From contig OZ024755.1 of NCBI GenBank assembly GCA_964016885.1, positions 31,992,001 to 32,056,000 of the forward strand: a DNA stretch of 64,000 nt. The letters run 5' to 3'. Below, piece by piece: positions 1-64,000 of the stretch. Made by a program: the position numbers and the translations under genes. Origin of the DNA: Eledone cirrhosa (taxonomy: Eukaryota). How positions within the stretch are numbered: the stretch's first letter is position 1; the number at the start of each line of letters is the position of its first letter. Under the pieces are notes generated by a model. The model ran no database searches and had not been told where the DNA came from. It saw nothing but the letters and a program-made list of their open reading frames with translations.

Positions 1-1000
1 TGTGTTGTTTCCTTGAGCAAGACACTTTAATTCACATTGCTCCAGTTTGCTCAGCTGTAGAAATGAGATGATAGGGACTGGGGGTCCATATCATTCCACT
101 GCAAAGTGGTCGTGGAGGTGCCACGGCAAAAAAGCACCCAGCACGCACTGTAAATGAGGTTGGTGTTAGGAAGGGCATCCAGCTGTAGAAATCAAGCCAA
201 AATCAGTGACTGTCCCACCCTTGCAAGCAGGGAAAAGGCGGACGTAAAATGAAATGAAATGAATGATTAGAAAGATTTGAGCGCCAAACTCGATCCATCT
301 TTAATTTTTAATGTGATGCAATCATATTGCTGTTTTGTACTTTTCAAGAATATCTGATAATAATAATGAAAATATTGTGTACAGTGCTCAGGTGCACTAC
401 AACTCATCAAAAAGTGTATGTATAGTACATAGGGTAATGTACAAACGTCAGGAAAATGAACAGTGCATGAGCTATGATATACACATGCGTGCATGTGTAT
501 GGAAGGGGTACATCAGGTGTAGTTTTGGCGAATTTGGGGAAGCATGAGGGTTTTAAAGGATGCTGTGTCTCGGCAGCTAACAACTGACACAGGCAGTTTG
601 ATCCATGCTTCAGCAACGATTTCATGTGGTACAGGAGGACATTAAGAGTGAAATAGTGGATGATAGAATTAGTGACCAATGTTCATCTAAACATATGAAG
701 CTATATCAAGTCTTCAGAAAAAGTGTTCAATACTCACAATCTAAACATCTATATATAAATTTGAGTGACTTCCGTCCATCTGTCCCATAATATGTGTGGT
801 TGTGTGAATGTATGTATAAGTGTGTGTGTGTATGTATAAGTGTGTGGGTGTGTATATGTATATATGTGTGTATATAAGTGTGTGTACGTGTGTGTTTGTA
901 TATCTATGTGTGTCTTTCTGTGTTTTACATATTTACGGCAAGGAATGACAACCTGGGAAGAAGAGTAGCAAAGATTTTTTGAAATTACACCCTAACACCC

Positions 1001-1359
1001 TGTTGTGCGGGAGTACGACGACACCCCCCCCCCCCTCCCGTGGGGAGAATGGGCTGGACCACTACATATAAATAGTAGCAGCCCGAGTAAGTGGGGTAGT
1101 TGGAATTCAAGTTCCACAGTTCGTATGTTGATAGTCAAAGTTGGTACTAGTTCGACAGTTCGTATGTTGATAGTCAAAGTTGGTACTAGTTCCACAGTTC
1201 GTGTGTTGATAGTCAAAGTAGGAGTTCAAGTTCACAGTTCGAGTCAGCGTGTTGGATTGTTGGTTCTTAAAAGATTCTTATTCCGTTACGAGTGTTTATT
1301 GCCGTTTGTTTCAATTATATTGTTAATACACTGTTGCATTTATCGATAAGGACATAACA
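1001..1359 (+). mobile_element. Probable solo LTR with internal 39-bp x3 repeat
   Basis: TGTTGTG...CATAACA termini, TATAAATA near 1067, AATACA near 1325, possible degenerate TSD CACCC/CATCT. Confidence 0.5.
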
Positions 1360-2231
1360 CATCTTTAAAATAGGAAGGAAAGAATGAGTAATCTAGTCCT
1401 AGACACAATCACCACAACCACCACCCTCACCATCATCATTTTACATCTGATTTTCCATGTGTGAAAGGGTTGCTTTCATCATCATTATCATCACTGTTTA
1501 TCATCTATGCGTTGACACATAGAGTTATGGCCCTTGCCATTCTGAGTTCAAATCCCGCCGAGGTTAACTTTGCCTTTCATCCTTACGGGGTCGATAAAAT
1601 AAAGTACCAGTAATGTATTGGGCAATTGTTGGCCTTGTGCCTAAAATAGAAACAATTATCATCACTGTTTAATCTTTTAGCATTTAAACCGGTCATATCT
1701 GGCCAGAATTCTCTCACCGGCCGTAACTGGCCTCTCATACTGACATTAAGGTATTGTTTTCAAAATAAATAACATCCAAATCTCATAGATTTGATATTAT
1801 GTGAGATAATTATGAGGTAAAGCCTTTACCACAAAAGTACAATAGTATGTATAGAGTAATGTAAATACTAAAGGGCTACTGTCTATTTTTTCCATGCTTG
1901 CATGGGTTAGACCGGTTGGCCATACCATAAGATAAGTCTGGCCAGCTGGCTGCATTATACTTTGCTCAGATGGAACTTTATGAATGAAAAAATCAACTAG
2001 ACAATATGCTCATAAGTTTAAGAAGAAAAAAAACAATAAGACCAGTAGACAGATATTTAAATATATGTATATATATATTATTGGACATAATATATATGTA
2101 TTGGTGCCCCAGCATGGCCTCAGCTGGATGGCTGGAACAGGTAAAAGAGTATGTATATATATATGTATACATATATATATATACATATGTATATATTGTT
2201 GGAAATATATATATATATATATACATATATA

Positions 2232-3480
2232 TAACTTGTCTAAGACTAAAGTTCTAGTATGTAGAAAGGAAAATAGGGTACAGGTACCCTCTGGCAAATG
2301 GCCATGCTCAGTGTGTAGGAAAGGAGTAGGCAGAAATTCCATATTATGTCCCAAATGCAAACTATGGGTACATAAAAGATGTAGTGGGATCACAGGTAAG
2401 CTATCTAAGAACGTAGATTTTATATGTGGCCGATGCTCAGGTGTAATAAGTAGCAAGTGCCCACAGGATACTGGCTCCTTCCATTGCCCAGATGGTTCTA
2501 TAGAAATAGTGGACGCTTTCCGTTACCTGGGTGACAAGATCAGCAGTGGTGGAGGGTGCTCTGAAAGTACAGTGGCCAGAGTCAAAATGGGATGGAAAAA
2601 TTTCAGAGAGCTTATACCGCTATTGACCACTAAAGGTTTCTCTCTAAAAATGAAAGGCAGATTGTATGATGCCTGTATAGGAACAGCAATGCTACATGGC
2701 AGTGAGACCTGGGCATTGCGTGCAGAGGATCTGCACAGACTGCAGAGGAACGAAGCGTGCATGCTCCGTTGGATGTGTAGTAGTAATCTACATGAACGGC
2801 AAAGCATAAATGAACTAAGTGAGAAATTAGGAATAAGAGGGATCAGATGCTGTTTACTCAAAAGAAGACTACATTGGTGTGGTCACATGATGCGCATGAA
2901 AGACGACAGCTGTATAAAAAAGTGCAGGGTGATCAAAATGGATGGAAGTTGCAGAGTAGGTAGACCCCAAAAAACCTGGGACAACTTGATAAATTTCGAC
3001 CTCACACACTTGCACCTCTCTAAAACAATGTCACTGGACCGAGATCTTTGGCGCTACACAGTAATACAGAAGACCCGCCTTACCTATGTACAAAGCGAAA
3101 CCTACAGTCAGTAGGCACCTTTTAACCAAATATACACCCCAACCCACTACCCCTACCTCACCCCACCCCACTTCCACCAACACCACCCTTTCTCTGTAAT
3201 GTTATGTTGGTACCACAACATCCAGTCCAAAATAAATGAGGTTGTGTAGGTGTCACAACAAAAAAACACACAGTCCACGCTGTAATGTGGTTGTGTAGGT
3301 AACACGGTAAAAAGTTCCCAGTCCACACTGTAAATGTGGTTGGTGTTAGGAAGGGCAGACAGCCCTATACAAGTGTGACATGGTCACCCGACCAATCTTG
3401 CCTTAAGTAGGACAATCCCCCGTCTAAACCCATGCTAGCGTGGAAGATAGACGTTAAACATTGATGATGATGATGATGAT
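2232..3480 (+). mobile_element. 5'-truncated RTE-clade LINE (PHD-like finger, post-RT region, 3' UTR, (GAT)n tail)
   Basis: Open frame N-x-x-KTK...FRYLG...MLHGSETW...RRLHWCGH...GRPQKTW. Confidence 0.88.
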
Positions 3481-4649
3481 ATGTTTTGGAGGACATAATA
3501 TATATGTATATATATATATATATATAAGTACATATGTGTATATTGTTCGACATAATCATACAAAAAAATATAAACACAAATGTGTTTGATTGTGTATATA
3601 GATATACATAGAGAGAGAGAGAGAGAGAGAGAAAAGGAGAAGGATAAAGAGAGCTAACAGCAATAACTAAAGTAGGCTAATGATATGAATTTGTATAATT
3701 AAGTTAAAATGTGATGTGCTCAATATTGGACACAATAAATTCTTAATTTGAAAAAAAAATCCATCCCAAACAACAACAACAACAACAACAACTATAAAAC
3801 AGTCAAATTGACAGCAACTCTCAAAGAGGAAGGGAGATAATTTCAAGAAAACAAGAATATATTCTGGTGTTAATTTACAAGGTACAGAAAGTACAGTTTA
3901 TTCTTCATTGCAAACAAGGGACAACTATATCCATGTTTCAGTCTGTTAGACCTCATCAACACAGTACAGCCTCAACATATATATATAATTATATATATAT
4001 ATATATACTGGCGAACGATTCCAACCGTGACTAACCCCACTGAAAAGTTTCATGAAATAGTCTTTTTAAGACTATATAGTGCATTTGTAGATTTTTCCAA
4101 ATTGATGGATAAGTATTTACTCTTAATTTTATTTTGAGTTAAGATTCTACTGGTTTTTTCCCCGGATTACACAAAATCTGTGGATAAAATTTCTGATCTT
4201 GACTTGTTTTGAATTGGGATTAAATTATTTTCCCATATCTTACGTTAAATATTTTTCATCTTAACGTAATAGTCACTTATATGTCTGAATTACTGTTGCC
4301 TTCTTCCTTACATTAATTTCTCTATTTTCATTTTCCCCAAGCAGGGAAAAGTGGACGTAAAATGATGATGATGATGATGATGATATATATATATATTTGC
4401 ATGTTCAGTCATCGGTGACTAAACTGGCAATTCCACCAAGTTTACTTGGTGAGGAAGGTGGTTTTGGACACCCTGCAGGATAAAAAACAAAACCTGACAA
4501 AGGGCGGAAGAACTCATAACAGTTAACGGCCATCCAAAAATGTGTAAATATGTATATACATTTGTATGTACGTACATGTGTACGTATGTACATGTGTATG
4601 CATATGTATATATGTATATGCTTGTATACATATGTGTATATATGCATGA

Positions 4650-4995
4650 GGACATAAAAATAATTGGGCTGGATACCCGATCACACGGTTAAACCACTGG
4701 GTGTGAAGGACCCTAGCCTTTGTCAGGGCATTCTTCTAGGAGCCAGCAACTCAGGAAACTGGGATAACTCCGACATAAAACCTGCGGCTCAGTAGTTACC
4801 GATGATGTTGATCTTTTCTTCTTTTCGGGTGATAGCTACTGTCGCTCAGAGAGTGGGATTGGCTCAGTGCACAGTCTTTCCTCTCTTTAAAAAAAATCTT
4901 CATGCACTGGCATTGCACGATAGAATTGATTGATAATTATTAATAATGTTATACCATGCAATAGCCATACTCAATAACGAGGGAGCAGCCATCAT
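4650..4995 (+). mobile_element. Unclassified dispersed repeat (second copy 29768-30092; shared 3' end at 16010-16049)
   Basis: About 330 bp of near-identical sequence at two loci, ending GCAGCCATCAT followed by a microsatellite. Confidence 0.7.
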
Positions 4996-5035
4996 ATATA
5001 TATATATGTACATACACACATATATGTGTCTATAT

Positions 5036-5081
<46 letters not shown>

Positions 5082-6839
5082 CTATATTCATCCATCGCCA
5101 CCACCACTGACCTATTTATATGTATACAGCCCAATACCACATTCTCTATTTTGCCAGCCATCACTCCCTTTCCTCAAAGCCTGTCATTGATCTATATAGC
5201 ACTCACTCCTGCCACTCATTATTTACCCTCACCCCTCCACACCACACTACTCCTCTCCTTCTCTCCTCCCTGCTTCCATTCCTAACTTCTTTCATTACCT
5301 CCTGCTTACCTCCCTTTCTCCCCCCCCCCCTCACTCTCATATTGTTCACAGGAAGAATATCCAACTATAGAAACGACACCAGGAATGGAAAATACAAGTA
5401 AGACAAAGTTCTACAACTTGTCCAGTCTAAAGAATGTCATCTGTTGGTTTCAACAAAGAGTGTTCCAGTTGTTTAATCAACAGAACAGACTATAAGTGGC
5501 TGAGCACTCAACAGATACATGTACTCTTAACCTTTTAGCATTTAAACCAGCCATATCTGGCCCGAATTCTCTCACTTCTTTCTGTTCAAACTAGCCATAA
5601 CCAACCACTGATACTGATGTTGAGGTATTGTTCTCAAAATACATAGTATCAAAATTTCATTCAATATTATGTGAGATAATTGTGTAAAAATACAATAGTA
5701 TATATATAGAGTAATGTGAATGGTAAATGGTTAATAATAATAAAAATAATAACAATGAAATTATTGTGTAAAGTGCTCAGGTGCACTACAACTCGTCAAA
5801 GGTGTATGTATAGTACATAGAATAATACACAAATGTCAGGGAAGTACATGTGTGTATGTGTTAGCTGTAGTGTTGGTGGATCTCGGGAAGCATGGAGGCC
5901 TTAAAGGATGCAGTGTCTCGACAGCTAACAACTGATGCAGGTAGTTTGTTCCATGTCAAATTCTGCAAGAGTAGATGTCATAGTACCATATATAACCATA
6001 TATAACTGATCCTGTCTTAACTCTTTCATGAAACATAGATATACATCAGGTCTGAACACAATAATATCCAAATCTCATAGATTTCATATTATGTGAGGTA
6101 ATTATGTGAGGTAAAGCCTTTACTGTGGAAATATAGTAAATATCTAAATCTAAAGTCTATTTTAAGCCAGAAGGCTCATTTGGCCGGTGCTTATCTCGGT
6201 TTCATGTCGTAAAACGACTGAGGGTACAACACCAGTCCATCACAGAGTTAAACCCCCAGCTATTGCTGGTACTCATTTTCAGCTGAGTATACTGGAGCAA
6301 CAGGAAATGAAGTGTTTTGCTCAAGAACACAACACGCAACCCAGGAATCGAACCCACAACATTATGATCGTAAGTCCAACACCTTTACCACTAGGCCACA
6401 TGCCTCCACTATAATAGTAAATATAGAGTAATGTAAATGCTCAAGGGTTAACATAATTCTTATTGAGATTCATAGTGACATCATGTGTGATAAGGCTGAC
6501 CCATTAAATTTCAGGTATCATCCATCCAACAGGCTTCTAAACAATCTCTGCCTGCCCAATTTCACTTACAACCCGAGGCTAAGGTAAACAATGTCCAAAA
6601 TATCAGACTGTGGGACTGAAGCTGGGACCTATTGATAACCAAATGAACTCCTTAACCAGTCAGATATGCTGTGTCCACACTACAATACAGTCAAATTATC
6701 ATCATCGTTTAACGCTAGCATGGGTTGGACAGGTTTGTCCCACTTGAGGCAAGATTGATCGGGTGACCGTGTCTTGCTCGTACAGAACTTTCTGGCAGGT
6801 TTTCTATGGCTGGATGCCCTTCCAAACGGCAAGCTCATT

Positions 6840-7580
6840 TGCAGTGTGGACTGGGAGCCTTTTTGTTGTGACACCTACACGACCACTTTACAGTGTGGAC
6901 TGGGTGCTTTTTTGTTGTGACATCTACACGACCACTTTACAGTGTGGACTGGGTGCTTTTTGTTGTGACACCTACATGACCACTTTACAGTGTGGACTGG
7001 GTGCTTTTTTGTTGTGACACCTACACGACCACTTTACAGTGTGGACTGGGTGCTTTTTTGTTGTGACACCTACACGACCACTTTACAGTGTGGACTGGGT
7101 GCTTTTTGTTGTGACACCTACATGACCACTTTACAGTGTGGACTGGGTGCTTTTTGTTGTGACACCTACACGACCATTTTACAGTGTGGACTGGGTGTTT
7201 TTTGTTGTGACACCTACATGACCACTTTACAGTGTGGACAGGGTACTTTTTGTTGTGTCATCTACTCGACCACTTTACAGTGTGGACTGAGTGCTTTTTT
7301 GTTGTGACACCTACATGACCACTTTACAGTGTGGACAGGGTACTTTTTGTTGTGTCATCTACTCGACCACTTTACAGTGTGGACTGGGTGCTTTTTGTTG
7401 TGACACCTACATGATCACTTTACAGTGTGGACTGGGTGCTTTTTGTCATGTCTCTTACACGATCACTTTACAGTGTGGACTGGGTACTTTTTGTCGTGTC
7501 ACCTACATGACTACTTTATAGTGTGGACTGGGTATTTTTTGTCGTGTCACCTACACAACCTCTTTACAGTGTGGCTTGGA
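6840..7580. repeat. 48-49-bp minisatellite, about 15 copies, inside a retroposon 3' region
   Basis: Unit TTACAGTGTGGACTGGGTGCTTTTTGTTGTGACACCTACACGACCACT. Confidence 0.93.
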
Positions 7581-7736
7581 TGTTCTGTGGTACCAACATA
7601 CCTTTAGTTAGAAAAGCGAAAAAGAAGTTTGCACTGAATATATATCAAGAAGGAGTGCTCCAAAATATCCAGAGGAGAGGGCTCTGTATTAAGAAGAGTT
7701 GAGCATAAGTGATGAGTGACAGTAATGAGATATATA

Positions 7737-7894
7737 CAGAGAAATTCTGTTATAACGAAATTCATGGGGTGTAAAAAAAAAATTTCATTGTAACAAAAAA
7801 TTCTTTATAACGAGATCGACCGAAACACATCGAGCGTGTGGCCAGGGATTGATGAACATTTACTGAAAAATTCGTTATAACGGAATTTTACCTG
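7737..7894. mobile_element. pogo/Tigger-like MITE
   Basis: TA-CAG...TTATAACGAA / TTCGTTATAA...CTG-TA inverted termini. Confidence 0.75.
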
Positions 7895-8456
7895 TATATC
7901 AATGAGAATGGCTGGCAAAATAGAGAATGTGTTATTGGGATGTATACATATAAATAGGGAGTAAGCAGCTTGATAAGGTCAGTGGTAGTGGCAATGGTGG
8001 TGGAGATAATAATAATAATAATAATAATGAAATTATTGTGTACAGTGCTCAGGTGCACTACAACTCATCAAAGGTGCATGTATAGTACATAGAATAATAA
8101 AGTGTCAGGAAAATGAACAGTGTATGAGTCATGATATAATAACAATAACAATAATGAAATATTGTGTACAGTGCCCAGGTGCACCACAACTCATCAAAAA
8201 AGTGCATGTACAGTACATAGGGCAATGCACAAACATCAGTAAAATGAACAGTGCACGAGTCATGATACACACATGTGTGCATGTGTATGGAAGGGGTACA
8301 TCAGGTGTAGTTTTGGCGTATTTCGGGAAGCATGGTTGAATATAAGACTAAAGTCATTTCATATATATATATATATATCATCATATATATATGTGTGTGT
8401 GTGTGTGCATAGCGTGGAAGAAGGACGTTAAACGATGATGATGATGATGATACATA

Positions 8457-8489
<33 letters not shown>

Positions 8490-8524
8490 ATATATGTATA
8501 TACTTATATATGTAGGTTTATAAC

Positions 8525-9268
<744 letters not shown>

Positions 9269-9532
9269 GTGTCTCTGTCTTTCTGTCTGTGTACGTCACA
9301 CAAAACATTCCCTCGAGGTGTTTTTCCTCTATCCATTATTGATATACATAATTAGCGTAACTATTCTCCCCTGTGTCCTATATCTAAATTTGATCATTCA
9401 ACGTCAAACCAATTGAGGTGACTATGCATCATTGAGGATATATAATATGATCAATACATATGTTACTTTTACCAGTCAGCTAGCAGACAAGATCCACTCT
9501 TTACTGCATGTCCTCTCCTTTCCAAAAAACAA

Positions 9533-10742
9533 TTATGTGAGGTAAAGCCTTTACTGTGAAAATACCATAGTATATATTGAGTAATGTAAATGTTATGTGA
9601 GATATTATGTGAGGTAAAGCCTTTACTGTGAAAATACAATAGTATATATAGAGTAATGTAAATGTTATGTGAGATATTATGTAAGGTAAAGCCTTTACCA
9701 TGAACATACAATAGTAAATATAGAGCAATGTAAATGTTATGTGAGATATTATGTGAGGTAAAGCCTTTACTGTGAAAATACAATAGTATATATAGAGTAA
9801 TGTAAATGTTATGTGAGGTATTATGAGAGGTAAAGCCTTTACTGTGAAAATACAATAGTATATATAGAGTAATGTAAATGTTATGTGAGATATTATGTGA
9901 GGTAAAGCCTTTACTGTGAAAATAAAATAGTATATATAGAGTAATGTAAATGTTATGTGAGATATTATGTAAGGTAAAGCCTTTACTGTGAAAATATAAT
10001 AGTATATATAGAGTAATGTAAATGTTATGTGAGATATTATGTAAGGTAAAACCTTTACTGTGAAAATACAATAGTATATATAGAGTAATGTAAATGTTAT
10101 GTGAGATATTATGTAAGGTAAAGCCTTTACTGTGAAAATACAATAGTATATATAGAGTAATGTAAATGTTATGTGAGATATTATGTAAGGTAAAGCCTTT
10201 ACTGTGAAAATACAATAGTATATATAGAGTAATGTAAATGTTATGTGAGATATTATGTAAGGTAAAGCCTTTACCATGAACATACAATAGTAAATATAGA
10301 GTAATGTAAATGTTATGTGAGGTAAAGCCTTTACTGTGAAAATACAATAGTATATATAGAGTAATGTAAATGTTATGTGAGATATTATGTGAGGTAAAGC
10401 CTTTACTGTGAAAATAAAATAGTATATATAGAGTATGTAAATGTTATGTGAGATATTATGTGAGGTAAAGTCTTTACTGTGAAAATACAATAGTATATAT
10501 AGAGTAATGTAAATGTTATGTGAGATATTATGTGAGGTAAAGCCTTTACTGTGAAAATACAATAGTATATATAGAGTAATGTAAATGTTATGTGAGATAT
10601 TATGTGAGGTAAAGCCTTTACTGTGAAAATACAATAGTATATATAGAGTAATGTAAATGTTATGTGAGATATTATGTGAGGTAAAGCCTTTACTGTGAAA
10701 ATACAATAATATATATAGAGTAATGTGAATGGTAAATGGTTA
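9533..10742. repeat. 72-bp tandem repeat, about 16-17 copies, from one end of the TTAA MITE
   Basis: Unit GTAAAGCCTTTACTGTGAAAATACAATAG...TATTATGTGAG; array ends in the MITE terminus TAAATGG-TTAA. Confidence 0.93.
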
Positions 10743-11049
10743 ATTTCTTCTTTATATATACTCCAGTTCTACCAACTGTCGAGTGCTACTTATCTGATAT
10801 ATGCATAGTTTTATTGTTCTACAATATTAATCACCTCCTACATTACATATATATATGTGTGTGTGTTTGTGTGAACGAGTGCAAAATTTGTTTACTTACC
10901 GTGATTTATGGTTGGTAGAAAAATAAATGAATTATGTTTGTAAATCTTATCAATTATTTCACAGGGATGAATTTGGCATATTTAGAGAAGGAGTGTCTCC
11001 CTATATCACTCTGGAGCCAGCAAAAAAGACCCTGTTTATATTGTTGTGC

Positions 11050-12500
11050 TATTACCCATTAGAATTAGGGGCTCGCAAATAACATCTCAAGGTACAGATA
11101 ACTAGATGGTGGTCAGTTGACAGCTCAGCCCCTCTCTTATCATGAACATCCAGCACAGAATCAAAGGGATCATAGACAATAAAAAAAATCAATTATTGAT
11201 CTCTGTCCCTGATTCCCCTTATATCATGTATATTTATGGATACCTTTGTGCTGGAAGATGTTCGTAATAGAGGGCTTATTACTACAACAGAAGTCTAATT
11301 AAGCTTCTCCATTTGCATTTAGATTTGGGCCGCCATTCCTACCAATCACTCTTTTCCATGTCAGGTGGTCAGTGTCAACATGTGTATTGAAGTCTCCTAT
11401 CAGGATATATGACTCACTTTTAACTACATCTAACGCTGAAGTGACTTCATCAAGGAAGTATCTGTATTTGGACTCCTTGTTTGGTGCATAAACTTGCACC
11501 ACCCATAGAGACCTTTCTTTCAGCCTAAGCTTGAAGAGGTACATTCTCCCTCCCAATGGGATCCAGTCCATAATACATTCTAACAGCCAGGGGCTTGTGA
11601 GTATCCCCACACTCACCTGTGCAGTCTTTTCTGGCACCACAATTGAATAGTGGAATTTTCATCATCTATAGAAATCTATACTTCAGAACCATGAAACTTT
11701 AATGTCTGGCCTTGTGAAGGCACATGGCTTCGTGGTTAGAGCATTGGGCTTGCAATTGAGACGTTGGGTGTTCGATTCTCGGACCGGGTGATGTGTTGTG
11801 TCCTTGAGCAAGACACTTTATTTCACGTTACTCCGGTTTACTCAGCTGTAGAAATGAGTTACGACGTCACTCGTGCCAAGTTGTATCGGTCATTGCCTTT
11901 CCCTTGGACAACATCGGTGGCATGGAGAGGGGAGACTGGTATGCATGGGCGACTACTGGTCTTCCACAAAACAAACCTTGCGCAGGCTTGTGCCTCAGAG
12001 GGAAACTTTCTAGGTGCAAAACTATGGTCATTCGTGACCAAGTGGGGCCATAGATATAGATAGTATCTGGCCTCCTCCATTAGTTCCAGCTCCTTGCCTG
12101 TCATGGTTATAACCAGTGCTGGAATTAGGACAAATGAGGCCCTGTGCTAGTTAAATTATGAGGCCCCTTACTTGGTCCCTGGAGAAGGTAAACATTTTTT
12201 TTTGGCAGGATAATGGGTCCCTCCCTGGCCAACTGAGCCCTGTGCTTAAGCACACCTAAGCACAATGGAAAATACAGCACTGGATGTAACATTCCAGTTG
12301 CCAATTGTCACGGTTTGTTCCCTTATGAACCCATTTTTGGAGTCTCAGGATATGAAATCTTTGTGCTTCCATCTCACGCCTCACAGGACAGGTTGCAAGC
12401 CCATTGCCGGTTCTTACAGTGTTGGGTTGAGACTGCAATATATATTTTCAAACAGGCCCCTCTATCTAAGGCCTGCATGTATCCTTTGTTGTCCCAGGTG
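11050..12500 (-). mobile_element. RTE LINE 5' part (APE endonuclease), interrupted by a SINE and a hAT MITE
   Basis: GNWNVTS/MTGKELEL, QVYAPN, GDFNTHV, RSIIDF, ELSTDHHLV motifs across the insertions. Confidence 0.82.
12114..12282. mobile_element. hAT-type MITE
   Basis: CAGTGCTG...CAGCACTG TIRs, 8-bp TSD GTTATAAC/GATGTAAC (6/8). Confidence 0.7.
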
Positions 12501-12886
12501 AAGAACAATGCGGTATGGACACATTCATATACAATCATTATAAATGTGTTTTGAATAATATATTTATGCAGAATTACAAATAACTGCCAAGAAATTGTCT
12601 ACTGACTGAGTCATCACTTTCTTGAGCAATGTTAGGTACTACTGCTAATATATGTATATATATGTATATATGTATATATGTATACATTTATGTGTGTACA
12701 TACACTCACACACACATATATATACATGTATGTACATATATATATATATATGATCATTAAACAATTACAACCATTAGAAATGTCATATTTATCATTTTTC
12801 AAATACACCACCACCCCACTCTCAAGAGCGTGAAATTAATAAACCTTTGTTCGTACTGCCTCTCTGTTTTGTTCCCGTTCAATTTT

Positions 12887-12931
<45 letters not shown>

Positions 12932-12938
<7 letters not shown>

Positions 12939-13308
12939 TATTGAAGTTTGCTTGAAGCATTGTGGAACAATAAGTAAATATCTTTAAGTCGTTTGGAAGC
13001 CTCGACAATGCAAATGGGTAAATCTCCGGGTAACAAGGTCCGGTGGTGGAGAGAGAGATGTAAGTGGGTGTACGTTGAGATGTGTGGTGTGTATAAGATA
13101 TGTGAGATGTGTAGAATGAAGGGAAGAGTATAAAGGATAAAAATAAAAATAAAAATAACAACACAAGAGAGAGTTACCTTGGGAGAGATTTAATAGTCCC
13201 TATATATTTCGGATTCACATCCATCAACTGGAGTTTTTTCCGGGGTGGGGGAAAAGGTTGTCTGTCGGACAAGTCCGGAATGCGTCTTTCGCTGTTTGTT
13301 CTTTTGAA
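12932..13308 (-). mobile_element. TA-flanked non-autonomous element with a hammerhead-like motif (second copy 25500-25812, + strand)
   Basis: The two copies share GGAGATTTACCCATTTGCATTGT and TGCTTCAAGCAAACTTCAA, and both sit in (TA)n tracts. Confidence 0.7.
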
Positions 13309-13773
13309 TATCTATCTATATATATATCTATATATATATATGTCCTATAGCACATATATAAATATATATATATATATATACACACACATAATATAATATA
13401 TATTTATATATACACATAATATAACATATATATATATATATATATATGGAAATTACTGTGTACAGTGCTCAGGTGCACTACAATATGTATGTATGTGTGT
13501 GTGTGGGGGGGGGGAACATTTGATAAAGGAAGCAACCAACAGAGGACCATGTAAGTCTTCTTTCCCCACATATTCTTGGGAGGGTCCTTAGACATACCTT
13601 CCAGAATGTCCGATCTGAAGCAACTGTCTCCAATTGTAGGGTCAATAGGGTCTCACATGCTAAATATCTTGAATGGAAAAATTTGTTCACTTTTAGATTA
13701 TATCGTTATCATCATCATCATCATCATCATCATCATTATTATCATCATTGTAATCATCATCATATCAATTTAA

Positions 13774-15099
13774 CCCTTTACCATTTACATTACTCTATAT
13801 ATACTATTATATGTTCGCAGTAAAGGCTTTACCTCACATAATTATCTCACATAATATCGAATCTATGAGATTTTAGAATTATTTATTTTGAGAACAATAC
13901 CTTAACATCAGTATGAGCACCCAGTTACAGCCAGTTTGAACAGAAAGAGGTGAGATTTTGATATCACTCATTTTGAGAACAATACCTTAACATCAGTATG
14001 AGCAGCCAGTTACAGGCAGTTTGAACAGAAAGAAGTGAGATTTTAATATCACTCATTTTGAGAACAATACCTTAACATCAATATGAGCAGCCAGTTACAG
14101 CCAGTTTGAACAGAAAGAAGTGAGATTTTAATATCACTTATTTTGAGAACAATACCTTAACATCAGTATGAGCAGCCAGTTACAGCCAGTTTGAACAGAA
14201 AGAGGTGAGATTTTAATATCACTTATTTTGAGAACAATACCTTAACATCAGTATGAGCAGCCAGTTACAGCCAGTTTGAACAGAAAGAGGTGAGATTTTA
14301 ATATCACTTATTTTGAGAACAATACCTTAACATCAGTATGAGAAGCCAGTTACAGCCAGTTTGAACAGAAAGAGGTGAGATTTTAATATCACTTATTTTG
14401 AGAACAATACCTTAACATCAATATGAGCAGCCAGTTACAGCCAGTTTGAACAGAAAGAGGTGAGATTTTAATATCACTCATTTTGAGAACAATACCTTAA
14501 CATCAGTATGAGCAGCCAGTTACAGCCAGTTTGAACAGAAAGAGGTGAGATTTTAATATCACTTATTTTGAGAACAATACCTTAACATCAGTATGAGAAG
14601 CCAGTTACAGCCAGTTTGAACAGAAAGAGGTGAGATTTTAATATCACTTATTTTGAGAACAATACCTTAACATCAATATGAGCAGCCAGTTACAGCCAGT
14701 TTGAACAGAAAGAGGTGAGATTTTAACATCACTTATTTTGAGAACAATACCTTAACATCAGTATGAGCAGCCAGTTACAGCCAGTTTGAACAGAAAGAGG
14801 TGAGATTTTAATATCACTCATTTTGAGAACAATACCTTAACATCAGTATGAGCAGCCAGTTACAGCCAGTTTGAACAGAAAGAGGTGAGATTTTAATATC
14901 ACTCATTTTGAGAACAATACCTTAACATCAGTATGAGAAGCCAGTTACAGCCAGTTTGAACAGAAAGAGGTGAGATTTTAATATCACTTATTTTGAGAAC
15001 AATACCTTAACATCAGTATGAGCAGCCAGTTACAGCCAGTTTGAAAAGAAAGAGGTGAGAGAATTCTGGCTGGATACGGCCGGTTTTAATGCTAAAGGG
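13774..15099. mobile_element. piggyBac-like TTAA MITE expanded by an internal 85-bp tandem array (about 14 copies, 13886-15060)
   Basis: TTAA-CCCTTTA...TAAAGGG-TTAA; TTTTGAGAAC recurs every 85 bp. Other family copies near 1670, 5528, 27320, 32018, 33185, 34506, 48175, 49852, 53105, 53626, 58376. Confidence 0.88.
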
Positions 15100-15614
15100 T
15101 TAATGTCTATTTTCCATGCTTGCATGAGTTCAACAAGGTGTCATGTTACGAAGCTGGACAAGTCAGGTGAAACACAATCTGGTTTTTGGTTTGGTTTTCT
15201 ATGACTGAATGCCCTGCTCTTCTTAGTGCCAACAATGTTATAGAATGCACTAGGAGATTATTATTTCATGTTGCCACTACTACCACTTTACAGGGTGCAT
15301 CAGGTGTTTTTCATTGTGGCTGCTGTATGACCAATGTACAACCTTGCAGGGTGGATTAGAGGCTCTTTCTTGCTGTGGTAGCAGCTTTACCACCTTATAT
15401 GTATAAGGCTTGGCTGAGAAGTTCAGAGGCTGACCAAGATACTCTCATGGAATGATCAAATGAGGTTTATTTTTCAACATAGTCCTTGAAAAAAAAAACA
15501 ATGCAGAAGATTTGAAATTAATGTATGCACAAGATTTCACAGCTCTAGCATCACCCCTTCATAGTCAGCCTATGAATGTTTCAGCCAACCCTTGTAGTGT
15601 ACATATAGCGTAAA

Positions 15615-15665
15615 TGTATGTATGTATGTATGTATGTATGTATGTATGTTTATTATTATTATTGC

Positions 15666-15714
<49 letters not shown>

Positions 15715-15836
15715 GTTATTAATGTATGTGTGTATATATGTGTGAGTGTATGTGTATGTATGTGTGTGTGTATATATGTATGTATGTGTATGCATGTGTG
15801 TGTGTATATGTGTGTGTATATATATATATATGTATA

Positions 15837-15869
<33 letters not shown>

Positions 15870-15897
15870 CTTTTCCCTTTTTTTTTTTTTTTTTTAA

Positions 15898-15956
<59 letters not shown>

Positions 15957-16862
15957 TTTATTTTTTTATTTTTTTATTTTTTATTTTTTTATTTTTTTAT
16001 TTTTTTATTGTGCAATGGCCATACTCGATAACGAGGGGGCAGCCATCATGTATGTATGTATGTATGTATGTATGTGTGTGTATGTATATGTATCTGTGTA
16101 TGTGTGTGCGTATGTCCGTGTGTGTGTATGTATGTGTGTGTGTATGTATGTATGTATATGTATGTGTGTATGTATGTATATGTGTGTATGTATATGTATG
16201 TGTGTATGTATGTATGTATATGTATGTGTGTATGTATGTATATGTGTGTATGTGTATGTATATGTATGTGTGTATGTATGTATGTATATGTATGTGTGTA
16301 TGTATGTATATGTGTATATGTATATGTATCTATGTATGTGTGTGCGTATGTCCGTGTGTGTATGTATGTGTGTATGTATGTATGTATATATATGTGTGTA
16401 TGTATGTATATGTGTGTATGTATATGTATGTGTGTGTATGTATATGTATCTATGTATGTGTGTGTGTATGTCCGTGTGTGTATGTATGTGTGTGTATATG
16501 TGTGTATGTATATGTATGTGTGTATGTATGTATGTATGTGTATGTATGTGTGTGTATGTATATGTATCTATGTATGTGTGTGCGTATGTCCGTGTGTGTA
16601 TGTATGTGTGTGTGTATGTATGTATGTATATGTATGTGTGTATGTATGTATATGTGTGTATGTATATGTATGTATGTATGTATGTGTGTGCGTATCTACG
16701 TGTATGTATGTGTATGTGTGTATGTATGTATATGTATGTGTATATGTGTATGTATGTGTATGTATGTATGTGTGTGTGTGTATGCATGTGTGTGTATGTA
16801 TGTATGTATGTATATATGTATATATATATATGTATATATGTATGTATGTATGTATGTGTGTG
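15615..16862. repeat. Compound microsatellite field (TATG, TTA, TG, poly-T)
   Basis: Seen directly; explains the long VCMY/HTYI ORFs. Confidence 0.95.
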
Positions 16863-17384
16863 ATGGTGTAAATAACTCATCTTAATACATTGATATACAT
16901 AGATAACTTCTGCGTTTGTACAGATTCTAAATTCAATGTATAGCTTTAAATTTGCAATTACTATTTCCATCATTGCGATCTTTGATTATTGAACACCAAA
17001 GCAATGCGGTGCAAACAACAGATGGACATTATAGTTAATCTAAACAATTTCTTTTATACACTCGGCAATAGCCACTTTACACAGACAGATTTCTTTCATA
17101 GAAAAGGGAATGTGATAAGTTATCCTATCAGACGTAAATTATGGGAATTTAACAGATGTCTGTAGACAAAAGCTCCTTGTTATAAAAATGGAGAAATACA
17201 ATTCTGGGAATATAAGTAGCAGAATCATTGACAATATGTTAAGAATTAGATTCCACAGTCATGCTATTTGGTATTACACATGCGCTAAATAACTAGATTT
17301 ATGTAAAGGTTTTGTTTAGAAATAGCATCTTATATTTAAAAAAATGTAAGATGCTATTCTAAGAAAATATTCTCCTTATAGATG

Positions 17385-18159
17385 TATAATGGAATACTCC
17401 TATATTTTACCGGCGAAGATTCGAAACCAAATCTGAGCTTTCCTGCCTCCGGGACAATCTATCTTTGTCCTGTCAATGATGATAAGTGTACATTCCATTT
17501 GACCTGTGACCTCAACCCCTTGGGAGATGCTAACCACAGGTCAGATAATAGATCAACCTCATATATCCATCCTTCTAACTTTAGCAGTTATTATAAATTA
17601 CAAGGACTTAGGGAACCAAAGGAGGAGAATCGAAGCAGCAGTCAAGAAGATAACTATGTAGCATCAGTAGACCTTTCACCCTATCAGTAGATCTTTCTCC
17701 TGGCCCTTACTGGCTTACCTTCTCAGTCAGACAGCCAGCCATGCCTGCCTGACAGATTGACCAATACTACTATGAGAATAAGATAAACTAAGAATAGACA
17801 CACACACACGCATAGTAAGTTCATACTAATAATAATGAAATTATTGTGTACAGTGCTCAGGTGCACCACAACACTGTTATATTATACTCTCATCCTATTC
17901 TTCCTGACATATTGTATCTTCAAGACACAACACAACTTGTATACTATATCGTCTTCACTGATATATACATTTACGTATCTCGTAGCAGCTACCAATTTAC
18001 TGTACGGATATATTCATGTCATAAATTGTATTACTCAGTGTTCAAGTCGAATATTGTTATTATAAAATAAACATTGTTAACAACTCAATCATGGCTTTAT
18101 TCTTTTCACCCAAACATTCATCAAAACCATCATACCAACAATACAACTTATCCATTACA
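17385..18159 (+). mobile_element. Probable solo LTR (Gypsy-like, 4-bp TSD)
   Basis: TATAATGGA...TCCATTACA inverted termini, GATG direct repeat on both flanks, AATAAA near 18066. Confidence 0.55.
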
Positions 18160-18274
18160 GATGCTGCAATATTTCTGACATCAACAATTAAATACATTTG
18201 TAGATGTATATATCATAAAATATTGCAAGCATACAATTTGTATATATATATATCATAAAATATTAGAGACAGGA

Positions 18275-18840
18275 GTCATGACAAAAAGCATCCAATCCAC
18301 ACTATAATGTGGTCATATAGGTGTCACGACAAAAAGCACTCAGTCCATACTGTAAAGTGGTCGTATATGTGTCACAATAAAAAGCACCCAGCCCACACTA
18401 TAAAGTGGTTGTGTAGGTGTCACGACAAAAAGCACCCAGCCCACACTATAAAGTGGTCGTATATGTGTCACAATAAAAAGCACCCAGCCCACACTATAAA
18501 GTGGTCGTGTAGGTGTCACGACTAAAAGCACCCAGTCCATACTGTAAAGTGGTCGTATATGTATCACAATAAAAAGCACCCAGCCCACACTATAAAGTGG
18601 TCGTGTAGGTGTCACGACTAAAAGCACCCAGTCCATACTGTAAAGTGGTCGTATATGTGTCACAATAAAAAGCACCCAGCCCACACTATAAAGTGGTCAT
18701 GTAGGTGTCACGACAAAAAGCACCCAGTCCATACTGTAAAGTGGTCATACAGGTGTCATGACAAAAAGCATCCAACCCACACTGAAAAGTGGTTGGGTAG
18801 GCATCATGACAAAAAGCACCCAGTACTTACTGTAAATGAG
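18275..18840. repeat. 48-bp minisatellite, about 12 copies, same module in the opposite orientation
   Basis: Repeating AAAAAGCACCCAG(C/T)CCA(C/T)ACT(A/G)TAAAGTGGTCGT. Confidence 0.92.
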
Positions 18841-19211
18841 GTTAGTATTAGGAAGGGTATCCAGCTGTAAAAATGAAGGCAAAATCAGTTCTGTATATGC
18901 AAGACATGGTCACCTGATCTAGCATTACCCCACAACAGGACAACCCGCCTAACCCATGCTAGTCTGGAAAAATTGATGTAAAACAGCGATGATGATGATA
19001 CACATATTGAATACATGAATATATCAACTACTAGGAACCATTGCATGTTAAGATGTTCCATGTTGTAAACTATTTGCCAATTATCTCATGTTGATTTGAG
19101 TTGATAAAATAACAAAATATGCTGAATTATAGGTCAATCAAATAATATTTAGAGGTTGCACACTCTCATCTTTTTATTTATGATGATTTTTTGGACCTGG
19201 CCTATAGTATA

Positions 19212-19574
19212 CAGTGTACCCTCAACATTTGCGGTTCCGGTTATTCTCGGAATTTTCCTTAGAACCTAACTAATAATTGTTTGTGGAAACCACCAGATAT
19301 TCGCGGAATCGTAAATATCTTCCGCGATTTTTATAATGGCGCTTTTTTGTGAAAATATTTTTTTTTTAAAGCTAAATTATTAATAACAATATACCATATT
19401 TGCCGGCCTATTGGATGCTCCTTTGCATAAGACGCTCATTCTTTTTTTTATTATATTTTACATTATATTTTGATGTTTATAGGCAATTTTATGGACCACA
19501 TCCAATATTCGCGGTTGTTCACTCTTCGCGGGTGCTCTAGGAACATGACCCCTGCAAATACCGAGAGACAACTG
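19212..19574. mobile_element. pogo/Tigger-like MITE
   Basis: TA-CAGTGTACCCTC...GAGAGACAACTG-TA imperfect TIRs. Confidence 0.65.
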
Positions 19575-19974
19575 TATTGTTCTTTCTGTTCACTTTATTG
19601 AATCCAATAAGGAAACCACAGTAAGTCTGGTGTTAGGATGAGATAGTATGTGTTGTGGTGTTAATTTGGTTGTGGATTGCTCAGTCATGTGGTCTCCGTT
19701 GTGTAGAGTGCAGGCAAAGGAAGATTGAGGTGTCTGATACAATGTGACCATATATTGCAGGTGTGCAAGTAAGTGAGTAATAGTGTTCATTATGATGATG
19801 ATGATGATGATGATGTGATGATGATGGTTTCTTGGGTTAGTGATCTACCTTGATCACAAAGGGAATGAAATATATAAACCACAATAACACAAAGCTGTTA
19901 TGTTACTAAGTTATTAAATATAACTCTTGTTGAAGTTAAATTGACAACACTTGAAGTACAAATAACCACAGATG

Positions 19975-22500
19975 AATAGCAAGGCAGCTTTTGACATAGT
20001 TGACCACACATCCCTCTAGAAAATTCTCAAGCTCATCGGCGTGCTTCCCAAGATCACCTCTCTATTTCAATGGCTCCATAGCAGAGCTGAGAGTTGCATA
20101 CAAGTGAATGAGAAGGACTCCAACTGGTTCCCCCATCAATAGCAGGGTCAGACAGGGCTGCATGGGTTCCCATGACTTCTTCAGCTATGCCATCGACTCT
20201 GATGACCAAGGTCTGTGAGCAAGTTCTGGTGTTACCTTCGGGAACTACCACCTTATCTATTCAGCAACTCAATCAATCACCTCAAAGATGCACTGACCAT
20301 ATACTTGGAGGAATCAGCATAGCTTGGCCTTCAAGTGAGCTGGGTGAAGATCAAGCTGATGCATCTCGACGATGGCTTGGATCTTACCCCGCTTCATAAT
20401 GGCCCTGGTGTCATGGAGTTTGTCGGCTCATTCATTTACCTGGGCTCAACCGTCACCAACCATGAAGACCTGACCCCAGAGATCAACTGCAGATGTAATC
20501 TGGCTGGTGGGGGTCATGCACTTCCTAAAAAAGCCCCTTTTAATGGCCCTGAGTTTGCCGGCTCATTCATTTACCTGGGCTCAACCATCACCAACCATGA
20601 AGACCTGACCCCAGAGATCAACTGCAGTTGTAATCTGGCTGGGGTGGGGTCATGCACTTCCTAAAGAAGCCCCTTTTAATGGCCCTGAGTTTGTCGGCTC
20701 ATTCATTTACCTGGGCTCAACCATCACCAACCATGAAGACCTGACCCCAGAGATCAACTGCAGATGTAATCTGGCTGGGGTGTGGTCATGCACTTCCTAA
20801 AGAAGCCCCTTTTAATGGCCCTGAGTTTGCCGGCTCATTCATTTACCTGGGCTCAACCGTCACCAACCATGAAGACCTGACCCCAGAGATCAACTGCAGA
20901 TGTAATCTGGCTGGGGTGGGGGTCATGCACTTCCTAAAGAAGCCCCTTTTAATGGCCCTGAGTTTGTCGGCTCATTCATTTACCTGGGCTCAACCGTCAC
21001 CAACCATGAAGACCTGACCCCAGAGATCAACTGCAGATGTAATCTGGCTGGGGTGGGGTCATGCACTTCCTAAAGAATCCCCTTTTAATGGCCCTGAGTT
21101 TGTCGGCTCATTCATTTACCTGGGCTCAACCGTCACCAACCATGAAGACCTGACCCCAGAGATCAACTGCAGATGTAATCTGGCTGGGGTGGGGTCATGC
21201 ACTTCCTAAAGAAGCCCCTTTTAATGGCCCTGAGTTTGTCGGCTCATTCATTTACCTGGGCTCAACCGTCACCAACCATGAAGACCTGACCCCAGAGATC
21301 AACTGCAGATGTAATCTGGCTGGGGTGGGGTCATGCACTTCCTAAAGAAGCCCCTTTTAATGGCCCTGAGTTTGTCGGCTCATTCATTTACCTGGGCTCA
21401 ACCGTCACCAACCATGAAGACCTGACCCCAGAGATCAACTGCAGATGTAATCTGGCTGGGGTGGGGTCATGCACTTCCTAAAGAAGCCCCTTTTAATGGC
21501 CCTGAGTTTGTCGGCTCATTCATTTACCTGGGCTCAACCGTCACCAACCATGAAGACCTGACCCCAGAGATCAACTGCAGATGTAATCTGGCTGGGGTGG
21601 GGTCATGCACTTCCTAAAGAAGCCCCTTTTAATGGCCCTGAGTTTGTCGGCTCATTCATTTACCTGGGCTCAACCGTCACCAACCATGAAGACCTGACCC
21701 CAGAGATCAACTGCAGATGTAATCTGGCTGGGGTGGGGGTCATGCACTTCCTAAAGAAGCCCCTTTTAATGGCCCTGAGTTTGTCGGCTCATTCATTTAC
21801 CTGGGCTCAACCGTCACCAACCATGAAGACCTGACCCCAGAGATCAACTGCAGATGCAATCTGGCTGGGGTGGGGTCATGCACTTCCTAAAGAAGCCCCT
21901 TTTAATGGCCCTGAGTTTGTCGGCTCATTCATTTACCTGGGCTCAACCGTCACCAACCATGAAGACCTGACCCCAGAGATCAACTGCAGATGTAATCTGG
22001 CTGGGGTGGGAGTCATGCACTTCCTAAAGAATCCCCTTTGGAACCACTGCTCTATATCCTGGAAGTCGAAGCTCTTTATTTACAATGCGTCGATCCTCTA
22101 CATTCTCCTCAATGGAGCAGAAACATGGCCCTTCATGAAGATTGGCGACTTCAATATCAGAGCCTTGAGGACTATTGAAAACATCGGATGGTACCACCAC
22201 GTTTCCCCCAAAAAAGAGTTGTGTGCACACATGCATCAGCCTCATAGCCATCTGCTGCATGCTCTGGTACGGACATGTCCTCTGCCTGCTGCCAGACCAT
22301 CCTACCAGGGCCTTACTATTGTTCGACACAGCAGCTATAGGCTGGAAGAGAAGAGGCCCAGTGGCTGCCCCACACCAGATGGCTGGATGTCATCAAAGAA
22401 GATCTCCAGAGGTTCGACGTCACCTTGGAGGATACAGAGGGGCTGGCACAGGACCTCCAGCGCTGGACGGCTCTGGTGGACCTGGTTAGTTCTATAATCG
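19975..22500 (+). mobile_element. Degenerate RTE-like LINE RT with an internal tandem amplification
   Basis: KAAFD, VRQGC, FIYLGS, LLNGAETW and WYGH motifs in shifting frames. Confidence 0.82.
20398..22040 (+). repeat. 136-bp tandem repeat, about 12 copies, derived from LINE coding sequence
   Basis: AATGGCCCTG recurs at 20951 and 21631 (680 = 5x136). Confidence 0.95.
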
Positions 22501-23540
22501 ATGATGTCTCTCTCTGGGATCATTGACCTACAATGACCCCAGTCTCGTTGAACAAGATCAAAAAGAAGATATTCGAGTCACTGTTTCGCTTAAACCATTT
22601 TCTTTATCTCATTTTATTTTTTGACTATGCAACTTTACACATTGTGAAAATTTACTGGAAACATTTTACGAAGTAGAAAGTATCCAGTACACACTGTAAA
22701 GTGGTCGTGTAGGAAACATGGTAAAAAAGCTCCCAGTCCACACTGTAAATGTGGTCGGTGTTAGGAAGGGCATCAAGTCGTAGAAAACCTGCCAGGTACA
22801 GACCTATACGAGCGAGACACGGTCACCTGACCAATCTTGCCTCAAGTGGGACAATTCCCGTCTAACCCATGCTAGCATGGAAGATAGACGTTAAATGATG
22901 ATGATAGTACTTTTTCTACCTCCCCTTCCCCTCAACTACTCTCGAGTCGAATAATGCCCCCTCCCCTGTCAATTCCACCCATTCTGCCTGTGTCAGTTGT
23001 TAGCTGCCGAGACACTGCATCCTTTAAAACCCTCATGCTTCCCGAAATTCGCCAAAACTACACCTGATGCCCCCCTTCCATACACATGCACACATGTGTA
23101 TATCATGACTCCTGCACTGTTCATTTTCCTGACGTTTGTACATTACCCTATGTACTATACATACACTTTTGATGAATTGTAGTGCACCTGAGCACTGTAC
23201 ACAATATTTTCATTATTATTATTATTACACACCACTTATTACATTTTTCTAATCTATCTCCAGCGAAATTTTATTTTTAGTGGTAATATTCCTGCGACAA
23301 TTAATTTTCTTTAGACATTAAAAAACATTATAGATGATAAAAAAAAAAAAAAAGACATTACTAGAAATCCCATATGTTATAAAATAAATAGGGTGTGTTA
23401 GGGGGTCTCAATATGTAAACTAAATTCTGGTTTTTTAAAAAATCAACGGAGACAACCTAGAAAAATTACTGACCCCCCACTACCTATACACCGGTTATTC
23501 ACGCCCTTTATTATTTGGAATCCGAATGTATAATACAAAG

Positions 23541-23548
23541 CCACGTGG
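23541..23548. promoter_or_regulatory. Palindromic E-box CCACGTGG about 140 bp upstream of the UMPS ATG
   Basis: Motif sits in a repeat-free region with more CpG than its surroundings, just 5' of exon 1; function is inferred. Confidence 0.35.
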
Positions 23549-23685
23549 TAACGATTATAAACCTATCTGGCGGTTTTCGGGATATTCAATTGTCCCCTCT
23601 CTATTATCTATCTATATACATATATATAAGAGAGAGACAAAACAGGGGAAGTAACTGTCATTTCAGTTTATCTTTAATTTTCAAA

Positions 23686-23829
23686 ATGTGTGATTCTAAT
23701 ATTACTGATATTGTTATAAAACTCTTCGATTTAGGATGTGTCAAGTTTGGAAAATTTACTTTAAAAAGTGGCATAGAGGCACCAATTTACTTCGATTTCC
23801 GAATTCTGGTGTCTTACCCGCAACTTATG
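23686..23829 (+). CDS. UMPS: UMPS exon 1 (MCDSNITD...[25 protein letters not shown])
   Basis: ATG in AAAATG context, OPRT N-terminal motif, donor GTAAGT at 23830. Confidence 0.93.
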
Positions 23830-25231
23830 GTAAGTGTTTCACTCCATTTAGATACAAAACATGATAGGATAAACATGAGTTTTTTTTCCAACTGAAAACA
23901 TAGAAAGGGATTTTGAAAAACTTAATCATTTTCACATCGTCTTTTCCCCAACTGAAAACTTTTATTTAGGGTTAAAAGAAACCATATTTTGTGATTTCAA
24001 TGCCTTTCTGAATGCCATTGTTATGCAAGGACATATATAAATAATTCCCGTTCGAATTGTGCTCAGGACGGGTAGTAGCATTCTTTCTTCTATTGATTAA
24101 TTCAATTTCTGTGGTCTTTCGTTTACAAATGCATTGAAAAGAAAAAAAGAAAAAGATCTTGATTCCTACAATTAATGAAATAAAATAAGCTATGAATATT
24201 AATTTATATTATGATTATTATCACTTTAAATTCTCGTGTGTATCTTCTATTTACAAGAAACCATGTGCTTCGAGGTTAGTGCTACTGAATTTTCGGTTAC
24301 TATCTTCTACAGTAGTTTACAAATGTTTATATATATATATAACAAATTAAAATAGAAATGGCTTCTACAGGACTAGAACTGTTTTATTCGAAGGAAAGTA
24401 TTGAGTACCTTACTCAATGTGGTTACTCCCTATTGAACACGTCACTCACATTCATTAATATTAAGGCTAAATCGGTAGAGGGTCGGACGCCATGCTTTGA
24501 CGCATAGAGTTACGGCCCTTTCCATTCTGAGTTCAAATCCCGCCGAGGTTAACTTTGCCTTTCATCCTTACGGGGTCGATAAACCGATTCCATGTTGCCT
24601 CAGTCAACTCAGCTGGTAAAAATAAGTTGCACCTGTAATAATTAGGTTAAGAGTACACGTGTCTGCAAGTTAATTTTACGAGGGACATTCGTCGGTTTCG
24701 ACGACGAGTATTACAATGGAGCAGCTTGCTCATGAAATTAACTTCCAGGTAGCTGAACATTCAACAAACACGAATACCTTTCACCTTGTTACAGGTATAG
24801 CTTATTTTTTTTCCAGCTGAGTGGACTGATGCAACGTTAAATAAAGTGTTTTGCTCAAAGATGCAACGCACTCTCGGTAATTAATCGACAACATTACGAT
24901 CGTGGGCCGAAGACACCTATATATTTATTCTTATACTTTGAGAGAAGTCATGCGGCCAATAAAAAACACCCGCTCCTTTGATTTTCACTTGAATTTATTA
25001 CACATTTACGGTTGGTTGGTTTAATAACCGGATGGTTGTTTATATATTGTAAAAGCTCTTTCGTTACACATTCTGTGACCTCCTCAGTGATTAATTTATT
25101 CTGTCCTACACCATCTTGTTTTTGTGTGTTGTGTGACAGCATACCAACAAGTACGTGTTTTTTGGCAGCATGACCCTCCTATTCAACACATGTTTTCAGA
25201 TAAGAAATCTTGCAAAACAAATACAAAAACG

Positions 25232-25276
<45 letters not shown>

Positions 25277-25437
25277 AAAGTTTTATTTAAAATTGTTGGG
25301 TTACAACAAGTAAATATTTTATAACTGATATAAAGCACTCAACAAGTTTTGGAGTAGATATACGATATTAAACAAATGGAAACTATATTTATGAATAAAT
25401 ATGGTTTTATAAATATAGTTTCCATTTGTTTAATATC

Positions 25438-25500
<63 letters not shown>

Positions 25501-25808
25501 TACACGGTAAACAACGAAGGCCACGTGTTGTCCTTCTCCTACATATCTTTCCCCTCGGAAAAAGACCCTGTTGATGGATGTGAAATCTGAAATATAGGGC
25601 CTATTAAATCACTTCCAAGGTAACTCTATCTCGTGTTATTATTTTTTACACTTTTCCTACGTTCTCTACGTCTCTTTCTACGCCTCCTCATACATCTCTC
25701 TCATTACCACCTGATTTTTTTACCTGGAGATTTACCCATTTGCATTGTTGAAGCTCTCCAAACGACTATTTTAAATATTCCACAATGCTTCAAGCAAACT
25801 TCAACACT

Positions 25809-25841
<33 letters not shown>

Positions 25842-28800
25842 TCATCATCATACGTCCGCTTTTCCCTGCTTGTAAGGGTGGGACGGACATTGATTCTGGC
25901 TTGATTTCTACAGCTGGATGCCCTTCCTAACACCAACCTCATTTACAGTGAGTGCTGGGTGCTTTTTTGCCGTGGCACCTCCACGACCACTTTGCAGTGG
26001 TCTTGCAATCGAAAGGTTGTGAGTTCAATTCTCAGACCGGGTGATGTGTTGTTTCCTTGAGCAAGGCACTTTATTTCACATTGCTCCAGTTTACTCAGCT
26101 GTAGAAATGAGATGATAGGGACTGGGGTCCCTATCATTCCACTGCAAAGTGGTCGTGGAGGTGCCACGGCAAAAAAGCACCCAGCACTCACTGTAAATGT
26201 GGTTGTTGTTAGGAAGGGCATCCAGCTGTAGAAATCAAGCCAGAATCAGTTCCCGTCCCACCCTTGCAAGCAGGGAAAAAGCGGACGTAAAATGGTGATG
26301 ATGATGATATGCAGTCTCTGTCTACTACCACTAAAATATAGACACACTCCAATGTCTGTCATTAAAATGTAGACACACCAATGTCTTTTGTCATTAAAAT
26401 ATAGTCACATACCAATGTCTCTGTCAACCGCCATTAAAATATAGACACATACTTCAAACCCCGCCAAGGTTAACTTTGCCTTTCATCCTTACGGGGTCGA
26501 TAAAATAAAGTACCAGTCACGCACTGGAGTTGATTTAATCGACTTTCCCCTGTCAACTGCCATTAAAATATAGACACACACCAATGTCTCTCAACTGCCA
26601 TTAAAATATAGATACACACCAATGTCTCAACTGCCATTAAAATATAGACACACACCAATGTCTCTCAACTGCCATTAAAATATAGACACACACCAATGTC
26701 TCAACTGCCATTAAAATATAGCCACACACCAATGTGTCTGTCAACTGCCATTAAAATATAGACACACACCAATGTCTCTGTCAACTGCCATTAAAATATA
26801 GACACACACTAATGTCTCTGTCAACTGCCATTAAAATATAGACACACACCAATGTCTCTGTCAACTGCCATTAAAATATAGACACGCCAATGTCTCTCAA
26901 CTGCCATTAAAATATAAACACACACCAAAGTTCCCAGTCCACACTGTAAATGTGGTTGGTGTTAGGAAGGGCATCCAGCCGTAGAAAACCTGCCAGATAG
27001 TCCTATATGAGCGGCACACGGTGATCCGACCAACCTTGCCTCAAATTGGGACAACTCCCGTCTAAAGATGGAAGATGGATGTTAAACGATGTTGATGATG
27101 ATGAAAACAAAAATATATTTTATAACCTCGCTAAAAAATGTTTCTCCTCAGTAAAGAACTAACATCTTTTAAAGAATTTTACACATGTATCATCTATCAA
27201 CAATATGGCACGTACGCTTCAGTATTGTTTCAACTATTGACCATTAATTCATATTAGTGGTCTGTGGGATTAAATTATAAATAGTAGTAGTCCATGAGAT
27301 CCGAAAGGTTGGCGCTCATACTGATTTTAAGGTATTGTTCTCAAAATAAATAACATCAAAATCTCATAGATTCGATATTATGTGATTATTATATTATATT
27401 CGATATTATGCCTTTACTACAAAAATACAATAGTATATATAGAGTTTAAATGGTAAAGGGTTAATATGTTAGGCATAAGCTATTCCAGGGAATGGTTCAT
27501 AATGATGGTGATAATTGGAGCTAGTTCAGACATTGCTATAGGATTTAACTCATGTGATTCTTTATAGTGATCTTATGGTGACTTTGTTGAAATAATTTAG
27601 TATCTGTTTGAAATTTGGTGCCTTGATGTCTATTTTTACTGTTGTTGATTTAACTGAAGTTAGACCATCATGAATAATTCTGAATTTATTAATAAAATAT
27701 CCTGCAAAGAAGTCTGCAAGATGTTTGGAGTTATGTGATAAGAGCAGAGATACTTGCCTTTGATTCTTGAGATCATCATAGGTTTTATATAAGCCTTTTT
27801 GGTCACCTATTTTTTCATTTACCATATTAGAATCATCATCAACATCATTTAACATGTTTTCCTCTGTTAGCAAGGAATGAATCGTCACAGATGAAAACAG
27901 TACTGACTTCTCAGATAGGCCAGAAGCGTCCATCTCATTCACTTATGTTGCCACACTCTACCAGATACTTGAGCAGTCAAGGGGCTCGCATTCGCTCACA
28001 CAACGTTACCATGCTCTACTGAATACATTTTATCGTGACACCAGCACTAGGGAAGTTGTCATGTCTTTGACACAACTGAAGATTCTTCCTGACCCTGTGT
28101 TTGTGAAGCTTCTACAGCTGTATGGAGAAAGGCCTTAACTCAAACCAAAAATGAGGTACAAGGACAGCATTAAGAATAACCTCAAAGAGCTGGCACTTGA
28201 TATAGACAACTGGGAGGAGATAGCTCTAAATAGGGCTGAGTGGAGAAAGTGCATAAAGGGCAACTGCAAAACCTTTGAGGAATGTCGTCTAGAACATAAA
28301 CAACTGAAGTGTCAGCTCTGTAAGGGTTGTGCTCATAGTCTTGAGGAAGTCATCAGTAGTTGGACATACAAATTCTGTCAGTGTGTACTCCTCTCAAAAG
28401 CTGGTTATGTTAATCACCTGAAGTCACATGAAAGGATAACCACCTGCAACACCACTCAACAAAGTGTGTAGAATTTGTTCTGGAGTACAAAACATATGGT
28501 GGTGCATAAAGATTGTGTCCCACAGGGTGACCCCATCGGTCCTGCGGAGAGCACAACACTCTTCTGTTGCCTGTATCGTAAACCATGCATATCTACAGCT
28601 GGTCTACAAAGTCGTCTATGGAGTCATGGACGCGAATGGAATGAGAATGAAGAATCAATAAGAGATGTCAATTGTCTGTGAAGACGCTGCAATCCTCATA
28701 TATATATATATATATGTATGGCGGGTCACTCTTGAGTGCTATTTTTAAGGGGCTGCTTTATTAAACATATCTATAGAAAAAGATAAGGCAGAGATCCTAC

Positions 28801-30190
28801 GACTAATATTAGGAATAAGGTTTTTAAATACTATAGGGGGATGGCAAGACTCTTTGTGTATATATTTTAAATTTTCGTTAGGTTTATGATAGAGTTTGAA
28901 AGAAGCGGTAAGTAGGTCAAGATTGATGTCGAGGAAGTTGGTATTAGTTAGGTTAGTATCTATAGTAATTTTGAGGTTTAGGTTAGAGAAGGTATTAATT
29001 GAATCTTTACGGAATTTATCAAGGTTATGGTCGTTGGTGGTATCAGAAACAGCCAAACCATCGTCTCGGTATAAGCCGATATTATGGTTGGGAAATTTCT
29101 CTTTAAGAGCATGGAGGAGGAATAATCCAACTAAATCAAACACGTCGGCGCTGTTGAACAAACCCATCGAGACATCAAAAGGGTTTTTTGGGTTTGATTT
29201 TTTAACCCAAGTTTCTTCTTTAGCTAAAAGTAGTGTTTTCCTAGTGTGTAAGATAACATCCTCCTCTAAATTAGATATATTATTAAAATGTCTAGCGAAA
29301 TCTAAGGCTTTAATTAATAAGGATTCAGTGATGGAGGGGTAGAAATCTACAATATCAAATTGGGTAAATCTGCACTTATTTTTCTCTTGTATATTATTAA
29401 ACCATGATATAACAGAGGAAGTGTTTAACTATTGGAATAATTCAGTTTTAGTTCTTATTTGAAGTATTATATTTGTTAGGATTTTTTTTTACTAGCAAGA
29501 CCAATTTCTAATTTAGCAGGGTTGATTAGTCTACAACTAGGTCGATTATTAAAGTCTGATTTATGGTCTTTAAGTGTAATATATGCTTTACGTTTGGCTA
29601 GACTTTCAGTTCGGTTATCTACTTTTATATACTAGCTAAAGCTTTAGCTTCATTATTTATGATATTATAAGTATTAATATTAACCTTTTGATATTTAGCA
29701 GTGATACTGTCTGTTAAAAGTTGGTTGTATAAATTGTATATACATATATTGTGTATGTATATGCGCGGGGACATAGAAATAATCGGGCTGGATACCCGAT
29801 CGCGCGGTTAAACCACTGGGAGTGAAGGACCCCTAGCCTTTGTCAGAGCATTCTTCGAGGAGAAGGCAACTCAGGAAACTGGGATAACGCTGACATAAAA
29901 CCTGCAGGTCAGTAGTTACCTATGATGTTGATCTTTTCTTCTTTTCGGGTTATAATTACTGTCGCTCAGAGAATGGGATTGGCTCAGTGCACAGTCTTTC
30001 CTCACTTTAAAAGAAATCTTCTCGCACAGGCATTGCACAATGGCATTAATTGATAATTATTAATAATGATATAATGAGGGTGCAGCCATCATGTTTATGT
30101 ATGTATATATGTAGTAGCTTGCAAACAAAACACTATCTTCTACAGTTTACACAAGGCTTCAAACAAACAACACACACACACACACACACA

Positions 30191-30288
<98 letters not shown>

Positions 30289-30303
30289 TATACATACATG
30301 CAC

Positions 30304-30337
<34 letters not shown>

Positions 30338-33300
30338 TGTTTGTTTGAAGCCTTGTGTAAACTGTAGAAGATAGTGTTTTGTTTGCAAGCTACTACATTG
30401 TGGATTGGACTGTAAATACTAAAAATATGAGAACATTGATATTTGGGTGTTGTCTTGCAGTTGTATATAGTCTGACATAAAATCAAAACATCAATAGGGG
30501 AAATTAGTTCGGATATTTATATATATATGTATTGAGGCACATGGCTTAGTGGTTAGAGCATTGGGCTTGCAATCGAAAGGTTGTGAGTTCAATTCTCAGA
30601 CTGGGTGATGTGTTGTTTCCTTGAGCAAGACACTTTATTTCACATTGCTCCAGTTTACTCAGCAGTAGAAATGAGATGATAGGGACTGGGGTCCCTATCA
30701 TTCCACTGCAAAGTGGCCGTGGAGGTGCCACGGCAAAAAAGCACCCAGCCCACACTATAAAGTGGTCATGTAGGCGCCACGGAAAAAAAGCACCCAGCAC
30801 TCACTGTAAATGAGGTTGGTGTTAGGAAGGGCATCCAGCTGTAGAAATCAAGCCAGAATCAGTTCCCGTCCTACCCTTGCAAGCAGGGAAAAGCGGACGT
30901 AAAATGATGATGATGTATGTATATATCATCATCATCATCACCGTTTTACGTCTGTTCTTCCACGCTAGCATGGGTTAGACGGGTTGTCCTGTTGTGGGCA
31001 GTATCCAGTCGGCTGACCTTGTCTTGTTCATACGGGAACTGATTCTGGCTTGATTTCTACAGCTGCCCTTCCTAACACCAAGCTCATTTACAGTGAGTGC
31101 TGGGTGCTTTTTTCCATGGCGCCTACACGTCAACTTTACAGTGTGGGCTGGGTGCTTTTTTGTCCTGACACCTCCAGGACCACTTTGCAGTGGGAGGGGA
31201 TAGGGCATATTGTCTATATGCTTCAGTTTCGGCTTGTTCCCATTACTGCGTGACGCCAGAGGTCACGGTCCTGTGTCAATATATATATAGTGTATGGGTG
31301 GAGGCGTGTGGCCTAGTGGTAAGGATGTTGGACTTACGATCATAATGTCGTGGGTTCGATTCGTGGGCTGGGTTGCGTCTTGTGCTCTTGAGCAAAACAC
31401 TTCATTTCACGTTGCTCCAGTATACTCAGCTGAAAATGCGTACCAGCAATAGCTGGGGGTTTAACCCTGCGATGGACTGCCGTCCTGTCCAGGGGGGAGT
31501 CTTGTACTCTCAGTCGTTTCACGCCATGAAACCGGGATAAGCACTAACCAAATGAGCCTTCTGGCTTAACCCTTTAGTTAAATACAGTTAAATACAGTGG
31601 AACCTTGGTTCTTCTTCTTTGCCCACTTATTCCTGAAAGGGTCGTGGGAGCAAAGTCTACAAACATTCCCTCCAGCAGGTCCTGTCAGAAGTAGCCGGAT
31701 CAGTTGGAGATGGTTGTTTCTGACAGGACCCGCTACCTGCTGGAAGGAGTGTTTCAGGACTCTGTCCGCACGAGCCTTTCAAGAATAAGTGGGCGACAAA
31801 GAAGAACTGAGGTTCCACTGTATTTAAAACAATATTTTTTAATTTAATTAATTTAAAAAAAAATTATTATTGTTTTTATTGTAGAAGCAAGTGTCAGAAA
31901 TGTTGTATAAATGTCTACCTTTAGAAGAGAAGGACTTCACCCGAATATGTGGTGTTCCATATACAGCACTACCTCTAGCCACCGTAAGTATACTGTAATT
32001 TTCTCTTTACTATTGCTTTAACCCTTTAGCATTCACATTATTTTATATATATACTATTATATTTTCATAGTAAAAGCTTTACCTCACTTAAATATCTCAC
32101 ATAATATCGAATCTATGAGATTTTAGAATTATTTATTTTGAGAACAATACCTTAACATCAGTATGAGCACCCAGTTACATCCAGTTTGAACAGAAAGAGG
32201 TGAGATTTTAATATCAATTATTTTAAGAACAATGCCTTAAAATCAGTTTGAGCGACCAGTTACAGCCAGTTTCAACAGAAAGAGGTAGAGAATTCTGGCC
32301 GGTTTGAACACTAAAGAGTTAAACGCTGTTTAATTTTGTGTTTTACTTGTGAATGGATGCTTCTTCTTCCTCTTCTTCACCCACTTATTCCTGAGAGGGT
32401 CATGCGGGGAACAGTCCTCAAGTACTCCTTCCAACGGGTCCTGTCAGAAGCAATCGTCTCCAACTGATCTGGCTGGATCCCCAAACGAAACCAGCCAAGC
32501 TCATGGATGTTATCCAACCATGTTGCTCGGGATCCACCCCTGGGTCTTTCGCCGGTTGGTTTTGCCCGTAAAATCTGTCAATTCTTTCCTGTTCAAACAA
32601 TATATCAAAGAATCGCTGTCTTCTGATGTTTCTGTTCAGAGTTGCAGCTCATGTTCCAAGTGATCTGCATTTGAATCCATACATCTTTTGAGACGCATAA
32701 TAAAGTTTACATCTTTACAAACAAACCTAGAGAGGGCTCTCTTCTCCTCCTTGATGTTTTCCCTTAGTTCAGTGATGGTCCTGGGTTTGTTGACTTACCT
32801 TATTCTTCAGATAGCTCCCCCCAAAGAAAGAAATGTGGACATTATGGTTTTGCCCATAACATCTGTCCAGTGATTCTTTCCTGAGACATTCTAACCACAT
32901 GCCCATAGTATTGGTGCTGTGATCTCTCAATTTGGAGAAGTAGCAGCTCTACCTGTAGTGACTCTTTGATCTCTGAGCTATACATTCTATTGAGTAATGT
33001 TACTCCAAAGACCCTGAATGGATGCAAAATATTACACTGTGTTATTGACTCCTGTGTCACTTTTATGACGGCAGCACTTTTGGGATGGGTCTATAAATCT
33101 GTATAGGCTGTATTGAAATAAACGTGGTTTTTAATGTCAGGACATTACTCACAGTCGAAGGGCCTTTTTGATTTTGTCTAATTCAACCCTTTAACATTTA
33201 CATTACTCTATATTGACTATTGTATTTTTGTGGCAAAGGATTTATCTCACATAATATTGAAGCTATGAGATGATGATGTTATTTATTTTGAGAACAATAT

Positions 33301-36300
33301 GTAAATGTTGGTATGAACAGCCAGTTGCGGCTGGTTTTAAGAGAAAGAGGTGAGAGAATTCTGGCCAGATACGGCTGGTTTAAATGCTAAAGGGTTAAAC
33401 TATGGAATTTGTATTTAAACCAGCCGTATCTGACCAGATTCTCTCACCTCTTTCTCTTCAAACCGGCTGTGACTGGCCACCCATACTGATGTTCAGGTAT
33501 TGTTCTCAAAATATATAATCTCAAAATCTCATAGCTTCAATATTATGTGAGATAAAGTATTTGCCACAAAAAGGGTGGAGCAACCTCAAGGGCTGTTCTG
33601 GCTGGCACACACTCTAGCTCAGCCCTGCTTTAGGTGACACACACTCTAGCTAAGCCACTGCACTGTGCTAAACATTTTGTAGTATTTAAATTGTTTTCAA
33701 GCAGGGAAAAGCTGACGTAAAATGACGAGGATGATGATTTTCCTATTTTACATTCCATTCCTCTCAATTTAAAATTTATTTAATTGAAAGTTATTTAGCT
33801 TATGCTCACATTTATTGATATAATCTATTCTTTAATATGATTGTGAAACATTTCTCAGTGTATTTCAGTCGATCACAACATTCCGATGTTACTGAAAAGG
33901 AAAGAAGCTAAAGACTATGGGACCAAGAAAATGGTGGAAGGACTTTTTGAAGCAAATGATAAATGTCTGATCATTGAAGACGTTGTTACATCTGGAAACA
34001 GCATTATAGAAACAGCCGAGGTATTTTTATGATTCATTATCTTCTATTATTAGGGCGGTGGATTGGCAGTATCGGTAGAGAGTCGGACACCATGCTTTGA
34101 TGTATAGAGTTACGGCCCTTGCCATTCTGAGTTCAAATCCCACCGAGGTTAACTTTTCCTTTCCTCCTTACGGGGTCGATAAAATAAAGTACCAGTAATG
34201 TACTGGGTAATTGCTGGCCTTGTGCCAAACGTAGAAACAATTATCTTCTATTATTAAAGCAGAGGATTGACAGAATGGGTAGAGCATTGGACAATATGCT
34301 TTGTGGCATATAGTTACGTCACTTTACGGTCTGAGTTCAAATCTCGCCGAGGTTAACTTTGTCTTTCATCCTCACAGGGTCAATAAAATAAAGTACCAGT
34401 AATGCACTGGGGTCGCTTAAATCAACTTTCCTCTCCCTCCAAATTGTTGGCCTTGTGCCTAAATCAGAAATCATGTTTTCTATTATTTGTTATTAATTTT
34501 ATAATTAACCCTTTAGCATTTACATTACTCTATATTTACTATTTTATTTTCACGGTAAACACTTTATTTCATATAATATCGAATCTATGAGATTTTGATA
34601 TTATTTATTTTGGGAGCCAGCTATGGCTGGTTTGAACAGAAAGAAGTGAGAGAATTCTGGTTGGCTATGGCCAATTTGAACAGAAAGAGATGAGAGAATT
34701 CTGGTCGGATACAGCCAGTTTGAACAGGAAGAGGTGAGAGAATTCTGGTCAGATACAGCTAGTTTGAACAGAAAGAGGTGAGAGAATTCTGGTCAAATAC
34801 AGCTAGTTTGAACAGAAAGAGGTGAGAGAATTCTGGTCAGATACAGCTAGTTTGAACAGAAAGAGGTGAGAGAATTCTGGCCAGATACAGCTAGTTTGAA
34901 GAGGAAGAGGTGAGAGAATTCTGGTCAGATGCAGCCAGTTTGAACAGAGATGTGAGAGAATTCTGACCAGGTACAGCCGGTTTAAATGCTAAATATCATG
35001 CAAAATTTGAACTTTGAAAGCAGTGAGGGATTTTGAGGTTTATAGAAAATGTAAGGAATCTCAGACACAGAAAATAACCGTAAATACAGTTCGAAACTAT
35101 TTATTAGTGGTTTTTACCTGATTTTCTAAGCTATTTATAGTAACCAAATGTATTTATAGTTTATTTCTACACCTGAGTTTCCTACATTTTCTGTGAACCT
35201 TTTAATTAATATGTGGTATCTTTATTCTCTAATTTACAACCAACAATCTAGAAAAACAAATGTCTTAAGTCTAAATATCTGGACAATCCATTGCACCAAC
35301 AAAATATTAGTTAGTTTATCTATATTTTCCTAAGTCTGTTCAGTAACTATCCAGCCATAGAAAACTTGCCAAACAAAGGATCAGGAACACTGTCAAAATG
35401 TTTTTAAACAGAAAAGGCTCTCATTGTTGTTCCTTGATCCGTATGTCTAATCCCCTTATAGTATTCCAATCTATGAGGAGCTACATTTTTGGCACCAGAT
35501 CTTATAGACCAGGCATGTCAAACTGAGGGTCTCCCAAGGGCCACATGGGTCACATATGTGTTGTCTGAGGGTCACATGTGTTGTCTGAGGGTCACACACG
35601 ACAACTATTTTTTAAATTTTATATTACAAAGGTAAAACATGCTTGCGCTATAAGACCCTTTGTGTGGGCCGCAGATGTGCTTGTAAAGGGGCGCATGTTT
35701 GACATGCTTGTTATAGACCACATATGCTCTCATGCACACTTCTGCGTTGTTGATGGGACAATTAGGAAGTGTGCATATATCACTGTATGTGGGTTGATGT
35801 CTGTGGCGCAGTCCCCTCAGTCCCGAGTGTGCCAGCAGTATATTCAGGCTTGTCTCATGGCATCTCCACCTCGAAATGTGGCAGCTTTAGGTAGCATATG
35901 TTATCTCTAGGGGCGCATGTCCTCCTTGCTCTTTTAAGTGTTGCTGCCTTAGCATTTCGGTGTTTGGTGAGAAAAGTATGGTAGTAGTTTTCGGTGAAGT
36001 TCTACAGTGCAGTGCTGGTATGTCTGTTGCTACCCTCACTGCATCTGCTGCATATCCAGATCTTATTCAGTATATAGGCCATTTTGGCTCTGTTGGGAGC
36101 TGCACAAAATGTCTCTGCAGGCATCCTTCTTGTAAAATTTAGTGTATATAGATCCCTCAATTGTGACTGTTAGTGTAAAGTTGAGAAGAGGAGAGGAATC
36201 CAGTGGTGTCTGGATGTTCCACCTCAAATTTTATGTGTGTGTTGTCAATATTTTCAAAGATGTTGTAGACCTTGACAGCTTCTTCACATGATGGAGTTAG

Positions 36301-39300
36301 CGTAAGGGTGTCATCTACATACTTGGAGGAGGAGGAGCAAGATCAGCAGGTGGTGAGTGCTGTGTGCTCCAGCTGGTCCATGTACATGATAGCTAGCAGG
36401 CCCGAGAGACTCGATCCCATTAGAAGTCCTGAGATTTATTTGTATATGGAGTCTTCAAACTGGGAAAAGATGTTGCACATGACGATAGGAGGCAGTTTGC
36501 GAATGTCAGCAGCATAGAGGTCGGTAGAGGCGATGATGTCCATAATTGCCAGGGAGGCGAGGACAGGGGTGCAGAGGGGAAACTAAACTCTATTCTGTCC
36601 CAGTGGGGTGTGGTCAAGTTCTTTTAGTCTGTTGACTATTTCTTGTGAGCTGTTTACATGTCCAGGAAAAGTGTGAAGGAGAGGTTTGAGAAGTCTGGGA
36701 AGAATCCAGGAAAGTTTCTAGAAAGAACTGTTTTTGCTAGAAACAATGGCAATATGTATTTACAGTAAGATAAAGTTGTACCAGACACCATCTCATTAAA
36801 CAAAGTATAAACACTTTATTTTGTTATATTCTTGTTAGGTTCTCAGGTCTGTTGGCGTTTCTGTGACTGATGCTATTGTATTACTAAATAGAGAGCAAGG
36901 ATGTGAAGTCAATTTGAAAGAATATAATATAAACATTTATAGGTAAGTACATACAATACAATACGATCCACTAGAATTTACATTCTTTATTAATGTATAA
37001 TTTCCTCTTGAATTCCGAGCTTAGTTTTTTTGCATTATGTGGTATACATCTCCTAAATTTATTGTTCGGTACTTCGTGTGTAGTGTGTTTAGGTTGTAAA
37101 AAGAAAGACCCCCCCTTCAATGACGAATGACCACGGGTTTTGTACCTTGAAAGTTTCACTCTGTGGCACAAGACCAACTGTTACCCATTCATACCAGACT
37201 CTCCTCTCCATACCACCAATGTTGTCCAAGGGAAAGGCTAAGGCTGATACAGCTTGGCACCAGAGATGTCACAACTCATTTCAGCATGTGGGTTGTGGTA
37301 TGTTAGTTATTTTTCTACCTGTGAAGGTGCATGGCTTAGTCGTTAGGGTGTTTAATAGTTCAGTATAAAATCCCTTCATTGAGGAAACTAATTCGGAATA
37401 TAATATCTTGTCATTCTTTTGCTGGCATTTTTTCTTCTGATAATAGTAGGATAAGAACGACACAGGATATCCTGTTCAGAATTAGTTTCCTCAATACTTC
37501 TTTTGATAAAGGGATTTTATCCTGAAATATCAAGGATAATTAAGCAACCTATGTATGTATCAAATGATACATATATTTACATATATATGTATCATTTGAT
37601 ATTTGATATACTATTATTTCTATATATATAAAACAGAGGATGTCTGACTGTCTGTGTAAATCCCTAAAATTCGAGAAGTACCCAACCGATTTTTTTCCAA
37701 CTTTACACATGCGTGACTTATATTTCTTGAAGTGCAATGGGCTAAAAAGATTTTAACTTGTTCTGCCCTAGGGCCCGCATTAGGCGAAAAACCACATTTT
37801 AAAGGCGTAACTTAAAGATAATCCAGCCGATTTCCTCGAAATTTGCCTGGGAAAAGTACAACAGATGCCCTCTTCATAGTGAGACAATTACAAGAGAGGT
37901 TCTTAGAGAAGAATAAGTCACTATACTACTTAGCATTTTTTTACCTTTGATAGGGTACCCCAATCTGTCATCTGGTGGTCCCTAAGGAAATTAGGTGTAG
38001 AGGAATGGCTTGTGAGGACAGTGCAAACTTTGTACAGAGGTGCTGTCAGTAAAGTGAAGGTAGGAATGGAGTTTAGTGAGGAATTGCAGATACAAGTAGG
38101 AGGACATTAGGGTTCAGTCTTCAGCCCGCTCATGTTCATTAAAGTCCTCCAAGCCATAACAGAGGAGTTTAAGACTAGCTGCCCATGGGAATTTCTCTAT
38201 GCTGACGATCTGGTTCTTATAGCAGAATCAGTAGAGGAGCTAGAGAATAAATTCTGGCTATGGAAACAGCAGTTGGAATCAAGAGGCCTGAGAGTGAACC
38301 TAGCTAAGACAAAAGTGTTGATAAGTAGAAAAGAAGACAAAACTCTGATTCCGTCAGGGAAATGGCCATGTTCGATATGCAGAAAAGGAACTGGCATAAA
38401 TTCTATAAAATGTACACAATGCAAATCTTGGGTACACAAGAGATGTAGTGGGATATCAGGCAGATTAACAGGTAGGGAAAAAATACTTATACAGTAGATG
38501 TACAGGGAAATTTGACAGTAGTAATTGCAGTGATAGACACATTTTTCCAATGCCGGTAGGTTCTATAGAAGTCGTTGATAGCTTCCGGTACCTAGGTGAT
38601 CAGATTAGCATGGAGTGGGGTGTTCCGAGGCCATAGTATCTAGAATAAGGACGGGCTGGAAGAAGTTTAGGGAGCTGCTTCCTCTGCTGACAAAGAAGGG
38701 TTTCTCTCTGCATACGGTAGGCCGGTTATATGATGCCTGTGTAAGGAGCGCGATACTGCATGGTAGTGAGACATGAGCAGCAACTGCAGAGGATATGTGA
38801 CGGCTGGAGAGAAATGAAGCAAGCATGCTCCATTGGATGAGCAATGTCAATGTGCATGAGCGACCGAGCATGGATGTGTTGAGAGAGAAACTGTGTCTGA
38901 GAGGGATAGAATGTAGTGTGCGAGAGAGGAGACTGAGGTGGTATGGACATGTGATGCTCATGGACGATGACTGATGGGTGAAGAAGTGCCAAGAAATCCC
39001 CGTAGAAGGAAGACACTGTAGAGAAAGACCACGAAAAACATGGGCGGAGATGGTGAGAGCAGACCTCAGATTACTGAAGCTCAAGGAGGAGATGACGAAG
39101 GACCATGACAAGTGGAGAGATGCTGTGCTGAATAGGACCCGTCCCACCCTTGCAAGCAGGGAAAAGCAGATGTAAAATGATGATGATGATGATGATGACT
39201 GTCACTCAATCATTCCCTGAGAATAAAGGAATTCAAAAAGTACACAGCTACATTCCTCAATCTTTGCTTATGCGTGTTGCTATTTCATGTTTCTTATTGT

Positions 39301-42300
39301 TGCTATTTCATGTTTCTTATTGTTGCTATTTCATGTTTCTTATTGTTGCTATTTCATGTTTCCTATTGTTGCTATTTCATGTTTCCTATTGTTGCTATTT
39401 CATGTTTCTTGCTGTTAGTATCATATATATATATATACAATACTATAATAATATAAATAATTGTTTCTACTTTAGGCACAAGGCCAACAATTACCCAGTG
39501 CATTACTGGTACTTTATTTTATCGACCCCGTAAGGATGAAAGGCAAAGTCAACCTCGGCGGGATTTGAACTCAGATCGTAAAGGGACGTAACTATGCTGG
39601 AAAACATGGCGTCCGACCCTCTACCGATACTGCCAATCCACCTATAAATAATTGTTACTACTTTTGGCACAAGGCCAGCAATTACCCAGTACATTACTGG
39701 TACTTAATTTTATCGACCCCGTAAGGATGAAAGGCAAAGTTAACCTCGGCGGGATTTGAACTCAGACGTATAAATAATGAATGCATGGCGATCCGCTAAA
39801 CCTTCTCAACGTTTCTGGGCACTTTCAGTACCTCTGTCCTAAGCTATCCACAGTCTGAAAATGCTCCAACATTCAGCTATGTTCATATATGCATCAATTA
39901 TTTCATTAATGTTTCATAAGGCACATGGCTTAGTGGTTAGAGTATTGGGGTTGCAATCGAAAGGTTGTGAGTTTAATTCTCGGACCGGGTGATGTGTTGT
40001 TTCCTTGAGCAAGACACTTTATTTCACATTGCTCCAGTTTACTCAGCTGTAGAAATGAGTTGATAGGGACTGGGGTCCCTATCATTCCACTGCAAAGTGG
40101 TCGTGGAGGTGCCACGGCAAAAAAAGCACCCAGCACTCACTGCAAATGAGGTTGGTGTTAGGAAGGGCATCCAGCTGTAGAAATCAAGCCAGAATCAGTT
40201 CCCGTCACACCCTTGCAAGCAGGGAAAAGTGGACGTAAAATGAAATGAAATGATGAATGAAGATTGAAAATAATTAGCTATAGAATTGCCACAGTCATGC
40301 TCCCAAGGATTAGGTCTGATTTATGAGACATTTGCAGTTTTTACATTCCTATTTGTAAATATTTAACTCTTTAAAATGTATTTTTAACCTGTTCCAAATA
40401 TTTTTTCTTTATTGAAGTCTCTTCTCCATGAACCAATTTCTTGAAATATTGGGTGAAAGAAATAAGATATCTGCTGAAGCAATTTTGAATGTAAAACAGT
40501 TCATTGCTATGAACCAAACAAGTCCTAGTTTACTACAACTAAATAACAAAACTGAGAGCAAACCTGATCAACACTTAAAACAGGTATAGTTTCTATTTAT
40601 TTTACTTTCAAGTGTTGAAACACTTCAGAATGTTTTTTTAACTATTTAGTTACATTTCTTAAACCTTTTTGATATCAAACCACCTGAAACTGACCATGGT
40701 TCTATAATTCAAAACTGTTTATTTGAATTGTATATATTTATCTAAAACCCTTTCTTCATATAAGTATGTAAGAAATATAAGAGTGAGAAATGAAATTTCG
40801 TTTCATTTTTCCCTTTCTTCATAATTCTATGTAAAAACCTTTGTTATGTTCCAAATACCAACTTAATGAGTAAGTTAGTTATATTATTAAATATTTCCAG
40901 AGTCTTGATTATTCTCCAAACAATTTAAAAATTATAAGCAGTGTCTTTCATTAGAAATATGGTGATGAAAGGGTTAAGATATATCCATTATTACATTTTA
41001 AAAGATATATTCATTACTTTTGTCCTTTTATATTTGTCATTTAGCCCACTAAATAATTGTTTCTACTTTAGGCACAAGGCCAGCAATTACCCAGTGCATT
41101 ACTGGTACTTTATTTTATCGACCCCGTAAGGATGAAAGGCAAAGTCAACCTCGGCGGGATTTGAACTCAGATTGTAAAGGGACGTAACTATGCTGGAAAG
41201 CATGGCGTCCGACCCTCTACCGATACTGCCAAATAATATCCCTATAAAATGTTTGTTCTTGGTAGGGTGCTGTTTCAAAATATTATTGTATAGACTCATC
41301 TCTATAGGGTGGCCTACTTCAGCGCAATACCAAGTAGCTAAAATAGAAGCTAGATGAGGCACATGGCTTAGTGGTTAGAGCATTGGCCTTGCAATCGAAA
41401 GGTTGTGAGTTCAATTCTCAGACCGGGTGATGTGTTGTTTCTTGGAGCAAGACACTTTATTTCACATTGCTCCAGTTTACTCAGCTGTAGAAATGAGATG
41501 ATAGGGACTGAGGTCCCTATCATTCCACTGCAAAAAAGCACCCAGCACTCACTGTAAATGAGGTTGGTGTTAGGAAGGGCATCCAGCTGTAGAAATCAAG
41601 CCAGAATCAGTTCCCGTCCCACCCTTGCAAGCAGGGAAAAGCAGACGTAAAATGAAATGAGGATGATGATGATGACAGGTTTATAAAGCATGCAGAGAAG
41701 CAGATAGCAAGAGGTTTGCTAATGTGGTGCAATGTGAGTATCAATGGTATGAGGTGTTCTGCATTGCAAAGCAATGTGTCAGTATAAGTCGAGATGTCAT
41801 TGGAGAGAAGTGTATTTGATATCACATACACTATCTAAGTTTAAAGTCTGTCTTAAGTCAGAGGGGTCATTTGGCCGGTGCTGATCTTGGTTTCATAGCG
41901 TGAAGCAACTGAGAGTTACGACCTTTTATGTTCTGAGTTCAAATAACAGTGCCAAGGTTAGCTTTGCCTTTCATCCTTACGGGGGTCGATAAAATAAAGT
42001 ACCAGTAATGCGTTGGGGTCGATTTAATCGACTTTCCCCTCCCCGGAAATCGCTGACTTTGTGCCTAAAATAGAAACAATTATTATTTTCATCATTTTGT
42101 TCATTTTTCATACTTGATCTGTTATTTTGAGAAATCTGAGATAAAAATCTACTTCTGTTTGGTTTTACAGGCCTTAGATTTCCAAAAACGAGCTGACATG
42201 TGTAGTCAACCTATTGCTAAAAGATTGTTTACCATCATGGAGAAGAAGAGAAGTAATCTAATTATTTCTGTTGATCTTACAAGTTGTGCAAAAATACTCG

Positions 42301-45300
42301 AGGTAAGGAAGCAAAATGTTTTATTATGTATAAAGAATTTAGGGCGGTGGTTTGGCAGTATCGGTAGAGCGTCAGACACCGTGCTGTGCAGCATAGAGTT
42401 ATGGCCCATTACTGCCATGTAAGGCGGTGGATTGGCAGTATTGGTTGAGTGTCGGACACCGTGCTTTGTAGCATAGAGTTTTGGCCCTTTATCGCCATGT
42501 AATGCTGTGGATTGACAGTATTGGTAGAGCGTTGGACACCATGCTTTGCAGCATTGAGTTATAGCCCTTTACTGCCATATAAGGCATAAATGTTACCTCA
42601 CTAGTTATTGATTAAATATTAAATTGTGTCATGTTAAATACACTGCAACAACCTCCCTAGTGCTGGTGCCATGTTAAATACACAGCAACAACCTCCCTAG
42701 TGCTGGTGCCATGTTAAATACACAGCAACAACCTCTCTAGTGCTGGTGCCATGTTAAATACACAACAACAACCTCCCTAGTGCTGGTGCCATGTTAAATA
42801 CACAGCAACAACCTCCCTAGTGCTGGTGCCATGTTAAATACACAGCAACAACCTCCCTAGTGCTGGTGCCATGTTAAATACACAACAACAACCTTCCTAG
42901 TGCTGGGGCCATGTTAAATACACAGCAACAACCTCCCTAGTGCTGGTGCCATGTTAAATACACAGCAACAACCTCCCTAGTGCTGGTGCCATGTTAAATA
43001 CACAGCAACAACCTCCCTAGTGCTGGTGCCATGTTAAATTCGCAGCAACAAGCTCCCTAGTACTGGTGCCATGTTAAATACACAGCAACAACCTCCCTAG
43101 TGCTGGTGCCATGTTAAATGCACAGCAACAACCTCTCTAGTGCAGGTGCCATGTTAAATACACAGCGACGACTTCCCTAGTGCTGGTGCCATGTTAAATA
43201 CACAGCAACAACCTCCCTAGTGTTGGTGCCATGTTAAATACACAACAACAACCTCCCTAGTGCTGGTGCCATGTTAAATACACTGCAACAACCTCCCTTG
43301 TGCTGGTGCCATGTTAAATACACTGCAACAACCTCCTTAGTGCTGGTGCCATGTTAAATACACTGCAACAACCTCCCTAGTGCTGGTGCCATGTTAAATA
43401 CACAGCAACAACCTCCCTAGTGCTGGTGCCATGTTAAATACACTGCAACAACCTCCTTAGTGCTGGTGCCATGTTAAATACACTGCAACAACCTCCCTAG
43501 TGCTGGTGCCATGTTAAATACAGAACAACAAGCTCGCTAGTGCTGGTGCCATGTTAAATTCACAGCAACAAGCTCCCTAGTGCTGGTGCCATGTTAAATA
43601 CACAGCAACAACCTCCCTAGTGTTAGTGCCATGTTAAATACACAACAACAACCTCCCTAGTGCTGGTGCCATGTTAAATACACTGCAACAACCTCCCTTG
43701 TGCTGGTGCCATGTTAAATACACTGCAACAACCTCCTTAGTGCTGGTGCCATGTTAAATACACTGCAACAACCTCCCTAGTGCTGGTGCCATGTTAAATA
43801 CACAGCAACAACCTCCCTAGTGCTGGTGCCATGTTAAATACACTGCAACAACCTCCTTAGTGCTGGTGCCATGTTAAATACACTGCAACAACCTCCCTAG
43901 TGCTGGTGCCATGTTAAATACAGAACAACAAGCTCGCTAGTGCTGGTGCCATGTTAAATTCACAGCAACAAGCTCCCTAGTGCTGGTGCCATGTTAAATA
44001 CACAGCAACAACCTCGTTAGTGCTGGTGCCATGTGAAATACACAGCAACAACCTCCCTAATGCTGGTGCCATGTTAAATACACAGCGACGACTTCCCTAG
44101 TGCTGGTGCCATGTTAAATACACAGCAACAACCTCCCTAGTGCTGGTGCCATGTTAAATACAGAACAACAAGCTCGCTAGTGCTGGTGCCATGTTAAATA
44201 CACTGCAACAACCTCCCTAGTGCTGGTGCCATGTTAAATACAGAACAACAAGCTCGCTAGTGCTGGTGCCATGTTAAATACACAGCAACAACCTCCCTAG
44301 TGCTGGTGCCATGTTAAATACAGAACAACAAGCTCGCTAGTGCTGGTGCCATGTTAAATACACTGCAACAACCTCCCTAGTGCTGGTGCCATGTTAAATA
44401 CAGAACAACAAGCTCGCTAGTGCTGGTGCCATGTTAAATACACTGCAACAACCTCCCTAGTGCTGGTGCCATGTTAAATACAGAACAACAAGCTCGCTAG
44501 TGCTGGTGCCATGTTAAATACACTGCAACAACCTCCCTAGTGCTGGTGCCATGTTAAATACAGAACAACAACCTCCCTAGTGCTGGTGCCATGTTAAATA
44601 CACAGCAACAACCTCCCTAGTGCAGGTGCCATGTTAAATACACAGCGACGACTTCCCTAGTGCTGGTGCCATGTTAAATACACAGCAACAACCTCCCTAG
44701 TGTTGGTGCCATGTTAAATACACAACAACAACCTCCCTAGTGCTGGTGCCATGTTAAATACACTGCAACAACCTCCCTTGTGCTGGTGCCATGTTAAATA
44801 CACTGCAACAACCTCCTTAGTGCTGGTGCCATGTTAAATACACTGCAACAACCTCCCTAGTGCTGGTGCCATGTTAAATACACAGCAACAACCTCCCTAG
44901 TGCTGGTGCCATGTTAAATACACTGCAACAACCTCCTTAGTGCTGGTGCCATGTTAAATACACTGCAACAACCTCCCTAGTGCTGGTGCCATGTTAAATA
45001 CAGAACAACAAGCTCGCTAGTGCTGGTGCCATGTTAAATTCACAGCAACAAGCTCCTTAGTGCTGGTGCCATGTTAAATACACAGCAACAACCTCCCTAG
45101 TGTTAGTGCCATGTTAAATACACAACAACAACCTCCCTAGTGCTGGTGCCATGTTAAATACACTGCAACAACCTCCCTTGTGCTGGTGCCATGTTAAATA
45201 CACTGCAACAACCTCCTTAGTGCTGGTGCCATGTTAAATACACTGCAACAACCTCCCTAGTGCTGGTGCCATGTTAAATACACAGCAACAACCTCCCTAG

Positions 45301-48300
45301 TGCTGGTGCCATGTTAAATACACTGCAACAACCTCCTTAGTGCTGGTGCCATGTTAAATACACTGCAACAACCTCCCTAGTGCTGGTGCCATGTTAAATA
45401 CAGAACAACAAGCTCGCTAGTGCTGGTGCCATGTTAAATTCACAGCAACAAGCTCCCTAGTGCTGGTGCCATGTTAAATACACAGCAACAACCTCGTTAG
45501 TGCTGGTGCCATGTGAAATACACAGCAACAACCTCCCTAATGCTGGTGCCATGTTAAATACACAGCGACGACTTCCCTAGTGCTGGTGCCATGTTAAATA
45601 CACAGCAACAACCTCCCTAGTGCTGGTGCCATGTTAAATACAGAACAACAAGCTCGCTAGTGCTGGTGCCATGTTAAATACACTGCAACAACCTCCCTAG
45701 TGCTGGTGCCATGTTAAATACAGAACAACAAGCTCGCTAGTGCTGGTGCCATGTTAAATACACTGCAACAACCTCCCTAGTGCTGGTGCCATGTTAAATA
45801 CAGAACAACAACCTCCCTAGTGCTGGTGCCATGTTAAATACACAGCAACAACCTCCCTAGTGCTGGTGCCATGTTAAATACACTGCAACAACCTCCTTAG
45901 TGCTGGTGCCATGTTAAATTCACAGCAACAACCTCCCTAGTGCTGGTGTCATGTTAAATACCAGCAACAACCTCCCTAGTGCTGGTGCCATGTTCAATAC
46001 AGAGCAACAACCTCCCTAGTACTGGTGCCATGTTAAATACACAACGACGACTTCCCTAGTGCTGGTGCCATGTTAAATTCACAGCAACAAGCTCCCTAGT
46101 ACTGGTGCCATGTTAAATTTGCAGCAACAAGCTCCCTAGTGCTGGTACCATGTTAAATACACAGCAACAAGCTCCCTAGTGCTGGTGCCATGTTCAATAC
46201 ACAGCAACAAGCTCCCTAGTGCTGGTGCCATGTTAAATACACAGCAACAAGCTCCCTAGTGCTGGTGCCATGTTCAATACACAGCAACAACCTCCCTAGT
46301 GCTGGTGCCATGTTAAATTCACAGCAACAAGCTCCCTAGTGCTGGTGCCATGTTAAATACACAGCAACAAGCTCCCTAGTGTTGGTGCCATGTTAAATAC
46401 ACAGCAACAACCCCTCTAGTGCTGGTGCCATGTTAAATACACAGCAACAAGCTCCCTAGTGCTGGTGCCATGTTAAATACACAGCAACAAGCTCCCTAGT
46501 GCTGGTGCCATGTTAAATACACAGCAACAACCTCCCTAGTGCTGGTGCCATGTTAAATTCATAGCAACAAGCTCCCTTGTGCTGGGGCCATGTTAAATAC
46601 ACAGCACACACTGTTGAGTGCAGGAATGTATGCAAGTGAGATGAGATTTTCGCCATTATGAGAGATAAGTGGCTCCGATTTAGTACTGGCTTGGTCTCTG
46701 ACAACCCATCCAATTTTTGCTAGCAGGGAAAACATGATATTGGAGTGAACCAAGCATGTACAGCTAAATTTATTTTAATTAGATTACTTAAGTAAAAAAT
46801 ACTATTAACTATTATCCGATAAGTTTGCTTACTTTATTTCATGTAATGCTTCTAATATTGTCTTATTCTTGTGCATCTCATCTACAGTTCTGGTTTTCTA
46901 TCAGTCTGTACCATATCACTCCACACGTTTTCTATATTCTGATGTCAGGATAAAAAGCACTCGGTAGACATTGTGAAGTAGTAATTGTTAGGAAGGGCAT
47001 CTAGCCACAGGAACCATGCCAAAAATAGAATGTATGAGCAAGACGCAGTCATCTGAGATGTTGGACACGTTCGGCTTTGTTGTTATCGGAGAGTTCGTAG
47101 CCAATTTCTATACTTTTCCGAGCGTTTTGAGACAACGAATGATGGTCGAATGGTCCACATTGAAGTCTTCGGCCAACATTCTCGTTGTCAAGCTTTCTTC
47201 CTCTTCCACGGCTGCCAAAAGTGCCCGGTCGTTGAAATTTGATGGTCGACCTCTTCCTTCTTCATCTGCGAGGTTTGTATCGCCTGATTTGAACTTCCTG
47301 AACCATCTTTCAACTTGGCTTTTGCTGATTGTTCCTTCACCAAAAAGTTCATTGAGATCGCGAAATGACTGTGCTGGATTCCAACCTTTCTCGAAGTGGT
47401 AGAGCATAATATGACAAATGTGGATATGATTTCCGATACGTGTTCTGAAAAGAGAAAACCCCGACCGTCATTTAAAGATGTTTTTGTTAAATATTGTTAT
47501 TGTTTTTGTTAAATAAAATTTGTTGAAAAAAGGCCGCAATAATTATACACCAACCCAATATATATATATTTTGATATCTGATGGAGGCACATGGCTTAGT
47601 GGTTAGAGCATTGGCCTTGCAATCGAAAGGTTGTGAGTTCAATTCTCAGACTGGGTGATGTGTTGTTTCCTTGAGCAAGACACTTTATTTCACATTGCTC
47701 CAGTTTACTCAGCTGTAGAAATGAGATGATAGGGACTGGGGTCCCTATCATTCCACTGTAAAGTGGTCGTGGAGCTGCCACGGCAAAAAAGCACCCAGCA
47801 CTCACTGTAAATGAGGTTGGTGTTAGGAAGGGCATCCAGCTGTAGAAATTAAGCCAGAATCAGTTCCCGTCCCACCCTTGCAAGCAGGGAAAAGCGGACG
47901 TAAAATGAAATGATGATGATCTGAAGATATAAATTGAGATTACTGTTCTTTCTCTCTTCATTTCAGATAGTTGAGAAACTCGCTCCATATGTTTGTGCGG
48001 TGAAAACACACATTGATATTGTTTTAGATTTCAATATGGACTTTATCTCACAGCTTGTTAAACTATCGGAAGAATTTGATTTTATTTTATTTGAAGACAG
48101 GTATGAATTATATCATTTTAAGAATTTAACTGGAATTAATTTGAAATATATTATTTTTCTAGATAACTTGTTATTCACCCTTTAGCACTTAAACTGGCTG
48201 TATCCTGTCAGAACTCTGTAACTGGCCTCTCATAATGATGTTAAGGTAGTGTTTTCAAAATAAATAACATCAAAATCTCCTAGATTCGATATTATGTGCA

Positions 48301-51300
48301 GTAAAGTCTGTAGTGACTGAGATGGTCGCTTAGCAACTAGCAGTTGCCTCCCCTTAACAACTCTTCAGAGAGCGGAGGCAAGAGACATTCGGTCACAGAC
48401 GCGGACATGAACAGACGTGAAAGGATTCGCTCCTCAAAGAAATATTGACCATGCTGGCTTCGTGAGGGACTATGTGTAAATGCCCTCCTTTGGATCAAGG
48501 ACGCCATGTTATCTCGACTAATATGCACTCGCTTATTCTTTCGTTATTCCTGCACCGGAGAATATAATTACACTACTTCTATTAACCCACAAGGTATGTT
48601 TGAATTGATATTGTACATAATTTATTAAATGTCGCATTTAATAAAGGTTCGTTGATTTTTTACTGTTCACCCCCCTTCTGGAGTCATTTATTTCTACAAA
48701 GAGAAACGATGTATTGTCTATTCATCCACAATCATTCTTTTCCTTTATTGGTGACCCCGACGTGATTTGAACACGCAGCCTTCTGATATATAAGTCTTTA
48801 TTGTGAAAATATAATAGTAATTATAGAATAATGTAAATGCTGAAGGGTTAAAGTAACATAAAAATTTGATATAAAAAGGATATTAGACTATAACAATTTG
48901 TTAGATGGAGATAGTAGATTCAGATGAAAAGAAACTATTGTAATAAAGGTTTGTGATTTAGGGACAAGGCCAATAATTTGGGAACAGGGGGAAAGTTTAT
49001 TACATCGACACCAGTACATTACTGGTGCTTTGTCAACCCCATAAAGATGAAAGGCAAAGCTAGCCTCAGCGGGATTTGAACTCAGAGCATAAAGGGCCGT
49101 AACTCTATGCTGCAAAGTATGTACGACGCCCAACCAATCCTGCCAATCCACCGCCCTATTGTAATAATGACAAAGAGAAAGTGTGACCCAGTATATAGCA
49201 GGTAGTATAAGAATATTAGTGAATGTGGGTTTGTTTTTTGTATCATCATCATCATCATCATCCTTTTACGTCTGCTTTTCCCTGCTTGGACAATATTTCC
49301 TTGTGAAAAGTATTTTGTGGTCTGAACAAAGATAATCCGATTCTTAGTCCCATTTCTTTGTTAGATAGCCAGACTGGTTAATATAAATTCATTACACTCT
49401 AGAAGCTGTATCACCAACAATTGTGTCATAGCTAAAGGGTTATGGTATTGTTATCAAAATCTCATAGATTTGATATTATGTGAGATAAAGCCTTAACCAC
49501 AAAATACAATAGTAAACATAGAATAATGTAAATGCTAAAGGGTTAATATGAGAATGGCTGTCCTTTTGAATTTCTTTAAACAGAAACACTTAGATCTTCT
49601 TGAGTGAATGTTCAACTTCACATGGGAAGTTAATCTCCTTAGATCTTCTTGAGTGAATGTTCAACTTCACATGGGAAGTTAATCTCAAGAAGATATGTAA
49701 TTTTATTGGTAAATTACCAACACCCTAATGGCTTTCTTCCTTGGAGGATGGATTGCTGTTTTGATATTGTTCATAAGGATTAACCTCACAAAACTCACAG
49801 GTGACATCCTTCCAGATTGTGGTTTAAGAAAATGGATATATTTATCACTGTTTAACCCTTTAGCATTTACATTACTCTATATATACTATTGTATTTTCAC
49901 AGTAAAGGCTTTACCTCACATAATATTGAATCTATGAGATTGTGATATTATTTATTTTGAGAACAATACCTTAACATCAGTATAAATAGCCAGTTTGAAC
50001 AGAAAGAGGTGAGAGAATTGTGGCTGGATACGGCTGGTTTAAAAGCAAAAGGGCTAATGTCTATTTTCATGAGTTAGATGGTTTATTGCGTGCTGAAGCC
50101 CGACTGGACAGGTGATCATGTCCTCGAATGCTCCATTTTGGCTTGGTTTATGCAGATGGGTGCTCTTCTGTACACCATCCACTGGGAGCATTTTGTCGTG
50201 ACTCCAGCACTACCATTTTACAGGGTGGACTGGGAGCATTTTGTCTTGACTCCAGCACTACCATTTTACAGGGTGGACTAGGAGCATTTTGTCATGACTC
50301 CAGCACTACCATTTTACAGGGTGGGCTGGGAGCATTTTGTCATGACTCCAGCACTACCATTTTACAGGGTGGACTGGGAGCATTTTGTCATGACTCCAGC
50401 ACTACCATTTTACAGGGTGGACTGGGAGCATTTTGTCATGACTCCAGCACTACCATTTTACAGGGTGGGCTGGGAGCATTTTGTCATGACTCCAGCACTA
50501 CCATTTTACAGGGTGGACTGGGAGCATTTTGTCATGACTCCAGCACTACCATTTTACAGGGTGGACTGGGAGCATTTTGTCATGACTCCAGCACTACCAT
50601 TTTACAGGGTGGACTGGGAGCATTTTGTCATGACTCCAGCACTACCATTTTACAGGGTGTGCTGGGAGCATTTTGTCGTGACTCCAGCACTACCATTTTA
50701 CAGGGTGGGCTGGGAGCATTTTGTCATGACTCCAGCACTACCATTTTACAGGGTGTGCTGGGAGCATTTTGTCGTGACTCCAGCACTACCATTTTACAGG
50801 GTGGGCTGGGAGCATTTTGTCATGACTCCAGCACTACCATTTTACAGGGTGGACTGGGAGCATTTTGTCATGACTCCAGCACTACCATTTTACAGGGTGT
50901 GCTGGGAGCATTTTGTCATGACTCCAGCACTACCATTTTACATAGTGGGATGGGTGCTTTTCATTGTGGCACCATTACTACCATTTTACAGAGTCGACTG
51001 GGTGCATTTTATTATGGCACCACCCCTTCTTGAAAACTAGCTACACATGTGAACATAATTTTCCCATTTTAAAACAAAAGTTTTGAAATATTTATAATTT
51101 ATTCTAGAAAATTTTCAGACATTGGTGCTACTGTTTTTAATCAATATACTGGAGGTGTTTATCATATTTCCAATTGGGCTCACCTGGTAAATGCACATCC
51201 TGTACCTGGGGATGGAGTAATTAAAGGTATGAAAAAGGTAAGTAAAAAAAGCTACTTTCCAACTTATGCCACATCACATTTATCACAAAATAACTAATTT

Positions 51301-54300
51301 ACTAGATTGACTCAAAATAACTAATTTACTAGATTAACTCAAAATAACTAATTTACTAGATTGACTCAAAATAACTAATTTACTAGATTTACTCAAAATA
51401 ACTAATTTACTAGATTTACTCAAAATAACTAATTTACTAGATTTACTCAAAATAACTAATTTACTAGATTTACTCAAAATAACTAATTTACTAGATTTAC
51501 TCAAAATAACTAATTTACTAGATTTACTCAAACATGTTTTGGATTGTTTAGGACTTCTTGCATAGAAATCTATATACATATATTCTATGTATTGAAGTAA
51601 TACTAATAATAGTACTAGAAGTAATATTAGTAATAGCACTAGAAGTAATATTAGTAATAGCACTAGAAGTAATATTAGTAATAGTACTAGAAGTAATATT
51701 AGTAATAGTACTAGAAGTAATATTAGTAATAGTACTAGAAGTAATATTAGTAATAGTACTAGAAGTAATATTAGTAATAGTACTAGAAGTAATATTAGTA
51801 ATAGTACTAGAAGTAATATTAGTAATAGTACTAGAAGTAATATTAGTAATAGTACTAGAAGTAATATTAGTAATAGTACTAGAAGTAATATTAGTAATAG
51901 TATTACCAGTAATATTAGTAATAGTACTAGAAGTAATATTAGTAATAGTACTAGAAGTAATATTAGTAATAGTACTAGAAGTAATATTAGTAATAGCACT
52001 AGAAGTAATATTAGTAATAGTACTAGAAGTAATATTAGTAATAGTACTAGAAGTAATATTAGTAATAGTACTAGAAGTAATATTAGTAATAGCACTAGAA
52101 GTAATATTAGTAATAGTACTAGAAGTAATATTAGTAATAGTACTAGAAGTAATATTAGTAATAGTACTAGAAGTAATATTAGTAATAGTACTAGAAGTAA
52201 TATTAGTAATAGTACTAGAAGTAATATTAGTAATAGTACTAGAAGTAATATTAGTAATAGTACTAGAAGTAATATTAGTAATAGTACTAGAAGTAATATT
52301 AGTAATAGTACTAGAAGTAATATTAGTAATAGTACTAGAAGTAATATTAGTAATAGTACTAGAAGTAATATTAGTAATAGTACTAGAAGTAATATTAGTA
52401 ATAGTACTAGAAGTAATATTAGTAATAGCACTAGAAGTAATATTAGTAATAGCACTAGAAGTAATATTAGTAATAGCACTAGAAGTAATATTAGTAATAG
52501 TACTAGAAGTAATATTAGTAATAGTACTAGAAGTAATATTAGTAATAGTACTAGAAGTAATATTAGTAATAGTACTAGAAGTAATATTAGTAATAGTACT
52601 AGAAGTAATATTAGTAATAGTACTAGAAGTAATATTAGTAATAGTATTAGAAGTAAAATTAGTAATAGTACTAGAAGTAATATTAGTAATAGTACTAAAA
52701 TGCTAGAAGTAATAATAGCAATAGTATTACCAGTAATATTAGTAATAGTACTACCAGTAATATTAGCAATAGTACTAGAAGTAGAGCCAAGCTCATAGAT
52801 GTTATCCAACCATCTTGCTCGGGGTCTACCCTTGGGTCTCCTACCAGTTGGTTTCACTCGTAAAATCTGTCCAGCGATTCTTTCCTGAGACATTCTAACC
52901 ACATGTCCATTGTATCGGAGCTGTGATCTCTCAATTCGGAGAAGTAGCAGCTCTACCTGGAGTGTCTCTTTGATCGCCAAGCTACACACTCTATGGAGTA
53001 ATGTTACTCCAAAGACCCTTCAGAGGAACCCCATTTCGGGCGCTTGTATTTGTGATTTCTTAATTCACTCTTACAGGAAAAATCCCCTCACTGTCCCCTA
53101 AGCTTTAACCCTCTAGCATTCACATTACTCTATATATACTATTATATTTTCAAAGAAAAGGCTTTATCTCACATAATATCAAATCTATAAGATTTTGATA
53201 TTATTTATTTTGAGAACAATACATTAATGTCAGTATGAGCAGCCAGTTAAACCAGTTTTACAGCCAGGGTTAATTAATATTTCTCATTCTTCCAGTCTAA
53301 GATACTTGATGGTTTTGCTATATGTCATTTCATTTCAACATTTTCCTTTCTCTCTCTCAATTTCTATGTTATTGAATTATATTGATTACCTTTGATTTTC
53401 TTTGATTTTCACAGTCTGGACTGACTGACAAAAGGGCGTGTCTCCTTATAGCTGAAATGAGTTCAGCAGGTAGTTTAGCAACAGGAGTCTATACCGAAAG
53501 TAAGTTGGTTTTCTTTCAATTATTTTTCTTAACTATTAACATCCTGTACCACATCAAACCACATTAGCAAGACATTTGTTTGTGACGGGTACAAAACAGC
53601 ATTGTGACTGCATCACATTAAAAATTAACCCTTTAGAATTTAAACCAGCAATATCCAGCCAGAATTCTCTTACCTCTATCTGTTCAAACCGGCTATAACC
53701 GGCTGCTCATACTGACATTAATCGTTTAGCATTTAAGCCGGCCATATCCGGCCAGAATTCCCTCACCCCTTTCTGTTCAAACCGGCCATAACTATCCCCT
53801 CATACTGATGTTAAGGTATTGTTCTCAAAATAAATAATATCAAAATCTCATAGATTCGATATTATGTGAGGTAAAGTGTTTACCATGAAAATATAATAGT
53901 AAATATAGAGGAATCATCATCATCATCATCATCATCAACGTTTAACGTCCGTGTTCCACGCTTGCATGGGTTTGGACGGGGGTAGTCCCACTTGAGGCAA
54001 GAGTGATTGTCTTGCTCGCATAGGACTGTCTGGCAGGTTTTCTACAGTTGGATGCCCTTCCTAACACCAACCACATTTACAGTGTGGGGCTGGGAGGTTT
54101 TTACCGTGTTGCCTACACGGCCACATTACAGCGTGGACTGTGTGTTTTTTTGTCGTGACACCTACACGATCTCATTTGTTTCGGCCTGGATGGCGCGGCA
54201 CCAACATAACTTTACATAGAGCGGGGTGGTGTGGATGGGGTGGGGGTGGTGGGGGTGGGACGGGGTGTATTTTGTTAGAGATGCCTACTGGCTGGAGTAG

Positions 54301-57300
54301 GTTTTACTATATATTTAGGTAAGGCGGGTCTTCTCTGTTACTGAGTACCGCCAAAGGTCTCGGTCCAGTGACATTGTCTTGGAGAGGTGTAAGTGTGTGA
54401 TGTCGGAGTTTATCAGCTCGTCCCAGGTTTTTCTAGGTCTGCCTATTCTGTGACTACCGTCTATCTTTATTGCCCTGCACTTTGTTATAGGAATGTGTAT
54501 GCTAAAGGGTTTTGGTATTGTTCTCAAAATAAATAATATCAAAATCTTGTAGATTTGGTATCATGTGAAATAATTATGTAGATAAAGTGTTTACCATGTA
54601 AATACAATTGTAAATATAGAGTAATGTAAATGCTAAAGGGTTATGGTCTTTATCTTAGTTTACAGGAAATGTTCACAACAATCTGTCTACTAGTAAATAT
54701 ACTATAAACATTTGAATTAACAAACCTGTTTTTAGATATTTTCTACTAAATCATTACATAATATTAAGAGTTAATTGCTATATCTGCTCACCATAGGATA
54801 GTTGAACAAAGAATTCAATGTTTTTTTTCTTTTTGCAGGTACGATTAAAATGGCTGAGGAGCACAGTGATTTTGTAATAGGATTTATTTGTCAGAAAAAA
54901 CTAACTTCAGACCCAAAATTTATTCACATGACTCCAGGTAAGTAACAAATGCTAATAAGACTTTTTGTACTGCTGTTTGTTGTCTCCTTCAACTATATAT
55001 ATATATAGTGACGAAACATAAGTCAATTGCATGAACTCATAATCCTTTATTTACTGCTATATATATTTCGATGATAGCCATTGAATGGCTATGACCTCAT
55101 CAGGCAGTTAGTCAGTTCTTAGATATGCCAGCTCTGTGTGTATAGTGTTGATGGTATCAGAGCCTTGGGACATATGAGCTTGTTAGAAATATTTTGATGT
55201 TGTCAGCAGGAATAGTCTTGATGCTCATTGGTCATTTTGTAGATGGTAGTAGGTTGGTATTTGACCTCAAAGAGGCAGGTGGTTCTGTAGGGTTCAAACC
55301 ATCAGGCAAGATGACAATAGTTCCACATGACTGATTTTTATATATATATATATATAGACGGTAGCCACGGAATAGGCAGACCTAGAAAAACCTGGGATGA
55401 GCTGATAAGCTCCGACCTCACACACTTACACCTCTCCAAGACAATGTCACTGGACCGAGACCTTTGGCGGTACTCAGTAACAGAGAAGACCCGCCTTGCC
55501 AGTAGGCATCTCTAACAAAATACACCCCCCCCCCCCCGCCCCCCCCCCCCCCCCCATCCACACCACCCCCACCCCATCCACACCACCCCGTCCTATGTAA
55601 AGTTATGTTGGTGCCGCGCCATCCAGGCCGAAACAAATGAGATCGTGTAGGTGTCACGACAAAAAAACACACAGTCCACGCTGTAATGTGGCCGTGTAGG
55701 CAACACGGTAAAAACCTCCCAGTCCCACACTGTAAATGTGGTTGGTGTTAGGAAGGGCATCCAACTGTAGAAAACCTGCCAGACAGTCCTATGCGAGCAA
55801 GACAATCACTCTTGCCTCAAGTGGGAATACCCCCGTCCAAACCCATGCAAGCGTGGAACACGGACGTTAAACGTTGATGATGATGATGATATATATAACC
55901 CATGCTAGCATGGAAAAATGGATGTTGAACGGTGATAATGATGATATGTGTAATATATAGGAAAATAATTGTTTCTACTTTAGGCACAAGGCCAGCAATT
56001 ACCCAGTGCATTACTGGTACTTTGTTTTATCGACCCCGTAAGGATGAAAGCCAAAGTTAACCTTGGCGGGATTTGAACTCGGACCATAAAGGGACGTAAC
56101 TATGCTAGAAAGCCTGGCGTCCAACCCCCTACCGATACTGCCAATTCACCAAGGGTACAAACCGAAGCTGAAGCATATAGACAATATTCCCCCACCCCCT
56201 CACGCTGCAAAGTGGACGTGGAGGTGTGTCACGGCAAAAAAAGCACCCAGCCACACTGTAAGGTGGTCATGTAGGTGCCACGGTAAAAAAGCACCCAGCA
56301 CTCACTGTAGATGAGGTTGGTGTTAGGAAGGGCATCCAGCTGTAGAAATCAAGCCAGAATCAATTCCCGTATGAGCAAGACATGGTCAGCCGACCTAACA
56401 TTGCCCACAACAGGACCACCTGTCTAACCCATGCTAACGTGGAATAATGGACGTAGAACGGTGATGATGATGATGATGAATAAGGATTTTTAATTTTAGG
56501 CACAAGGCCAACAATTTGTGCAAATAGGAAAGTCTATTACATCTACCTCAGTATGTGACTGGTACTTTATTTTATTGACACCGGAAAGATAAAAGGCGAA
56601 GTTAACCATGGCTGGATTTGAACTCAGAATGTAAAGGGCTCTAATTAAATATTACAAATCATTTTGGCCAACAATGTAATGGTTCTGCCAATCTTCCATC
56701 TTTATATAGGAAAATTGTACTAAAATTCAGTAGTACTTCATGTATAATGAATATGTGCATACATAGATGCGCATGAAAGACGACAGCTGTATAAAAAAGT
56801 GCAGGGCTATCAAAATAGACAGTAGCCACGGAGTAGGCAGACCCAGAAAAACCTGGGACGACTTGATAAATTCCGACCTCACACACTTACACCTCTCCAA
56901 GATAATGTCACTGGACCGAGATCTTTGGCGCTACGCAGTAATACAGAAGACCCGCCTTGCCTAAGTGCAAAGCGAAACCTACAGTCAGTAGGCACCTCTT
57001 ACCAAAATACATCCCTGTCCCACTACTCCCACCCCATCCACACCACCCCCTTCGATGTAAAGTTATGTTGGTACCACAACATCCAGTCCTAAATAAATGA
57101 GGTCATGTAGGTGTCACGACGAAAAAACACACAGTCCACGCTGTAATGTGGCCGTGTAGGTAACACGGTAAAAACCTCCCAGTTCACACTGTAAACGTGT
57201 TTGGTGTTAAGAAGGGCATCCAGCCGTAGAAAACCCGCCAGACAGTCCTATACAAGCAAGACAACCAATCTTGCCTCAAGTGGGAAAATTCCCGTCCAAA

Positions 57301-58152
57301 CCCATGCTAGTGTGGAAGATGGACGTTAAACGATGATGATGATGATGATATACATGCATACATATACATGCATACTGTGGTAACATACTGTGGTAACATA
57401 TGTGTTAATAAATGAGCCTAAAAAATAATGTGTGTACTAGTATATGCAATATGTATTTGTGTATGTATGTAGAGATTACAAATGATTAACGATTGGCAAC
57501 TTGCAGTACTGGAGATGACCCACCTGTCAGTGTAAAACAAGTTGCTGAATTTGCTCCTAGTAACCCCACCATTTCCTCTTTCTCTGCTATAGTATCTGCT
57601 ACACTGTAGAAGCTATGCCCCAAACCAAAAGGTATGTAAGCAACATGTGGCCGCTGACTTAGCCAGTGATGCCCTGTTCAACTCTTGCTTGCTCTCTTCT
57701 GCTTTCTTACCACATTTCTGAATCAATGTAGCTTGTTACTCTCATATTTCTCTCTCCACTGAGGTTAGCTTTGCCTTTCATCCTTACTGATCATACCAGT
57801 AATGCACTGGGGTCAATTTAATCGACTTTCCCTTCCCCAAAAATTTACTGTCCTTGTGCCTATCCTATAAATAATTATATCATTGAGGCACAAATTTCAC
57901 TTTGATAAATTGGTTTCAAATTTTTTTTTTTTTTTTTTTTTTAATTTTTTTTTTGTCTCTGAAGGTGTCCGAATGTCTGTGGGAAAAGATGACCTTGGGC
58001 AACAATACCTGACACCTGAGAAAGCTATTTGTGAACATGGTTCCGATGCAATAATTGTTGGTCGTGGAATTATTGAAGACCCTAACCCTGTAGCAACAGC
58101 AAAGAATTTTCAGAAAGCAGCATATGCTGCCTATGAAAGCCGACTACAATAA
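23686..58152 (+). CDS. UMPS: UMP synthase (orotate phosphoribosyltransferase + OMP decarboxylase), 11 coding exons, 480 aa
   Basis: Manual splicing of exons 144+99+162+104+166+132+134+130+85+99+188 = 1443 nt gives an open frame with GT-AG introns. OPRT motifs [38 protein letters not shown]; ODC motifs [40 protein letters not shown]. Confidence 0.96.
26330..26927. repeat. 36-40-bp minisatellite, interrupted by a SINE fragment
   Basis: Unit TCAACTGCCATTAAAATATAGACACACACCAATGTCTCTG. Confidence 0.9.
27490..27870 (-). mobile_element. L2-like LINE ORF2 fragment
   Basis: [13 protein letters not shown]...ELNPI...[13 protein letters not shown]. Confidence 0.55.
28115..28695 (+). mobile_element. RTE-like LINE 3' end with degenerate C2H2 finger(s)
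   Basis: PKMRYKD...[13 protein letters not shown]...C...[12 protein letters not shown]. Confidence 0.7.
28745..29735 (-). mobile_element. Penelope-like retroelement RT fragment (YRDD type)
   Basis: [50 protein letters not shown]...SCHPP. Confidence 0.85.
30534..30914 (+). mobile_element. tRNA-derived SINE family A, full-length copy (others: 1-265 partial, 11716-12040 variant, 26000-26308, 39918-40255, 41356-41675, 47584-47920; related subtype at 31300-31568 and 6160-6410 minus)
   Basis: A box TGGCTTAGTGG, B box GTTCAATTC, central CCTTGAGCAAGACACTT, RTE-derived tail ending in (GAT)n. Confidence 0.88.
31595..31820. mobile_element. Palindromic element: Tigger-like TIRs enclosing two inverted RTE 3' ends
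   Basis: TA-CAGTGGAACCT...AGGTTCCACTG-TA; both interior arms match the RTE tail at 32360-32470. Confidence 0.75.
31885..31983 (+). CDS. UMPS: UMPS exon 2 (KQVSEML...[13 protein letters not shown])
   Basis: TTGTAG acceptor, GTAAGT donor, phase 0/0, conserved [12 protein letters not shown]. Confidence 0.94.
32358..33050 (-). mobile_element. RTE LINE 3'-end fragments with (GAA)n tail, interleaved with a Tc1/mariner-type transposase scrap
   Basis: [29 protein letters not shown]; FFLWG...[13 protein letters not shown] near 32740-32835. Confidence 0.7.
33859..34020 (+). CDS. UMPS: UMPS exon 3 ([24 protein letters not shown]...[18 protein letters not shown])
   Basis: TTTCTCAG acceptor, GTATTT donor, PRPP-binding motif. 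Confidence 0.94.
34053..34245 (+). mobile_element. tRNA-derived SINE family B (others near 1510, 24470, 34260, 39460-39770, 41055, 41920, 42340, 48945, 55965, 56490, 59400)
   Basis: GGCGGTGGATTGGCAG head, GAGTTCAAATCC B box, conserved GCCTTTCATCCTTACGGGGTCGATAAAA core. Confidence 0.85.
34620..34990. repeat. 44-bp tandem repeat, about 8 copies, inside a TTAA MITE starting near 34510
   Basis: GTTTGAACAG recurs at 34762 and 34806. Confidence 0.9.
35415..36740 (-). mobile_element. Degenerate Penelope-like element (YVDD RT plus C-terminal GIY-YIG endonuclease)
   Basis: [28 protein letters not shown]; [15 protein letters not shown]...LDIRIKE once the inserted MITE is removed. Confidence 0.78.
35510..35710. 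mobile_element. hAT MITE
   Basis: CAGGCATGTCAAAC / GTTTGACATGCTTG TIRs, perfect 8-bp TSD TTATAGAC. Confidence 0.9.
36839..36942 (+). CDS. UMPS: UMPS exon 4 ([21 protein letters not shown]...)
   Basis: TTGTTAG acceptor, GTAAGT donor, phase 0/2, REQG motif. Confidence 0.93.
37619..37860 (+). mobile_element. Helitron-like non-autonomous 5' fragment
   Basis: TCTATATATATAAAA start, GTCTG repeats, ACCGATTT motifs. Confidence 0.4.
37940..39198 (+). mobile_element. Degenerate RTE-clade LINE (RT with YADD, PHD-like finger, (GAT)n tail)
   Basis: FDRVP, GSVLSP, YADDL, NLAKTK, YLG, HGSETW-like, RPRKTW; contains stops and frameshifts. Confidence 0.9.
39275..39410. repeat. 23-bp tandem repeat, about 6 copies
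   Basis: Unit GTTGCTATTTCATGTTTCTTATT. Confidence 0.9.
40418..40583 (+). CDS. UMPS: UMPS exon 5 (end of OPRT and linker; [11 protein letters not shown]...DQHLKQ)
   Basis: Pyrimidine tract with AAG acceptor, GTATAG donor; phase 2/0 fits both neighbours; open frame. Confidence 0.86.
42171..42302 (+). CDS. UMPS: UMPS exon 6 (ALDFQKRA...[16 protein letters not shown]...LE)
   Basis: TTTTACAG acceptor, GTAAGG donor, ODC N-terminus. Confidence 0.94.
42631..46607. repeat. 40-bp satellite, about 99 copies, with higher-order structure (UMPS intron 6)
   Basis: Unit ATGTTAAATACACAGCAACAACCTCCCTAGTGCTGGTGCC. Confidence 0.97.
47045..47559 (-). mobile_element. Mariner transposon 5' fragment (TIR plus HTH DNA-binding domain)
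   Basis: TA-TTGGGTTGG TIR; [11 protein letters not shown]...GRGRP...[16 protein letters not shown]. Confidence 0.88.
47967..48100 (+). CDS. UMPS: UMPS exon 7 ([18 protein letters not shown]...FILFEDR)
   Basis: TTTCAG acceptor, GTATGA donor, phase 0/2. Confidence 0.94.
48309..48747 (+). mobile_element. LTR of an LTR retrotransposon, followed by a tRNA-Trp PBS
   Basis: Starts TGTAG, has AATAAA near 48640, is followed by TGGTGACCCCGACGTGAT, and is inserted in a MITE with AAGTC duplicated. Confidence 0.7.
48749..48787 (-). pseudogene. Reverse-transcribed 3' half of mature tRNA-Trp(CCA), including the CCA tail
   Basis: Minus strand ATCAGAAGGCTGCGTGTTCAAATCACGTCGGGGTCA-CCA matches metazoan tRNA-Trp positions 38-76 as I recall them. 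Confidence 0.85.
50180..51025. repeat. 48-bp minisatellite, about 17 copies, diverged variant of the same module
   Basis: Unit CTGGGAGCATTTTGTCATGACTCCAGCACTACCATTTTACAGGGTGGA. Confidence 0.94.
51108..51237 (+). CDS. UMPS: UMPS exon 8 (KFSDIGATV...[16 protein letters not shown])
   Basis: TTCTAG acceptor, GTAAGT donor; completes the catalytic D-x-K-x-x-D motif. Confidence 0.94.
51285..51531. repeat. 27-bp tandem repeat, about 9 copies
   Basis: Unit TTACTAGATTTACTCAAAATAACTAAT. Confidence 0.93.
51594..52783. repeat. 24-bp tandem repeat, about 49 copies
   Basis: Unit GAAGTAATATTAGTAATAGTACTA. Confidence 0.96.
52785..53050 (-). mobile_element. RTE LINE 3' coding fragment
   Basis: [15 protein letters not shown]...[16 protein letters not shown]. 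Confidence 0.8.
53415..53499 (+). CDS. UMPS: UMPS exon 9 ([28 protein letters not shown])
   Basis: TTCACAG acceptor, GTAAGT donor, phase 0/1. Confidence 0.94.
53913..54483 (-). mobile_element. RTE LINE 3' end, inverted partner of 55354-55890
   Basis: [11 protein letters not shown]...KTRL, 3' UTR and (GAT)n tail. Confidence 0.85.
54839..54937 (+). CDS. UMPS: UMPS exon 10 ([18 protein letters not shown]...HMTPG)
   Basis: TTTTGCAG acceptor, GTAAGT donor, phase 1/1. Confidence 0.94.
55005..55340 (-). mobile_element. Penelope-like terminal repeat remnant carrying the hammerhead, between (TA)n tracts
   Basis: Hammerhead followed by AATAAA; TA repeats on both sides. Confidence 0.55.
55053..55108 (-). 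ncRNA. Minimal type-I hammerhead ribozyme (Penelope pLTR type)
   Basis: Minus strand reads ACTGC-CTGATGA-[G GTC ATAGCCATT C AATGGCTAT CAT C]-GAAA-TATATA-TA-GCAGT: intact core boxes, stem I ACTGC/GCAGT, long stem II, palindromic stem III. Confidence 0.8.
55354..55890 (+). mobile_element. RTE LINE 3' end (another copy at 56765-57348)
   Basis: [11 protein letters not shown]...KTRL, 3' UTR and (GAT)n tail. Confidence 0.85.
57965..58152 (+). CDS. UMPS: UMPS exon 11 ([17 protein letters not shown]...IIVGRGII...YESRLQ*)
   Basis: Long T tract with AAG acceptor, ODC C-terminal motifs, TAA stop. Confidence 0.94.
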
Positions 58153-58209
58153 TCCAGTTATCAACTTCATAAACAACTCTTCATTAGACTTTATCATTAC
58201 CATATTTAT

Positions 58210-58215
58210 AATAAA
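58210..58215 (+). terminator. Candidate proximal polyadenylation signal AATAAA (a distal candidate lies at 58728-58733)
   Basis: First AATAAA after the stop codon; the distal one is followed by T/GT-rich sequence. Confidence 0.4.
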
Positions 58216-59359
58216 TGGCACTACCTATGGCTTTTAAATAATGTTGAAAATAATCAAGAATTTTTAGGGTTTAGTTATATAACTAGCTTTCTCATTATTG
58301 AGCTGGTGTTTGGAGCCTAACTTAAATTCTTACATAAAGTTATGATAGAAGGTTATTAGATAAATATAAACACTTTAAACCTTTAGCATTTGAACTGGCC
58401 ATATCTGGCTAGAATTCTCTCACCTCTTTCTGTTCAAACCAGCCATAACCTACCTCTAATACTGATGTAAAAGTATTGTTCTCAAAATAAATAATATCAA
58501 AATCTCATAAATTTGGTATTATGTGAGGTAAAGCCTTTACCGTGAAAATGCAATAGTATATATAGAGTTATGTAAATGCTAAAGGGTTAACACAAATAGT
58601 TTTGTTTCGTAGAACAAGGAACGGGTGTAGGCAGTTTGGTATCAAATGGATTAATGGAGTTGCAATATTTCTTCCATCACTAAGCATGTTAGTAACATTG
58701 AAACATACTAAAACTTGGTTATGCAAAAATAAAGGATATGCTTTTCCATGATAATCAAAGAATATTTTATACAGTTTATTGTTTATTTCCTTGAAAGTAT
58801 ATATGATTCTGTTTATATTTATTTATTTAGTTATTTATGCTGATATTAGTAGACCTGTAAACACTCCCCATCTGATGGGGAGATCTCCCACCCACTTTGG
58901 GGTGGGTGAGAGTATCTTCTCTTGTGAAAAGGGTATAGCTTTCATTATGTAAAATCTTCCCATTCTGCCTCATTTCTCTCTGTTTTGGGGCACTTTTTTC
59001 CATGGTACTCCCCGTTTGGGTTTTTAGAGGTTGGCAAGTCGGTATTAGATATATTGTAATTTGTCGACTTTCTGTAATCTCAACAAAGCTTAACAAATTT
59101 ATTACACTGCACATGTTCATGGTCAATTTTTCTTTGTGCTTAAATTTTCAGAATTGACAAATATATTTGTTGTTCTATTAGATGTTGTAATGTCAAAAGA
59201 CACGACAGCTCTGCACTCAATATGACCGTACGTAAGAAGGATGCAGCCCCCTCAGCCTGTCTGGAAGGTCAGTTGCCTCACTTCAGTACTGACTTGGTTT
59301 ATGTAAACCTGTCCAGCCCTTGCTAGCAGGAAAAGCGGGCATTAAATGATGATGATTAT

Positions 59360-59396
<37 letters not shown>

Positions 59397-59719
59397 TTAC
59401 GATCTGAGTTCAAATCCCACCGAGGTTGACTTTGCCTTTCATCCTTACGGGGTCGATAAAATAAAGTACTAGTGATGCACTGGGTAATTGCTGGCCTTGT
59501 GCCTAAAGTAGAAACAATTATATATATATATATATATATTCAATGTGCTGGGTATGACATTAAACTACATCCAGTGGCAAGGCTCCAGTTCGGGAGTTCA
59601 GGAGCTGTGGGGAATGTAAAGTTACCCCTTAATTGTCATAACTCCCAGGTCTGCTCTGGCCCAGAGTAGTAGTACCTCTTAGGGCCCCATTTATGGGTTA
59701 AATAATTACCTTATTCGAG

Positions 59720-60350
59720 TGGCGCGAGTAAGGTATTATCAGCCACTGAAAAGAACCATGGAGAGTGGATTTAACAGCACTAGGGTTAGAGCCCCTAACT
59801 ACACTGTCAAGGAGCAGTCTGGTCGTTATTACACTGCTGGTTTAGAGTCACAGGGAGGGCCGGTGGATGATGGATCCGCTGTCTCTGAGACAAATATAAA
59901 GAATGCAGAAGAGCCATTAAAATGGGCACTCTGAATGTGAGGACTGTTCAGACACTGGAGAAGAGAGAGGAGTTGGGTCATCTGTTCGAGGAGAGTGGTA
60001 TACAGATACTTGCAATCCAAGAACACAGGATCCTACACGATGAGCCCGTGAGGAGTGTGATGATTGGGAAGAGGAGCCAGCTCATCACCACATCAGCAGT
60101 GAAGAACATGACAAATGCTGCAGTAGGAGGAGTGGGTTTTGTTTTCAGTGTAAAAACCAATCTATTGGTGAGAGAAATCATACCTGTCTCCCCCCGCGCA
60201 AGTGTTGAGGGTGACCTTCAATGGAAACCCAAGACTGACAGTCATCTCAGCCTATAGTCCAACCAAGGGAGACAGTGATGTGAGTGCGGAGGAGTTCCAT
60301 GAGGAGGTGTGTAGAGCTGTCAACACAACACAAGAGCTCCTGCATGGACA
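59720..60350 (+). mobile_element. LINE (RTE-like) APE endonuclease 5' fragment
   Basis: GTLNVRT, ILAIQEHR, GGVGF, TVISAYSPT. Confidence 0.8.
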
Positions 60351-60367
60351 CACACACAAAAGGTAGA

Positions 60368-60639
60368 AAGAAGTTCTGTCTTTAGGCAAATTACACAAAG
60401 AAGTTCTGTCTTTAGGCAAATTACACAAAGAAGTTCTGTCTTTAGGCAAATTACACAAAGAAGTTCTGTCTTTAGGCAAATTACACAAAGAAGTTCTGTC
60501 TTTAGGCAAATTACACAAAGAAGTTCTGTCTTTAGGCAAATTACACAAAGAAGTTCTGTCTTTAGGCAAATTACACAAAGAAGTTCTGTCTTTAGGCAAA
60601 TTACACAAAGAAGTTCTGTCTTTAGGAAAATTACACAAA
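60368..60639 (+). repeat. 30-bp tandem repeat, 9 copies
   Basis: Unit AAGAAGTTCTGTCTTTAGGCAAATTACACA. Confidence 0.95.
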
Positions 60640-61165
60640 TATAGATGAAGAATCCCAAGTATGTCAACTGTCAAAGAAGGGAGAAAATGGTGCATGAGGG
60701 CTTAGCGAAAAGAGAAAAAAAATATAAAAAGGAGAGAAATAGTAAAACATGAAAATATGGACTGTAATCCAATGTGAAGACAAAGAAGAATGACACTGAG
60801 GCATAGAAAAGGTAAGGAGGGAGAATAGAGGAACACAGACTGAGTGATCTGATGTCTATTATATGATAGCTTCAAAAAATTAATAAAAATTATGGGTGAA
60901 GACAGGAAATTGAACAAATAAAGTTGATCGCTAGAGATATGTTGTTTCACTATTTAAGATTGATACAACTGGCTGTAGTGCACAGTAAACAAATGGAGAA
61001 AGGACAAGATGAAAATTATATTTGTAATGTTATAATATATGTATATAATATAAAGTGTTTATCTTGTAGTTGCCTGCGTTAAATTATTTTGTTTTTTTGT
61101 TTTTTTAATGTAATTAAGTAAGAAAGTTATTATTAATTACATTTTAAATGATCAATGTGACATTA

Positions 61166-62265
61166 ATGGTACCTGTGGACCAACGAGATGCAGCAACCCT
61201 TTTATCTATCATTGCTGAGTACGTTTGACCAGGTGTCGCATTTGGCTGGCAGTCATACAATGTCCTCCCGCAACATGTAGTTGTAAACCATCGTTACATG
61301 GCTGGCAATCATACAATGCCCTCCCGCAACATGTAGTTGTAAACCATCGTTACATGGCTGGCAGTCATACAATGTCCTCCCGCAACATGTAGTTGTAAAG
61401 CATTGTTACATGGCTGGCAGTCATACAATGTCCTCCCGCAACATGTAGTTGCAAACCATCGTTACATGGCTGGCAGTCATACAATGTCCTCCCGCAACAT
61501 GTAGTTGCAAACCATCGTTACATGGCTGGCAGTCATACAATGTCTTCCCGCAACATGAAGCTGCAAACCATCGTTACATGGCTGGCAGTCATACAATGTC
61601 CTCCCGCAACATGTAGCTGTAAACCATCGTTACATAGCTGGCAGTCATACAATGTCCTCCCGCAACATGTAGCTGTAAACCATCGTTACATGGCTGGCAG
61701 TCATACAATGTCCTCCCGCAACATGTAGCTGTAAACCATCGTTACATGGCTGGCAGTCATACAATGTCCTCCCGCAACATGTAGTTGTAAACCATCGTTA
61801 CATGGCTGGCAGTCATGCAATGTCCTCCCGCAACATGTAGCTGTAAACCATCGTTACATGGCTGGCAGTCATGCAATGTCCTCCCGCAACATGTAGTTGT
61901 AAACCATCGTTACATGGCTGGCAGTCATACAATGTCCTCCCGCAACATGTAGTTGTAAACCATCGTTACATGGCTGGCAGTCATACAATGTCCTCCCGCA
62001 ACATGTAGTTGTAAGCCATCGTTACATGGCTGGCAGTCATACAATGTCCTCTCGCAACATGTAGTTGTAAACCATCGTTACATGGCTGGCAGTCATACAA
62101 TGTCCTCCCGCAACATGTAGTTGCAAACCATTGTTACAACTTTGTCGACCCCACAATCCACACAAACCGTGTAGAAGGCAGCTGGGGGCTTTGCAAAGTC
62201 AAATCTCGTGCCACGAGAGGAACCAGCGAGGCTCTTTTCGGCACTCACCTTCAGGAGTTCTGCCT
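61166..62265 (+). mobile_element. Merlin (IS1016/ISXO2-like) transposase relic with internal tandem amplification
   Basis: Collapsing the array gives VPVDQRDAATLLSIIAEYV*PG...GWQSYNVL..H.VVNHRYNFVDP.IHTNRVEGSW...K...HLQEF. Confidence 0.8.
61243..62138 (+). repeat. 56-bp tandem repeat, 16 copies
   Basis: Unit TGGCTGGCAGTCATACAATGTCCTCCCGCAACATGTAGTTGTAAACCATCGTTACA; 896 bp = 16x56. Confidence 0.96.
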
Positions 62266-62314
62266 TGCTATTAAAAAAAAAATCTGCAGTAATATTCTAT
62301 ATTGGACATTGAGT

Positions 62315-62585
62315 TGCTGAAGCATGGAATAAACTACCTGCATCAATTATTAGCTGTAGAAACACTGCACCCTTTAAATCCTCCATGCTTCCTGAGATTC
62401 GCCAACACTACACCTAATATCCCTCCCTCCATATACATACACACATGTATATCATGACTCATACACTATTCACTTCCCTGACATTTGTATATTATTCTAT
62501 GTACTATACATGCACCTTTGACGAGTTGTAGTGCACCTGAGCACTGTACACAATAATTTCATTATTATCATTATTATTTATTATG
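62315..62585 (+). mobile_element. CR1/L2-group LINE 3' end with (TTA)n tail (others: 355-660, 5740-5955, 8010-8335 minus; 22985-23226 plus)
   Basis: AEAWNKLPASII...FK C-terminal motif plus a conserved 3' UTR. Confidence 0.75.
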
Positions 62586-63173
62586 ATTAGCAGAAAAACC
62601 ACAATTCAGGTGGTTTTCTGCTAGCATGTGTAGTGTGTATATTGATATTATACAGAAATATATATACATGTAGATATGATACATCAAATAAAATCGTAAT
62701 TGACAATATATAATACATAGAAATTGAACGAAGACTGCGTTACACTGTCTTATTTAATCAGTAACGTAATCCATGATACATTAAAAAAGACGATATTATA
62801 TATAAACTGCATTAGGAGAAAATTAATGAATCTTTAAATAAACAAAATATATTTAATAAACAACCACAAAATTTAGAAGATAAATTATGTAATATTCATT
62901 AATTATTTATTGTCGATAAAATAAAGTACCAGTAATACACTAGAATAATTACTGGCCTTGTGCCAAAAGTAGAAACAATTATTTATTCAAAGTAATCCAA
63001 CTTATTTTACAAACGGGATAAAAAAACAAAACCGTACGCAATCCTTTATGATAGTTTAGATATATAATAGACACTTTTGAATATTATAATTTAAATAATA
63101 ACTTTCTTACTTAATTACATTCAAAAAGCATTCCAGTCATGACTATCATTATCGGTGAGAGCTTTAGGACAAA

Positions 63174-64000
63174 CTAGCAGCAGGACCCAGCGTTGCACGG
63201 GGTAGGAAACGTGAAATAGCAACACGCATATGCAAAGATTGAGGAATGTTGCTGTGTACTTTTTGAATTCCCTTATTCTCAGGGAATGATTGTTCATCTA
63301 CTGGAAACGTAGAACGCCAGCAGGCCGAATCCAGTAGTAGCAGTGTCAGTGGGCTGATTGTGGAAATCCTGTATGCGAAAGGAGTAAGTAAGTGCTTTGG
63401 GGCGATGTGTGTCGTAAGTCTGTTCAGGAATTACGTCACGGATGGGGAACACACATCAATCTGAAGGAGCGACGTAGTCAATTGTGTGAAAACCAAGTAG
63501 GGATATTGAGATGACGAAATCAGCGTGGCAATGCAGCTACAGCAGTAGTGCAATTAGCACAAACACTGGGCGGCACTGCGTTTACACAGCAACAAAGGTG
63601 CGACAAAAGGGGTCACCGCGGAATTAGCACAACCGCTGTTCGGCGTACTTGCGCAGGGCGTTGATACTGCGGTGTAGGTGCAACAAAAGGGGTCTTAGTA
63701 GAAGTAGCACAGGCGTGAGTTTTAGGGTGTCAATAAAAAGGCAACGTACATACGGCCCAGATTTGCGCGTGATGAAAGCATGAAGCGTCAACAGGGCGCC
63801 GTCAAAAATGTTAAGGTCCTCCTTGTTTCCTCACGCCCTCCCCTCCCCCCACCGAAAATGGTCATGCTTAAAAGTAAGTGTTGTGTCTATTAAATAAACC
63901 AAATTTTTAACGAAATATTATACGATACATACAGTGTTTAAGTAGCGTTTATATTGAACATGAAAACGGCATGTAACGCCCAATGCTAATTCGTAAATTT
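63174..64000 (-). mobile_element. Helitron-like element, 3' terminus (right boundary unknown)
   Basis: Minus strand has a CCCGTGCAACGCTGGG hairpin about 10 nt before a terminal CTAG|T. Confidence 0.6.

Follow-up and report, generated by a model that had tools for sequence, protein, structure and literature searches.

A complete LTR followed by a 39-nt complement of mature tRNA-Trp was found as a single insert in the window (the whole stretch of 64,000 nucleotides that was analysed, located on contig C15 of the 3.0-Gb assembly in which the genome-wide searches were run). As judged from its sequence, this insert is very probably plus-strand strong-stop DNA that was over-extended past A58 of the primer tRNA and inserted as one piece. 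The features of the insert and its host site are as follows.

47967..48101, + strand: exon of the host OMP decarboxylase (UMP synthase-type) gene (Pfam PF00215, E 8.5e-7; GT next at 48102)
48178..48847, no strand assigned: host MITE into which the insert falls, its ends CCCTTTAGCA...TGCTGAAGGG and its flanks of the TTAA type (from MITE copies)
48304..48308, + strand: left copy of the target-site duplication (AGTC at 48305-48308, or AAGTC at 48304-48308)
48309..48747, + strand: complete LTR, TGT...TTTA, 439 bp, of a CsRn1-like Ty3/Gypsy family (from genome-wide LTR matches)
48748, + strand: one-base spacer T (the same spacer is found in the 5' LTRs of the family)
48749..48787, - strand: copy of mature tRNA-Trp(CCA), positions 38-76 including CCA, 39 nt (A57 isodecoder)
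48788..48792, + strand: filler ATATA (read from the sequence)
48793..48796, + strand: right copy of the target-site duplication (AGTC; AAGTC if begun at 48792)

Host site of the insert

The insert is located in the intron after the OMP decarboxylase exon, in the same orientation as the gene, and the MITE which it interrupts is taken to be piggyBac-like. This had been described as a TTAA MITE, and its flanks are of the TTAA type with the exception that the left one reads TTCA. Intact MITE copies, used as a stand-in for the empty site, are collinear across the insertion site, in agreement with the earlier remark that the MITE resumes seamlessly, and the pentamer AAGCC/AAGTC is present in them once, so that the repeat flanking the insert is a duplication. 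The T of AAGTC had been pointed out as a departure from the usual AAGCC, and of the other MITE matches in the window, 17 in number, GCC is found in 14 and GTC in 1, with 14 of the 17 lying within one tandem array. The right side of the insert can be read as ATAT+AAGTC or as ATATA+AGTC, both ending at 48796. The proposed AAGTC duplication thus stood as a duplication; as to its length, AGTC preceded on the right by a filler of 5 nt fits no less well, the duplication length of the family being 4 bp (5/7 full-length elements and 6/7 solo-type LTRs).

Several other repeats were noted in the window. Tandem arrays at 9530-10745 and 13770-15020 (72-bp and 85-bp spacing) derive from internal parts of the host MITE, a 40-bp unit is repeated about 100 times between 42480 and about 46700, and the two arms of a 344-bp inverted repeat (53922-54265 and 55547-55890) are 98% complementary and 1.3 kb apart. 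A tRNA-like head at 47590-47653 (Rfam tRNA, 29.9 bits) belongs to a separate repeat, probably a SINE. No tRNA gene was found in the 64-kb window by ARAGORN, and the 39-nt tRNA piece was given no score by Rfam.

Anatomy of the insert

The LTR is preceded at 48309 by host DNA and not by the purine tract that stands before the LTR in the family. The insert therefore starts at the U3 edge and runs through U3-R-U5 into the complement of the CCA end of the primer, which is the anatomy of strong-stop DNA. To our knowledge, the only route to an LTR followed by tRNA sequence with its CCA is plus-strand synthesis that starts at the purine-tract primer, crosses U3-R-U5 and enters the attached primer. The 39 nt consist of TGG (for CCA) and the complement of positions 73-38 of the commonest genomic tRNA-Trp(CCA) gene (11 of the 30 loci read), and CCA is not encoded by the genomic tRNA-Trp(CCA) genes; the predicted complement from CCA76 to A38 was thus recovered by alignment to these genes. 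A normal primer-binding site is 18 nt or less in length, because RT stops at m1A58 of the primer tRNA. The tRNA complement of canonical strong-stop DNA accordingly has at most 18 nt and ends before A58, and the 39 nt at the locus exceed this length, which defines the insert as an over-extended variant.

Two other classes were compared with the insert. A solo LTR from LTR-LTR recombination does not describe it, for 45 nt separate the LTR end from the right AGTC and a copy of the primer site is present. TRIM/Helenus elements have two LTRs and a tRNA-like promoter inside the LTR (PMC10886601), whereas a single LTR was found here, with the tRNA copy outside the LTR and in the register of the primer site. 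The window copy of the family element is itself non-coding.

Source LTR family

The search with the LTR (48309-48747) gave 399 candidates, of which 40 were scored and 30 loci were returned. The two-LTR relatives were seven elements of 5.3-5.9 kb with LTR pairs 92-99% identical, and the LTR at the locus is about 96% identical to the nearest family copies. RT, RNase H and integrase were detected in Ty3/Gypsy order in the two full-length relatives scanned, so the family has the two direct LTRs around gag-pol and the RT-RNaseH-integrase order of Ty3/Gypsy elements, and the segment predicted to be an LTR is one. The tRNA-Trp primer-binding site, the 4-bp duplication and the Gag CX2HX9CX3C (CHCC) motif, intact in 2/7 full-length copies scanned (L061 and L067), match the description of the CsRn1 clade (PMC2582038), and the family is probably a CsRn1-like Ty3/Gypsy one. 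With PwRn1 and AgCR of this clade it also shares LTR ends other than ACA; it differs in the LTR end TTA against AAA/ATA (PMC2582038), the placement being by traits. Extended primer copies, which are present here, do not appear in the available text of PMC2582038. One full-length member (L061:578-6204) has a clean U3 end, a U5 end about 10 bp short and a long duplication of the host flank. A likeness between its left flank and that of the locus was considered and rejected as chance, the two being different host repeats.

Among the 29 other loci, a tRNA match of 20 nt or less followed by internal sequence was found in 12/12 other 5' LTRs, so the 39-nt insert is not the normal 5' end of the family. 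These short sites had been anticipated. They also bear on the alternative that the locus is a deletion derivative of a full-length element with a long primer site, whose internal region and 3' LTR were lost later, which is very improbable: inherited long primer sites do exist in three other families of this genome, but none of these uses this LTR, the breakpoint would have to fall exactly at the duplication, and the filler, although it ends in TA like the U5 end of the family, matches that end in two bases only. The core of the original prediction, integrated plus-strand strong-stop DNA extended into the tRNA, is therefore upheld by the anatomy, the identity of the LTR and the short sites of the family.

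Genome-wide copies of the tRNA-Trp complement

An exact pattern of CCA plus 21 nt was matched at 61 places genome-wide, and all of them were read; by downstream sequence, 34 are members of one amplified family (32-nt site), 3 belong to a second family and 24 are one-offs. With a CpG-tolerant 34-nt pattern (one mismatch allowed), 40 places were obtained and read, each carrying at least 33-34 nt of CCA-bearing tRNA-Trp complement and the locus being one of them. The count of long tRNA complements behind LTRs that had been proposed as a check thus placed the locus in a class. The reversed-pattern controls gave 0 hits genome-wide. Copies that have indels, or more than one non-CpG mismatch within the first 34 nt, escape these search patterns. 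The second family accounts for 4 of the 40 places, which were left out of the end and mismatch counts, and 36 one-offs remained. The junction of the locus was found nowhere else among the 61 exact or 40 tolerant matches.

LTR-end-like bases precede all 40 copies, 33 of which were put into multi-member clusters by their upstream sequence. An independent insertion of a tRNA retrocopy, or of a fragment of a tRNA gene, next to a solo LTR is scarcely conceivable at the locus: numerous as the tRNA-Trp genes and pseudogenes are, the invariable LTR-end-like bases speak against it, as do the CCA end exactly in primer-site register, one base past the LTR, and the single duplication that bounds both parts.

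In at least 12 of the 36 one-offs the sequence that follows is of retroelement origin, being an LTR (inverted or direct), part of gag or pol, or a fold-back. A short duplication at both ends was read in 9 of the 36, namely L150 (this locus), L186, L195, L192, L147, L148, L133, L134 and L140, the last three of which sit in uninformative TA repeats; these duplications were read partly by eye, and several LTR starts were set by eye or left unclassified. In the other one-offs a duplication is absent or the copy is unclassified, and most copies were thus not cleanly integrated. In one case (L145), the tRNA copy is 50 nt long and turns back on itself through the anticodon stem, so that LTR and tRNA together form a palindrome.

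Mismatches opposite modified bases

The tRNA-Trp genes and pseudogenes of the genome gave 60 matches, with A58 in all 60. About 45 tRNA-Trp matches, mostly of the A57 isodecoder, lie in a tandem array (G000:C4:353394883-353489292). In the C4 tRNA cluster a tRNA-Trp gene with U58 (L215) was noted, which thus cannot carry m1A58. The modifications m1A58, m1G37 and m2,2G26 were assigned to tRNA-Trp here by position, and tRNA-Trp is assumed to carry m1G37. Mutations and stops at m1A58, m1G37 and m2,2G26 are observed in tRNA sequencing (PMC5066629, PMC8062790); a text search of the main text of these two papers returned no mention of tRNA-Trp.

A wrong base stands opposite A58 in 7/36 one-offs against 12/827 at other fixed positions (Fisher p 4e-6), in line with the predicted read-through of m1A58 by RT, which thereby gains genome-wide support. 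The wrong bases are G (3), A (3) and C (1); the A mismatches could be accounted for by the U58 gene, and G and C alone still give p 0.003. Four of the seven belong to a single cluster of related LTRs and so are not fully independent; the wrong bases in these four are of three kinds. At the locus the base opposite A58 is correct, and no misincorporation mark was thus left there. Opposite G37, a wrong base was found in 3/8 copies reaching at least 48 nt against 1/104 at neighbouring positions (p 9e-4).

Ends of the tRNA copies

An RT stop before G37 corresponds to 39 nt and a stop before G26 to 50 nt. All the ends of the 36 one-offs fall at 33-42 or 48-52 nt, with none at 43-47 or beyond 52 nt; among the 35 copies of at least 34 nt, 6 end at 34-36, 21 at 37-42, 0 at 43-47, 8 at 48-52 and 0 beyond. 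Of these 35 ends, 31 lie no more than 3 nt from the stop before G37 or the one before G26 (p 8e-5 against a constant hazard, with windows set after the ends had been seen). The first cluster (37-42 nt) takes 21 of the 29 copies at risk, and 7 of these 21 reach 41-42 nt, passing G37 with the correct base, an excess over what random extension would yield if 39 nt were a hard stop (p 0.002). The first stop is therefore a zone (tRNA positions 35-40) and not base 37 exactly. The five copies that end at exactly 39 nt, the locus included, all continue with A or G, the same bases as in the misincorporations, so the true end at the locus may be at 39-41 nt. The base after the 39 nt at the locus is A, where G37 would give C, and the first A of the filler ATATA may be a wrong base put opposite G37. 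Taken together, the mismatches and ends fit an RT that would have gone past m1A58 and stalled near positions 37 and 26. The proposed stall at m1G37 is thus retained as a probable barrier near G37, indirectly supported by the mismatches and the clustering of ends, and not as an exact stop at base 37, the ends being spread over 37-42 nt.

The same intermediate could also have formed on a primer consisting of a 3' tRNA half, cleaved within the anticodon loop (or cleaved after priming), at the end of which RT fell off at positions 35-40 with no modification block. This may hold for some copies, and the spread of ends over 37-42 nt, three unrelated LTRs that end exactly at 42 nt and the ends lying correctly past G37 are on its side. 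It leaves unexplained the wrong bases opposite G37 in the longer copies and the second cluster at 48-52 nt, and the A or G that follows all five 39-nt ends, as misincorporations do, also counts against it; for the locus it is rather unlikely. That a block by m1G37 caused the RT stop at the locus is somewhat more likely than not.

Joining of the right end

The originally predicted repair of the right end by end joining is weakened, for the insert as a whole reads TGT...ATA and is bounded by an exact 4-bp duplication, as two-ended integration would give. Besides this, ATA is a natural terminus among CsRn1-like elements (PMC2582038), and in five copies (L186, L195, L192, L133 and L140, the last two in TA repeats and the set read partly by eye) a U5 end was rebuilt after the tRNA copy and is followed by a 4-bp repeat. 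On these grounds the balance leans slightly towards the tRNA end having been joined by the same integrase. One-ended integration or break capture, in which integrase joined the U3 end only (or neither) and host end joining attached the tRNA end, adding the AT filler in the process, differs in this last step only and is possible, if on the doubtful side. The filler looks untemplated, the duplication can be read as 5 bp, templated fillers occur in the sister copies L148 and L188, and the full-length L061 combines a clean U3 end with a shortened U5 end and a long flank duplication, all of which agree with it; the exact 4-bp repeat, normal for the family, and the ATA terminus do not.

Families with inherited long primer sites

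The 34 exact matches of the amplified 32-nt-site family (L033-L096, together with L207) share one internal region, and a two-LTR, pol-coding copy is included in the family. A pattern with a wrong base at position 58 was matched at 160 places genome-wide, of which 30 loci were read. Most of these 30 belong to a non-coding family (L155-L184, L209 and L211) with a 32-nt tRNA copy carrying A opposite position 58 and with a repeated LTR end plus an older primer site; the family is a young two-LTR one, and two of its copies, about 2 kb long, have LTRs 99.7-100% identical.

In the second family named above, the protein-coding one of L203 (L218-L247, L141, L143 and L152), the primer site is a decayed 37-nt tRNA-Trp tract, found at 29 of the 30 loci read, which retains the first 11 nt and a part matching the variable loop and the anticodon stem. 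Four near-perfect 40-nt copies are scattered in this family (3 changes on a poorly resolved tree of 33 copies) and were grouped in one clade in 0/200 bootstrap trees, which suggests repeated re-copying from the primer, in an extended form of the lentiviral over-extension sequence. That these four are a family with a fixed 40-nt site was dropped, given the decayed form at 29/30 loci. Endpoints close to tRNA position 45, which is the base of the anticodon stem, were also seen in two families and several one-offs.

Discussion

In the proposed origin of the insert, purine-tract-primed synthesis would have copied U3-R-U5 and then the primer tRNA, on a molecule in which m1A58 was absent or was read correctly, and RT would have stopped at, or at most 2 bases from, G37 in the anticodon loop. 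The 21 extra bases would have been unpairable with a primer site of 18-20 nt, so that normal strand transfer failed. The LTR would then have become double-stranded and its U3 end would have been joined by integrase; the tRNA end would have gained ATATA, giving a makeshift TA end on which the same integrase most likely acted. Most likely the insert has no function and is the fossil of a dead end.

The intermediate itself is known. A minor strong-stop product of HIV RT ends at base 37 and is unable to serve in transfer (PMC13191261, a review), and over-extended HIV-1 strong-stop DNA has products ending at Psi55, m5Um54 and ms2t6A37 (PMC13191261; PMC8599865). The likeness to the copies described here lies in an RT that reads beyond A58 and halts at base 37 carrying a modification (predicted here), with strand transfer that cannot be completed; the HIV-1 product, however, is a minor one from in vitro and cell-culture work that is said not to integrate, whereas the DNA here is chromosomal and of Ty3/Gypsy origin, with tRNA-Trp as the primer, a second stop near position 26 and misincorporation marks. 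In yeast, dead-end strong-stop DNA with tRNA sequence attached builds up inside Ty3 particles (PMC5371799), and that of Ty1 and Ty3 is likewise LTR plus tRNA complement, displaced and, for Ty3/Gypsy, found in the particles; the tRNA part of the yeast product is only 12 nt long and its primer sequence is not passed on, in contrast to 39 integrated nt here (PMC5371799). The sequence after the lentiviral primer site permits transfer of over-extended DNA (PMC13191261), and the long tracts of three other families here resemble it, although the family of the window has none; the lentiviral sequence serves products ending at 54-55, whereas the tracts here reach position 45 or 37 (PMC13191261). HIV 2-LTR junctions with primer-site or tRNA inserts also represent aberrant cDNA ends with primer-derived sequence, but they lie on unintegrated circles, and anticodon-loop stops are absent from them as described in the available text of PMC5618025.

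Genomic fossils of over-extended strong-stop DNA were not found in the open-access literature (listings and abstracts), and chromosomal fixation with modification marks is, within the same scope, not found there. Parts of the finding may be anticipated by older work, which reportedly covers the capture of Ty1 cDNA at breaks, tRNA sequence in retroviral circle junctions, one-ended integration and a strong-stop model of SINE origin.

It is tentatively proposed, as a reading slightly less likely than not, that the assembly holds a tRNA-seq record written by the retrotransposons of the host and still readable (m1A58, m1G37 and modified G26 of tRNA-Trp in germ cells), and that read-through would be so common that a coding family would keep a distal tRNA-complementary tract down to base 37 that rescues over-extended DNA and was re-copied several times independently. 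Strong-stop DNA past the T-loop is treated in reviews as unable to integrate, whereas the copies here show it lodged in animal chromosomes, in some cases with the footprint expected of integrase, and able to give rise to amplified families. Taken singly the locus is inert, and its value is that of the class. The copies give an in vivo measure of the behaviour of Ty3/Gypsy RT at modified bases, and the positions of their mismatches and ends predict, from DNA alone and in a form open to test, which tRNA sites are modified in species without tRNA-seq.
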